Positions 1 through 64,000 are shown, numbered from the stretch's first letter. The stretch: 64,000 nt of DNA from Convolutriloba macropyga (GCF_964194025.1 NC_134471.1:16306001-16370000), one strand, 5' to 3'. Translations and numbers: made by a program. The notes: generated from the sequence alone by a model not told the origin.

Positions 1-144
1 CACGAATAAACGCACCGGTGGCTTACCATATATCCTGTTGTAAAGCTGATGCGGTCTAGTTTTAGTTTCAAAAGAAAGCAGTCGCAAACTCTGATTCGTT
101 TCACGTCTCTTCAGACGAAACTAAATGTGTTTCAACCATTAGAA

Positions 145-1171
145 CATAGCCGGCAGATTGCCGGAAAACAGCCGCCGTTGACGCGCTAGACGCACATCGG
201 GATTGAAGAAGAAAAACAGAGATAGAAATAGACAAAAAATTTTCCTAAGTTTCAAAAATTGTTCTAATTCAATGTGCAGTTTCAGTTAGATTTTAAACCT
301 TTACTTACTTCGGCTTCTAAACTGACAGGTATTAGGCTTAATACTAATATCAGCTAGCAATCGCTCTAAGTATATCTTAGCACATGAATCTTAGCGGCCC
401 GAGGGATTTAGTGCCCTGACAAGAGGGCGCTTGCGCCCGAGTGCTGGGCACCAGGCCCGAGGGGGGCTAAGATTCATGTGCTAACTTATTTAGAGAAGCA
501 AAGGGTACAAAAGGGGTTAAACATTAATTAAAATTGAAATTAAGAGTACAATTTTCTATTTATTAAACGAGAAGTTTTCGTCGATTTTTCTAATTTTTTC
601 CTGTTTTTCAGCTATTTCAAACAATTTCTGCTCCAAGTGCTTTTGTTTCAGGTTTTGATGGGAAATGACAAAAGTATTAGCGGGTTTGGCCTCACCGCCA
701 AAATTATGTTTCCTTACTGCGAGCGGGCCGCTAAGTTCGGGCCGCAAAACTTAGCATTCCACATTTGCACGTGGTAATTGCACGTGCCTCCAAGTTTTAG
801 CGACCAAAAAAATTGTACGTTCTCTAATTGCTAATTGCACGTTCCTCCAAGTTTTAGCGACCAAAAAATTCGTAAACTCGGTTCTCTAATGAACTTTGAT
901 ATCCTATTTCAAAAAGACTTAATGACCGGGCTTGATCGGTTTATCCCGTTTCTTTTGATTCTGCTCTTTTGACATTGACCGTATTCACTAAATTAGGTAA
1001 TTCAATGCTTAGAAGAAATTAAAATCTATTCCGTTGAAACAGTGAGTGAAGAAGGTCAGAAGTCAAACGTGAAAATTGTGACTTATGTAAAACAGAAAAG
1101 GTGATCAAAATTTAAAGCGAAAAAAAGAGCGCCTAAATAATAGCCGTTTGAGAGGCTGACGGCGGCTATTA
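145..1171 (-). mobile_element. Non-autonomous Helentron-type element (HINE), family A
   Basis: 3' end on + reads AA|CATAG-CCGGCAGATTGCCGG hairpin, then subTIR AACAGCCGCCG. 5' end is the hairpin AATAGCCGT...ACGGCGGCTATT|AA. A/T-tract flanks, no TSD. Confidence 0.75.
377..484. repeat. GC-rich hairpin with perfect 19-bp arms
   Basis: TTAGCACATGAATCTTAGC (377-395) and GCTAAGATTCATGTGCTAA (466-484). Confidence 0.8.
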
Positions 1172-2285
1172 AATATTGACGAACAGAAAATTTTTTCACT
1201 GTGAATACATTCTCAATGATTAGCTACTAATTATAAATTGAAAGCCAACGCTATGTTTTAAAACTCAAATGATGAATATAAATGAAGGAAGGGTTCTGAG
1301 CAAAAACGGCTTTCAGGAAAGCAGAAGGCGAAAAAAATACGCTATAAAATTATTTCGGGTGAAGTTTTTCCGCTCAGTATAAAATCCGAAATACTCGAAG
1401 TTTAATGTCAAACTTATAAAAACCACAATCGTCTCCAAGAATATTAAACATTACCTTTGAGATTTCTTGCGAGAAAATAGTGAAAACATAGCTGGCAGAT
1501 TGCCATAAAATATCCGCGACTGCTTTGTAGACATACAGTCTCCAAACACCAACCAAAATGACCAAAAATTGAGAACTCTCCTTTCTCTTCGTCGTAGTGG
1601 TGTGATATCTTGTCCTGATTTAGGCATATGAATTGCTTGTAAAACTGCAGCCCAATTAAAATGAGAGATTCAAAATTGGAGATATCCTCGGCTGATGCAA
1701 TATAAATACCCATTCAAAAAACCAAAGATAGTTTTTTTCAATGCTCATTAAATACGACTCTTTCATTGAGTCTCAAAAAGCTTGGAGTAACCTTTTGTGA
1801 CTTTAAGTGACCTTATTAGTGTTAGCGAGTCATTTTAAGGCAAGTCTTATGATTTTGTTTTTAAAAGTCAGAATCGAAACGCCTCGAAAGTGGAATATGT
1901 AATTCAAAGGGTTTCAAAAATTCACTGAAGTTCACAAATCTCTTACAACAAACATTTCCAGTACCTATATACATAGTCGGAAGATTCCTAGAAAATAGCT
2001 GCGCTAACAACGTACACCTTCGGTCTTCAAAATATAATGAAGACTGACGAAAAGAAATTTCAATTATTTTCACTAATCGCTGAGCTGACATATAAAGAAA
2101 TTGTATAACAGCTATTAATTGCTGTTAATAGCTGCCCGCGAACAACATTCAATTAGAGTAATACATGCTCAATGACTTTATCTCCTTCAATTAAAGAAAG
2201 CAAGAGTCTCTTTGAGAGACAAAAAAAGTTATTTTTGAGAGTGACGTATATTACATATGACCATTAACTCAATCAAACAAATAAA

Positions 2286-4642
2286 CATACCCGGCAGATT
2301 GCCGGAAAATAGCCGCCGTTGATTCCAATAAGCATGATTGGGATTGAAATAACAGAAGATATTGAAAAAAAAGATTTTTGTACAAAAACATTTTTTAAGT
2401 CCGATTTATTTTGATGGCATTTCGTAGTTAAACATACTTCTGCTTCTTAGAGAGAGGCTACAGGGGCTCCTATCAATAACAATAAGCATTAGAGAGAGGT
2501 AACTAATACTTATAGGACCGACGTTCAAATAGCGGGCATCTAAAATTGGGCTTTATGGGTTTATCCCGTTTCTATTTCTGACTTCAATTTTTTATACTGA
2601 CTCTGTTCATTTTGAATTGCTTTGCTGAGCAACTGATGTTCAAAATCACTTTTAGCAGAATGAGAGAAGAGAGAAACTAGCCTAGAGAAGTCAAAAAGAT
2701 TTCACGCAAAATGTTGAAAAGGCGGCAAAATGAGGTAAAGCGAAACATTTTTTTATTCGACGAAGTAAAAAAAACATAGCAGGACAAGTCCTGAAATACA
2801 ATTCAAAGAATTGAATGAAAAACTCGGACGCACTCTACCTGATCAGCAGATCAATTGAACAATGCCAGCCAGAACACAAAAATCACCAAAGAATTGAGAA
2901 ACTAAAAGAATCAAACTAAACAAAAACAAACTCATTGCTAAAACTCTTGAAGCTTTTAAACCTACGGCAAAACTTTTTCACTTTAAAAACACCTATTACA
3001 AAAATATGTTCAAAACCAATTTTTGTTTCTGAGATCAGTCCAGTATTATATCTGCAATACCTGAAAAATATTCATTGGCCCTTGAAGATCGATTAACTTG
3101 AAAATGACCAAAAAATTTAAGATAAAGAAATCAATTGCAAGTTATAAAATGTTGCTGAAAATTGTGATATAAATATCTTCAGAATCATTTCTGTGTCTCT
3201 AGAGGCTATCCAGTAACCCAATTCCAAGCATTAAAAAATCAGTGGCTCATAGATCGATAGGCAATAAAATTTAGAAAAAATTTCAAACTTCAAAATAGAA
3301 ATTCCTTCTACTAAAATGTTGAAAGCCATTCAATTGCCCCCTAGCAACTATTTAAAAAAATATTATCAAACCCTGGATGCGTTTACCTGGCAACTGAGGC
3401 AAGAAAAAATAAAACAAATATTTAAAACAAAAAAAACTTAAAAAAATTGCAAATTCTATCAAACAATTTCTAAAAGTCGAAAGGTTAAATTGTTGAAAAC
3501 AAATCCATTGAAACTAAAAACCATGCAGTAACTTTTTTTTCAAAACGTGGAATAGGTTTTCTTGCACTTGAGAATCGACGAATATCAAAAACTGACAAAA
3601 AATTTAGGAAACATTAAAAAAATTGCAGATCTTATCAAAAAAATGCTAAAATTCGAGACATTAAAAAGTTAAAAAGCATTCCATTGTTACTAGAAACTAT
3701 GCAGTTCCCTATTAACAAACCTCAACGGTGATTGCCTGGTCCCTGAAACTGGAAAAACTGACAAAATGATGAAAATTTTCAAAGACCTGAAAAAAATGCA
3801 AATTTGTTAAAAAAAAATTGCTAAAATTTGTGATATTCAGAAGTTGAAACTTATTCCATGGCAACTAAAAATTTTTCAGTAACTTATTATCCAACCCCTA
3901 AAATGGGTTTCTTGCCCCTGGGACTCAAACAACTCGAAGGATGACAATAAATATGTCAAAAAACATGAAAAATTTGCAACTTTTGTCAAAAAAATGCTAA
4001 AATTCATGATGTCAAAAAGTTGAAAACCGTTCCATTACCACTCGAAACTGTGCAGTAACCTATCATACAACCCTTTATCAAACCCTATATGAGGTTTCAT
4101 GACACCTAGGGCTAAAAAACTCAAAAAATGACAAAAATTTTCAAAAAACCTGAAAAAAATTGCAAAAATGAGTATCATTTTGTGTGTTTGTGTTTGTAGT
4201 ACCACGACATATAGCTCATAAAATGGTCATAACAAGCAATTTTGTCTCGCAAATGGCCTTCATCAGCTTTTAAAAACTTCAACCTTAGACTAATCAAACA
4301 AAAATCTCAAAAAAATCACAAAAAACACGAAAAATTGCACCATTTTGAGCCGAAAGACTCCTAAAAATGACCTTTTAACCTTTAATTAAGGCCATCCCAG
4401 CAGCTGCACCACTATACGCACTTGCAGGACTACTAAAACCCACTTTGAGCCTCTAATGAAACTTAATGCCCTCTGGGCTTCACCTGTTTATCCCGTTTCG
4501 AAAGATCAAAGTCATTGAAAAACGTGTGAACACATCTTAAAAAAAAAAAAACAGCGCACCAATACAATTCAAATTCTTTGAATTGTAAAAAAAAAATTAG
4601 GAGCGCTATAATAGCCGGCTGAGAAGATGAGGGCGGCTATTA
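2286..4642 (-). mobile_element. HINE family A (duplicate at 5785-8141)
   Basis: CATAC-CCGGCAGATTGCCGG-AAAATAGCCGCC ... AATAGCCGGCTGAGAAGATGAGGGCGGCTATT; subTIR AATAGCCGCC/GGCGGCTATT. Confidence 0.8.
2775..4587 (-). mobile_element. HINE family B, long variant with degenerate ~176-bp internal repeats, nested in family A (duplicate at 6274-8087)
   Basis: CATAG-CAGGACAAGTCCTG hairpin plus subTIR TACAATTCAAAGAATT; other end TACAATTCAAATTCTTTGAATTGTA. Confidence 0.8.
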
Positions 4643-4985
4643 AACAAGCCATTAGAGCTAATTAAAAAATTTTTTCTATCTGCTCGTTTCAGAAGTTTAA
4701 TCGAAGAATTTTTTAAGATCTTGATTATTCGATAAATTTACAAATTAAAAACTAAAAAATCACGTCTTGAAAATGAGCCGTCTCTAACCTTTATACTACC
4801 ATTTTAACAAAAAAGAATGGCCCGTATTACCCTAACTCCAATTAAATTACACAAAACTCCAATTAAATCCGCTCAGTATAAAATCCGAAATACTCGAAGT
4901 TTAATGTCAAACTTATAAAAACCACAATCGTCTCCAAGAATATTAAACATTACCTTTGAGATTTCTTGCGAGAAAATAGTGAAAA

Positions 4986-7900
4986 CATAGCTGGCAGATT
5001 GCCATAAAATATCCGCGACTGCTTTGTAGACATACAGTCTCCAAACACCAACCAAAATGACCAAAAATTGAGATCTCTCCTTTCTCTTCGTCGTAGTGGT
5101 GTGATATCTTGTCCTGATTTAGGCATATGAATTGCTTGTAAAACTGCAGCCCAATTAAAATGAGAGATTCAAAATTGGAGATATCCTCGGCTGATGCAAT
5201 ATAAATACCCATTCAAAAAACCAAAGATAGTTTTTTTCAATGCTCATTAAATACGACTCTTTCATTGAGTCTCAAAAAGCTTGGAGTAACCTTTTGTGAC
5301 TTTAAGTGACCTTATTAGTGTTAGCGAGTCATTTTAAGGCAAGTCTTATGATTTTGTTTTTAAAAGTCAGAATCGAAACGTCTCGAAAGTGGAATATGTA
5401 ATTCAAAGGGTTTCAAAAATTCACTGAAGTTCACAAATCTCTTACAACAAACATTTCCAGTACCTATATACATAGTCGGAAGATTCCTAGAAAATAGCTG
5501 CGCTAACAACGTACACCTTCGGTCTTCAAAATATAATGAAGACTGACGAAAAGAAATTTCAATTCTTTTCACTAATCGCTGAGCTGACATATAAAGAAAT
5601 TGTATAACAGCTATTAATTGCTGTTAATAGCTGCCCGCGAACAACATTCAATTAGAGTAATACATGCTCAATGACTTTATCTCCTTCAATTAAAGAAAGC
5701 AAGAGTCTCTTTGAGAGACAAAAAAAGTTATTTTTGAGAGTGACGTATATTACATATGACCATTAACTCAATCAAACAAATAAACATACCCGGCAGATTG
5801 CCGGAAAATAGCCGCCGTTGATTCCAATAAGCATGATTGGGATTGAAATAACAGAAGATATTGAAAAAAAAGATTTTTGTACAAAAACATTTTTTAAGTC
5901 CGATTTATTTTGATGGCATTTCGTAGTTAAACATACTTCTGCTTCTTAGAGAGAGGCTACAGGGGCTCCTATCAATAACAATAAGCATTAGAGAGAGGTA
6001 ACTAATACTTATAGGACCGACGTTCAAATAGCGGGCATCTAAAATTGGGCTTTATGGGTTTATCCCGTTTCTATTTCTGACTTCAATTTTTTATACTGAC
6101 TCTGTTCATTTTGAATTGCTTTGCTGAGCAACTGATGTTCAAAATCACTTTTAGCAGAATGAGAGAAGAGAGAAACTAGCCTAGAGAAGTCAAAAAGATT
6201 TCACGCAAAATGTTGAAAAGGCGGCAAAATGAGGTAAAGCGAAACATTTTTTTATTCGACGAAGTAAAAAAAACATAGCAGGACAAGTCCTGAAATACAA
6301 TTCAAAGATTTGAATGAAAAACTCGGACGCACTCTACCTGATCAGCAGATCAATTGAACAATGCCAGCCAGAACACAAAAATCACCAAAGAATTGAGAAA
6401 CTAAAAGAATCAAACTAAACAAAAACAAACTCATTGCTAAAACTCTTGAAGCTTTTAAACCTACGGCAAAACTTTTTCACTTTAAAAACACCTATTACAA
6501 AAATATGTTCAAAACCAATTTTTGTTTCTGAGATCAGTCCAGTATTATATCTGCAATACCTGAAAAATATTCATTGGCCCTTGAAGATCGATTAACTTGA
6601 AAATGACCAAAAAATTTAAGATAAAGAAATCAATTGCAAGTTATAAAATGTTGCTGAAAATTGTGATATAAATATCTTCAGAATCATTTCTGTGTCTCTA
6701 GAGGCTATCCAGTAACCCAATTCCAAGCATTAAAAAATCAGTGGCTCATAGATCGATAGGCAATAAAATTTAGAAAAAATTTCAAACTTCAAAATAGAAA
6801 TTCCTTCTACTAAAATGTTGAAAGCCATTCAATTGCCCCCTAGCAACTATTTAAAAAAATATTATCAAACCCTGGATGCGTTTACCTGGCAACTGAGGCA
6901 AGAAAAAATAAAACAAATATTTAAAACAAAAAAACTTAAAAAAATTGCAAATTCTATCAAACAATTTCTAAAAGTCGAAAGGTTAAATTGTTGAAAACAA
7001 ATCCATTGAAACTAAAAACCATGCAGTAACTTTTTTTTTCAAAACGTGGAATAGGTTTTCTTGCACTTGAGAATCGACGAATATCAAAAACTGACAAAAA
7101 CTTTAGGAAACATTAAAAAAATTGCAGATCTTATCAAAAAAATGCTAAAATTCGAGACATTAAAAAGTTAAAAAGCATTCCATTGTTACTAGAAACTATG
7201 CAGTTCCCTATTAACAAACCTCAACGGAGATTGCCTGGTCCCTGAAACTGGAAAAACTGACTAAATGATGAAAATTTTCAAAGACCTGAAAAAAATGCAA
7301 ATTTGTTAAAAAAAAATTGCTAAAATTTGTGATATTCAGAAGTTGAAACTTATTCCATGGCAACTAAAAATTTTTCAGTAACTTATTATCCAACCCCTAA
7401 AATGGGTTTCTTGCCCCTGGGACTCAAACAACTTGAAGGATGACAATAAATATGTCAAAAAACATGAAAAATTTGCAACTTTTGTCAAAAAAATGCTAAA
7501 ATTCATGATGTCAAAAAGTTGAAAACCGTTCCATTACCACTCGAAACTGTGCAGTAACCTATCATACAACCCTTTATCAAACCCTATATGAGGTTTCGTG
7601 ACACCTAGGGCTAAAAAACTCAAAAAATGACAAAAATTTTCAAAAAACCTGAAAAAAATTGCAAAAATGAGTATCATTTTGTGTGTTTGTGTTTGTAGTA
7701 CCACGACATATAGCTCATAAAATGGTCATAACAAGCAATTTTGTCTCGCAAAAGGCATTCATCAGCTTTTAAAAACTTCAACCTTAGACTAATCAAACAA
7801 AAATCTCAAAAAAATCACAAAAAACACGAAAAATTGCACCATTTTGAGCCGAAAGACTCCTAAAAATGACCTTTTAACCTTTAATTAAGGCCATCCCAGC

Positions 7901-8918
7901 AGCTGCACCACTATACGCACTTGCAGGACTACTAAAACCCACTTTGAGCCTCTAATGAAACTTAATGCCCGCTGGGTTTCACCTGTTTATCCCGTTTCGA
8001 AAGATCAAAGTCATTGAAAAACGTGTGAACACATCTTAAAAAAAAAAAACACAGCGCACCAATACAATTCAAATTCTTTGAATTGTAAAAAAAAATTAGG
8101 AGCGCTATAATAGCCGGCTGAGAAGATGAGGGCGGCTATTAAACAAGCCATTAGAGCTAATTAAAAAATTTTTTCTATCTGCTCGTTTCAGCAGTTTAAT
8201 CGAAGAATTTTTTAAGATCTTGATTATTCGATAAATTTACAAATTAAAAACTAAAAACTCACGTCTTGAAAATGAGACGTCTCTAACCTTTATACCACCA
8301 TTTTAACAAAAAAGAATGGCCCGTATTACCCTAACTCCAATTAAATCAGAAAAAAATCAAAACATTTTATACAGCTTCGCATTCATCTTGATAATTGATG
8401 TAATCTATTCCGAAAACCACTGATTTCCAAACAGCCGTGTAGTCTTCGCACCAATTGAAGAGAAAAGTAATGAGGAAATGTATTCAAGAACACGAAAGAC
8501 ATTGCATACTAACAAAAATTGAAATTACCGAAGGTACAGATTGACATCACAAACTCGCATCGCAGTCTTAAATTAAAGAACGCCAACGTCCTAAAATAGA
8601 GAACTAATGTTGCTCAAATAAAAATGCTACTTTAAAAATTCCGCATAAATGACGCTTCGTAGATCTTGGCCGTAGAATTCCAATAAGTTTAATTGTTCAC
8701 GCCAACGGGCTCTTGCTCAGAACAAGTTTAGCAATTTTGTGAATTTTTCCAAAAGACAAAATCAACGAACTAAAAAAACCCTTTGCTTGTTGGGAAAGCA
8801 GCCGCAAACGGAAAGCAGTCGAAAAAACGGCAAAAGTAGGTAAAGTCCACCAAAAAAACTGATGTAGTATAAACAATTAGGAGCGAACTAAAAGCTGGCC
8901 GAGATTACGCAGCTATTA
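4986..8918 (-). mobile_element. HINE hosting nested elements (its 3' part is duplicated from 1487)
   Basis: AAA|CATAGCTGGCAGATTGCCA hairpin plus AATATCCGCG; matching 5' end ...CGCAGCTATT|AA at 8918. Confidence 0.6.
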
Positions 8919-9290
8919 AAAACAGCAAACTAAAATCAAAAAACGATTAAATTTTAAAAACTTATCCACAACTAGCAACCGACAATAGAGTCCCAAATTG
9001 AACGAAAACAAAACAACATTAACATAACCGACCAATGTTGGACGAATGGCTCCCAAGCGACCAGCGGGCGGGCGGATCTATTAAGAACCTTTTCAACAGG
9101 TACCTAAAGGGTTTCAAGTACTTTTATCAGAGCTAAATTTACATTATTTAAAATGTGAAAAATGAGCTCAATTTCGACGCCTTTTCCACTCAAATTTTTA
9201 TAGCCAATTAAGCTACCGACTGAAATATTTGCTAAAAACAGGCAACTGGTCTTGAAATATCGATTTTAGGAAAAAAAATCACGAACTTAC

Positions 9291-12200
9291 CACCAAAAGA
9301 GTTTGGCCGAGTAGGCGACTGCAACTGTGAATAAATCGCACACTTTCAATTCCTTGATTGCTTCGGGTACATGGCAACTGGCGTTCTCCATCACAGGTAT
9401 TGCTCCATGTTCCAATTTTGAACAGTAGCTGGCAACAACTGGATCCATCCAAGTGGCGACCCTGCCGCTCTGTGTCAGAACAGAGCAGCGTAGAGAGCTG
9501 GCTGCAAGGGAGATTATCACTTCACTTTGTAAATCCAAATGAGCAATTCTCGGATGATGCACGTCAGCAATCTGAATTCAAATATGGGCGCTCGTTGATT
9601 CAACAAAAAAATTCAATAAACTACTCGACTTATATCTATTTCAGCTCAGATGAATACTTAAAAGATATCAGGTAGCTTACCGGATAGTAGCCGCAAAATA
9701 GATAGTTGAAACCTGTTATAGGAGCAGACAAATAATCTATCAAAGAAAGTATGCAAAAGTGTAAAGCAGCCCATTGTGTATTTTTTCTTGTGATGAGATA
9801 TTCGAAAAAATTTGTTCCATCACATATAGAACTCTCAAGCAATAGGGCTCTATGTTAGTTGCACTCTATTGAACTGCAATTACAGATGTAATATTAAAAT
9901 AATAATGTTCGAGAGTTCAGAAGTTTTGTTTTGCATTAATTTTAAAAAGATTTGAAATTACGTTTGCGAAATTGCGATAGTTTATTGGAAACAAATTGTG
10001 AAATTGAAACAGAAATGTAAAAAACAAACGATTGAAAAAGGGTGGGCTACATGGGGTAGAAAATGAGACTGTCACCATCAGTTAACTTTTTTTCTGATTT
10101 TTTGTGCGCTTTTCACAATTCAAAGAATTTGGATGGCTGGATACTTCTAGATTGTGTGTTAAATACTTTGGTTATTAATCTGAGTTTTACAGAGAGTTTT
10201 AATTCAGAGGTTTCTCAGCAAGATCTGAAATAGGAAACATAACCCACTAACGTCGCGCGAATTGCACTCAAACGACCGCCCCGCGGTTTGCTTCGTCAGT
10301 AGCTAGCAACAGTTTAGGGAGGCTAGCTTAGGCTTGATTAAAGGGACGGCGAGAGAAAGCGCTGGCGGGGGGTGCATGGGTTGAGTGGTATCGGGGGAAG
10401 TGGGGGAAAGGAAGAGTGTCAAACACTTAAGATTCGCCATTCGCGCAATTAATGTCTCCAGAACAGTTCATCGAATCGCATACATAAACTAATAAGCCGT
10501 AAGGCTCTAAGAAAATTTAATGCCCACCGGGCGTTACCTACATATTCCCTTTTTGAGGACCAAAGTCAAAAGAGTCAGAAAAAAAATTGGTCAAGTGGAA
10601 AATCCCATTGAAGACCACAGGACCAATATAAATGCTAGCTACCTAAACTGTTGCTAGCTACTTCGTCATTAGCTAGCAACAGTTTATGGACGCTAGCTTA
10701 GGATTGATTAAAGGGACGGGGAGTGAAAGCGCTGGGGGGTGCCTGGGTTGAGTGGTATCGGGGGAAGTGGTGGAAAGGAAGAGTGTCAAACACTTAAGAT
10801 TCGCCCTTCACGCAATTAATGTCTCCAGTACAGTTCATCGAATCGCATACATAGACTAATAAGCCGTAAGGCTGTAAGAGAACTTAATGCCCACCGGGCG
10901 TTACCTACCAATTCCGTTTTTGAGGACAAAAAGTCAAAAGAGTCAGACAAAAAACTGGTCAATGGAAAATCCCATTGAAGACCACAGGACCAATATAAAT
11001 GCTAGCTAATTACTGTTGCTAGCTACCTAAACTGTTGCTAGCTACTTCGTCAGTAGCTAGCAATAGTTTAGGGAGGCTAGCTTAGGGTTGATTAAAGGGA
11101 CGGGGAGTGAAAGCGCTGGGGGGGTGCATGGGTTGAGTGGTATCGAGGGAAGTGGGGGAAAGGAAGAGTGTCAAACACTTAAGATTCGCCATTCGTTCAA
11201 TTAATGTCTCCAGAACAGTTCATCGAATCGCATACATAGACTAATAAGCCGTAAGGCTCTAAGAAAATTTAATGCCCACCGGGCGTTACCTACATATTCC
11301 GTTTTTGAGGACGAGAAGTCAGAAGAGTCAGAAAAAAAATTGGTCAAGTGGAAAATCCCATTGAAGACCACAGGACCAATATAAATGCTAGCTACCTAAA
11401 CTGTTGCTAGCTACTTCGTCATTAGCTAGCAACAGTTTATGGACGCTAGCTTAGGATTGATTAAAGGGACGGGGAGTGAAAGCGCTGGGGGGTGCCTGGG
11501 TTGAGTGGTATCGGGGGAAGTGGTGGAAAGGAAGAGTGTCAAACACTTAAGATTCGCCCTTCACGCAATTAATGTCTCCAGTACAGTTCATCGAATCGCA
11601 TACATAGACTAATAAGCCGTAAGGCTGTCAGAGAACTTAATGCCCACCGGGCGTTACCTACCAATTCCGTTTTTGAGGACAAAAAGTCAAAAGAGTCAGA
11701 CAAAAAACTGGTCAATGGAAAATCCCATTGAAGACCACAGGACCAATATAAATGCTAGCTAATTACTGTTGCTAGCTACCTAAACTGTTGCTAGCTACTT
11801 CGTCAGTAGCTAGCAATAGTTTAGGGAGGCTAGCTTAGGCATGATTAAAGGGACGCGGAGTGAAAGCGCTGGGGGGGTGCATGGGTTGAGTGGTATCGGG
11901 GGAAGTGGGGGAAAGGAAGAGGGTCAAACACTTAAGATTCGACCATCACGCAATTAATGTCTCCAGAACAGTTCATCGAATCGCATACATAGACTAATAA
12001 GCCGTAAGGCTCTAAGAAAATTTGATGCCCACCGGGCGTTATCTACATATTCCGTTTTTGAGGACGAAAAGTCAAAAGAGTCAGACAAAAAATTGGTCAA
12101 GTGGAAAATCCCATGGAAGACCACAGGACCAATATAAATGCTAGCTACCTAAACTGTTGCTAGCTACTTCGTCAGTAGCTAGCAACAGTTTATGGACGCT

Positions 12201-15200
12201 AGCTTAGGATTGATTAAAGGGACGGGGAGTGAAAGCACTGGGGGGTGCCTGGGTTGAGTGGTATCGGGGGAAGTGGTGGAAAGGAAGAGTGTCAAACACT
12301 TAAGATTCGCCCTTCACGCAATTAATGTCTCCAGTACAGTTCATCGAATCGCATACATAGACTAATAAGCCGTAAGGCTGTAAGAGAACTTAATGCCCAC
12401 CGGGCGTTACCTACCAATTCCGTTTTTGAGGACAAAAAGTCAAAAGAGTCAGACAAAAAACTGGTCAATGGAAAATCCCATTGAAGACCACAGGACCAAT
12501 ATAAATGCTAGCTAATTACTGTTGCTAGCTACCTAAACTGTTGCTAGCTACTTCGTCAGTAGCTAGCAATAGTTTAGGGAGGCTAGCTTAGGCATGATTA
12601 AAGGGACGCGGAGTGAAAGCGCTGGGGGGGTGCATGGGTTGAGTGGTATCGGGGGAAGTGGGGGAAAGGGAGAGGGTCAAACACTTAAGATTCGACCTTC
12701 ACGCAATTAATGTCTCCAGAACAGTTCATCGAATCGCATACATAGACTAATAAGCCGTAAGGCTCTGAGAGAACTTAATTCCCACCGGGCGATACCTGCA
12801 TATTCCGTTTTTGAGGACGAAAAGTCAAGAGTCAGACAAAAAATTGGTCAAGTGGAAACTCCCATTGAAGACCACAGGACCAATATAAATGCTAGCTACT
12901 TACTGTTGCTAGCCACCTAAACTGTTGCTAGCTACTTCGTCAGCAGCTAGCAACAGTTTAGGGAGGCTAGCTTAGGCTTGATTAAAGGGACGGGGAGTGA
13001 AAGCGCTGCGGGGTGCATGGGTTGAGTGGTATCGGGGGAAGTGGGGGAAAGGAAGAGTGTCAAACACTTAAGATTCGCCCTTCGCGCAATTAATGTCTCC
13101 AGAACAGTTCATCGAATCGTATACATAGACTAATAAGCCGTAAGGCTCTAAGAGAACTTAATGCCCACGGGGCATTACCTGCATATTCCGTTTTGAGGAC
13201 GAAAAGTCAAAACAGTCAGACAAAAAATTGGTCAAGTGGAAAATCCCATTGAAGACCACAGGACCAATATAAATGCAGCAAACAACAGAGAGCAATTAAT
13301 TATAAACCGAATAACATCGGAACAATTGCTCTCAAATGACAGGTGGGGCAAAAGCCAAGATAAATTAGCCTATACCCTAGATAAATTTTTATGGGTACAA
13401 ATACAACACGCGAAAGTCAGGTTCGAAGACCGACCTCCTAAGTCCGAACCCGCAACCTCGACAGAGGCATTAACCACTCGGCTATCAGGGCCTTGTCATC
13501 GTCTCTCTAACAACCGGTTTTGTTTGAGCAACTAACTTTAGTTCGGAGTGAGAGCAATTGAAATCACTCAAAAATCAAGAAGTGCGTGAAAAAGTTACTT
13601 GAGACGTCAAAAAACGCAAACACGGTCAAACAAAAAATTTGATAAAAAAACACACACGTTTACAGTAATTGCTTCTCAATCGAGAGCAATTAATCACTGT
13701 CACAAAACAAATGAAATTCAGCCCTCATTTGGGTCACATTTTTGTGATTAGTGTTTCTAAACAAATGTTGGAAATTGTTGTGTGAAACTTATCGGGCACT
13801 AGTATTCGAGTTACTCTCAAAAAAATTAGTGCTAGCGAATTATGATAACCAAACCTAATACAACAGTATATGATACCAAGCAATGTCAGTGATTTGGCAC
13901 AGACTAAAATTTTGTCCTTAGTATTGCATCGAAAACTGGAATAATAGCAAAATCAGTCATATATGACGAAGCAAAAAATGCTAGCAAACAAATCGCTCAT
14001 GGAAAGATCTCATGAGGACTTCCAGATGAACGAAACGTCTAAAAGAGTCTTAGCACAAGAACTAGCAAAACATAGCCCGCAGATTGCCGGAACATAGCCG
14101 CTTGTGGCCTTCCATGGATTAAAACAACTTAAGAAATAAAATAGAGATTGACCACCAGTCTTCTAATAGACCACTACACTTTTTGGTTAGATTCGAACTG
14201 TCATTTTTATGAGACACATACGCTATATAAGGAAAAAACCCTTATTTAGCTTCTTCAAAATTAATATTTAAAATCGAAAACTCAAGGCTCTAATACTCAA
14301 GAATTAGGGCATATACGTTTGGCACTACTTAGATGCACGCTATTGACCTTTAAACATGGCTGGCAGATTGCCGGAATAGATGCGAAAGAATAGACTGCGA
14401 AAAGAAAGCACGCCGTATAATAGAGATAGAACCACATACAGATATAAATAGAAAATCGACGCCGCTCAAAAAGCTAGTAAAAAAAATCAGCGATAAATTA
14501 ATAAAGCTTGTTAACATTCATTCCGCAGAATCCTTTTATTCGAGACCTTTACTGCACATATAATTTCCTTTGACCTTACACTTATTCAAATTAAATTTAA
14601 GTTTTAAAGTGCAAAAGTCATTTTATTCAGTGAGGAAAGTCACGTATGACAAAAATCTAGTCACGCGAATGATCTTAAGACCTTAGCTAGAGAAATTACG
14701 TCACGCGCACAAACGCCGTTAGTGAGAGGAAAAAGTCATTCAGTTTTCCAGCTTTGCTGTGTGCGCAACCGTAAAACAAAAAAGAGCGTCAGACAACGAA
14801 ACAAAAAAACTAAGAGCACCAAGATATAGCTCCGCTCAGCTTACAGCTTCGCAGCTATTACTAGTAAATGTTCATAAATTTCAAAGTTTATTAACCGAGT
14901 TCAGAAGAATTTTTGAGTTCAGATTTTTTGAGTGAGGCAAAGCAGTAAAAATCACTAAATCGAAAAAAATAAATCCAAGAAGTCAGGTCGCAAGAATCAT
15001 CGATGGAGACGAACTAAAAAACATATCAGGACTTCAAGTTCTTCTGTACAATTCAAAAAATTCCATTGACTTAACAGAAAACTAGACATAGAACAGACTA
15101 TAAATGGATTTGGAAAACCATTTAGAAAAAATCCGATCCAAAAAATCGAAGTGAAATTGCCGCGTGTGAACAAAAACCACTTGAGAGAAAGCAAATTTTT

Positions 15201-18200
15201 GTTCAATGCCCTTTTCTCACTCTACTTTAGAATCAGAGCGAAAAAAATTCACATAACAAAGCCACTCGCTTTTTCGCTCCACTTCCTGTTTCGGCGTGAC
15301 CAAAATCACAACTCCAATTTGACTTCAAAAATCATGAAAATGTGTGAACAGATTTCAAAAAAAAGACAGCGCCTAAACACAATTCAAATTCTTTGAATTG
15401 TAAAAATCCACGATGTACCCAATAATACCCGCTATCACTTCGCGGCTATTAATAAATGACTCAGTATGTAATCAAAGTTTTAAGTGAAAACACATCGCAG
15501 TATTAGAGGCAGAAAAATTTTACCCAGGTCTGAACAAAGATTGATGAATAAATAACGTGCTTTATACTAACACTTAAAATCAACTAAAAACCATCCAAAC
15601 TTAATCTTGATATAAAAATCATCATCTAAACCTAAAGAAACTGGGAGTGAGGAACGTTATTTTGAACGCCATGTGAGACCGAAAATTTATTCAGGCGAAT
15701 GAAGAGGAAAAAATAATACGGGTACAAATGCAATCACGCACACAACTCAAATTGCAAGAATAAATGTTCATAAGCTAATTGAAACAGAGCGTGTTGTGGC
15801 AGGTTTTAATTGTAGATGCTTTATTGGGAGCGAGGAATGGAGTGCGAGTAAAACCATCATTAGAAATTTCTTCAGACCACTAATAAGATTTAGAAGGAAA
15901 AAATGGAACCAATTACGGCCCGCTTTTGATTGCGCTTTGTGTAGTAAACTACCGCAAATTAAGTTAGCAGATAATATTCTAAAAGCGATCAATTAAGATC
16001 AGGCGAAACGCGAGAAGTCAAGCGGGAAAAAGTCATCCGAAAAATCAAATCACTGCTGTGATCGAACGAATATTCTAGGACCAAAACAGTGACGCAAAAA
16101 AACAAATAAGAGTCGGGCGATTTCTTCAAGGCTATAAAAAGAAAAGAACTCTTAGCGATAGGCACATCAAAATTCAAACTTTCAAATAGCCACCGTCATT
16201 AAATTATCAAGTAACTTTAAAACTTTTTTAAACATAGCCAGCAGATTGCCGGAATAGCTGCGAAACAATAGACCTGCGTACCATATAATAGAGATAGAAA
16301 CAGATACAGATCTAAATTGAAAAAAAAATCGACGCCACTCAAAAAACTAGGCTAAAAACATTTAGCGATTAATTAATAAAGCTTGCTAAAATTCATTCCA
16401 CAGACGCCTTTTATAAGGGACCTTTAATGCACATTTGACCTTAAACAAATTCAAATTAAACTTAAGTTTTAAAGTGCAAAAGTCATTTTATTGAGTGAGG
16501 TAAGTCACGTATGATCAAAATCTAATCACGCAAATAACATAAAAACTTTCGCAAAAGCGAGTGAGAAAAGACGTCACGCGCGCAAATGCCGCTAGTGAGA
16601 GGAAGAAGTCATTCAGAAAATTTGACTTTTTCAACTTTGCTGTGTGAACAAATGTAAAACGAAAAAAGAGCGTCAGACGACGAAACAAAAAACATAGCAG
16701 GACAAGTCCTGACGCACAATTCAAAGAATTTTCATTGACTGAACAGAAAACTAGACCTTGAACGGACTATGAATGGATTGGGAAAACCATTTAGAAAAAA
16801 AATCCGATCCAAAAATCGAAAAAACAGTAAAAATCAAATTGAAATTGCCGCATGTGAACAAAAAACCACTAGCGAGAAAGCGAATTTTTGTTCAAACACC
16901 GTTTTCTCACTCTACTTTAAATTCAGAGCAAAAAAATTTCACGCCGCAAAACCACTCGCTTTTTCGCTCCATTTCCTGTTTCGGCGTGACCATAATCACT
17001 ACTCCAATTTGACTTCAAAAATCATGAAAATGTGTGAACAGATCTTAAAAAAAAAGACAGCGCCCCAATACAATTCAAATTCTTTGAATTGTAAAAAAAA
17101 TTTCACGCCGCAAAACCACTCGCTTTTTCGCTCCACTTCCTGTTTCGGCGTGACCAAAATCACTACTCCAATTTGACTTCAAAAATCATGAAAATGTGAA
17201 CAAATCTTAAAAAAAAAACAGCGCCCCAATACAATTCAAATTCTTTGAATTGTAAAAAACCAAGAGCACCGCAATATAGCTTCGCTCAGCTTACAGCTTC
17301 GCAGCTATAACAAAAAAACAATGCAGAATTTAATAGGATTTGATTCAAAGCCTTCGAATTTGGAAAACAGCTAGCAAATTTTCATCTGTAGGATAGATTA
17401 ATATTTTCATGTTTTCCTAGAAAACTTATGTTATCGATAGTTTCAGCCGCATTTTAGATAAGAGCCAATCTGTGTAAATTGATCTGTTTTCAGCCTTACA
17501 ACACTAAATAGCTAAATTTTTAAACATTTCATTCCGAGATAATCAAGAGGCACTTAAAAAGACAGGTGCCGAACGTTTAACAGACGTAACCGTCAAATCG
17601 GTAAAAGCAACACGCAAACAACCCGTCCATGTATGTAATTGCTTAAAACTTTAAAGAAATAGGCACCTATTTTTTACCAACTTTACTTGCAGCTCCTTCC
17701 TGCATTTCCAGATAGCATAACTGACTTACATCAGGGTGTACGAATGGCATTGAGACATTCCACTTCCATTGGTAGACTTGGCCAGACTTGGAGAGTGCAA
17801 CCAGTTCAGAGTGCATGGCGGCTATCTGCACAAACTTGGGAGGAGGACTGCTCACCTACACACAGCAAAAAAGAAATATCTCAACAAAAAAAAAACAAAA
17901 AATTTAACATCATCCCATCACAACACACGAAAAATACATTGAACGTCCTTGCAAAAGACAAGCAAAAGGTGCGTTCATCTTTTTTTTAAAAAAAGTGGGA
18001 GCTCATCATATCAATCTCAAGTTAAATCCTAGATGAAAACGACTCCTCTCTGTTTCAATAGATCAAAGCTCAATACAAGTACAGTTACATCGAAAAACTG
18101 AAATTTCTACAGAATATTGCTCATTCCAAAAGATTCGCACCGCATCTGGAAGCAGAATGAACCACTCTGGTTCTTCCCAACTTATGACGTCATTGTTGCC

Positions 18201-21200
18201 TCCACCGCCTATTAGAGTGGAGTACTCAGCACCAGTTTTTCCGCCTTTAATTCCCCCACTTCCCACACCTGCCGAGTCCGTGACTCCCAGCTCCCATGGT
18301 TGCCCACTGCCATCAGTAGTGCCACTGCCTCCCGAAGCACCAGTTGCAGAAGAGCCAATTGGGTTGGCGCTGGAACCACCGCCGGTACTAGCACCTATAA
18401 ACACAATCACAAACTTATTACAAGGAAGACACACTTCTGCGCATTATATTTATCATAAAACTAACAGTGCTTGTCAGATATAAATCATTAGGCAGCTCTG
18501 CAGGACTTCCACTCAAATTATTCCGTTTTCAAACACTAACATACCCGGCAGATTGCCGGAAAATAGCCGCCGTTGATTCCAATAAGCATGATTGGGATTG
18601 AACGAATAGAATATATTGAAAAAAAAAGATTTTTGTACAAAAATATTTTTTAAGTCCGATTTATTTTGATGGCATTTCGTAGTTGAACATACTTCTGTTT
18701 CTTAGAGAGAGGCTACAGGGGCTACTATCAACACCAATAAGCATTAGAGGTGGTAACTAAGACTTATAGGAACGACGTTCAAATAGCGGGCATCTAAAAT
18801 TGGGCTTTATGGGTTTATCCCGTTTTTATTTCTGACTTCAATTTTTTATACCGACTCTGTTCATTTTGAATTGCATTGCTTAGCAACTGATGTTCAAACT
18901 CACTTTTAGCAGAATGAGAGAAGAGAAAAACTAGCCTAGAGAAGTCAAAAAGATTTCACGCAAAATGTCGAAAACGCGGCAAAATGGTAAAGCGAAAAAA
19001 ATTTTGACGAAGTAAAAAAACATAGCAGGACAAGTCCTGACGTACAATTCAAAGAATTTTCATTGACTAAACAGAAAAATAGACCTAGAACGGACTATTA
19101 ATGGATTGGGAAAACCATTTAGAAAAAAATCCGACCAAAAAATCGAAAAAACAGGAAAAATCAAAGTGAAATTGCCGCATGTGAACAAAAAACCACTAGC
19201 GAGAAAGCGAATTTTTGTTCAAACACCGTTTTCTCACTCTACTTTAAATTTACAGCGAAAAAATTTCACGCCGCGAAACCACTCGCTTTTTCGCTCCACT
19301 TCCTTTTTCGGCGTGACCAAAATCACTACTCCAATTTGACTTCAAAAATCATGAAAATGTGTCAACAGATCTTAAAAAAAAAACATAGCCGGAAGAATTC
19401 CGGAAGCGACTCGAAGCGTCAAAACTTCGCTAACAAAACAGTAATTGCAGCGGAAGTCACTAACTTTTGTTTAAACCATTAACTCACTACCTCTCCAGGT
19501 CTGCTCTAAAAATTGGTGAAACTTAAACCACTGTCAACAAGAAACAAAATGCAGCAAAATTTGATATTATTGAAAACGTTTGGTAACGTTAAAAAATCCA
19601 AAATAATTAAGGTGGTCAAAAACCTGATAGTCTGAAAAACCCAGAAAGGTTATCGATAGCCCTCAATGATTCATGATTCCAAACTCAAAAAGATCGCGAA
19701 AACAAACGGCAGATAATAATCTTAGAAACTAAGTTGAATCTTTTCAAAAAAGGTCAAATTTAAGAATCAGAAAACAACTATAATTACACTTCTAATCACT
19801 GCGATTACGATAAAAAAAACAACACACACATACTGTTCCTTTTTGTACACAAGCTAGACAACATGATTTCATACTAAATCAAATATAAAATTGATCATAG
19901 AAAAGACATAAGCAGCAGAAGAATATTCAAAGGCAAAAAATCGTATAAAAAACCAAGGCCGGAAGAAAGCTGCAGTAAATATTCATCAGTGGAAATTTTG
20001 GAAGAAGCTTGCTATCAAACTCTCAGTACTGCCTTTTATTGAATGAAGTCAATTGCACACCAAAGAAAGGACGAAAATCTAAGAAAAAGCTGAAATCGTT
20101 CATTTTTTACAACTGAAAAAATCAATATACCGAAAATAAATTTAGGTGCCAGGACAAAACTAAATTGATACTAACTATATTGTGAAGAATATGGGCACAA
20201 TGTAAGGAACACCGTAACAAAAAGACTTCTTGATTTTTGAAAGTTAAAAATCAATTTAAAAAATTCAAGAAAAACGAATACATTTCACTGTTCAGCATTC
20301 AAGACAGAGAAAAGATAACTAGTTATCCGATACAAAGATCTATCCTCCTGAAGAGACCAAAAATAGGAAAAAGCAGAATTACTAAATAAGAAGCATTGAA
20401 ACATTTTGCAAAAAAAATGGTCAAAGAACTTTTAAGTTAAGACTGCATTTATGAAAAAGTTTTTACTGTTTTCTCAAAACTTAACGCCAAAAAATGATTG
20501 AATTTTTATTAAAACGAAATTAAAGTCCCTCGTGTTGCACAAAAAACTATTTCTAGCAACTACAACCAAAATACAAACGAAAAACTGACGAAAATCGGAA
20601 GAAACTACCAAAATCGGATTAGCATGTGTACAATTTTATGGAACAAAAATACATCGAGGTAGAAAGAGGCGTTGAATATAGGAATTAGCAAAGAGAAATT
20701 GCCATATTAACTGATTATTGACAAAAAGACGGTTAAAAGATCCAAAAAAGAAGAAATTAAAAGAAAAAAAGCCAAAAAAAAACTAAAAAATCAAGAAATA
20801 TGTGCCAATTTTCTCTTGAAACGCATTTTCAGGCTCTGCAAAACACTGTGGCATCAATTTCCGAGGTTGACATTTCAATATAGTATTGAATAAAATTTAT
20901 TTATACAAGCAACCAAATTAAAAACAAAAAAAAATGGTTAAAAACGGTTATCTATATGTGCAATTCAGTCAAAAATTACATTTCAAAGTCAAAAAGTCAT
21001 TCACTATACGCGGCGCATGATCAAAAAACTTCTCTCGCTTAGCGAAAATCTGTTCAGCCAAGACAACTTTTCTCACTTTCGCTTTTAGGTCAAAATGCCG
21101 CGTGAACAAATCTACTTCCTGTAAAAAAAAAACCGAGAGAAAACCAATACTCCTCTTCGAGTCGTAAAAAAGACAGCGCCCCAATACAATTCAAATTCTT

Positions 21201-22909
21201 TGAATTGTAAAAAAAAAATACGAGCGCAATAATAGCCGGCTGAGAAGATGAGGGCGGCTATTAATAATGACACACAAAAATCCATTTTCGGGTTAAATGA
21301 TTAGGAATACACAAGTTTTCACAAAACCACAGCAGTCATATATTTAAAGTTGCAATCTTCGAACTTATACCACAAATTTATTGCAATACCTGTTGCATTT
21401 CCTGATCCCCTATCGGCACTGGATGTGATTCCGGTGGATCGCAGTATCTCATTTCTCAAACTGAGTCGCTGTCGACCAACGTTGGCTGCAGTCGATGAGG
21501 ACCGATATGCTGTAGCATAGTTGAGATAATCTTCTACTAACATCTGTTCTGATTCCAGAATATAGTTACCAGCTCGCTCTGACAAGTTGTTTTCCACGAA
21601 TGACATCAGATCATCCGCAAATAGGTCTCCAACTTCATCATCCTCGCCATCTTCGTCGTCTCGAGACAGAAGATTGTTCACGGCAGAATTTACATCAAGA
21701 TTCTAAACCAAATCAATGTTAGCTAGGAAGATCTACATGACGGATAAACAAGCTGCTGGTTTCTGCGGTACCGCGCCGCTCAAGAAATTTGCAAGTAATT
21801 GGCGGAATGGACTTTTCTTTACTGTGACCCTCCCAGTACACCCGCCATGCAACCCCCCCCCCCCCCCCCCTTACACATACCATTAATTACTCAATAATAA
21901 ATCATTATGTATAAATTGGGCACGTGCTCTTGGGGTGCAAATAATATGCACACAAATGCTATACTGGGGGGTTACTAACGGTAAACAGCCCACAATTCTC
22001 CTCAAACTTCTAGTCAATTGCCTTCAACTTTCAAGATCACAGAACTTTACATTCAATAACATCCACATACCGTTCTCTGTAGCTCTCTGATTATCAGACT
22101 ACGCGATTTGCCTTGCAACACATTCTGAACTTGCACAATAAGGTCTTCGGGGACTTGTGAAGGAGGGATAAAAGGGACACTGCTCATAAACAAATTGCGG
22201 TAATTTGGCCTGCCAGGTCGAGATGGTGCGCTGCCACTGCCACCAGAAGCACCAGCATTTGCGCTACTTGATCCAATAGTTGCTGAGGTTACATTTCGCC
22301 TATACGGCACTCTTTCAGCGCCAGTCAGGCCACCAATCAATCTTGCGCTCTTCTTTTTCGGTTTCTTTGCAGACCATAGGCTGGAATGTGGAAAATCAAT
22401 GACGCAGTCATAAATTGTAATTCAGAATTTATAATTGTTAGCCTATTAATGTTACCTTTTGGAATCATTTTTGTTAGATTCAATGTGTTCGGCATTTAGA
22501 GAGTAAGCGATTCGGCATATTCGTCCATCCTGAAATCACAATTGAACATTATTGATGGAAACCTAATCAATCTTACATATTGATGTAAAATTGCACAAGG
22601 ACTCGCAATGGTGACCAGGCAAATTCACGTGAAAAGTGAATATTTACGTGCCTCCAATAAAATGGCAATATGACTTGACGCAACTGCAATTTGTCTAACT
22701 GAAGACTGTCCGAGAGCAGCAACCCACGGTGGGTTGATTACTTTCTGCTTATTTATAGAGTCACTAACACTGCTTAACCTAAAAAAATAATATATTAAAA
22801 AATTACACTGAAGTACTTTGAAAAATAATTTACATAAGCTGGTTTACTTCTCATTAAATATTTCGTCTGATCCTGGTAGCGAATAGGTGAAAAAACGAAA
22901 TTCGTCCAT
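9291..22909 (-). CDS. UBR5: E3 ubiquitin ligase UBR5/EDD/hyd, 5' part. Coding exons 22909-22848, 22778-22652, 22529-22456, 22380-22071, 21702-21390, 18394-18141, 17855-17730, 9571-9291; gene continues beyond position 1
   Basis: Spliced translation [22 protein letters not shown]...HIAILLE|DGRICRI...[28 protein letters not shown]|[19 protein letters not shown] (UBR5 UBA region)...[20 protein letters not shown]...HHPRI...SGRVATWMD...KLFWW matches the UBR5 N-terminus. Intron phases are consistent at every junction (GT-AG except one GC-AG). Confidence 0.93.
10238..13692 (-). mobile_element. Probable HINE carrying an internal satellite array
   Basis: AAA|CATAACCCAC... with AATTGCACTC; other end hairpin TAATTGCTTCTCAATCGAGAGCAATTA. 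The 3' hairpin is degenerate. Confidence 0.5.
10290..13277. repeat. Tandem array of 8 units alternating ~368 and ~385 bp (dimeric ~753-bp higher-order repeat)
   Basis: Marker AAACACTTAAGATTCG recurs at ~10421, 10788, 11173, 11541, 11926, 12294, 12679, 13062. Confidence 0.92.
14071..15451 (-). mobile_element. HINE with nested HINEs at 14355-14860 and 15022-15402 (family B)
   Basis: Three CAT(A/G)-hairpin-subTIR starts pair with three hairpin/subTIR ends (GCGGCTATT, TTCGCAGCTATT, TTTGAATTGTA). Confidence 0.72.
16233..17310 (-). mobile_element. HINE (same family as 14355-14860) with family B nested at 16693-17254; the B 5' segment is internally duplicated
   Basis: subTIR AATAGCTGCGAA/TTCGCAGCTAT. 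Empty-site homolog at 14797-14820. Confidence 0.8.
18540..21263 (-). mobile_element. Triple nest: HINE A (18540-21263) > B (19021-21209) > C (19384-21166)
   Basis: C has the hairpin CCGGAAGAATTCCGG and subTIR CGACTCGAAG/CTTCGAGTCG. A and B ends as described above. Confidence 0.82.
21809..21990. mobile_element. Degenerate MITE related to the 25210 element
   Basis: Imperfect TIR ...CCCTCCCAGTA / TACTGGGGG...; shared internal GGGGTGCAAATAATATGC. Confidence 0.45.
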
Positions 22910-23138
22910 ACATTCACTAGTATCTGAAAGATACAATGAGAGAAACAGACAGAGGAAAACAAGAGAATGCCAATATCTTTCCGCATTCAATGACTCGAGA
23001 GCTTTTTTTTTATAGAAATCGAGGTTAACCGAAAATAGGGGCCCCACGTTTCTTATTCAGCTGAAAATTAACTCAGCTTCACTCAAACTGTTCATGGATA
23101 ATCAGATGATCCCATCGAAAGATCGGGTCACTTAATTT

Positions 23139-23232
23139 GGATCTTTTCCGTTTGTGCCCCCGGGCTTAGTGGGTGCATATTAGGGATCTCTTCCGTTTGT
23201 GCCCCCCCCAGCTTAATGGACGCCCCCAGTTT
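23139..23232. mobile_element. Two head-to-tail left-end fragments of the same MITE family
   Basis: GGATCT(T/C)TTCCGTTTGTGCCCCC occurs twice. Confidence 0.6.
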
Positions 23233-23414
23233 CATATTTTAAATGATGACCACTGATGATGCGAGCAACCGAGTGGCCTCAAGAGTCAACTCAAATTCTG
23301 GATACTATCCAAGTGTTGAAGAACTCCTTGTTGCAATGAACAATGATGTTGACTACAAGACTCTCACTGGGAAGCTCACAAAGGACTGGCTACATTGCTT
23401 GCTGAAAGCCACTC

Positions 23415-24890
23415 CAGTAGTAGTAGTAGTAATAGTAGTAGTAAAAGACTTAAATTCCAACAAGAGGAATACATAGTAAAAGAAAGACACGACAGTACAA
23501 ATTAACAAAGCACAGTAGCAAATTAAGATCTGCAGTCCACACAGCGACATTTAAGAAAATATGTACATGCCCGATAGTAATTAAAAGAAAGTGTTTTGGC
23601 TATGAGAAAATTATCTAAATTCTTACAAAAAATATTGAAAGATGACCTAAAGTCAATGACGTTGATAGAAATTAAGTAATTGGCGGAGTGGATAGTTCGA
23701 CTAAGAAAACAGTTGTCAGTTTTGAATTTTTTGTTCAACGGTTGTTCAAAAAAGGTTTTGACTGACCCTCGGGAGCTGAGTGTCGTACTATTGACATGTA
23801 GCTTTAAGTAACTCTCCATTGTTCCATGCCAAGTTTTCCATAGTAGAATAAGGTCAGCTGGCGCAATTTGATAGCAAATTGGATACAAATTTAGTTTTGA
23901 AAGTGTATCGTTGTAATCCTCAGACCTAATAACCCAGCGAAACACTTTGCGCTGAAACTTTTCTAACACTTTCAAAATACCAGTTTTAACGTTTTAACAC
24001 ACCAAGCTTAGGAGCAGTAAAGTAGCACAGATAAAATCATCGTTTGGTACAACGTTTTCTTGCGGAAAATAGAAACTTGAAACGGTATGCTTCTTTTCAA
24101 AAAATCAAAAAATTTTATTACATTTCGCAAGTTTAGTCTTAACGTGTGTTGTCCAACAGAGATCTTCAGTAACTAGCATTCCCAAATCCATAATCTCTCT
24201 AGTGAAAAGAATTTCCGCTTCTCCTAGAAATAAGGGAGACTGGCTGCACTTAAAGTTCATCGCTTCACACTTTTCTGGATGAAATTCAAGTTGATTTTTG
24301 CGTGACCATTCATAAATACCATTGATGTCACATTGCAGACCTTCGAAACAATCAACGCATAGCAGCTTTAGGTCGTCGGCATATAAGTAAACATGGGAGT
24401 TTTGCACATGGTCAACAAGATCGTTCATGTACAAGATGAACAGAAGTGGTCCAAGGACACTTCCTTGTGGGACACCAGATGTTACAACGGAGGGCCTAGA
24501 AAAAAAGATCCTATACGGACAATTTGGTGTCGATCTTCGAGATAATCCGAGAAAAGATGAAGAAAAGCGTCGTCAAACCCAAATGCTGCCAGTTTTGTTA
24601 TTAATTTATGATGCGGAACGGAATCAAAAGCCTTTTTGATATCAAAATAGACGCTAGCACAAGGAAAATTTTTGTCAAGATTGTTGTAAAGAACATCAAA
24701 ATATGAAATAAGTTGAATAGTTGTGCTGCGTCTCTTCATAAAACCGTGCTGAGCGTTTGTGACTAGCGGCCTAACTAGTGGATACAAAAAATTGATTAAC
24801 ATTTTTTCAAAAACAATAGAAAGCTTTGGAAGCAAGCTGATCGGACGATAGTTTTTAACGTCACTTGTTGAACCATTTTTGTTGAACCCA
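23415..24890 (-). mobile_element. 5'-truncated CR1-group LINE (RT plus C-terminus) with (TAC)n tail
   Basis: [41 protein letters not shown]; candidate TSD CACTC. Confidence 0.88.
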
Positions 24891-25209
24891 GCACTCTACT
24901 GAATTTAAAAGAAGCTATGTCATATTTAAAAATACTGATTCTTGTTGACAGTAGAATGAACACTTAGGATAAAATTCTTGATGAACAAAAAATGGTTACA
25001 GAGGAAATAAAACAAAAGTTAACTCAGTTTAATATCAAACCAATGGAAACATACAAGACAAATGAGAGACGAATTATTGAGCCAGCCATAAACGATAAAA
25101 AAATTTTACGGTAACTTAAAGTTATTGGTATACCTGAAAACAAGGAAAGTTTTCTAATGGACATCTGTTGAAGGACAAACAATCAATACAAAATGGGCGT
25201 TCAGTTAGC

Positions 25210-25369
25210 GGATTTTATCCGTTTGTGCCCCCTAGCTTAGTGGGCGCATATTATTTGCACACCCCAGACGCACGTGCAATATTTTTACATAATGATTTAC
25301 TATGTAATGGCACGTGCTCTGTAACTTGGGGCGCATAACGTACTGGGGGGGCACAAACGGAAAAGATCC
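25210..25369. mobile_element. 160-bp MITE, Merlin-like (GG termini, 8-bp TSD)
   Basis: TIR GGATTTTATCCGTTTGTGCCCCC / GGGGGCACAAACGGAAAAGATCC; TSD CAGTTAGC at 25202-25209 and 25370-25377. Confidence 0.85.
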
Positions 25370-25596
25370 CAGTTAGCTATTGAAGACTGCTTTCGATAAG
25401 GAAAGTATGTTTCTACGAAGCACCGTCCTATATTGGTGACGTGTCCGTCTATTTGAGATGCTAGGTTATGCTTGGGTCAAGCCATTGAGAGCAAGATACA
25501 TGCACGTAGGAAAATTTTAGTCAAATTAGAGTTATCTGCGGCTGATAAAGAAAAAGAGATAAAGCTGTTGAAGAAAAAGTTCGAAAAGATACAATG

Positions 25597-27230
25597 AATT
25601 CTGATGTCAGCTCAAAAAGAATAAGAGCAGGCTTAACAAACCTTGATGTCTCAAAAACTCGAGGTCCAGATAACATTCCCGCCTGTTTCTTGAAGCAACT
25701 GGCTGAAACACTCAGTCTATTTCTGAGCGCAATCTTAAGGAACATCAAAAGATTAGTAAAAATCCCGAACTGTTGGAAAATTGGAGCTGTGTCGCCCATC
25801 CATAAAAAAGGCTGCAGAGCAAGTGTCAAAAATTACAGACCAGTGACATTGCTGTCTATAGTTTCGAAAGTACTCAAACGATGTATGTATGATCCGATCG
25901 AAAAGCAGTTCTCGGATCATTTAACAACCAGTCAACATGGATTTGTGAAAAAACGATCCGTTGTGTCGAACATGCTCTGTTTCTTGAACGACGTTCAAGT
26001 TGCGTTTGAAGGAAACACAAATTCGGCGTATTCCTTATACATCGACTTCTTAAAAGCATTCGATAAGGTCCCGCATGCTGAATTGTTGATCAAAGTAAGG
26101 AGAATTGGAGTGGGCGGTTGTGTACTTAGTCTTCTCAAGGACTATTTTTATAACCGTAAACAGTTCGTGAGATGTGATGGTGTCAGGTCGGACCTTCTAC
26201 AAGTATCAAGTGGTGTTCCGCAGGGTTCCATTTTCGGCCCCTTACTCTTCTGCATCTTCATAAATGATTTGCCAACTTCTTTGATATCCAGCACCCCATA
26301 TCTGTATGCGGATGACGCAAAGTTCTTGTTTATTGACAAAAGTAACCAAAAAATTCAAAAAGAAGTTGACAGAATCTCACCTTGGGTATCCAGGAACAGA
26401 ATATCACTTGCTGCTGAAAAATTTTGTTATATAGCATTTAAGGGACAGTCCCTCAGCCTTACGATGAATAACACTACATTAGAGCAATCCACAAAGGTGA
26501 CTGACTTGGACGTGCAGCTTACAGGTACCCTGAAAGCGGCAAAGCACCTCGAGTCTAGGCTTGCGAAAGCTAATCGAACTTTTGGTTTTCTGAAGAGAAA
26601 TTTATCGAAGAATATGGAAACGAGAGTGAAAAATTGTGCTTACAAAATCCCTAATTCTACCCTTGATTACTTTTGCTTCAAGCACTTGGCACCCATCGCG
26701 TGGAAGTATGAGACTAATGGAATGCTTTCAAAAACGTGCGTTGAAGTGGATATCGGGCTATAGGAATGCATCGTACTTTGAAAACATGGTATCTCTAAGA
26801 TTACTTCCGCTTCCTATGTTTCTGCAACTCAATGATTTAATTCTATTGTCTAAACTGTACCATGATAAAGAAAACGCACTTCCATTCATAGAAACCTATG
26901 AACACCAATATGGTAGAGTTAAAAGCAGATTATTCAAACTTCCAAAACTGAGAACCAAAAAATTCAGAGAGAACTTTTACTTTCGAACTGCCAAAGTTGC
27001 CAACAATCTGCCTGAAGAGATAGACTTTTCCCAGCCATTGGGACTCAAAGGACGTATTCTGTATTTCATGTGGGACCGTCTGATGTTGAACTTCAACAAA
27101 AGAGTAGTGTGTACATGGACCATTTTCTGTGATTGCGCCGATTGCAGAAAATAGTTGAATCAAGACCAAAACGTATGGGAGCAATCCCCTCGACTTGATG
27201 CCGAAAAGTTACAACAACAACATCAACAAC
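25597..27230 (+). mobile_element. 5'-truncated CR1-group LINE RT, one frameshift, (CAA)n tail
   Basis: NYRPVTLL, YIDFLKAFDKVPH, GVPQGSIFGP, YADD, CTWTIFCDCADC; candidate TSD ACAATG. Confidence 0.9.
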
Positions 27231-29962
27231 AATGTGGTTGCATCAAATATAAGTTCAAGATACATAAGTTAAAGCTATTTTACGACAATCAAGAGGTAGC
27301 TCGTGATAGACTACAATTCTCATTCATTACGATCAACGTTTGGGGAAATGCTTCAGCTAAGAAACGCCTACAGCTGACTATTTCTTAATCTAAACTTTTT
27401 CCGCAAATTGTTTGCCTCACAGAAACCTGACTTGATTCTGATTTTGACTCGAAATTGATCTTCGATACTAACTACAATGTAGCACTCATAGCTTACAAAG
27501 AGAAAAGTGCTCATAGTGGTGTTGGCATTCCTCAAAACAATAATGTATTTAGCAATGTTGACTGGGTCTTTTTCTCATTCTCTCATAATGAGATCGAAAG
27601 TTTCTTCGACCTTTACACAAATTATTTTTCTACATAGAGTCCAGGATGGCACACACGAGGGTGGTCATATGCTGGATTTGTTTTTGCTATTTTTGACCAC
27701 CTTTATCTATCATTAAACTTCATCACGAAAACTTATTTTAGTGACCATTTTGGCCTTAAAACTTGCATTGACCTACCAGAGCTCAATTCCGAAAAATACT
27801 CTAGCTTTTAATTTCTTTCCCGTGACTGTTATTCCTCTATCAATTATATTTTGTCTTCTAGTTTGTTTTCCTTAGCCTTAGATACAAAATCACTGGAATT
27901 TGTACCCTTCTTTTTGAAATATCTGGATGATCTTCTTTGCAGTTATACAACAATGAAACGATCGAAAAGAAATAAATTGCGATAGTTCTATTCTTCCCAA
28001 ACTATTCATGCTTTGAGTAAACGCAACAACGTTGTTAAAAAATTACTGGATGTTTCCTTCTGCGTTGGTGGAAGAACTTAGCAGAGATTTAGAACTTGAC
28101 ACTGCAGTGTATCTTGATGAGTTTGCCTCAAATAATACTAGCGCGTCAAAATGTTTTCGTCCTATTAGTAGACTCAAAAGTGGGCACTTACCTATTGAAA
28201 CGGGATCTCAAAATACAAATCATATTGGGTACCCGTCCATTGAGAACGCTTTTAATGCCTATTTTATGAAATTCTGTCAGCCTGCTGTTGGTTTTTTTGA
28301 CGACTTTGAACAACGGACCTTGAATGAGCTCTGCTTCACCAAGGAAGATATTCGAGCCGTCTTATCTCACACTTCCATCGGTAAAAGTTTTGACAAAATT
28401 CCAGGAGACTTTTCTTTGGATAGCTCCAGATAGCTTAACTTACAATGTCATGAAACTTTTTCAAAGCATTGCTGAAACTTCGATATATCCAAATTTATGG
28501 AAACAAGAAATGATCATAACAACTTTTGAAACGAGCTCCAAATTCTATATTAAGTCTTATTGTCCAATTAATAACTCAAATAAATTATCCTTAGTCTTTG
28601 AACGAATTATTTTTATACTCTATGTCCTTTTGACAGAAAGAGAATATCTCGTCAGTTCGGATATACGAAAGGTTATAATTTCTTACCAACTTCAAGCATT
28701 TTCAAGCTGCCTGTAAGAGTTGATTGGATGTACTACGGCAGAAAATTTTTGAATGCTTTCGAAATGGTTATCATCCGATCGATATACAAAGATCTACGCT
28801 TTAGGCTCACAGATCTCACAAGAAAATGGATATAGGAAGCGATTTTCGTTCAGTGTTTATTCGCCATTTTTGAGGACGAATTCCCGCACCTCATTAAGTA
28901 TCGCCTACCTGTGCTAAATATGGCCCACAAGCTCTTGCTTCAATAAAGCTATTCGAAAAAATAATTTTCAATTGCCCAAAATTGAATTGTTATTCGACTC
29001 TCTGACACAACACAGAATGGCCAAAGAGCATTTTTTTGACAAATGATTTAAAACATGCATCGTCAACTCCAATTGCATTGAGATACATCAACACCTTAAA
29101 TTTTAAGTGTTTTATGTGAAGAAAAAACTGGGAAATAAAATCAGAAAGTGAATACTTCTTCCACGATTATGTAAAATTATTAATTTTAAGTAGTAAATAA
29201 TCTTTATGGAGTTTTAATTTCTAGCAATCTTTAAGTGATCATTGCTTTTGTTGCTTTGTTAAGCAACTAAGACATGCATTTCTCTCTTTTATGGCCCAAT
29301 TGGGTTACCGAAAACATGTCCGCTTTTTCCTGGTTCTCTCAGGGAGCTTCTTCCAAGAAAATATTGGCTTAGTGCCACAATAGGGTGATTAAAAACCTCT
29401 GTATAAAAATTTCTCAACAGCCATATGTATTTGAGTCGTTTTTTCATTTTTTCTCTGTCTCTTACTTTTTGAAGACAAATCTGAGTCCGAAGTGTCACAT
29501 GAATTTTTCTAATCTGGTGTCACTGAATAATCCCTTTTATACCCACTGAGCGTCAGTGCAGTATTATACGGCAAGGGTTGCGTTCTCGTCTAAATAAGTA
29601 TTTATTACTTTCTCGTAATTTGGATTTCTAATTTCTATCTTTTTTACGGTGTTTGGAATGGGAATATTACATGATCTAACAAAATGCGCTTCAAGGTCTG
29701 TTACATTTGTCGTTTTCTTTTTGTATTTTCTTAATTTATCAAATTTTGCATGTAATGCATGATAAAGATTGAAAATTATTATTGAGTTGGGCTTTTATAC
29801 ATAATAGTAGAATTCTAATAGACATATTGAGTTTTGTTGCATGTCCAATGGCTATGCCATCGCTAGCAGTTGCATTTATGGCTTCAATACTGTTTTGAAA
29901 CTAAAAAATCTTCAAATCATTTTTGCAGTCAAGCGTTTAACTTGATAGAGTCTAATTGATCT

Positions 29963-30162
29963 NNNNNNNNNNNNNNNNNNNNNNNNNNNNNNNNNNNNNN
30001 NNNNNNNNNNNNNNNNNNNNNNNNNNNNNNNNNNNNNNNNNNNNNNNNNNNNNNNNNNNNNNNNNNNNNNNNNNNNNNNNNNNNNNNNNNNNNNNNNNNN
30101 NNNNNNNNNNNNNNNNNNNNNNNNNNNNNNNNNNNNNNNNNNNNNNNNNNNNNNNNNNNNNN
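29963..30162. other. Assembly gap (others at 39237-39629, 43506-43701, 45599-45893)
   Basis: N runs. Confidence 1.
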
Positions 30163-31338
30163 GTGACAATAAAGAAGCGCCGGGACAAACTATTCAATGT
30201 CAAAACACCCAAAGTAACGAGAAAAGAAAATTTTTAACAGATTGTTGAAAATAATAGCTTTTGTGTGCCGATTTCAAACTCCAAGTTTGCCCTATTAATT
30301 ATTGAAGTGAATATTTCTAAACGAATGCGCAACGCAACTTTGATAATCCTTCCAGATAGGCAAGGCGAAAGCACTAACAAACTATACTTATGACTCTTTG
30401 TTGGATTTTAGAGGCGAATAGAGGATTAAATTGTGCAACTATTCGCGAATTGCAAAACAAAGAGAATGAGTTAGCAACAGCTAATTGGCAAGAACAGATA
30501 ATTAATAGTTTGCAAAGTCGGATAATTACTACTATACGTGAAATTAAACACGCTAGTCAAAACAGATAATTTTTGATGTCTAAAATTAACCTTCAAATTA
30601 TTTAAGTGCAAGCTACGTAATTTTATTGCATTAGATTGAATCGGTATTCTTAATGTCAAGATTATGTTTTAATTTTCCTGTTGTTCAGCATATTTTTCAG
30701 AATGAGCAATTTCTGAATTATTTAATAGTAGCAATATTGAACAACATTTTTGAATTTATTCGCCGGTTACTTAGCATTTAAAGTACATTTACTGGTTTTT
30801 AATAACTAGTGATATTAATAGTTTCTCAATTACTTTGCCGAACACTTTATCACTCATTCGCGCCAAACTCTTCGTCCGTTTTTGGCGTCAATGTTTAGTA
30901 AAGGGCCTGTCTCGATCCGCGAATTCTGGGATTTGGAGGTGAAACAATTTCAGTGTTGTGTGTCGGAACTGACTTCGAGTTGCGTCGAGACGCAGCTTGT
31001 TTCAATTATTAATTGAACAATGCTGATGGGAGAATGTTGTAACCCTATATGTCGCCGGATCTTATTTTTGTTTTTGGTTTGAGAAAATCTGTCAGACAGG
31101 AATTCGTCTACTCCCCAGACGTGTCGTTTCTGTCGAAGCTGTAGATTTTATGGCTTCAATTATTGCGCTTGCCGCTTCTCGTTGTTTGAGTTTCGTGGAG
31201 CGCGTTTTGTGCGCAGAAGTCAATGAAAAAACTAAATAGTCTTAACTGGTGGTAGAATGACAACAGTCTGATCTTGTTTTGATCATTAAATTAAATCAAT
31301 TTATGGATCTTTTTCATTTGTAACCCCACCCGAGTTGA

Positions 31339-33952
31339 ATTTTTCCGCCCAAAATGATGTAAGAGTGGGGCTGCAATGGGAGGATTTTTTAGGAAAATGC
31401 AGCTCAAAACTCTTACGTCTTTCTGGGCTGCATTGGGCTTCCAAGGGGGGTAAAATGGTGTAAGAGTGAGGGGTAAAAAGACAAATTAACCCCCCACTCT
31501 TACATCTTTTTTGGTCTGCCAAGGGGGTAAAACGATGTAAGAGTTGGGGGGGGGGGGGTAATTTGTCTTTTACCCCCTCACTCTTACACCATTTTACCCC
31601 CCTTGGCAGACCAAAAAAAGATGTAAGAGTGGGAGGTTAATTTGTCTTTTACCCCCTCACTCTTACACCATTTTATCCCACTTGGAAGCCCAATGCAGCC
31701 CAAAAAGACGTAAGAGTTTTGAGCTGCATTTTCCTAAAAAATCCTCCCATTGCAGCCCCACTCTTACGACATTTTACCCCCCCTGTCAGCCCAACTCTTA
31801 CATCATTTAACCCCCTCAATCTTTTAGCCCCCCTACCTGAAGACTGCCAGTCTTGAACCCACAACCTCTGTACCCTCAGCTGCGTCGCCTTATCCTCCAG
31901 TCCATCGATGCTTGTCCAACTCTTGACGGTCTATATATATAAATAATAATTGTTAGAATTGCCCCATCACAACAAATTACCCCCTCACTCTTACATCGTT
32001 TAAACCCCCTTGGCAGCCCAACTCTCACATCATTTTACCCCCTCTGAACAAATTACCCCCTCACTCTTACACCATTTTACCCCCCTTGGCAGCCCAACTC
32101 TTACATCATTTTACCCCCTCTGAACAAATTACCCCCTCACTCTTACACAATTTTACCCCCCTTGGCAGCCCAACTCTTACCTCATTTTACCCCTCTGGAC
32201 AAATTACCCCCTCACTCTTACACCATTTTACCCCCCTTGGCAGCCCAACTCTTACATCATTTTACCCCCTCTGAACAAATTACGCCCTAACTCTAACACC
32301 AATTTACCCCCCTTGGCAGCCCAACTCTTACATCATTTTACACCCTCTGAACAAATTACCCCTTCACTCTTGCACCATTTTACCCCCCTTGGCAGCCCAA
32401 CTCTTACCTCATTTTACCCCCTCTGGACAAATTACCCCCTCACTCTTACACAATTTTACCCCCTTTGGCAGCCCAAGTCTTACATCATTTTACCCCCTCT
32501 GAAAAAATTACCCCCTCACTCTTACACCATTTTACCCCCCTTGGCAGCCCAACTCTTACATCACTTTACCCCTTCTGAACAAATTACCCCCTCACTCTTA
32601 CACCATTTTACCCCCTGTGCAGCACAACTTTTACCTCATTTTCACCCCTCTGGACAAATTACCCCCTCACTCTTACACCATTTTTACCCCCCACCCCTTG
32701 GCAGCCCAATTCCTACATCACTTTACCCCTTCTGAACAAATTACCCCCTCACTCTTACACCATTTTACCCCCTGTGCAGCACAACTTTTACCTCATTTTC
32801 ACCCCTCCTCCCATTGCAGCCCATTACAGACCACTCTTACATGGCAAATTCAGTCATGGGGTGTAATTCCTTAAAAGTCCTCCCATTGCAGCCCATTGCA
32901 GCCCACTCTTACATGACAATTTCAGTCATGGGGGGTAATTCCTGAAAACTCCTCCCATTTCAGCCCATTGCTGCCCGCTCTTACATGGCAATTTCAGTCA
33001 TGGGGGGTAATTCCTTAAAAGTCCTCCAATTGCAGCCCATTGCAGCCCACACTTACATGGCAATTTCATTCAGGGGGTAATTCCTTAAAAGTAGTCCCAT
33101 TGCAGCCCATTGCAGCCCACTCCTACATGACAATTTCAGTCATGGGGGGGGGGGGGGGGTAATTCCTGAAAACTCCTCCCATTGCAGCCCATTGCAGCCC
33201 ACTCTTACATGGCAATTTCAGTCAGGGGGTAATTCCTTAAAATTCCTCCCATTGCAGCCCATTGCAGCCCACTCTTACATGGCAATTTCATTCAGGGGGG
33301 TAATTCCTTAAAAGTAGTCCCATTGCAGCCCATTGCAGCCCACTCTTACATGACAATTTCAGTCATGGGGGGTAATTCCTGAAAACTCCTCCCATTGCAG
33401 CCCATTGCAGCCCACTCTTACACGGCAATTTCAGTCATGGGGGGTAATTCCTTAAAAGTCCTCCAATTGCAGCCCATTGCAGCCCACACTTACATGGCAA
33501 TTTCATTCAGGGGGTAATTCCTTAAAAGTAGTCCCATTGCAGCCCATTGCAGCCCACTCCTACATGACAATTTCAGTCATGGGGGGGGTAATTCCTGAAA
33601 ACTCCTCCCATTGCAGCCCATTGCAGCCCACTCTTACATGGCAATTTCAGTCAGGGGGTAATTCCTTAAAATTCCTCCCATTGCAGCCCATTGCAGCCCA
33701 CTCTTACACGGCAATTTCAGTCAGGGGGGGGGGGTAATTCCTTGAAAGTCCTCCCATTGCAGCCCATTGCAGCCCACTCTTACATGGCAGTTTCAGTCAG
33801 GGGGGTTAATTCCTTAAAAGTCCTCCAATTGCAGCCCAACTCTTACATCATTTTACCCCCTCTGAACAAATTATCCCCACACTCTTACATCAATTTACCC
33901 CGCATAGACAACTTACCCCCCCCCCATTCTTACATCAAAATGGGAGAATTTT
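31339..33952. mobile_element. Foldback-like element built from inverted and tandem GC-rich modules (~76-bp array 31971-32805; ~71-bp array 32805-33840)
   Basis: Left arm repeats GATGTAAGAGTGGGG; right part repeats its complement CCCACTCTTACA. Local palindrome 31356-31770. Confidence 0.65.
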
Positions 33953-33987
33953 AGGGAGGACATTCGACCCGGGCAGTCCAACAGTAC

Positions 33988-36900
33988 GTTATGCAACCCC
34001 CAGTTGCATAGCATTTTGTCGATAGGTTGCAAAAAAATTATAGAATCCCTTATAGTTAACTGGGGTTCTATACAAATCTCCTCTGAGTTCATTTGAAAAA
34101 TTTGAAATGTTTCAACTAGTTGAATTCGGAAATTACAAGTGAAGTTAAGCTCGCAGAGTGATATTTACATTTTAAGTTTAACCAAAGTGAAATGTAAGGA
34201 AGGCAAGCACTGAAATATGATTGAAAAATAATATGAACAGTGATGAACAAAATTTAGTTTATCTTTATTTGCATTTACAAAAAAATGGCCCTAGAGACCT
34301 TGTTTGTATTTCCCAAACGCAGTTTTTGTTCTCAACGATAACGCTTGTACACCATGATTATTTTCTGAACTAATCTCGATTCTGATGTTTGAACTTAAAT
34401 TTTTATGACAATTGGTTAAGTCTACGGTCTCCTCAACTGCACGCTATAAATCAGCATAATTAGTTGTGATTTTCAAGTGGTTTTTTGCTCAAATATCTTT
34501 TAAAAGTAATTTTCAAATGCCTCTGCATTAAAAAAGTGTTTGAACAGGCTTAGGAGATTTTTAAGGTCACTACACTGCCTTTCCCCTGTAAATGTATAAT
34601 ATTCCACTCATTTTAAACTTAAAATGAGCACATAATTTTTTTGATTCGATTACTTAAAATTTTCTGTGACGCCTTTTTTTACCAGGGTGAATCCACAGAG
34701 CAAAATTTTTGCCACGCCGTTGAACTTCCATGGATGTTGCAGGTGGCTCCCAAAGAATCTCATATATGGTTAGCTGTTCTTTGGAGGGCGAATTCTTCTA
34801 AATCTCCTGAGACGATCAGCTATTCGGCGTATATCTCCGCCTGTAGTTTAATTTCTAACTTTTTGACATTTGCTGCCGTTTTCGAAACTTTTTACGAGCT
34901 GCATGCAGCTCCCTTCTTTTCCCAGGATCTTTTCAGAGCTGTCTTTTTTTCCTCAGTTAAAAAGTCTGACTCAGTTTGAGCAGACTAGCATTCAAGCCGC
35001 ATTTGCTGGAGTTGACTGTCCAACTCATTTAAAAGATTTTTAGTTTCCGTTCAAGCACAAAATGCTCCTGTTGCTCTTCAGCAACAAATAATTAATTGTT
35101 GCATTAAGTCAACAACTTGCCCTTTCAGCATACTGTTTTCTTGTTGAACAGTTTTAATGTGCTTCTGTATTTAATGAGAAGCAACTCCCATTTTTTCACT
35201 GTTTTCTACCCGGACGTGCATCCGATTCTATTCCTGAATAGTAATATTTGGTCTTTTGGTTAGTGTTGTAAGATAGAATTCATCCAGAGAATTTTATACC
35301 GATCTGAAACGGTTTTTGAACCCACAGATTCTTCAGACTCCGTGTCGGACAACTGTTTTAACTTTGTAGAGTTCTGGCAGAAAAAAAAGATACTCTCCCA
35401 CTTCAGATTCCATGGAGATTCCATGGAGATTAAGAGATGTATTATACTGATTAAAAAGACAAGCATCATTCCAGACATTCCACTGACGTTACTCAACTTT
35501 TTTAGTAAAGGGCCTGTCTCGATCCGCCATGCAACCCCCAGTAGGTTATGCAACCCCCAGCTGCATAGCACTTTGACGATAGTTTGCAAAAAAAATTATA
35601 GAATCCCTTATGGTTAACTGGGGTTCTACAAATCTCCTCTGAGTTCATTTGAAAAAATTGAAAGGTTTCATCTAGTTGAATTAAGAAATTACAAATAAAG
35701 TTAAACTCGCAAAATGATATTTACATTTTAAGTTTATCCAAAGTTAAATGTAAGGAAGGCAAGCACTGAAATATGTTTGAAAAATAATTTGAACAGTGGT
35801 GATCATATTTTACCGTTTTAGCACCAGTGTAATCTTTATTTGCATTTACTAAGAAAAGTTGGCCCTAGAGACCTTGCTCTGTTTGTATTTCCCAAACACA
35901 GTTTTTGTTCTCAACGATAACGCTTGTACACCATGAATTTTTTCTGAACTAATCTCGATTCTGATGTTAGAACTTAAATTTTTATGACAATTGGTTAAGT
36001 CTACGGTCTCGTCAACTGCACGCTATAAATCAGCTTATTTGTTAGTTGTGATTTTTAATTGGTTTTTTTGCTCAAATTTCTTTAAAATGTAATTTTCAAA
36101 TGCCTCTGCTTTAAAAAAGTGTTTGAACATGTTTAGGAGATTTTTTAAGGTCACTATACTGCCTTTCCTCTGTAAACGTATAATATTCCACTCATATTTA
36201 ACTTAGAATGAGCACATATTTTTTTTGATTCGATATCTGAAAATTTTCTGTGTCGCCTTTTTTTTACCAGGGTGAATCCACAGAGCAAAATTTTTGACAC
36301 ACCGTTGAATTTCCATGGATGCTGCAGGTGGCTCCCAAAGAAGATCATATGTGGTTAGCTGTTCTTTGCAGGACGAATTCTTCTAAATCTCCATAGAAGA
36401 TCAGCTATTTGGCGCACATCTCCGCCTGTAGTTTAATTTCTAATTTTTTGACATTTGCTGCCTGTTTCGAAATTTTTTAAGAGCTGCCTCCAGCTCCCCT
36501 CGTTTCCCAGGATTTTTTCAGAGCTGTCTTTATTTCCTCAGTTAAAAAGTCTGACTCAGTTTGAGCAGACTAGCAGCCGAGCCACACTTGCTGCAGTTGG
36601 CTGTCCAACTCAATTAAGAGGTTTTTAGTTTCGATTCAAGCACAAAATGCTCCTGTTGCTCCTCAGCAACGAATAATTGTTGCATTAAGTCAACAACTTG
36701 CCCCCTCAGCATACTGTTATCTTCTTGTACAGTTTTAATGTGCTCCTGTTTTTAATGAGAATCAAATCCCAGTTTTTCGCTGTTTTCTACCCGGACCTGC
36801 ATCCGATTCCATTCCTGATTAGAATTATTTGGTCTTGTGGTTAACGTGTAAGATAGAATTCATCCAGAGAATTTTTTACCGCTCTGAAACGGTTTTTGTA

Positions 36901-37071
36901 CCCACAGATTCTTCAGACTCCGTGTCGGACAACTTTTTTAACTTTGTAGTTCTGGCAGATAATACAATTACTCTCCCACTTCAGATTCCATGGAGCTGAC
37001 CTAAATAAAGCATGTATTATACTGATTAAAAAGACAAGCATCATTCCAGACATTCCACTGACGTTGCTCAA
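33988..37071. repeat. Diverged ~1.56-kb tandem duplication containing a decayed minus-strand ORF
   Basis: GTTATGCAACCCCCAG at 33988 and 35545, colinear sequence downstream. Confidence 0.85.
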
Positions 37072-38389
37072 CTGAAATTCTTCCAGCTGAAATATGTTTG
37101 TTTTTTGTGGCCAACAGCCAATGTCTCAAGTACCGTTTTGTTGATACGCGACGACTCCTTTACTTTTGTTTCAACAAATTTTTCAAGATTTGATTTGGTT
37201 GCAAACATTGATTTTTAAGAACATTTATTTGATGAGACTAAATGGACGAGTTAAACGGAGTTAGTGCTATTTTTGGTTGAACGCATTCTAATAAAAAGAG
37301 AGTGGATAACGTTATTCTTATAACCGAGACTAGAGTTTGAGCAATAAAAAAATCATTAGATTAATGGACAATTCTCTCACTATGTGCCAAAATTTTAAAA
37401 AGTTTTTGCCTATGGGTTTAACCCAATGAACTTCATACCAATTCAAATTACAATATTCTCCCACTAAGCTTGGGGGGGGCACAATAAACTTCAATTTTTA
37501 TTATTTTTTCATATAAGTCTTCTTTGTTCATAATAATTTTGCCAATAGTCCGTCTTCGTTACATTCTTCTACATTTGTGTGGTTTGTTAATCTTTGAGAG
37601 AATGCTTCGAGAATAACAAGAAAATTATTCAACAGACGAAAACGGACCGGCTAATTATACAGGAAGTCGGGTGTGACCCTCACAATGAACAGAACTGTGA
37701 GCACCCACAATAAAACATCACAGCAGAGCCTTCAGGTTTACCTCCAAAGTTCATTGTTTTTTTGAACAACTTGATAGGCTTTATGAGCCACGTCGAACCT
37801 GATAATAAAGCACTTCATAGAATTAGATGGTTGTAGTGAATGACAAGTGTTTATATTCTGTAAATCATTTATTGGATTGTGAATTATCGTGATGATGAAC
37901 GCAAAGTCCGAAAACGATCGTTATTTTAAATCAAAATAATTTTACGTAAAAGAAACCAATTTGTCAAATTAAACCAACTTCCGATACTTTAAACAAACGT
38001 TTTCGAACTTTACGTTCATCGTCAGTTTAAAACTTTTTCACAAACTGTTAAAGGATAAAATGAATATGTATTTACATTTGTCTGAGACAACCATTGAAAC
38101 AGTTCTAGGAACTATTCTAAAAAATTAAATCAAAAATTTTTCTCTGTATACAAAAATTAGCCTATTTACAACTCTTATTTACATCTGTTATCAATTTCCT
38201 TTAAAACATTCCTATTTCAGATTTTTCGATGTTGGCCATGTTTTTGTATTTCTAGGGTTATTCCAAGTTAGCCCTAACAGTAAGTATCCCTCTTGTAGAT
38301 GTTTTGCAAATTTCGTTTTGACATGCACAAAATGTCTTTTGCACTGTGTCTTTATATAGTCAAGATTATAATTTGATCTAATATTTTTA

Positions 38390-39236
38390 CCGTGAGTGCC
38401 GGCACCCTATATTCATCACGTGTTTAGTGCCGGCTTCAATTTGATGATGTACATAGCTTCGATAGTCATTTGCTTTTCTACTGTTCAATAGACGTCCAGA
38501 GTTTTCCCTTCAATGTCATTTGTGGCGCACAAAATTCAACCAGATGTTGATCCACCTGTGAATCCTTCTTTTGATGTTCTGACATCCTTGTGGTAACCTG
38601 CCGGCTGGTTTGCATTACAAAGATGGATTTGCATCCATTACATTTTATCTCATATCCCACGTGGGATTTCAGGTCTCCATCGAAAGATGATTAGGGAGGG
38701 ATGATCTTAATTTTTGCGTTATAAAAACCAATTGCGATTCGCATAGTTTCTTCAATTTGTTTGCAAAACTCTGAGTAAGATTGCCTCTGTTTTGTAGAAA
38801 AATAGTTGGCATATCTTGAGACCTAGTCTTGTTTTTTTGATGCTGCTTTGGTGTTTTTCTTGTTCTCAATTGGGCTTTACCACTTATTATCTTTTCTAAA
38901 TTCTGATTCAATGTTTTTGAAGACCATTCCTCTTGATACTGATTTTTGGTCCAGCAAGTTTTGTTCTCTTCAAGAGTCTGATCGAAGGCGAGGCAATTAG
39001 ATGTTGCATTAAAAACCCTGTGAACCCTCCCTTGAATGACATTTTTCATAAGCTGAAGCGGTGCACAGCTGCGAAAATTCAGTATTATTCCAGTGTCAGT
39101 TGGTTTTTTCATACCATTGACAGGTGATATTACTTTTGCTGCTCACATTTACGTTAATGTCATGAAAAACCAAATTCCCTTCCATGTAAAACTTTTCTAT
39201 GAAAAATTGCAGGTTGTTGTGTAATGAATTTGCAAA
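38390..39236 (-). mobile_element. Penelope-like element 3' part (RT thumb plus GIY-YIG endonuclease), decayed; duplicate at ~42660-43505
   Basis: FANSLHNNLQF, KKPTDTGIILNF, YEIKCNGCKSIFVMQTSRQVTTRMSEH. Confidence 0.85.
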
Positions 39237-39629
39237 NNNNNNNNNNNNNNNNNNNNNNNNNNNNNNNNNNNNNNNNNNNNNNNNNNNNNNNNNNNNNNNN
39301 NNNNNNNNNNNNNNNNNNNNNNNNNNNNNNNNNNNNNNNNNNNNNNNNNNNNNNNNNNNNNNNNNNNNNNNNNNNNNNNNNNNNNNNNNNNNNNNNNNNN
39401 NNNNNNNNNNNNNNNNNNNNNNNNNNNNNNNNNNNNNNNNNNNNNNNNNNNNNNNNNNNNNNNNNNNNNNNNNNNNNNNNNNNNNNNNNNNNNNNNNNNN
39501 NNNNNNNNNNNNNNNNNNNNNNNNNNNNNNNNNNNNNNNNNNNNNNNNNNNNNNNNNNNNNNNNNNNNNNNNNNNNNNNNNNNNNNNNNNNNNNNNNNNN
39601 NNNNNNNNNNNNNNNNNNNNNNNNNNNNN

Positions 39630-42532
39630 TGAGGGTATAAACAAGGATGATGATACAAATGATATAACAAAAACAAAAAAAGATATAAATTATGTAACAG
39701 CTTGAAAAACATTAATTGAATAGAAAGTCATGCTATACAGAAACTACATCTACACCTAAGGTACCACGTGCAAGGTAAGTCAAAATAATATTTATCATTT
39801 TCCATTGCCGTTAGCAGAATTTGAGTTGCGGTTTTGGATTTAAAAATTTCCTTGAAAAAACTGAGGCCGACATTAAGAAAATCCGCGGCGTCATTTATAA
39901 TACGTTCAATTCGAAACGATTTTTCTGTACATCTTTTCTTAGCTCGTGTGAGTGCCAGACATTCGCGATCAAGAGTTCGTAGGTTTAAGACTTTTGAGTC
40001 CAACTTGAAAAATTTGTCAAAAGATATGCAATTCTCGTTGTTTAAGATTGCCGTAAAAACACGTATGTCACGCTCGATGAGTTGATTGCAAATTGGCAGA
40101 GAATTGGATAATTTTAGCAGGAAGGAGGTGTCATTGTAACCAAAGCACCAACGCAGGCTATGGATATTGAATGGTTCTAATTTCCGTAGATCAGAAATTT
40201 CAGGAAACCAAGCAGGGTATCCATATAGTAGAACCGACAAAACACATGCCTTGAATAAATTGATTTTAATTCCAGATGGGAGGTTAAACGGAACACTGTG
40301 CTTCAAGTAATTGAACGATCGACGAGCCTTTACTATTTTTGTTTGAATATGAAGACTCCAATTCAACGTTTTGGATACTTCAATTCCCAGATCCGTAATA
40401 TTATCAATCGAAGGAATCTCGACATCACCAATAATTATATTATCCAATGCACTTCTAATAATATGTAAATAACCACTTCTAGCTGAATTGAAAGACAAAT
40501 TGTTACAATAAGCCCATAACCGCAACGAGCATAGATCATTTTGAGCACTATTCAAGCAGACGTCGCCATGGCAGAGCAATTTCGTGTCGTCAGCCTGGCA
40601 GAAAACTTTTGATTCTTCGGGTACGTCAATCATATCATCAATGAAAATTAAAAAGAAAAGTGGTCCCAACACGCTTCCCTGAGGAACACCACTTGTAACT
40701 GGGAGGCTCTCTGATAAAACACCATCTAATTTAACACATTGACGTCTAGATGTTAATTATGGTTAATAAGTTTCACAAAATTTTCATCAAAACCAAAATG
40801 AATAATCTTCAAAAGCAACCTGGTGTGGTCCACACAATCAAAAGCTTTGCTTAAACCTAATTAAACGACAACATGTTCAACGTTTCCGTCAAAATTCAGA
40901 TATAACTCATGCAGAAATGTGACCAATTGCATAAACGTAGAATGTTTTGCACGAAATTCATGTTGTCTAGGATTCAGCCGATCTTTAATCTTTGGATAAA
41001 CAAACAGAAATAGAATTTTCCCTTAAACTGATGATAACCTCGGGAGTATTGAAATAGGCCGATAATTTTCAACGTGCGCTCGAGGTCTTTTTTTGTGAAT
41101 AGGAGTAACATAGGCACATTTCCAATTCTCAAGCCAGAATTGTGATTGAAAACTATATGTGAAAACAAGAGGGACGAATGATGCTAATGTATGTGCCACT
41201 TTAATTAAAATAGTCGGCGGTATACCATCAAAAGCAGGAGTTGAGCTTCTGGGGACCGTTAAAAGATTATTTTGAATTTCGTCAAGGCTGAACAGAACAT
41301 CAGATAACTTGATCTCATTGCCGCACACAAAATCAGTTAATTGTATTTCACTTTTCGGTTGAAAAACTAATTGAAAAAATTTGTTGAACAGATTTGCTTT
41401 CACTGAGTCTTCAAAAGACACCTCGTTTTTGTAGAAATTTTGTTTAGGGAAGAAATTTCTACCATTTAAACTTTTCAACATAGCAAACGCTTCATTTTTT
41501 GAACTTCTGTACATTGTTCAATAAGACCTGCTTGTCAATAAGAATCATTAGCTCCCTTTCAAGGCATTCAACTAAATGTTTCTGGTGTTTTTGAGCTCTA
41601 TTTAGTTTAGGTAAACAATGCATCGTCTGCGATGAATAATAGAATGGAGCTTGGAAGCGCTTTCTCCGTTTTCTGTTAAGACTTTGATTGAGAGCGCAAA
41701 GTACTTTACGGTAGAACGTTGATAGAGAATCCGGATTCAAGTTGTGGCATTGCTGAACGAAAGATCGTGAGAATGTTAGATGCGAAGAAAAAACAGCCTC
41801 GTTAAAAGAGCTTATCGTATAAGCGTGCCCACTTGCATCTTGGTAATCTAGGTCAACATTTGTTAAAAGAATAGGATAATGATCTGAGCACATTTGCACT
41901 ACAATATTGAAGTCCCATTTGACCAATAATTCCAAGATTATGAGTAGGCAAATGAATGATTTGTGTAAGCAATAAATCGTTGCATAAAAATTCTAACAAT
42001 TTTTGCTCGTCAGAATGAGGCGACGAGATGGACTCCCAAGGTACTTTGGGAAAGTTAAAATCACCAAGCAGAATCCACTGGACATTTTTGCGTTGATCAC
42101 AGCTTAGGCTTGCCTCCACATTGGCAAAAACACTTCGCAATTTGTCTTCTGTAGCACCAGGTTTGAAATAAAACAGCGATCCTCGAGGAAGTAAGTATGC
42201 GAGTATAATGCAGAGAGTAGGAATCTGGTTACTAAAGACAAGAACACAAAATTCCTCACAATTTGAATAATAAATTAAGCTAATAGTACCCAAGAAAGCG
42301 TTACTCATTGCTACTAGTAGTCCACCTTTCGATCTGATCACAAAACGAATGTATAAGTGAGACCTGCGAAAACTCCATTATCACTGACCGAATCATCAAG
42401 CCATGTTTCTGTCAGACGGACAACAGTGAAGGAAACTACGCTTAAGAGCTGGCAAACGTTTAGTCTTTTCTCAATCGATAGAACGCTCTGAACGTTAAAA
42501 AGGGGGATCGAAAGTTGAGAGGAGCATTTTGT
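39630..42532 (-). mobile_element. CR1-group LINE ORF2 (APE-RT), duplicate of 45894-48799
   Basis: [56 protein letters not shown]. Confidence 0.9.
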
Positions 42533-43701
42533 AAGTATCCTCCATAACAGTAAGTATCCCTCTTGTAGATGTCTTGCAAATTTCGTTTTGACATGCACAA
42601 AATGTCTTTTGCACTGTGTCTTTATATAGTCAAGATTATAATTTGATCTAATATTTTACCGTGAGTGCCGGCACCCTATATTCATCACGTGTTTAGTGCC
42701 GGCTTCAATTTGATGATGTACATAGCTTCGATAGTCATTTGCTTTTCTACTGTTCATTAGACGTCCAGAGTTTTCCCTTCAATGTCATTTGTGGCGCACA
42801 AAATTCAACCAGATGTTGATCCACCTGTGAATCCTTCTTTTGATGTTCTGACATCCTTGTGGTAACCTGCCGGCTGGTTTGCATTACAAAGATGGATTTG
42901 CATCCATTACATTTTATCTCATATCCCACGTGGGATTTCAGGTCTCCGTCGAAAGATGATTAGGGAGGGATGATCTTAATTTTTGCGTTATAAAAACCAA
43001 TTGCGATTCGCATAGTTTCTTCAATTTGTTTGCAAAACTCTGAGTAAGATTGCCTCTGTTTTGTAGAAAAATAGTTGGCATATCTTGAGACCTAGTCTTG
43101 TTTTTTTGATGCTGCTTTGGTGTTTTTCTTGTTCTCAATTGGGCTTTACCATTTATTATCTTTTCTAAATTCTGATTCAATGTTTTTGAAGACCATTCCT
43201 CTTGATACTGATTTTTGGTCCAGCAAGTTTTGTTCTCTTCAAGAGTCTGATCGAAGGCGAGGCAATTAGATGTTGCATTAAAAACCCTGTGAACCCTCCC
43301 TTGAATCACATTTTTCATAAGCTGAAGCGGTGCACAGCTGCGAAAATTCAGTATTATTCCAGTGTCAGTTGGTTTTTTCATACCATTGACAGGTGATATT
43401 ACTTTTGTTGCTCACATTTACGTTAATGTCAGGAAAAACCAAATTCCCTTCCATATAAAATTTTTCTATGAAAAATTGCAGGTTGTTGTGTAATGAATTT
43501 GCAAANNNNNNNNNNNNNNNNNNNNNNNNNNNNNNNNNNNNNNNNNNNNNNNNNNNNNNNNNNNNNNNNNNNNNNNNNNNNNNNNNNNNNNNNNNNNNNN
43601 NNNNNNNNNNNNNNNNNNNNNNNNNNNNNNNNNNNNNNNNNNNNNNNNNNNNNNNNNNNNNNNNNNNNNNNNNNNNNNNNNNNNNNNNNNNNNNNNNNNN
43701 N

Positions 43702-45598
43702 TGTTCGAACCGCCGAGGGATCTCTCTATTGTCAGTACCAGGCAAAGTGTTCGCTTCCGTTATTCTCAATCGATGCAAAGATTCAGTGGATCGCGTCCTA
43801 AGGGAAGAGCAGTGCGGCTTCAGAAAAAGCAGAGGATGCGCCGATCAACTCTTTGCCCTGCGTCAAATAATAGAGAAATCAATGGTGTTTCAATTGGATA
43901 TTAGCTTTTGTTTCATAGACTTTCGAGCGGCATTCGATTCTGTCGATCGTGAGCAGATGTACCAGATAATGAAACACTATGGTCTTCCGCAAAAAGTGAT
44001 AAACATCATAAGAAACAGCTATGATGGATTCAAATGTCGAGTCAAAGCCGAAGGTGAGAAGGGACGCTTATTTGATGTCAGAACGGGCGTTAGGCAGGGT
44101 GATGTGTGGTCCCCAATCCTATTCGGCCTTGTCATTAACTACATTTTGGCTAACTCGGTGCGTGGAGGATTAGACATTGGGAGATTGGTGGCTGACTTAG
44201 ATTTTGCTGATGATGTTGCTCTCGTGGGGGTCTCAGACAGTGAGGTGCAAGAAAACCTACATCGAATCGAGGCCCTTGCGGAAGCCGCTGGTCTGAAGAT
44301 TAATGTGGCCAAAACAAAGAATATGGGCGTAAAATGCGACAGCCCAAATGTTGTTGCAGTGCCTAGTATCCAACAGAACGTGGAGATACTCACTGGAACA
44401 CATAAAGGCAAACTAGGACTCCTGGCAGAGACATCTAGCCAGTCACGACTAACCATCAGCACGGAGGTGCTGCTGGGAACGAAAAAGAAAGCGGGCTGGT
44501 TCGAAACACAAGATGGCCGGAAGCTAAGATTGAAAAGCTTAGCGGTGGCTAAGCCAGCGTTGGTAGCTTCACAACAACAATCTGCGGTAGCAGATTCAGA
44601 GTCGCTAGAAATTGAGAGTCGGTCAGTGGTGGCTGACCAAGAGTCTTTAAGATGTCAGAATTGTCAGCGGCAATTCAGTACAGTTACCGGACGCAAAGTG
44701 CACCAAACAAGATTCTGCAAAACCGGTTTGTCAAAGAATGTCGTCGACAAGTCAAAGTTCGAGCAACTAGAGGCGAGCCTTACCTGTGACAAGTGTGAAA
44801 AAAGTTCAAAACAGTCAATGGCCGAAAAGTTCAACAATCGAGATACTGTGGCAAACCTAAAGCAGTTGCCACACGCGTGTTTTCCTGCAAAGTACAAGAT
44901 GTTCTCGGAAACGAGTTTGAAAACATAGAAGCGTTCAAGTATCTCGGATCATATGTCAGCCTCAAGCATGGAGACCTGCAGGAAGTCAATTGCAAACTTG
45001 CAGAAGGTAGACAACGGTTTGCTAACTTCCAAAATCTCTGGAAGAGCAAGCAGCTCAGCGTGCACCTCAAGTGCAATTTGTACAAAGCACTCGTTTTATC
45101 AGCCGTGCTGTACAGCTCAGAGACTTGGACTCTTTCGAAATTAATGGAGAAAAAACTTGAGAGTTTCCACTGTGGTTGTCTTCGGAGAATTCCACGTGTG
45201 TCATATCTGGAGAAAACAACGAACGAAGAAATTATGTCAAGATCACGAATGCCCCAACTATCCACGATGATCAAGCTCAAACGGATAAAATGGTACGGAC
45301 ACATCCAGAGAATGGAACCAGGAAGATTAGCCCGCAGTGCCTTCGATTGGGACCCGCCCGATCAATACGTCCATGCTAGACGCGCTCCTGGGGGGCAACG
45401 GAAAACATGGATGAGTCAAATCGAAGGAGACTGTGTACGAAACAAAGTATCGTTCACCAGATTGCAGGAGAAAGCAGCAACCGGGTCAAAGAATGCCTTC
45501 AACAATTTCGTCGTACAGCACTTCACAGAATAACCAAACAAATAACTCTTCTTGTTTTGTTTGTATTTGTTGCCAACCGTGCCTTTATTTCATATTTG
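43702..45598 (+). mobile_element. RTE-like LINE RT region, nearly intact (one frameshift at ~44800)
   Basis: RGISLLSVPGKV, EQCGFRKSRGCADQ, FIDFRAAFDSV, GVRQGDVWSP, FADD, FKYLGS, LYSSETWTL, WYGHIQRM. Confidence 0.9.
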
Positions 45599-45893
45599 NN
45601 NNNNNNNNNNNNNNNNNNNNNNNNNNNNNNNNNNNNNNNNNNNNNNNNNNNNNNNNNNNNNNNNNNNNNNNNNNNNNNNNNNNNNNNNNNNNNNNNNNNN
45701 NNNNNNNNNNNNNNNNNNNNNNNNNNNNNNNNNNNNNNNNNNNNNNNNNNNNNNNNNNNNNNNNNNNNNNNNNNNNNNNNNNNNNNNNNNNNNNNNNNNN
45801 NNNNNNNNNNNNNNNNNNNNNNNNNNNNNNNNNNNNNNNNNNNNNNNNNNNNNNNNNNNNNNNNNNNNNNNNNNNNNNNNNNNNNNNNNNNNN

Positions 45894-48800
45894 CTGAGGG
45901 TATAAACAAGGATGATGATACAAATGATATAACAAAAACAAAAAAAGATATAAATTATGTATTAGCTTGAAAAACATTAATTGAATAGAAAGTCATGCTA
46001 TACAGAAACTACATCTACACCTAAGGTACCACGTGCAAGGTAAGTCAAAATAATATTTATCATTTTCCATTGCCAATAGTAGAATTTGAGTTGCGGTTTT
46101 GGATTTAAAAATTTCCTTGAAAAAACTGAGGCCGACATTAGGAAAATCCGCGGCGTCATTTATAATACGTTCAACTCGAAACGACTTTTCTGTACATCTT
46201 TTCTTAGCTCGTGTTAGTGCCAGACATACGCGATCAAGAGTTCGTAGGTTTAAGACTTTTGAGTCCAACTTGAAAAATTTGTCAAAAGATATGCAATTCT
46301 CGTTGTTTAAGATTGCCGTAAAAACACGTACGTCACGCTCGATGAGTTGATTGCAAATTGGCAGAGAATTGGATAATTTTAGCAGGAAGGAGGTGTCATT
46401 GTAACCAAAGCACCAACGCAGGCTATGGATATTGAATGGTTCTAATTTCCGTAGATCAGAAATTTCAGGAAACCAAGCAGGGTATCCATATAGTAGAACC
46501 GACAAAACACATGCCTTGAATAAATTGATTTTAATTCCAGATGGGAGGTTAAACTGAACACTGTGCTTCAAGTAATTGAACGATCGACGAGCCTTTACTA
46601 TTTTTGTTTGAATATGAAGACTCCAATTCAACGTTTTGGATACTTCAATTCCCAGATCCGTAATATTATCAATCGAAGGAATCTCGACATCACCAATAAT
46701 TATATTATCCAATGCACTTCTAATAATATGTAAATAACCACTTCTAGCTGAATTAAAAGACAAATTGTTACAATAAGCCCATAACCGCAACGAGCATAGA
46801 TCATTTTGAGCACTATTCAAGCAGACGTCGCTATGGCAGAGCAATTTCGTGTCGTCAGCCTAGCAGAAAACTTTTGATTCTTCGGGTACGTCAATCATAT
46901 CCTCAATGAAAATTAAAAAGAAAAGTGGTCCCAACACGCTTCCCTGAGGAACACCACTTGTAACTGGGAGGCTCTCTGATAAAACACCATCTAATTTAAC
47001 ACATTGACGTCTAGATGTTAAAATAATGGTTAATAAGTTTCACAAAATCTTCATCAAAACCAAAATGAATAATCTTCAAAAGCAGCCTGGTGTGGTCCAC
47101 ACAATCAAAAGCTTTGCTTAAACCTAAATAAACGACAACTTGTTCAACGTTTCCGTCAAAATTCAGTTATAACTCATGCAGAAATGTGACCAATTGCGTA
47201 AACGTAGAATGTTTTGCACGAATTTCATGTTGTCTAGGATTCAGCCGATCTTTAATCTTTGGATAAACAAACAGAAATAGAATTTTCCCTTAAACTGATG
47301 ATAACCTCGGGAGTATTGAAATAGGCCGATAATTTTCAACGTGCGCTCGAGGTCTTTTTTTGTGAATAGGAGTAACATAGGCACATTTCCAATTCTCAAG
47401 CCAGAATTATGATTGAAAACTATATGTGAAAACAAGACGGACAAATGATGCTAATGTATGTGCCACTTTAATTAAAATAGTCGGCGGTATGCCATCAAAA
47501 GCAGGAGTTGAGCTTCTGGGGACCGTTAAAAGATTATTTTGAATTTCGTCAAGGCTGAACAGAACATCAGATAACTTGATCTCATTGCCGCACACAAAAT
47601 CAGTTAATCGTATTTCACTTTTCGGTTGAAAAACTAATTGAAAAAATTTGTTGAACAGATTTGCTTTCACTGAGCCTTCAAAAGACACCTCGTTTTTGTA
47701 GAAATTTTGTTTAGGGAAGAAATTTCTACCATTTAAACTTTTCAACATAGCAAACGCTTCATTTTTTGAACTTCTGTACATTGTTCAATAAGACCTGCTT
47801 GTCAATAAGAATCATTAGCTCCCTTTCAAGGCATTCAACTAAATGTTTCTGGTGTTTTCGAGCTTTATTTAGTTTAGGTAAACAATGCATCGTCTGCGAT
47901 GAATAATAGAATGGAGCTTGGAAGCGCTTTCTCCGTTTTCTGTTAAGACTTTGATTGAGAGCGCAAAGTACTTTACGGTAGAACGTTGATAGAGAATCCG
48001 GATTCAAGTTGTGGCATTCCTGAACGAAAGATCGTGAGAATGTTAGATGCGAAGAAAAAACAGCCTCGTTAAAAGAGCTTATCGTATAAGCGTGCCCACT
48101 TGCATCATGGTAATCTAGGTCAACATTTGTTAAAAGAATAGGATAATGATCTGAGCACATTTGCACTACAATATTGAAGTCCCATTTGACCAATAATTCC
48201 AAGATTATGAGTAGGCAAATGAATGATTTGTGTAAGCAATAAATCGTTGCATAAAAATTCTAACAATTTTTGCTCGTCAGAATGAGGCGACGAGATGGAC
48301 TCCCAAGGTACTTTGGGAAAGTTAAAATCACCAAGCAGAATCCACTGGACATTTTTGCGTTGATCACAGCTTAGGCTTGCCTCCACATTGGCAAAAACAC
48401 TTCGCAATTTGTCTTCTGTAGCACCAGGTTTGAAATAAAACAGCGATCCTCGAGGAAGTAAGTATGCGAGTATAATGCAGAGAGTAGGAATCTGGTTACT
48501 AAAGACAAGAACACAAAATTCCTCACAATTTGAATAATAAATTAAGCTAATAGTACCCAAGAAAGCGTTACTCATTGCTACTAGTAGTCCACCTTTCGAT
48601 CTGATCACAAAACGAATGTATAAGTGAGACCTGCGAAAACTCCATTATCACTGACCGAATCATCAAGCCATGTTTCTGTCAGACGGACAACAGTGAAGGA
48701 AACTACGCTTAAGAGCTGGCAAACGTTTAGTCTTTTCTCAATCGATAGAACGCTCTGAACGTTAAAAAGGGGGATCGAAAGTTGAGAGGAGCATTTTGTC

Positions 48801-49733
48801 TGTAGTCAATTCTGTTGTTGTACACGACCACGGCGAATTTTGTATATGTTCGCAGGATTTTGACTTTCAAGTTGACGCTTCTGCGATCGCAAATTGTACT
48901 ACTGCGCTCTCTCAGCTTTAGTTAAGTCTGGTGACACATATACACAACCGAAATTCTCACAATCCCTCAATGCTACTGACTTACGCAGAAATTGATTTCG
49001 TTTTATCATTTCTTTAAACTTCAATAACTGATTTCCTGTATCACATTTTGGTTTTCCAATCCATTTACATTGAACATCAGATGACACAAGAGATACATCA
49101 ATTTGCTTTGCAATTTTTTCAACAATATCGTAGCCAGCACAATTCTCAGATGGCTTTGTCCCTTTTACGATTAAATTTAATCTTTTCGCATCTTTACGTG
49201 ATTGCCATTGCTGAATTTCAGCAAACAATGTTGCTCGAGTCTGCTGCTTATTTTTCAAGGAATTCGTTACCACTTCTGAGTACGATTTTGAATGTTTCAA
49301 CTGATTAGAAGCACAACAAAAGCCGCAAGTGAAAGGTTTGAGAGCAGTCAAAATTAGCGGGGACCAAAACTTTTGTATGTACAGGACAATTCGTAGTCGT
49401 GCGTGCTATTAGTTTTTCAACTAGATCATCGCTGGTGGTACCGATATTGTTACGTGTTCGCGAAGGCATTAAGATGTTATTTAATAAATAGCCTATGGAA
49501 CCAATACGCACCGGCGGCTTAAGTAGATAAAAAGACTGGTAGTGTCTATGGAACCAATACTGGCACCGACGACGCAGAAAAGATACAGCAACAAAAAGTG
49601 CCCGTCAAGCTAGGAACGAGGGGTCTTTGGAATATAATCCTGTGGAACCAATGTTAGCACCGGGGGATATGTTTTGTTCAAGTCCCTAGCTCAATTCGAT
49701 CTATTTAATAAGTTTATCACAACAATTAGGCTA
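45894..49733 (-). mobile_element. Full-length decayed CR1-group LINE (5' leader, 5'UTR, ORF1 ~49469-48830, ORF2 APE-RT), inserted in a Penelope element
   Basis: ORF1 motifs NLIVKG and VYVSPDLTKAER; ORF2 motifs as in the duplicate. Three GGTGC..ATTGGTTCCA repeats in the 5'UTR (49493, 49546, 49640). Confidence 0.88.
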
Positions 49734-49950
49734 GGTTGCTTGAATAGAGCTCTCTTTGAGCAATTTCTGTAGCCTCTCCAACCGGCACGTTGGTGTACAA
49801 ACTTTTGTTACGTCAAGAAATTTTATATGCTCGTTATCTTTAAGAGAGAGAGACTCTAAGGCCTTTAGCATCTTGCGTGTTGGTTTCAATGTTGGCAATT
49901 TTAATCGCAATTTATTTGACAATTCATTTTTCTCTGCAGCCGTAAAATAA
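49734..49950 (-). mobile_element. Penelope-like RT fragment (upstream part of the interrupted element)
   Basis: LESLSLKDNEHIKFLDV, then after a frameshift LYTNVPVGEATEIA..ELYSS. Confidence 0.65.
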
Positions 49951-50353
49951 AACTAATTAGGCACTGTTTTTAATTACTGTTTGATGCCAGCTAGTCTACA
50001 CTCCTCTAACCAGCAATTAATGAAAAGCTGGGTTTTATCGTGAACAGCAGGAAAAGACACCGCGCGTCGTGATTCAGTTCAGCTGATTAGTTTATTTCAG
50101 GTTGCGATTCCATTGTTTCATAAGATTTAGGTTATTTGTTAGTATTTTTGTTGTGAATTTTTGGTTCTGCCGAGGGAATTCATCGCTTATAACCACGTAG
50201 TATCTGTCAAATGGAAGCATGGGGCTGTCTTGGCGTCCCTGGTTTTGACAGACTTCCTTTTTAGGAGAGTGGCGTTCTTTTGATCGAATTTCTACTTAAA
50301 AGAATCCTGGGTTTTGTTTTTTAACTTTCTATGAAATGATTCTAAGATTAAGT

Positions 50354-51109
50354 ATGGGCCTTCTCGAAGATTGCGAGCAGTGCTTCAACACATCGGTTCT
50401 CTACGATATATTGGGTGTCGAAACAAATGTGAGTTCAAGTGACTTGAAAAAAGCGTTTTACAAGAAATCGCTGGAGTTTCACCCTGACAGGAAAAAGGGT
50501 GCGCCTGATGAAGAAGAAAGTACCCTCAAATTTCAAACATTAAACAAGGTGTACAAATTTCTTTCGGATGAAGAGAAGCGAAAAGTATATGATGAAACAG
50601 GGGAAGTTGAAGACACTGATGCTGCGTTATTCGAGAACGATGACTTAGACTTTATGGTTTTCTGGAGGAACCTGTTTCCGAAAGTGACGAAAAAGGACAT
50701 CATGGATTTTAAAGCAAAGTTCAAGCATTCTGAAGAGGAGAAGGAGGATTTGAAGAAATTTTATCTGAAGTTCGAAGGAAACATGGATAGAATTTTCGAA
50801 TGTCTGATGTTTGCTGAAATCGCCGATGAAGAGCGGTACCACAAAATTATAAATGAGATGATTGAATCCAAAAAGATACCCGCATTCAAAGCGTTCACGA
50901 ATGAACCCAAAAAGAAAAAAGATGCTCGGAAGCGCAAATACGAACGTGAGGCTAGGGAAGCTGCCAAAGTTACCGAAAATGGGGGTCTAGAAGATTTGAC
51001 GGCGGCTATTTTGGGTCGTAAAGATAGAGAGAAGACTCACAATGATTTCTTGGCAAATTTGGAGGCAAAGTATGCTTCGGCCGGCAAGAAAAAGCCCAAA
51101 AAGAAGTGA
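50354..51109 (+). CDS. DNAJC9: DnaJ homolog subfamily C member 9 (single coding exon)
   Basis: MGLLEDCEQCF start, J-domain with HPD, FWRNLFPKVTKKDI..F...SEEEKEDLKK, GNMDRIFE, C-terminal NDFLANLEAKY. Confidence 0.92.
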   Translation: MGLLEDCEQCFNTSVLYDILGVETNVSSSDLKKAFYKKSLEFHPDRKKGAPDEEESTLKFQTLNKVYKFLSDEEKRKVYDETGEVEDTDAALFENDDLDFMVFWRNLFPKVTKKDIMDFKAKFKHSEEEKEDLKKFYLKFEGNMDRIFECLMFAEIADEERYHKIINEMIESKKIPAFKAFTNEPKKKKDARKRKYEREAREAAKVTENGGLEDLTAAILGRKDREKTHNDFLANLEAKYASAGKKKPKKK

Positions 51110-51786
51110 TATTCCAAAACTACTGAATATGAACTGGTGTTTTGAGTACTGTTTTTTGATTGAGTGTCCTAGTTTGCTGTTTTTATTGGATGCAATTACT
51201 TACAATTCAATTCGGATTCTTAATATTTTGTTTTCTCTTCCTACTGATTCTGTTAATAGGGTCTCCTATGCGGCATTCTATAGCCGTTCTCATAGAGTTG
51301 AGGTAAAAAATGTTTCAAAAATCAGTGGACATTGTTCAAAAGTCAGTTGAAATTTAAAAGATGTAGAGCTAAAGGGAAAAAACGTTGACGTTCGGCTGAC
51401 TTCATTGATGCCCAATTGCTATCGTGTTTTTCAAACTATTTCAACTTATTAGAAAGACTGGTCTGTCCCATAAAGTTGCTACGCTAGTTAACGTTTCAAA
51501 TTTCACATTTAAAACATGCAGATATCAACCCTTTGATGTTCATTTGCATGTCTGGAGTCTTTTGAACGTTCATTAGCGTTTTAATTTTATGGGACTATTA
51601 ATATCTCCGTTCTGTTAAGGCATCAAGCATTTCTTGGGCATCAATGCAAATCAATGCATTTATAGCTGTGTCGAACCTCTGATGTAGCGATAGATGGAAA
51701 CGTGCAAGCGCGTCATTTTCAAGAATATGTTTAGTTTCGATATGTTCAGGTACAAAATAGCCTGTATGAACTTTCAGACTTGCGAT

Positions 51787-54700
51787 ATGGAGTTTCTCAA
51801 ACAGGCGTTCAAAATCTCCTTCAGTGAGGTTACAGTAACTCCCAGTCCCAAAGACATGCCCTTCTTTGACCCAAACTACGGCTTCTCAGAGCCCAGGCCA
51901 ACATTGCAGCCCACAATGACCGCTAAACAGATGCAAGATGCCGAAATTCCATCGCACAACAGAGATATTTGTGCTCTTGACTATTTCAGGTTATTAACGA
52001 AAATTTAGCTGGATTAAGCGAACACTTGAATTGTTGTATTTATTAGACTTTAATCTGAGTTTTTTTTTTACCATCGACACCTGTTAACAGCTAAGAACAC
52101 AGTACGGGATTTATATTGTTTAGAAGACGAACCACCTAACTAACCTTTTGGAATTGTAAGATCTGGGCACTATTGTTTTCCCATGATTGGCTGCCTATTC
52201 AGAATTCAGAATCTTACACCTACTTTGAGACAATAGAAGAATATCTGTTTCCTGGGCGTATTGCACATTGATTAGAAGAGGAGTATGCTGGTTCTGCTTT
52301 TCGTGGAGCTTAAACTTATTGTTTTCCACCCTTTTTTCCCAAAGTGTGTGAACTGTATGTATGTATGTAAGGCTTTGCAGACCAACCAAGTTGATACCAT
52401 GTTAAGGCTCTGTGAGACGAATTCAAACATCAAAAAAGTGTTCTCTATTTCAAAAAGTTACTGATACCTGCATTTTATCTAATCGGGCAATTTTACTACC
52501 ATTTCGCTCATTTTTTGGTTAATTTTCCAAATGCTGAGAATGAATTATTTTAATACGGTCAAAATCCCATTTCAAATCACATTTCCCGCAAAGTAGCACG
52601 CAGCTCTAAAGACATCTGAACTCGAAATTATAGGCAAAATTGCCTTTTATTAACAAAATAATAGTTTTTAATAGCCGCACAGCGACAGCTGGGACTATTA
52701 TTGGCCTTCTCTGGGTTTTTTTTATTTCGTCGGCGCAATTTTTGTTACGAGCATATGACGTCACAATCACTTCAAATCTGCTTTTTGTTCATTCGTTCAT
52801 GCAATTTCAACTGAAGTGCGTGTGTGACGTCATTTTTCGCTCTTAGTGGAGCGAGTTTTTTCATTCGCGTGATTAAATTTTTGGTCACACTTGACTTACC
52901 TCACTCTCAAAAATGACTTCCTCACTTTGAAATTGACTTTTATTTACTTTAATTCAAAGAAATAAGGTCAAATGGGTGTGTCACTCTAAATGAAGGTTAT
53001 TTGAGAGCAGCTGATAGAGGCAGCAAAAACTGAAACAGATTTTTAATCAAAATATAACATACCGACCTTCAATGAAAAGACGAAATTTTTTGTTCTGTCT
53101 TTTTTACTATTTTTTGAGACTGCAGATCTACAAAGCTATTGCGGCTATTTTCTGGCAATCTGCCAGCTATGTTCGAATTTTAACTGCATCTAAAATATTT
53201 TAAATTACTTATGAAATAATTTTTTCTGGCAAAATTACATGGCTGAATAGTGTTACTCAAAATTGATTAATAATGATAATGCAGACTTTAGAAATAATTG
53301 TTGTGATAAACTTATTAAATAGCCTAATTGTTGTGATAAACTTATTAAATAGTCTCCACGTGCACCCCGGAGGCTATTTAATTCTGTTTTAGCTCTTGAT
53401 TGTAATTATTTACTGTTGTATCAAAGGCCAGACTTTGTTTGGGTAGCCCCAGTTATCGGGGATTTCAGATTCCGGCGGAAGAAACTTGTATGCTTCATAT
53501 TCGACTATTGCAAACGGTGTAGTATTTAACGAATAATGAAGGCCTGACTTCCGAGATCGAACTTTGGCGCAAGGATTCTTCGCAATTGTTCGAGTCTTGG
53601 TTACATTAGGTTATTTTCTCAGTCAACATTTGGCGCGAGGGTTCTCCGCATTTGTTCGACTGATTTATTTGTCTTATAGTTATTTATTTAGATCAAGGAT
53701 TTAGATTATTCGTTTAATTAGGACTTAATCAGCGCTTGCTGCAGTCTTCGGACTGTATTGGTTGGTCCCAAACAATGACGGCTTTGTCCCGCCGCCTCCC
53801 TTATCCTATCCGCCATGCACTGTGTGCATGGGTTTATGTACAGAACATGAACGCGTTATAAATATGTTAATGGATCGTGCCTTGGAATTGCTCAGACAAC
53901 CAGCCCATGATGTTGTCAGCCCATGATCGAATATCTGCTCTTGAAGTTAAATTAGAGAAAGTAGACTCGCTGATTTCTGAAATTCAACCACTGAAGCTGG
54001 AGATAAATTCTCTGAAGAAACTGGGTTACCCGTATCTTAGAGCCGCTTTCAGAAATCGGATTGACAGTACTGCTAGTGATCGTAATTCAAAGAAATGAAA
54101 TGCTGAAGGCAATGAAAATGTGCTTGCCAGCAAAGAGTTTCAAGACAGAAAACCAAAAATTTTCAGGACGGGCAGAAATTTTAATCGTCAGATGGAAATC
54201 AGTGCAATTAAAAGACCACCGAAAAGACGGCATCTCGATTGGTCGTTTAAGCAACTCTGTCTCTACGAATGATATAAGAGAATTTTGCTAGAACAAGGGA
54301 GCAAACTATCTATCTACTGTGTATCCATGAAGTATCTGGGGAAGATTCTCGTCTGAAATCATTCCACTGTGTATTCAAATTCGATAATGATCAAGTTGAA
54401 TCTCGATTTCTGGCACGAAAATGTTCCATTTTCTCGATTATATTTAAATGAAAAAGCGATGCAATGACTGGCCTCCTTTGATACATGACTATCAAAATTC
54501 AAAACTGTCAATGACGTGTAAAAGTATGTTTACATAACGCAAGATAGGTTCGCAACAAGACCTCGGCAAATAAATCTTATTGAAGGTAATGATTTTAACC
54601 TCATAATTTTAACAGAAACGTGGATCAAAGATAACACAACTGATGAGTTTTATCTCAAGCAGTGTTGCCCAAATGGCTATTTTTACTTAGGTGCAAACAG

Positions 54701-57266
54701 AAAAAATTGGCGGAGGATTAGCGGTGTTCTGTGATGGAAATTTGCGTGTCGATAATTTTTCAAACAAGTGTTTTAAAAACGTGGAGGTGACTTTTCTTGA
54801 ATTTACGCTGGGAAAGTCAGTGTATCTTTTGGTTTGTATATACTGTCGACCAAATACTAATCTGCGTTTCTTTAAGTGAATTAACATTGTTTATTGAGGA
54901 GAAAGTGCTGTTAAAAATTTTTTTTATTGTAGGGGATATCAATATTTCTATGCTGATATCAAATGATGCGTCAAGAATTTGGATTTCTTTTTTGGATGAA
55001 TTTGGTTTGCAACAGCAAGTTATCGTGCCTACTCACAAAAATGAATGAAATTTAGACCAGGTTTTTACATCCGAGAAGGTTGAAGTATCAGAACTTCTCG
55101 TAAGTTTCGTTACAAGCTATGATCATGGAATTGTGCACTTTGACCTTCTGCAAGAGCACGAGAATTTAGCTGTAAAGAAGGCCTCGTGCAGAAAATGACA
55201 AAATTTTGACATGGTAGCCTTTGCAGAAAGAATTGTTGCTCCGATCGACAGAGATAATCCTGAAAATGTTTGGAACAGTGTTTTAATGAACGAAATCAGC
55301 TATGTCGATAAGAACCATCCTCTGAAAACTAGATATGTGAGAAATCATACGTGCCCTTTCTTTCACGATGAGCTCAGAACGATGAAAAGATCGAGAAGAA
55401 AGTTTGAGAAAGCTTTCCGAAAGAATGGTACCTCCCAAGCCAAAAGCCGGTTTCTTAATGCAGTTTTGGAGTATTTTGAGCTGTTTACCAAAAAGAAAAT
55501 TGAATACCTCGAAAAATGTGTCGGTAGGGAAAATAAGCGTGTTAGGTATTCTATGCTGCATCATCTCTTAGGAAAAATAATGTTTCCTGCCGCAGTCACT
55601 AGGGGAGCATGAATGTCTAGCAAATAAGTTTAATGTTTTCTTTGTTAAGAAAATAGAAGCCGTATTAGTTTCACTACCTCCAACAAACGGTCCAGAATTG
55701 ATTGATTCAAATACAACAATAACCCTGGAGTTTTTAAGTTTTCACACTGAGCAAATTGCAATTACTTCTACCAAAAATTTCGAACAGTACGGCAACGAGT
55801 GATGTAATATCAACAAGTTATCAACATGTAAAAGTGTTTTGACAAATTCTCTGAGCTACTTCATTGCGTTAATTAATTCAACTCTCCAGACAGGATAATT
55901 CCCAAATCAGTTCAAACAAGGAGTCGTGAGGCCGCTCATAAAGAAGTCTAACCTCGATCCTGAGTTGTTGTGTTATCGCCCTGTGACAAATCTAAGATTC
56001 CTGTCAAATATTATTGAAAGAGTTGTTTTTGAGCAAATTAATTTCTATCTTATGAGCAAGTATCGGAGTGCTTTTCGTTGCCTGCATTCAGCAGAAACGG
56101 CTTTGCTTAAAGTCTTTAATGATCTTTTTTGCTATCGAGACGAGTCGCACTCCGTGATGTATATTGGGTTAGACTTGTCAGCAGCGTCGGATATTATTGA
56201 TCATCAGTTTTTATTTAAGATATTAGCGAAAAGGATTGGTTTGCAATCGGTGGTGTTATTGTTTATTAAGAATTGTCTTTCGCATCGTTCGCAACAAGTT
56301 ATCATGAATGGATGTCTCTCTGGTGATGTTAAAGTTAAGACGGGTGTGCCACAAGGGTCGGTTCTTCGTCCTTTACTTTTTTCCTGTTACATGCTGCCTT
56401 TAGCAGATAAGCTGAAAGAACTGGGAATAAAGTATCTTTTTTACGCTGATGATACCGTTCTTTGTTTTATATTCGGTTCGGCCCTCAGTCAATGCACGTT
56501 AGAGATATTTTGACCTGGATTGAACGTTGGTTCAGCATTGCAAAATTGAAATTGAATGCGAATAAGAGTATATGATTATACGGAAATGCAAAACTGTTAA
56601 ACATGGTCTTTTACGTCTGCCGGAAGATGGTGAGTACACTGAACAGGTAAAAGTTCTAGGTTGTTATTTTGATTATCAACTTACTCTGCAACGACAGGTC
56701 AACTTCGTTTGTTCGAATTCATTTTATTATCTCCGTAAAGTGTGGTCAATTCGTGATCAAGTTAAAACATTGAGTTAATTAGAGTTTTAGTGTTATCACG
56801 TGTTGACCACTGTAATTCTCTTTATTATGGTCTAACAAACTTTTTATTAGCAAAACTTCAGCGAATAATGAACTCTGCAGCGCGTTTGATTTTTCGATTG
56901 TCACCTTCAAACCATCCTCTTCGTACCTGAAGCAGCTACCCTGGTTGCCAATTAGGCAACGCCTTGTGTTCAAAATTCTATTGTATGCGCATCGCTTTGT
57001 ACATCAGCCTGGCAAACTCCCATTATATTTATCGGAACTAATGAAACAAAACACGATGGTTACAAGGTCTCGATATTTTTACAATTTACCTGTTCCCAAA
57101 TTTCTCTTATTTTGGAAGACGTTCGTTCTCGCATGCTGTCGCTGTTGAGTGGAATAAACTCTCCTTTGATTTGAGACTTACAACCTCTGAACTTTTATTC
57201 AGGCGAAAACTCAAAATTTATCTTTAATTTTCCTGTAATGTTGAGATTTTAAATGGTGCTTAAACC

Positions 57267-57334
<68 letters not shown>

Positions 57335-59407
57335 GAAATAAGAACTCCAGGGTTTTTAATCCCAAAAAAAATTCAGTTCACAGTTTGTGTAATTTTAAAT
57401 TTATTTGTTACAGTGCAGGTCCCAAGTACCCATCCAGAACTGATACGCCACGTGCATGGTACCAATTCATTTTTGTGAAGTTCCAAGAAATTTGCACCAT
57501 CTTTCTGCTAGTTGTATAGGGCAACAAAATTTTTTCTGATTCTCTAGTGCTGCCAGTAGCAAGTGACACAAAGCACTTCCAATCGATGTCAACTTGTCCG
57601 GAGAGCATGGAGGAAACCAATAACAAACAGTGCAGCTCGAAGTACAACGAAAACGGCAATAGCTTCAACTTGAAAAGTCGTTCTTTAGTTGTAAGAGCCA
57701 ATGATCCAGAAAGTTGACCATCTTTGAACCGATTCCATCATTTTTGTGTCGGCACTGTTGAGACAAACAACTTCATTTGTATCAGAAAGAATTGGCATCA
57801 CCTAGCCGCAATAAAAGTCAAGCTTTATGGAAACTGATTTATTAGCTGATAGGTTTCTTTTGACTTGAAAAAAAGGCTGCTCTTGCTTTTCTGCACCTGA
57901 CTTCGACATGATCTTTTCAACTTAGTGATTCAGTGATAATGACACAGAGGTCTTTAGATTAGTTGAGGGTGTAAGGATTTTTACGAAAGCAAAGTTCAGT
58001 AACTTTCGGAATTTAGTGCCATGAATTTTGTTTTGCACCACGTTTTCAGAATTTTAGCATCCCTCTGCATATCGCTGATGTCCAAACAAGCGTTAAATCG
58101 TCGGCGTACGCATAGATGAGTGATTTAGTTTGTAGTAGAAGATCATTGATGAATGCGATGAAAAACAACATGCAGAGCCGAGGGGCACCGCTATTGACTG
58201 AAAATTTTTGACCGGACGATGCATTGCTACATCACGCGTTGGGAGCGTTCAGACAAGTAACTGCTAATCAGTTGCAGCAGAAGTCCCTAGTTTCCATACT
58301 ACTGAAGCTTTTGTAAGAAGAATTTGATGATTAACTCTATCGAACGCTTTTGGAGAAGTCAAGATACAGAACACTAAGTGTTTCGTCGTCTCCAGAGGAC
58401 AAGTTCAACAAAGATGACACGAAGTAGGTCACTTGAGCAACCTCTGAGCGTTTCGGAGTGAACCCGAACTGTACGTCCAGTAAATGTTGTCAGATCTGCC
58501 CTTCGATGCAGTCATAAATCAGCTTCTCGAAAACTTTTGCAACAGCAAAGAGGAGGCTGATTGGTCGGTGATTTTCAACGCAGATTTTACTGTCAGTCTA
58601 GTCTTGTGAACCGGGGCACTGTCAGCATACTTCCGTTTGGCTGGAAACACTCGCTTGAGACAGGTCTTAAAGATTAGGCATAAAGGTTTTCTTACTGCTC
58701 TGCTCAAGTTCTTCAAAATGGAATGGGACATACCATCATGCCCGGTGTTTTTATTTGATTTCAATTTTTCTAAGACTGAATGAATGCCTTCTGTCACAAT
58801 CAACTTTCTCAAACAGTCGGTGTGAGTGCATTCAACTGTTAAAGACTCGCTGTTACGGTTTTCTTTTTCGGAAAACACGCTTTGAAAAAAGCCGTTGAAC
58901 ATTTCAGCCATCTCTGTTAGTGTCTGCCACTGTATAGACTTGAAGGCTGATAAACTTGAATTTCGCTGTGCAGAGTTTTTGTTATTATCCCAGTTTTGAC
59001 TCTACGTTGTTCGCGCTTTTGATTTTCTAAAATGGTTCATTCATAGCTTTTACTTGGTATCTTTGATTTGTCTAAACTATTTTGAATGTCTCTAATCGAC
59101 CGTTTCTAAACTAGTGTGACTTGATAGGTTTTGATAAAAATTGGAGTGTTTAAATGCACGCGTACTAGATACAAGATAACTAGTTTGATGTAATTTCAGG
59201 TGGAGAAAGTGTTGCATAGCTCAGCCCAGAAGTTTCTTTATCGAGGAATGCAACGTAGAACGAACTGTTTTCGACAGATGTAAATTGGCTCAGGAAGTGA
59301 ATGCCGTCAAAGAATACGAAAGGGAACGGCGCTTACTGAAAAGACGGGAACGAATTTTGAACAAATTGGCAAAAGAGGCGAAGAAAAATGCCGAATCTTC
59401 AGATTAA
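51787..59407 (+). CDS. NDUFB7: NADH dehydrogenase 1 beta subcomplex subunit 7; exons 51787-51989 and 59200-59407
   Basis: MPFFDPNYGF...QMQDAEIPSHNRDICA...R|WRKC...EEC...RC...VKEYERERRLLKR; phase-2 GT-AG intron of 7.2 kb. Confidence 0.9.
52669..53171 (+). mobile_element. HINE in the NDUFB7 intron
   Basis: TT|AATAGCCGC...GCGGCTATT-TT-CTGGCAATCTGCCAG-CTATG|TT. Confidence 0.82.
53295..57333 (+). mobile_element. Full-length decayed L2/Crack-like LINE with (ATA)n tail and 8-bp TSD
   Basis: ORF1 remnant, APE (LTETWIK, GGGLAV, VGDINI), RT ([25 protein letters not shown]). TSD AGAAATAA at 53290-53297 and 57334-57341. Confidence 0.9.
57267..57333 (+). repeat. (ATA)n microsatellite, LINE tail
   Basis: Direct reading. 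Confidence 0.95.
57342..58940 (-). mobile_element. 5'-truncated decayed CR1-group LINE; its 3' tail probably lies at ~53265-53289, split off by the L2 insertion
   Basis: AEMFNGFFQSVF, KNTGHDG, YLDFSK, YADD, LKLLPFSLYFELH. Confidence 0.75.
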
Positions 59408-60170
59408 CTCTGAAATTAGAAACTTGATAAACGTTGTCTTAAAATATAACCGATTTTAACAAATAAATTGGATAAATATATATTTTAGTAACAAATATTT
59501 GATGTTTTTTAAATGCGCTCTTGGAGTGCTAGTAATTTTTTTAACGACTATTTTACGAGTATACCAGTTTTACCACTTCAAAGGAATTGGAATGACACAT
59601 TTTTTTTAAAAAACGGGAGTTACCGTATTGGTGTACAATATACAAGCAAGACCCCACCCCCCGCCTTACGCACACACACTAGCTGATAAACTCCTTAAAT
59701 TTAAACCTAAATTTCTGTTTGGGGTTATCCGAGCTCGGAAATTCGCTTTAATTTAAAATTTGATGTCAAAAATTGCAACTTTGACATAGATTTAACAACT
59801 TTGACAAAGATTTAATTATTTTCAGATTTTGATGGCGAATTTGTTTTATGGTAACTATAAACATGCTGTGTTTTAAAATTGAAGATCACCATTTCGGAGC
59901 TAGGAATTTGAAAACTAATTTGGGCAACTTCAGTTGTGCTCTTTTTCATGGAGACTTAAGCTACCTTTTTCTAAAATTTAACCTTACGAGGAGTTGCGGC
60001 GACCGATTTCAAAATGCAACCAAAAATACATAGTAATAAATTAGGTTAAGACCTGTCAAAAATTAGCGACATATTTTTGACAGGTCGTCCTGGAGTTATG
60101 TTTTATATTGTAACCTAATCTCTCTCTAAACAGACGAAAGAACTCTCAATTGGAAGTAACAAGTGTATAG

Positions 60171-60716
60171 TTAGGAACATGAGAAAAGTTTGTAATTGAA
60201 TAACACAAAATCAAACCAATATGAATATATTTGTGATAACTTTGCTTTCTTTCCCAAAAATGGCGAAAAATTCCTTGAAGCATTTTCCACACTGCTGAGT
60301 TCTCCTATATTTTTCCATCTGTTGTAAAGATCGTTTATTCTCGTTGGCAAAATTTTTGACCGAAAAAAGTTATCAAGTTCGTTTGGTGTATCAACTTTCA
60401 ATATTGCATCAAATGTTGTCAAGCAAGAACAATTGTACCGGATTTCGCCATTTTGCAATGCACGCTTTGATCTGCCCGGTGACTTCACATTTGTGTTTTT
60501 GCTTAACTTCGCAGTTAAATTTGAACTTTCTTCTACTTTGGTATAAATAGCCGTTTCATTGTTTTTGCTTAGCTCTGAGGGTGTAGATAAGCGAAAGAGA
60601 GGATGTTGAACTGCTAGAACTTTCTTTGCATCTGCCGCTATGTATTTGGTAAAATCGAATTTTGTCCTACCCCATCGATGTTGGATGTCTTCTACTAAAA
60701 CATGGTAATTTATCAT
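60171..60716 (-). CDS. Probable terminal exon of a divergent carbohydrate sulfotransferase-like (Sulfotransfer_2) gene; a further candidate exon at ~62817-62651
   Basis: Ends KLSQIYSYWFDFVLFNY, resembling the CHST C-terminal LY..Y..DF.LFNY motif. Upstream candidate exon MYYFPRSKILLCST is flanked by AG and GTAAGT. Confidence 0.4.
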   Translation of the reverse strand: MINYHVLVEDIQHRWGRTKFDFTKYIAADAKKVLAVQHPLFRLSTPSELSKNNETAIYTKVEESSNLTAKLSKNTNVKSPGRSKRALQNGEIRYNCSCLTTFDAILKVDTPNELDNFFRSKILPTRINDLYNRWKNIGELSSVENASRNFSPFLGKKAKLSQIYSYWFDFVLFNYKLFSCS

Positions 60717-61393
60717 ACTAATTTATCAACAAAAATGGCCCCAACACTTTGAGGAAATTTTCGGTGCAACAGTTTTTGACAATGTGAAACCAAAAGATGC
60801 AATTCACTGTCACTTTATGATTAAACATATCAGCTGTCTCCAAATCTCTATAAAAGCTCAAATTTTCTTAAAAGTCATTCTGCCATTTGAAATTGTAATT
60901 ATCGTTTATTCATTTTGTTTCATCACCAAAAAAGTTTAAGAATGACATTTTATTGTAGATGCAATTGAACTAAACAGCGGAATTTAATTCGATGACATAG
61001 CCCCCGTAACAACACACAAAAAGTTTCAGGTTATTTTAAAATTGCTATGTGAGCAATAAATTTAAAAGCTTTTTTCAAGCCAGAGGGGAAATTTGAAAAA
61101 TAAGGGAAATGTTTTTACTTAATTAAAGTAACTACAATAGAAGTGGTGATCTTAGATACATTAAAAAAAACTATATTACGAACATTTTCGATCTCTAATT
61201 GGATAATTTCACTATTCAATCAATTGTTAGTCTTTAACAAGCAAATTTTTTCGATAGTTTTATCGCTAAAACTTGAATTTAGTTGAGCTCCATTAAACCG
61301 CGAGTTTTTCTGACCGTTGTGGTTAGACAAGCGTCTTCATAGAACTCAAATCTAACGACTGGTTCGAGCGCGTTAGGGCGGTGGTGTTCTTTT

Positions 61394-61700
61394 GACTGAC
61401 TAACAATCGCCAAGAAACAATTTTTCCAAAGTGTACTGTAGCAAAAGTACTGTAACTTTTACTTATTCAAGTTAAAACTATCCTTGGCGGTGAAAAAATG
61501 TTTAAAAAACTCATTATTTTTGTAAGGCTGTTGTTAATAAAGGTACTATTACAGCAACAGTAACTTCATTAACTACGGCCTTACTAAATTTATGAATTTT
61601 TCAAGTTTTTACCGGCAAGGGAAGTCTTAACTCGAATAAGTAAAAGTTACAGTCCTTTCAACACTTTTGCTAATTGTTTGTCAGCGATTTTTAGTCAGTC
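61394..61700. mobile_element. MITE with long imperfect TIRs
   Basis: ACTGTAACTTTTACTTATTC / GAATAAGTAAAAGTTACAGT and GACTGACTAA / TTAGTCAGTC. Confidence 0.7.
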
Positions 61701-63439
61701 GCCATAATATTTTAGGCTGTAGATTTGGGTTCTGCGAAGACTTGGATAACCGTAACAAGGAGAAAAAGGGTCAAGCTGGAGCTCTGATAAACGATGCGGA
61801 AGCAACGGACAATGCACAGTTAAACGCGACCAAAGTTATGATAAAACGTAAATCCATTACCAATATCTAAAATTCGTAGTTAATTCTGTATGTCAATCTA
61901 TGAATAGTGGATAAATGCAAATTTTGTTCCGACAACACTGAAATTTTTTTTGGTTTGTTAGCTGACTGTGAATTAGTTTTACTTAGTTGGTAATCATGAG
62001 AGTCTCATTTTTCGAGAAAATAGTAATAGTTACCCTAATTGGTCGCTTTACCTTTTACTTTAGTTATAATCCAACGGCTTCATTTGTTTCCAGCAACAGG
62101 TTTTGTATATAATTTGTTGTCTTTTCGGTTTTTTCATACTTGTTCACGCCATGACGATTTCACTGGATAGAACTCTGGATAGTCTTATTTGAGCGTTTTT
62201 TGTTCGCAAAGAATTCAATTATCAATTTTTTTAGTCAAAATCCTACTGACCAGCCAAGCTCATAGCCAGCCAAGCTATTTCCAAATTCTATTTTTTTAAT
62301 TTATCCCTTTGCAAAACGAACTGATGCTAGCATAGTATCGCGAATTCAGTGAGAAATAAAATCAATCATCCGTTTTCTCTTGGTGTTATTGTTTTATCGC
62401 AAAACTGTTATTGGTTATCACACGAGAAATGGTTATATTAAAAAATGAGACAAAAACTAGGACAAGATTCTCCTGAGCTTGGCCCTTTGTCGTCTAGGTG
62501 CGTCTAATCATGTACAGTTTTGAGCGAGGGCCTTAACTGGGGATGTAAATCCACAGAATTCGCAACTGTGACACAAAAATCGTGTTCAACTACCACATCA
62601 AAAGGTTACTATAAACCATTTTCAAAGGAACATAGTTTTTAACATATACTTACATGAAGGCGGTGCTGTGTTTACATGCCTCAATTTGCTGCGCTCAATG
62701 AAATCAAAGACGTGAAGCCATATCGATAAAATATGGTCATTGGCAGTAGAGCACAGCAGAATTTTGCTCCTGGGAAAGTAGTACATTTTGTCTACTATTG
62801 GTCCACCAGAACTGTTTCTGTGAAATAAAAATGAGAATTTGCAGATGTGTAATTTTTGTATCTGATAATACAGCAGTTTTACAAGCAAAACTGGCCATAA
62901 TCACTGAATACACTCTAAATAAAGTTTAGGTAAGTTTGCTAGAAATCTGTTCAGGTATTTGGCGGTCCAGGTGAACTTCAAGTGTACAGATACCTGAAAA
63001 GCACTTACACTGTAGTTTGTATTTTTTAAATTGAATCGATTCAAGTGTGGTTTCCTGAAAAAAGTTATACTGAAGTCAAACAAAACTCTGCTGCTATTAA
63101 AACCCAGTTAAAACAATCCAAAATTAATGTTGCCTTTCCATAGCGCATCAACGGTTAATATCATGAAACCAGAAATGACTATGCAATTAAAGTAGATCCT
63201 TACCAATTTTATGCAAAAATTGCTGTACAATGAAAGAAATTTGCCTGAACGATTCAAGTAAATTCAGGTGTCTTTTGAGACAATTTTATCAACTTTTTAA
63301 AGAGTTTATAACGTCAACAATCCCAAAATAACTATGACTGTTACGTAAAATGTCCAATAAAGCTCGCTATTACTGTCAACTGTCCACTAATACTGGATAT
63401 TAAGTGAAGTTTCCAATAGTGGTTGACGTACCCAGGTTG

Positions 63440-63825
63440 AGGTGTGCGCTCGAAATCGCCCCGGTCTAGACCATTTCGAGCGCACACTTGACCTTTGTGC
63501 GCTCGAAACTACAGGGTCTGGAAGGTGGAATGAGCGCACTTGAGTCTGATCATAGGCGGAATCGAGCGCACTTCGAGCGCATACAGACTGTCGAGCGCGC
63601 TTGAGTCTGATCCTAAACGGCTTCAAGCGCTCTTAAGTCTGATGATAAACGACTTTGAGAGCAACTGAGTCTGGACCAAGAATGCTTCGAGCGCAACTGA
63701 GTTTGGAACAGGAATGCTTCGAGCGCAACTGAGTCTGGTCCAGGAATGCTTCGAGCGGAACTGAGTGTGGACCTGGAATACTGCGAGCGCCACTGGGTCT
63801 GGAGCAGGAATGCTTCGAGCGCAGG
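63440..63825. repeat. 32-bp minisatellite (CGAGCGCAACTGAGTCTGGNNCAGGAATGCTT), degenerating leftwards
   Basis: GAGCG at 63689, 63721, 63753, 63785, 63817. Confidence 0.8.
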
Positions 63826-64000
63826 ATAATCGATAATTGAAGCAGCTAAATTTGTGTAGAAAAATTTCTCCAAGTCCAGTTAAAAAACCGAATTTTGAGA
63901 TTTTCCAGTATGTTCTGAATTTTTTTACCCTCCTCCTTTTTCATTCCGGGCTGGGGACCGGCAGGGGCGGAATTGCTTTAAGCTATAGGAGAATTGAGCA

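What the first reader, a model, noticed from the sequence alone, without database searches (positions are those of the whole stretch)
49701..53352. Two unrelated full-length LINEs start with the same 30-33 nt leader: candidate spliced-leader-capped retrotransposons
Seen: TAGCCTAATTGTTGTGATAAACTTATTAAATAG is identical at the extreme 5' end of a minus-strand CR1-group LINE (49733->49701) and near the 5' end of a plus-strand L2-like LINE (53320-53352). Similarity stops exactly after the final AG. I found it nowhere else in the window, and the 5'-truncated LINEs lack it. Established: spliced leaders are short, often AT-rich 5' exons added by trans-splicing in many invertebrates, and retrocopies can carry them into DNA. 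Inference: these LINE RNAs are SL trans-spliced, gaining a cap and a defined 5' end from read-through transcripts, and are then reverse-transcribed with the SL attached. This differs from NeSL/CRE/SLACS, which insert into SL RNA genes; here APE-type LINEs of different clades carry the leader to unrelated sites.
Basis: partly seen in the sequence, partly recalled or inferred. Interest (0 to 1): 0.9.

Follow-up and report, generated by a model that had tools for sequence, protein, structure and literature searches.

The report
Spliced-leader-tagged LINE retrotransposons in an acoel
The shared 33-base leader is this acoel worm's published spliced leader, and hundreds of LINE copies from many unrelated families carry a DNA copy of it at their very start, which indicates that their RNAs are trans-spliced before being copied back into the genome.

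Summary

- **Identity of the leader.** The 33-mer is exact at 49733->49701 (-) and 53320-53352 (+). It matches the published spliced leader (SL) of the acoel Symsagittifera roscoffensis.
- **SL RNA genes.** The genome holds about 1,270 SL RNA genes (leader followed by GT). They sit in tandem arrays interleaved with 5S rRNA genes.
- **Dispersed copies.** At least 651 dispersed leader copies are not followed by G.
- **What follows them.** In a positional sample of 30 dispersed copies, the leader heads at least 19 nucleotide-unrelated sequences. Where they could be classified, these encode LINE ORF1-type proteins and APE endonucleases.
- **Junction evidence.** The leader always ends exactly at the SL exon/donor boundary. 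In six families, including both window families, short copies have the leader joined exactly after a YAG acceptor (mostly TTTCAG) that lies inside longer sister copies. This is the signature of splicing. It does not fit template switching, or insertion into SL genes.
- **Relic leader in the window.** The plus element carries a second, tandem relic leader joined after the AG at the start of the next leader, as in dinoflagellate relict SLs.

No RNA data could be reached, so trans-splicing of LINE RNA is inferred from DNA only. Similar loci were noted only in passing in parasitic flatworms. I class this as a new variant of a known kind.

The parts
49701..49733 (-). DNA-encoded spliced leader (T + 32-nt SL exon) at the extreme 5' end of the minus-strand LINE. 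This is the short-form junction, with the leader joined directly to ATCGAATTGAGC.
   Evidence: Exact match. Identical to the SL exon of the SL RNA genes and to the published SL. Sister copies start at the same base.
45993..49700 (-). Body of the minus-strand APE/RT LINE. It is degenerate, with many frameshifts. Its 3' end runs into the masked N stretch at 45598-45893 and could not be defined.
   Evidence: Exo_endo_phos_2 at 48120-48608 (below gathering score). ORF pieces with RT-like motifs. 47 genomic matches to its first 400 nt at 76-95% identity.
53295..53322 (+). Relic leader copy lacking the first 4 bases of the SL. It marks the true 5' end of the plus-strand LINE.
Evidence: exact 22-mer at 53301-53322.
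53323..53352 (+). Second leader copy lacking its initial AG, joined directly to the end of the relic leader (AAATAG|CCTAATTG). This fits re-splicing at the AG at the start of a DNA-encoded leader.
   Evidence: The same leader-leader joint occurs 6 times genome-wide and 0 times in the reversed-pattern control.
53353..57333 (+). Body of the plus-strand APE/RT LINE, long form. An internal YAG acceptor ends at 53392, and the sister copy L008 has the leader joined exactly at 53393. The RT core is at 55926-56513. The (AAT)n 3' tail is at 57267-57333.
   Evidence: RVT_1 at 63 bits. Junction comparison. Tail read directly. 41 genomic matches to the first 400 nt.
53290..53297 (+). Candidate 8-bp target-site duplication AGAAATAA, upstream copy. 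It overlaps the relic leader by 3 bases of microhomology.
   Evidence: Read directly. It is short and AT-rich, so weak on its own.
57334..57341 (+). Candidate target-site duplication AGAAATAA, downstream copy, immediately after the (AAT)n tail.

Best explanation
The leader is the organism's spliced leader (SL) exon. LINE pre-RNAs are most likely made by read-through from neighbouring transcription. The spliceosome trans-splices them to the SL at an AG acceptor at or near the element's 5' end. The mature SL-LINE RNA is then reverse-transcribed and integrated by the element's own APE/RT machinery, so each full-length daughter copy begins with a DNA copy of the SL.

This happens in many LINE families and has happened repeatedly. 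When an integrated copy is transcribed from upstream again, a new SL is spliced to one of three sites:
- the AG at the 3' end of the encoded SL, which regenerates the same 5' end;
- an internal TTTCAG-type acceptor, which gives a shorter form;
- the AG at the start of the encoded SL, which gives tandem relic leaders like the one in the window.

Shown: the identity of the leader, the SL RNA genes, the dispersed SL-LINE copies, the exact exon boundary, the AG-acceptor logic, and the relic leaders.

Inferred: that the RNA is trans-spliced (from DNA products only), read-through transcription, reuse of the encoded SL's own 3' AG, and any benefit such as a cap, a defined 5' end, or removal of upstream AUGs.
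For: 1. **Leader identity.** The leader matches the published S. roscoffensis SL.
2. **SL RNA genes.** The exon is followed by GTAAGT or GTAATT. There are 1,274 exact copies in arrays on C9 with 5S rRNA genes between them. The fold has z = -4.2.
3. **Dispersed copies.** At least 651 exact copies are not followed by G. They are strand-symmetric (323/328) and lie on all large contigs.
4. **What follows.** 30 sampled copies are followed by at least 19 unrelated nucleotide families. Their ORFs include PHD-type and Transposase_22-type ORF1s, with APE domains about 1 kb downstream in 7 loci.
5. **Exon boundary.** In every copy the leader ends at the exon boundary. No SL intron sequence follows.
6. 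**Acceptor logic.** In six within-family comparisons the short form has the SL joined exactly after an AG of the long form, and five of the six are YTTYAG. The comparisons are the minus family, the plus family, L006/L026, L011/L016-17, L004/L007 and L063/L069.
7. **Recent alternative junctions.** L011 and L016/17 are 97-98% identical yet differ in junction.
8. **Near-universal tagging.** 27 of 30 minus-family loci carry the SL or a remnant, and the other three are 5'-truncated. 35 of 39 TTTYAG-bearing copies of another family have the SL directly upstream, and 18 have the SL joined at AGATG.
9. **Relic leaders.** The window has a tandem relic, there are 6 such joints genome-wide, and L001/L002 have SL + 33 nt of flank + partial SL + element.
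10. **Very short 5' UTRs.** In several L1-like families the ORF1 ATG lies 2-15 nt after the SL, which leaves no room for a 5'-UTR promoter.
Against: - No RNA data could be examined. All runs found behave as DNA, with even 75-135x coverage of unique sequence.
- Because the SL is DNA-encoded in these copies, transcripts starting with SL would not by themselves prove trans-splicing.
- A few long-form junctions in the minus family are not preceded by AG in sister copies: L066/L088 and L076.
- One diverged comparator, L020, has TAT where relatives have CAG.
- Retroposition hallmarks for the window elements are incomplete. The minus element's 3' end is masked, and the plus element's target-site duplication is only 8 AT-rich bases.
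- The sample of dispersed copies (30 on contig C1) was selected by an exact leader match.
Confidence: 0.88

Rival explanations
1. Capture once, then inheritance. Each family acquired the SL once by a single trans-splicing event. Since then it has transcribed the SL as an ordinary part of its 5' end from an internal promoter that starts at the first base, as in Drosophila jockey or I elements. The SL would then be a fossil and not re-added each cycle.
For: The SL is DNA-encoded in essentially all full-length copies. The long SL|TTTCAG form persists in 103 copies, which a precise internal start site would also explain. No RNA data distinguish the two models.
Against: - Near-identical copies (97-98%) differ in junction.
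- Relic leaders, and a transduced flank between two leaders, require transcription from upstream followed by new splicing.
- Families unalignable in nucleotides all carry the current SL-gene sequence, not family-specific variants.
- In several families there is no 5' UTR to hold a promoter.
- At least 19 independent captures are needed anyway.
Confidence: 0.08
2. Template switching. The LINE reverse transcriptase jumps from the 5' end of LINE RNA onto abundant SL RNA, giving chimeric retrocopies like the human U6/L1 chimeras.
For: SL RNA is abundant, with about 1,270 genes. Some 5' junctions show stuttered partial leader pieces and reduplicated flank.
Against: A jump onto SL RNA would copy it from its 3' end and so include the intron half. 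No copy has any base of it, and all end at the exon boundary. The joints fall at YAG acceptors and at defined element ends, not at random truncation points.
Confidence: 0.02
3. Target-site specificity. The LINEs insert into SL RNA genes or SL-like sequences (NeSL/CRE/SLACS style), so the leader is target DNA and not part of the RNA.
For: SL-gene-targeting LINEs are known in nematodes and trypanosomatids.
Against: - Upstream flanks are unrelated to the conserved SL-gene upstream region, and nothing of the SL gene follows the elements.
- The copies are dispersed and strand-symmetric.
- The elements have APE domains, and no REL endonuclease was seen.
- Many unrelated families would need the same specificity.
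- The junction position varies by acceptor.
- The earlier follow-up found that case to be a one-off.
Confidence: 0.01
4. The leader is the end of an unrelated MITE or repeat, or an assembly artefact.
For: A very high-copy dispersed repeat lies just upstream of the plus element at 52589-53204.
Against: That repeat ends before the leader and is not associated with other leader copies. The leader equals the SL exon and is found at hundreds of LINE starts on all chromosomes-scale contigs. DNA contigs from several runs show the leader followed by many different sequences (loose ends at 49699/49700 and 53353).
Confidence: 0.01

Closest known systems
Dinoflagellate retrogenes with relict spliced leaders (recycled processed cDNAs; e.g. 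PMC5585692, PMC6050394, PMC12014239)
   Same: Both have a DNA-encoded SL at the 5' end of retrocopies made from trans-spliced RNA. Both show tandem relic leaders truncated at an AG inside the leader, which is evidence of repeated transcription, splicing and retroposition cycles.
   Different: In dinoflagellates the tagged copies are host genes mobilised in trans. Here 29 of 30 sampled copies look like the LINEs themselves, and no host-gene retrocopy was seen. The host is an animal in which only about 30% of genes are trans-spliced.
SL-bearing transposable-element loci noted in parasitic flatworms (S. mansoni, PMC5832876; 24 species, PMC12582326)
   Same: Genomic SL exon pieces are attached to LINE/LTR elements. 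The authors suggested integration of retrotransposon transcripts that had received the SL.
   Different: Those were by-products of SL-gene screens: 6 loci in one study, and 597 loci with partial leaders in the other. They were discarded, with no junction analysis, and a possible assembly artefact was acknowledged. Here the leader is full length, sits at the exact 5' end of nearly all full-length copies of many families, and the acceptor logic is shown. The acoel genome paper (PMC9911081) does not mention it.
SL on transposon transcripts in Hydra (PMC12220107)
   Same: About 30% of TE Iso-Seq reads carry an SL, so TE RNAs use the host trans-splicing machinery.
   Different: That is RNA-level evidence only; no DNA-encoded leaders at element starts were reported there. 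Here it is the reverse: DNA-level evidence only.
SL-gene-specific LINEs: NeSL-1, CRE1/2, SLACS, CZAR
   Same: These are LINEs whose biology is tied to the SL system.
   Different: Those insert site-specifically into SL RNA genes using a restriction-like endonuclease (my own knowledge of these families). Here APE-type LINEs at unrelated sites carry the SL exon as part of their RNA.
5' end definition of co-transcribed LINEs by HDV-like ribozymes (R2, L1Tc; PMC3383444, and my own knowledge of R2)
   Same: Functional analogy: a promoter-poor LINE is released from a longer co-transcript by RNA processing at its exact 5' end.
   Different: A ribozyme leaves an uncapped 5' OH. SL trans-splicing would add a capped leader. 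The processing mark is copied into DNA here.
U6/L1 chimeric retrocopies (PMC11838501)
   Same: A small spliceosomal-type RNA sequence is fused 5' of LINE sequence in DNA.
   Different: U6 chimeras contain the whole small RNA joined at variable truncation points by template switching. Here only the exon half is present, joined at splice acceptors.

Membership tests
Retrocopy of an SL trans-spliced RNA | 5' leader identical to the organism's SL exon | tested here: met
   Matches the published SL and the exon of 1,274 GT-followed genes.
Retrocopy of an SL trans-spliced RNA | Leader ends exactly at the exon/donor boundary, with no SL intron sequence | tested here: met
   All 30 + 27 copies inspected end at ...AAATAG and are followed by diverse sequence.
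Retrocopy of an SL trans-spliced RNA | The junction coincides with a 3' splice acceptor in unspliced or longer versions | tested here: met
   Six of six informative within-family comparisons have AG, and five have YTTYAG. Some odd junctions remain (L066, L076).
Retrocopy of an SL trans-spliced RNA | Retroposition hallmarks (3' tail, target-site duplication, dispersed) | tested here: inconclusive
   The copies are dispersed and strand-symmetric. The plus element has an (AAT)n tail and an 8-bp candidate TSD. The minus element's 3' end is masked.
Retrocopy of an SL trans-spliced RNA | SL-LINE transcripts produced by trans-splicing exist in RNA | not testable with these tools
   No RNA run was found, and the runs laid are DNA-like contigs.
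APE-type LINE (non-LTR retrotransposon) | APE endonuclease and reverse transcriptase, ORF1 upstream | tested here: met
   Window: Exo_endo_phos_2 (sub-threshold) and RVT_1. Genome sample: Exo_endo_phos above threshold in L012, L016 and L017, and Transposase_22 in L022.
CR1 versus L2 clade assignment of the two window elements | RT phylogeny with reference elements | not tested
   The only result is that the two are unalignable in DNA and share a 48-aa RT block at 44% identity.
SL-gene-targeting LINEs (NeSL/CRE/SLACS) | Insertion at a fixed site inside SL RNA genes, with SL-gene sequence on both sides | tested here: not met
   Flanks are unrelated to the SL-gene upstream or intron sequence.
SL-gene-targeting LINEs (NeSL/CRE/SLACS) | Restriction-like endonuclease instead of APE | tested here: not met
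   APE domains were found.
snRNA/LINE template-switch chimeras (U6/L1 type) | Whole small RNA, including its 3' part, fused to variably truncated LINE | tested here: not met
   Only the exon half is present, and the joints are at acceptors and defined ends.
Bona fide SL RNA gene (for the GT-followed loci) | Exon + GT donor, stem-loops, Sm-like U-rich site, tandem arrays often linked to 5S rDNA | tested here: met
   The fold is -30.2 kcal/mol with z = -4.2. A 5S rRNA gene at 118 bits lies between SL genes. The Sm-like site was judged by eye only.

The most novel reading that the evidence does not exclude
Many LINE families of this acoel have given up a 5'-UTR promoter. They depend on host read-through transcription plus SL trans-splicing to obtain a capped, exact 5' end. 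The DNA-encoded leader, often reinforced by a conserved TTTCAG, acts as a portable, self-renewing 3' splice acceptor that each daughter copy carries to its new site. This would be a LINE 5'-end strategy distinct from internal promoters and from ribozyme processing. It would also make the leader a built-in tag for dating and counting retrotransposition cycles in an animal.
Probability: 0.4. Interest if true: 0.8.

Novelty: new variant of a known kind. Interest (0 to 1): 0.62.

Why it matters
**The open question it addresses.** How a LINE restores a complete, translatable 5' end at every generation is a long-standing problem. The known solutions are internal promoters and self-cleaving ribozymes.

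**What this genome offers.** Hundreds of copies from many families point to a third solution: the host's spliced-leader trans-splicing.

**Why it is testable.**
- The splicing mark is written into DNA, so junction variants and relic leaders record the acceptor used in each cycle.
- Public RNA-seq already exists for the species.

**Practical consequence.** Pipelines that use the leader to call trans-spliced genes, or SL RNA genes, in acoels and flatworms will pick up LINE starts.

**Broader link.** It extends to animals the relict-SL logic known from dinoflagellate retrogenes.

Tried and rejected
- **RNA evidence.** Two run searches found only DNA-like runs from one study. The single read-laying run showed even coverage of unique DNA, so nothing can be said about expression.
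- **Genome letters.** The plus family's sister copies could therefore be judged only from coordinates and from L008, L010, L013, L014 and L019. After that point only counts were possible.
- **Pfam on ORF1 pieces.** Mostly blank. ORF1 types rest on one above-threshold Transposase_22 hit, weak PHD hits, and motifs read by eye.
- **Clade assignment (CR1 vs L2).** Not attempted. The large homology search needs full-length queries, and no LINE reference set was available.
- **Rfam.** It has no model matching this SL RNA and found only 5S rRNA.
- **My recollection about bdelloid Penelope retrogenes.** I recalled that a paper reported SL-tagged copies. I checked, and this was wrong.
- **L074.** It looked like a native unspliced 5' end, but it is simply a copy truncated at TTTTCAG in unique DNA.
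- **L020 and L019.** Not informative for the acceptor test.
- **Rejected readings.** Insertion into SL genes, template switching, MITE ends, and assembly artefact (see the rival explanations).
Full report
**1. Observation**

No other match exists at up to three mismatches, and none was expected by chance.

A search with the 3' two-thirds of the leader finds a third copy at 53301-53322. Reading the sequence shows a tandem arrangement at the plus element. A leader lacking its first four bases (53295-53322) is followed directly by a leader lacking its first two bases, AG (53323-53352). Downstream of the final AG the two loci are unrelated.

**2. What the leader is**

A full-text search with 20 bases of the leader hits only the genome paper of the acoel Symsagittifera roscoffensis. 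That paper reconstructs the same sequence as the trans-spliced leader found on transcripts, and reports that 30.2% of genes are SL trans-spliced (PMC9911081). The window's assembly (1.18 Gb) fits that species or a very close relative; this is an inference.

The GT-followed form exists in 1,274 exact copies, almost all in tandem arrays on contig C9. The gene reads upstream T-run, 32-nt exon, then GTAAGT or GTAATT. The 107-nt transcript folds into a stem-loop that holds the donor site, then a U-rich single-stranded stretch, then a strong 3' hairpin (-30.2 kcal/mol, z = -4.2). 5S rRNA genes sit between the SL genes, a linkage known from other SL-using organisms.

**3. What lies behind dispersed leaders**

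Besides the genes, at least 651 exact leader 3' ends are followed by A, C or T. They are equally frequent on both strands and occur on all large contigs.

I fetched the first 30 dispersed copies on contig C1, a positional sample.
- The leader is preceded by unrelated flanks and followed by at least 19 nucleotide-unrelated sequences.
- The downstream ORFs look like LINE ORF1 proteins: PHD-finger type in L003 and L006, and Transposase_22 above threshold in L022. Several others carry the RRM-like motifs of the latter type, by eye.
- About 1 kb downstream, seven loci have APE endonuclease domains.
- None looks like a retrocopy of a host gene.

The two window elements are also APE/RT LINEs: APE at 48120-48608 (sub-threshold) and RVT_1 at 55926-56513. 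I did not test the CR1 and L2 labels. The two share only a 48-residue RT block at 44% identity.

**4. The leader marks the true family 5' end**

I used the first 400 bases after the leader as a query against the genome. Most sister copies of both window families start at query base 1.

In the 30 fetched loci of the minus family:
- 27 carry the leader or a remnant of it;
- the three without one are 5'-truncated copies (L074, L086, L090).

**5. The signature of splicing**

The minus family has two junction classes.
- Ten copies, including the window copy, have the leader joined directly to ATCRAATTGAGC.
- Seventeen have about 35 extra bases between the leader and that point. Those extra bases end in TATTTTCAG.

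The short form is what results if a new leader is spliced to the internal acceptor of a long-form transcript.

The plus family behaves the same way. The window copy, L010, L013 and L014 are long forms with an internal TTTCAG or TTTTAG ending at window 53392. L008 has the leader joined exactly at the next base.

The same relation holds for L026/L006, L016-17/L011, L007/L004 and L063/L069. That makes six of six informative comparisons with AG, five of them YTTYAG. L011 and L016/17 are 97-98% identical, so alternative acceptor use is recent.

In no copy does any base of the SL intron follow the leader. This excludes copying of whole SL RNA by template switching. The unrelated flanks exclude insertion into SL genes.

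**6. Evidence for repeated cycles**

The window's leader-leader joint (AAATAG|CCTAATTG) is what results if a transcript entering an integrated copy from upstream is spliced at the AG that opens the encoded leader. This is the logic of relict leaders in dinoflagellate retrogenes. The joint occurs six times in the genome and never in the reversed control.

L001 and L002 show leader, 33 bases of foreign sequence, a partial leader, and then the element. This fits splicing at an AG in the upstream flank of an older, truncated copy.

In one L1-like family, 35 of 39 copies that retain the TTTYAG hexamer have the leader directly upstream, and 18 copies have the leader joined after the hexamer. Genome-wide, 103 leaders are followed by TTTCAG, in at least five nucleotide-unrelated families. 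In these families the ORF1 ATG lies 2-15 bases after the leader. There is therefore no 5' UTR to hold a promoter.

The long form persists, and this suggests that the AG ending the encoded leader is itself reused as an acceptor. That is an inference. An internal promoter starting precisely at the first base is the alternative.

**7. Mechanism proposed**

Read-through pre-RNA is SL trans-spliced at the element's 5' acceptor. The resulting SL-LINE RNA presumably carries the SL's cap and has no upstream AUG, since the leader contains no ATG. It is translated and reverse-transcribed in cis, and the daughter copy begins with the leader.
- Shown: all the DNA-level anatomy described above.
- Inferred: the RNA steps, the source of transcription, and any selective benefit.

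For the plus element, an (AAT)n tail (57267-57333) and a matching 8-bp AGAAATAA on both sides (53290-53297 and 57334-57341) fit target-primed insertion, but this is weak evidence. The minus element's 3' end lies in a masked stretch, which I left as it is.

**8. What could not be done**

No RNA run was available. The four runs laid are DNA-like, with even coverage of unique sequence. They show only that the leader is high-copy and followed by many different sequences.

Three observations remain unexplained:
- a few junction variants without AG;
- the T or TT that precedes AGCC in about 70% of copies, which may mean the SL RNA starts one or two bases upstream of the published sequence, since the main gene type has a T-run there;
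- reduplicated flank-plus-leader-start pieces at 4 of 40 junctions.

**9. Comparison with what is known**

- DNA-encoded relict leaders on retrogenes are well known in dinoflagellates (PMC5585692, PMC6050394).
- In S. mansoni, six genome-encoded SL exons merged with transposable elements were noted, with the suggestion that they are retro-transcribed trans-spliced elements or assembly errors (PMC5832876).
- A 2025 survey of parasitic flatworms discarded 597 partial-leader loci associated with LINE and LTR elements, with the same suggestion (PMC12582326).
- In Hydra, about 30% of TE Iso-Seq reads carry an SL (PMC12220107).
- The acoel genome paper does not mention the phenomenon.
- I found no paper that analyses junctions, shows near-universal leader-tagging of full-length LINEs across families, or reports relic leaders in an animal. 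The library does not cover subscription journals.

Other first-stage notes of this scan report the same pattern in other windows of this genome. They are unchecked leads and fit the genome-wide counts here.

**10. Verdict**

It is a new variant of a known kind: SL-tagged retrocopies, here the LINEs themselves, in an animal, on a large scale. Interest 0.62. It would rise if RNA data show that these LINEs depend on trans-splicing for their 5' ends.

Noticed in passing
L042:2284-2402 (SL RNA gene array, genome contig C9 around 23.19 Mb): 5S rRNA genes (118 bits) are interleaved with the SL RNA genes in the tandem arrays. Array units are about 1.06-2.0 kb. There are two kinds of SL-gene upstream region: one ends in a T-run and the other in TTTAAA.
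   Followed up: partly
window 52589-53204: A very high-copy dispersed repeat lies just upstream of the plus LINE. Summed contig depth is up to about 1.9 million against about 75 for unique DNA in the same run. There are at least 3,735 candidate genomic matches at about 92-93% identity. No terminal inverted repeats were found and it was not classified. It is not linked to the leader.
   Followed up: partly
window 50336-51109 (+): An intact, intronless 257-aa DnaJ + DNAJC9-HTH gene lies between the two LINE starts. The minus LINE starts about 600 bp upstream of its ATG in divergent orientation. The plus LINE lies 2.2 kb downstream in the same orientation. Either arrangement could supply read-through or bidirectional transcription; this is speculation.
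   Followed up: no
window 43864-45533 (+), and N runs at about 43500-43700 and 45598-45893: A third LINE fragment with RVT_1, 5'-truncated and without a leader, abuts the 3' region of the minus LINE. Two masked N stretches interrupt this area and hide the minus LINE's 3' end.
   Followed up: no
L001-L030, L061-L090 and window: bases just upstream of AGCC: T precedes the leader in 30 of 39 junctions, and TT in about 60%, against a background T of 31%. The main SL gene type has a T-run there, so the SL RNA may be 33-34 nt and not the published 31-32. The published leader also ends in an extra A that is not in the SL gene.
   Followed up: partly
L023, L026, L028, L030 (5' junctions); also L007, L064, L067, L077: In L023, L026, L028 and L030, the last 5-15 bases of flank plus the first 2-9 bases of the leader are repeated 26-37 bases upstream. 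In L007, L064, L067 and L077, partial leader pieces precede the full leader. These look like stuttering at the 5' junction or further relic leaders.
   Followed up: partly
genome-wide: No host-gene retrocopy was seen among the 30 sampled dispersed leaders, although about 30% of host genes are trans-spliced. This suggests strong cis-preference of these LINEs.
   Followed up: no
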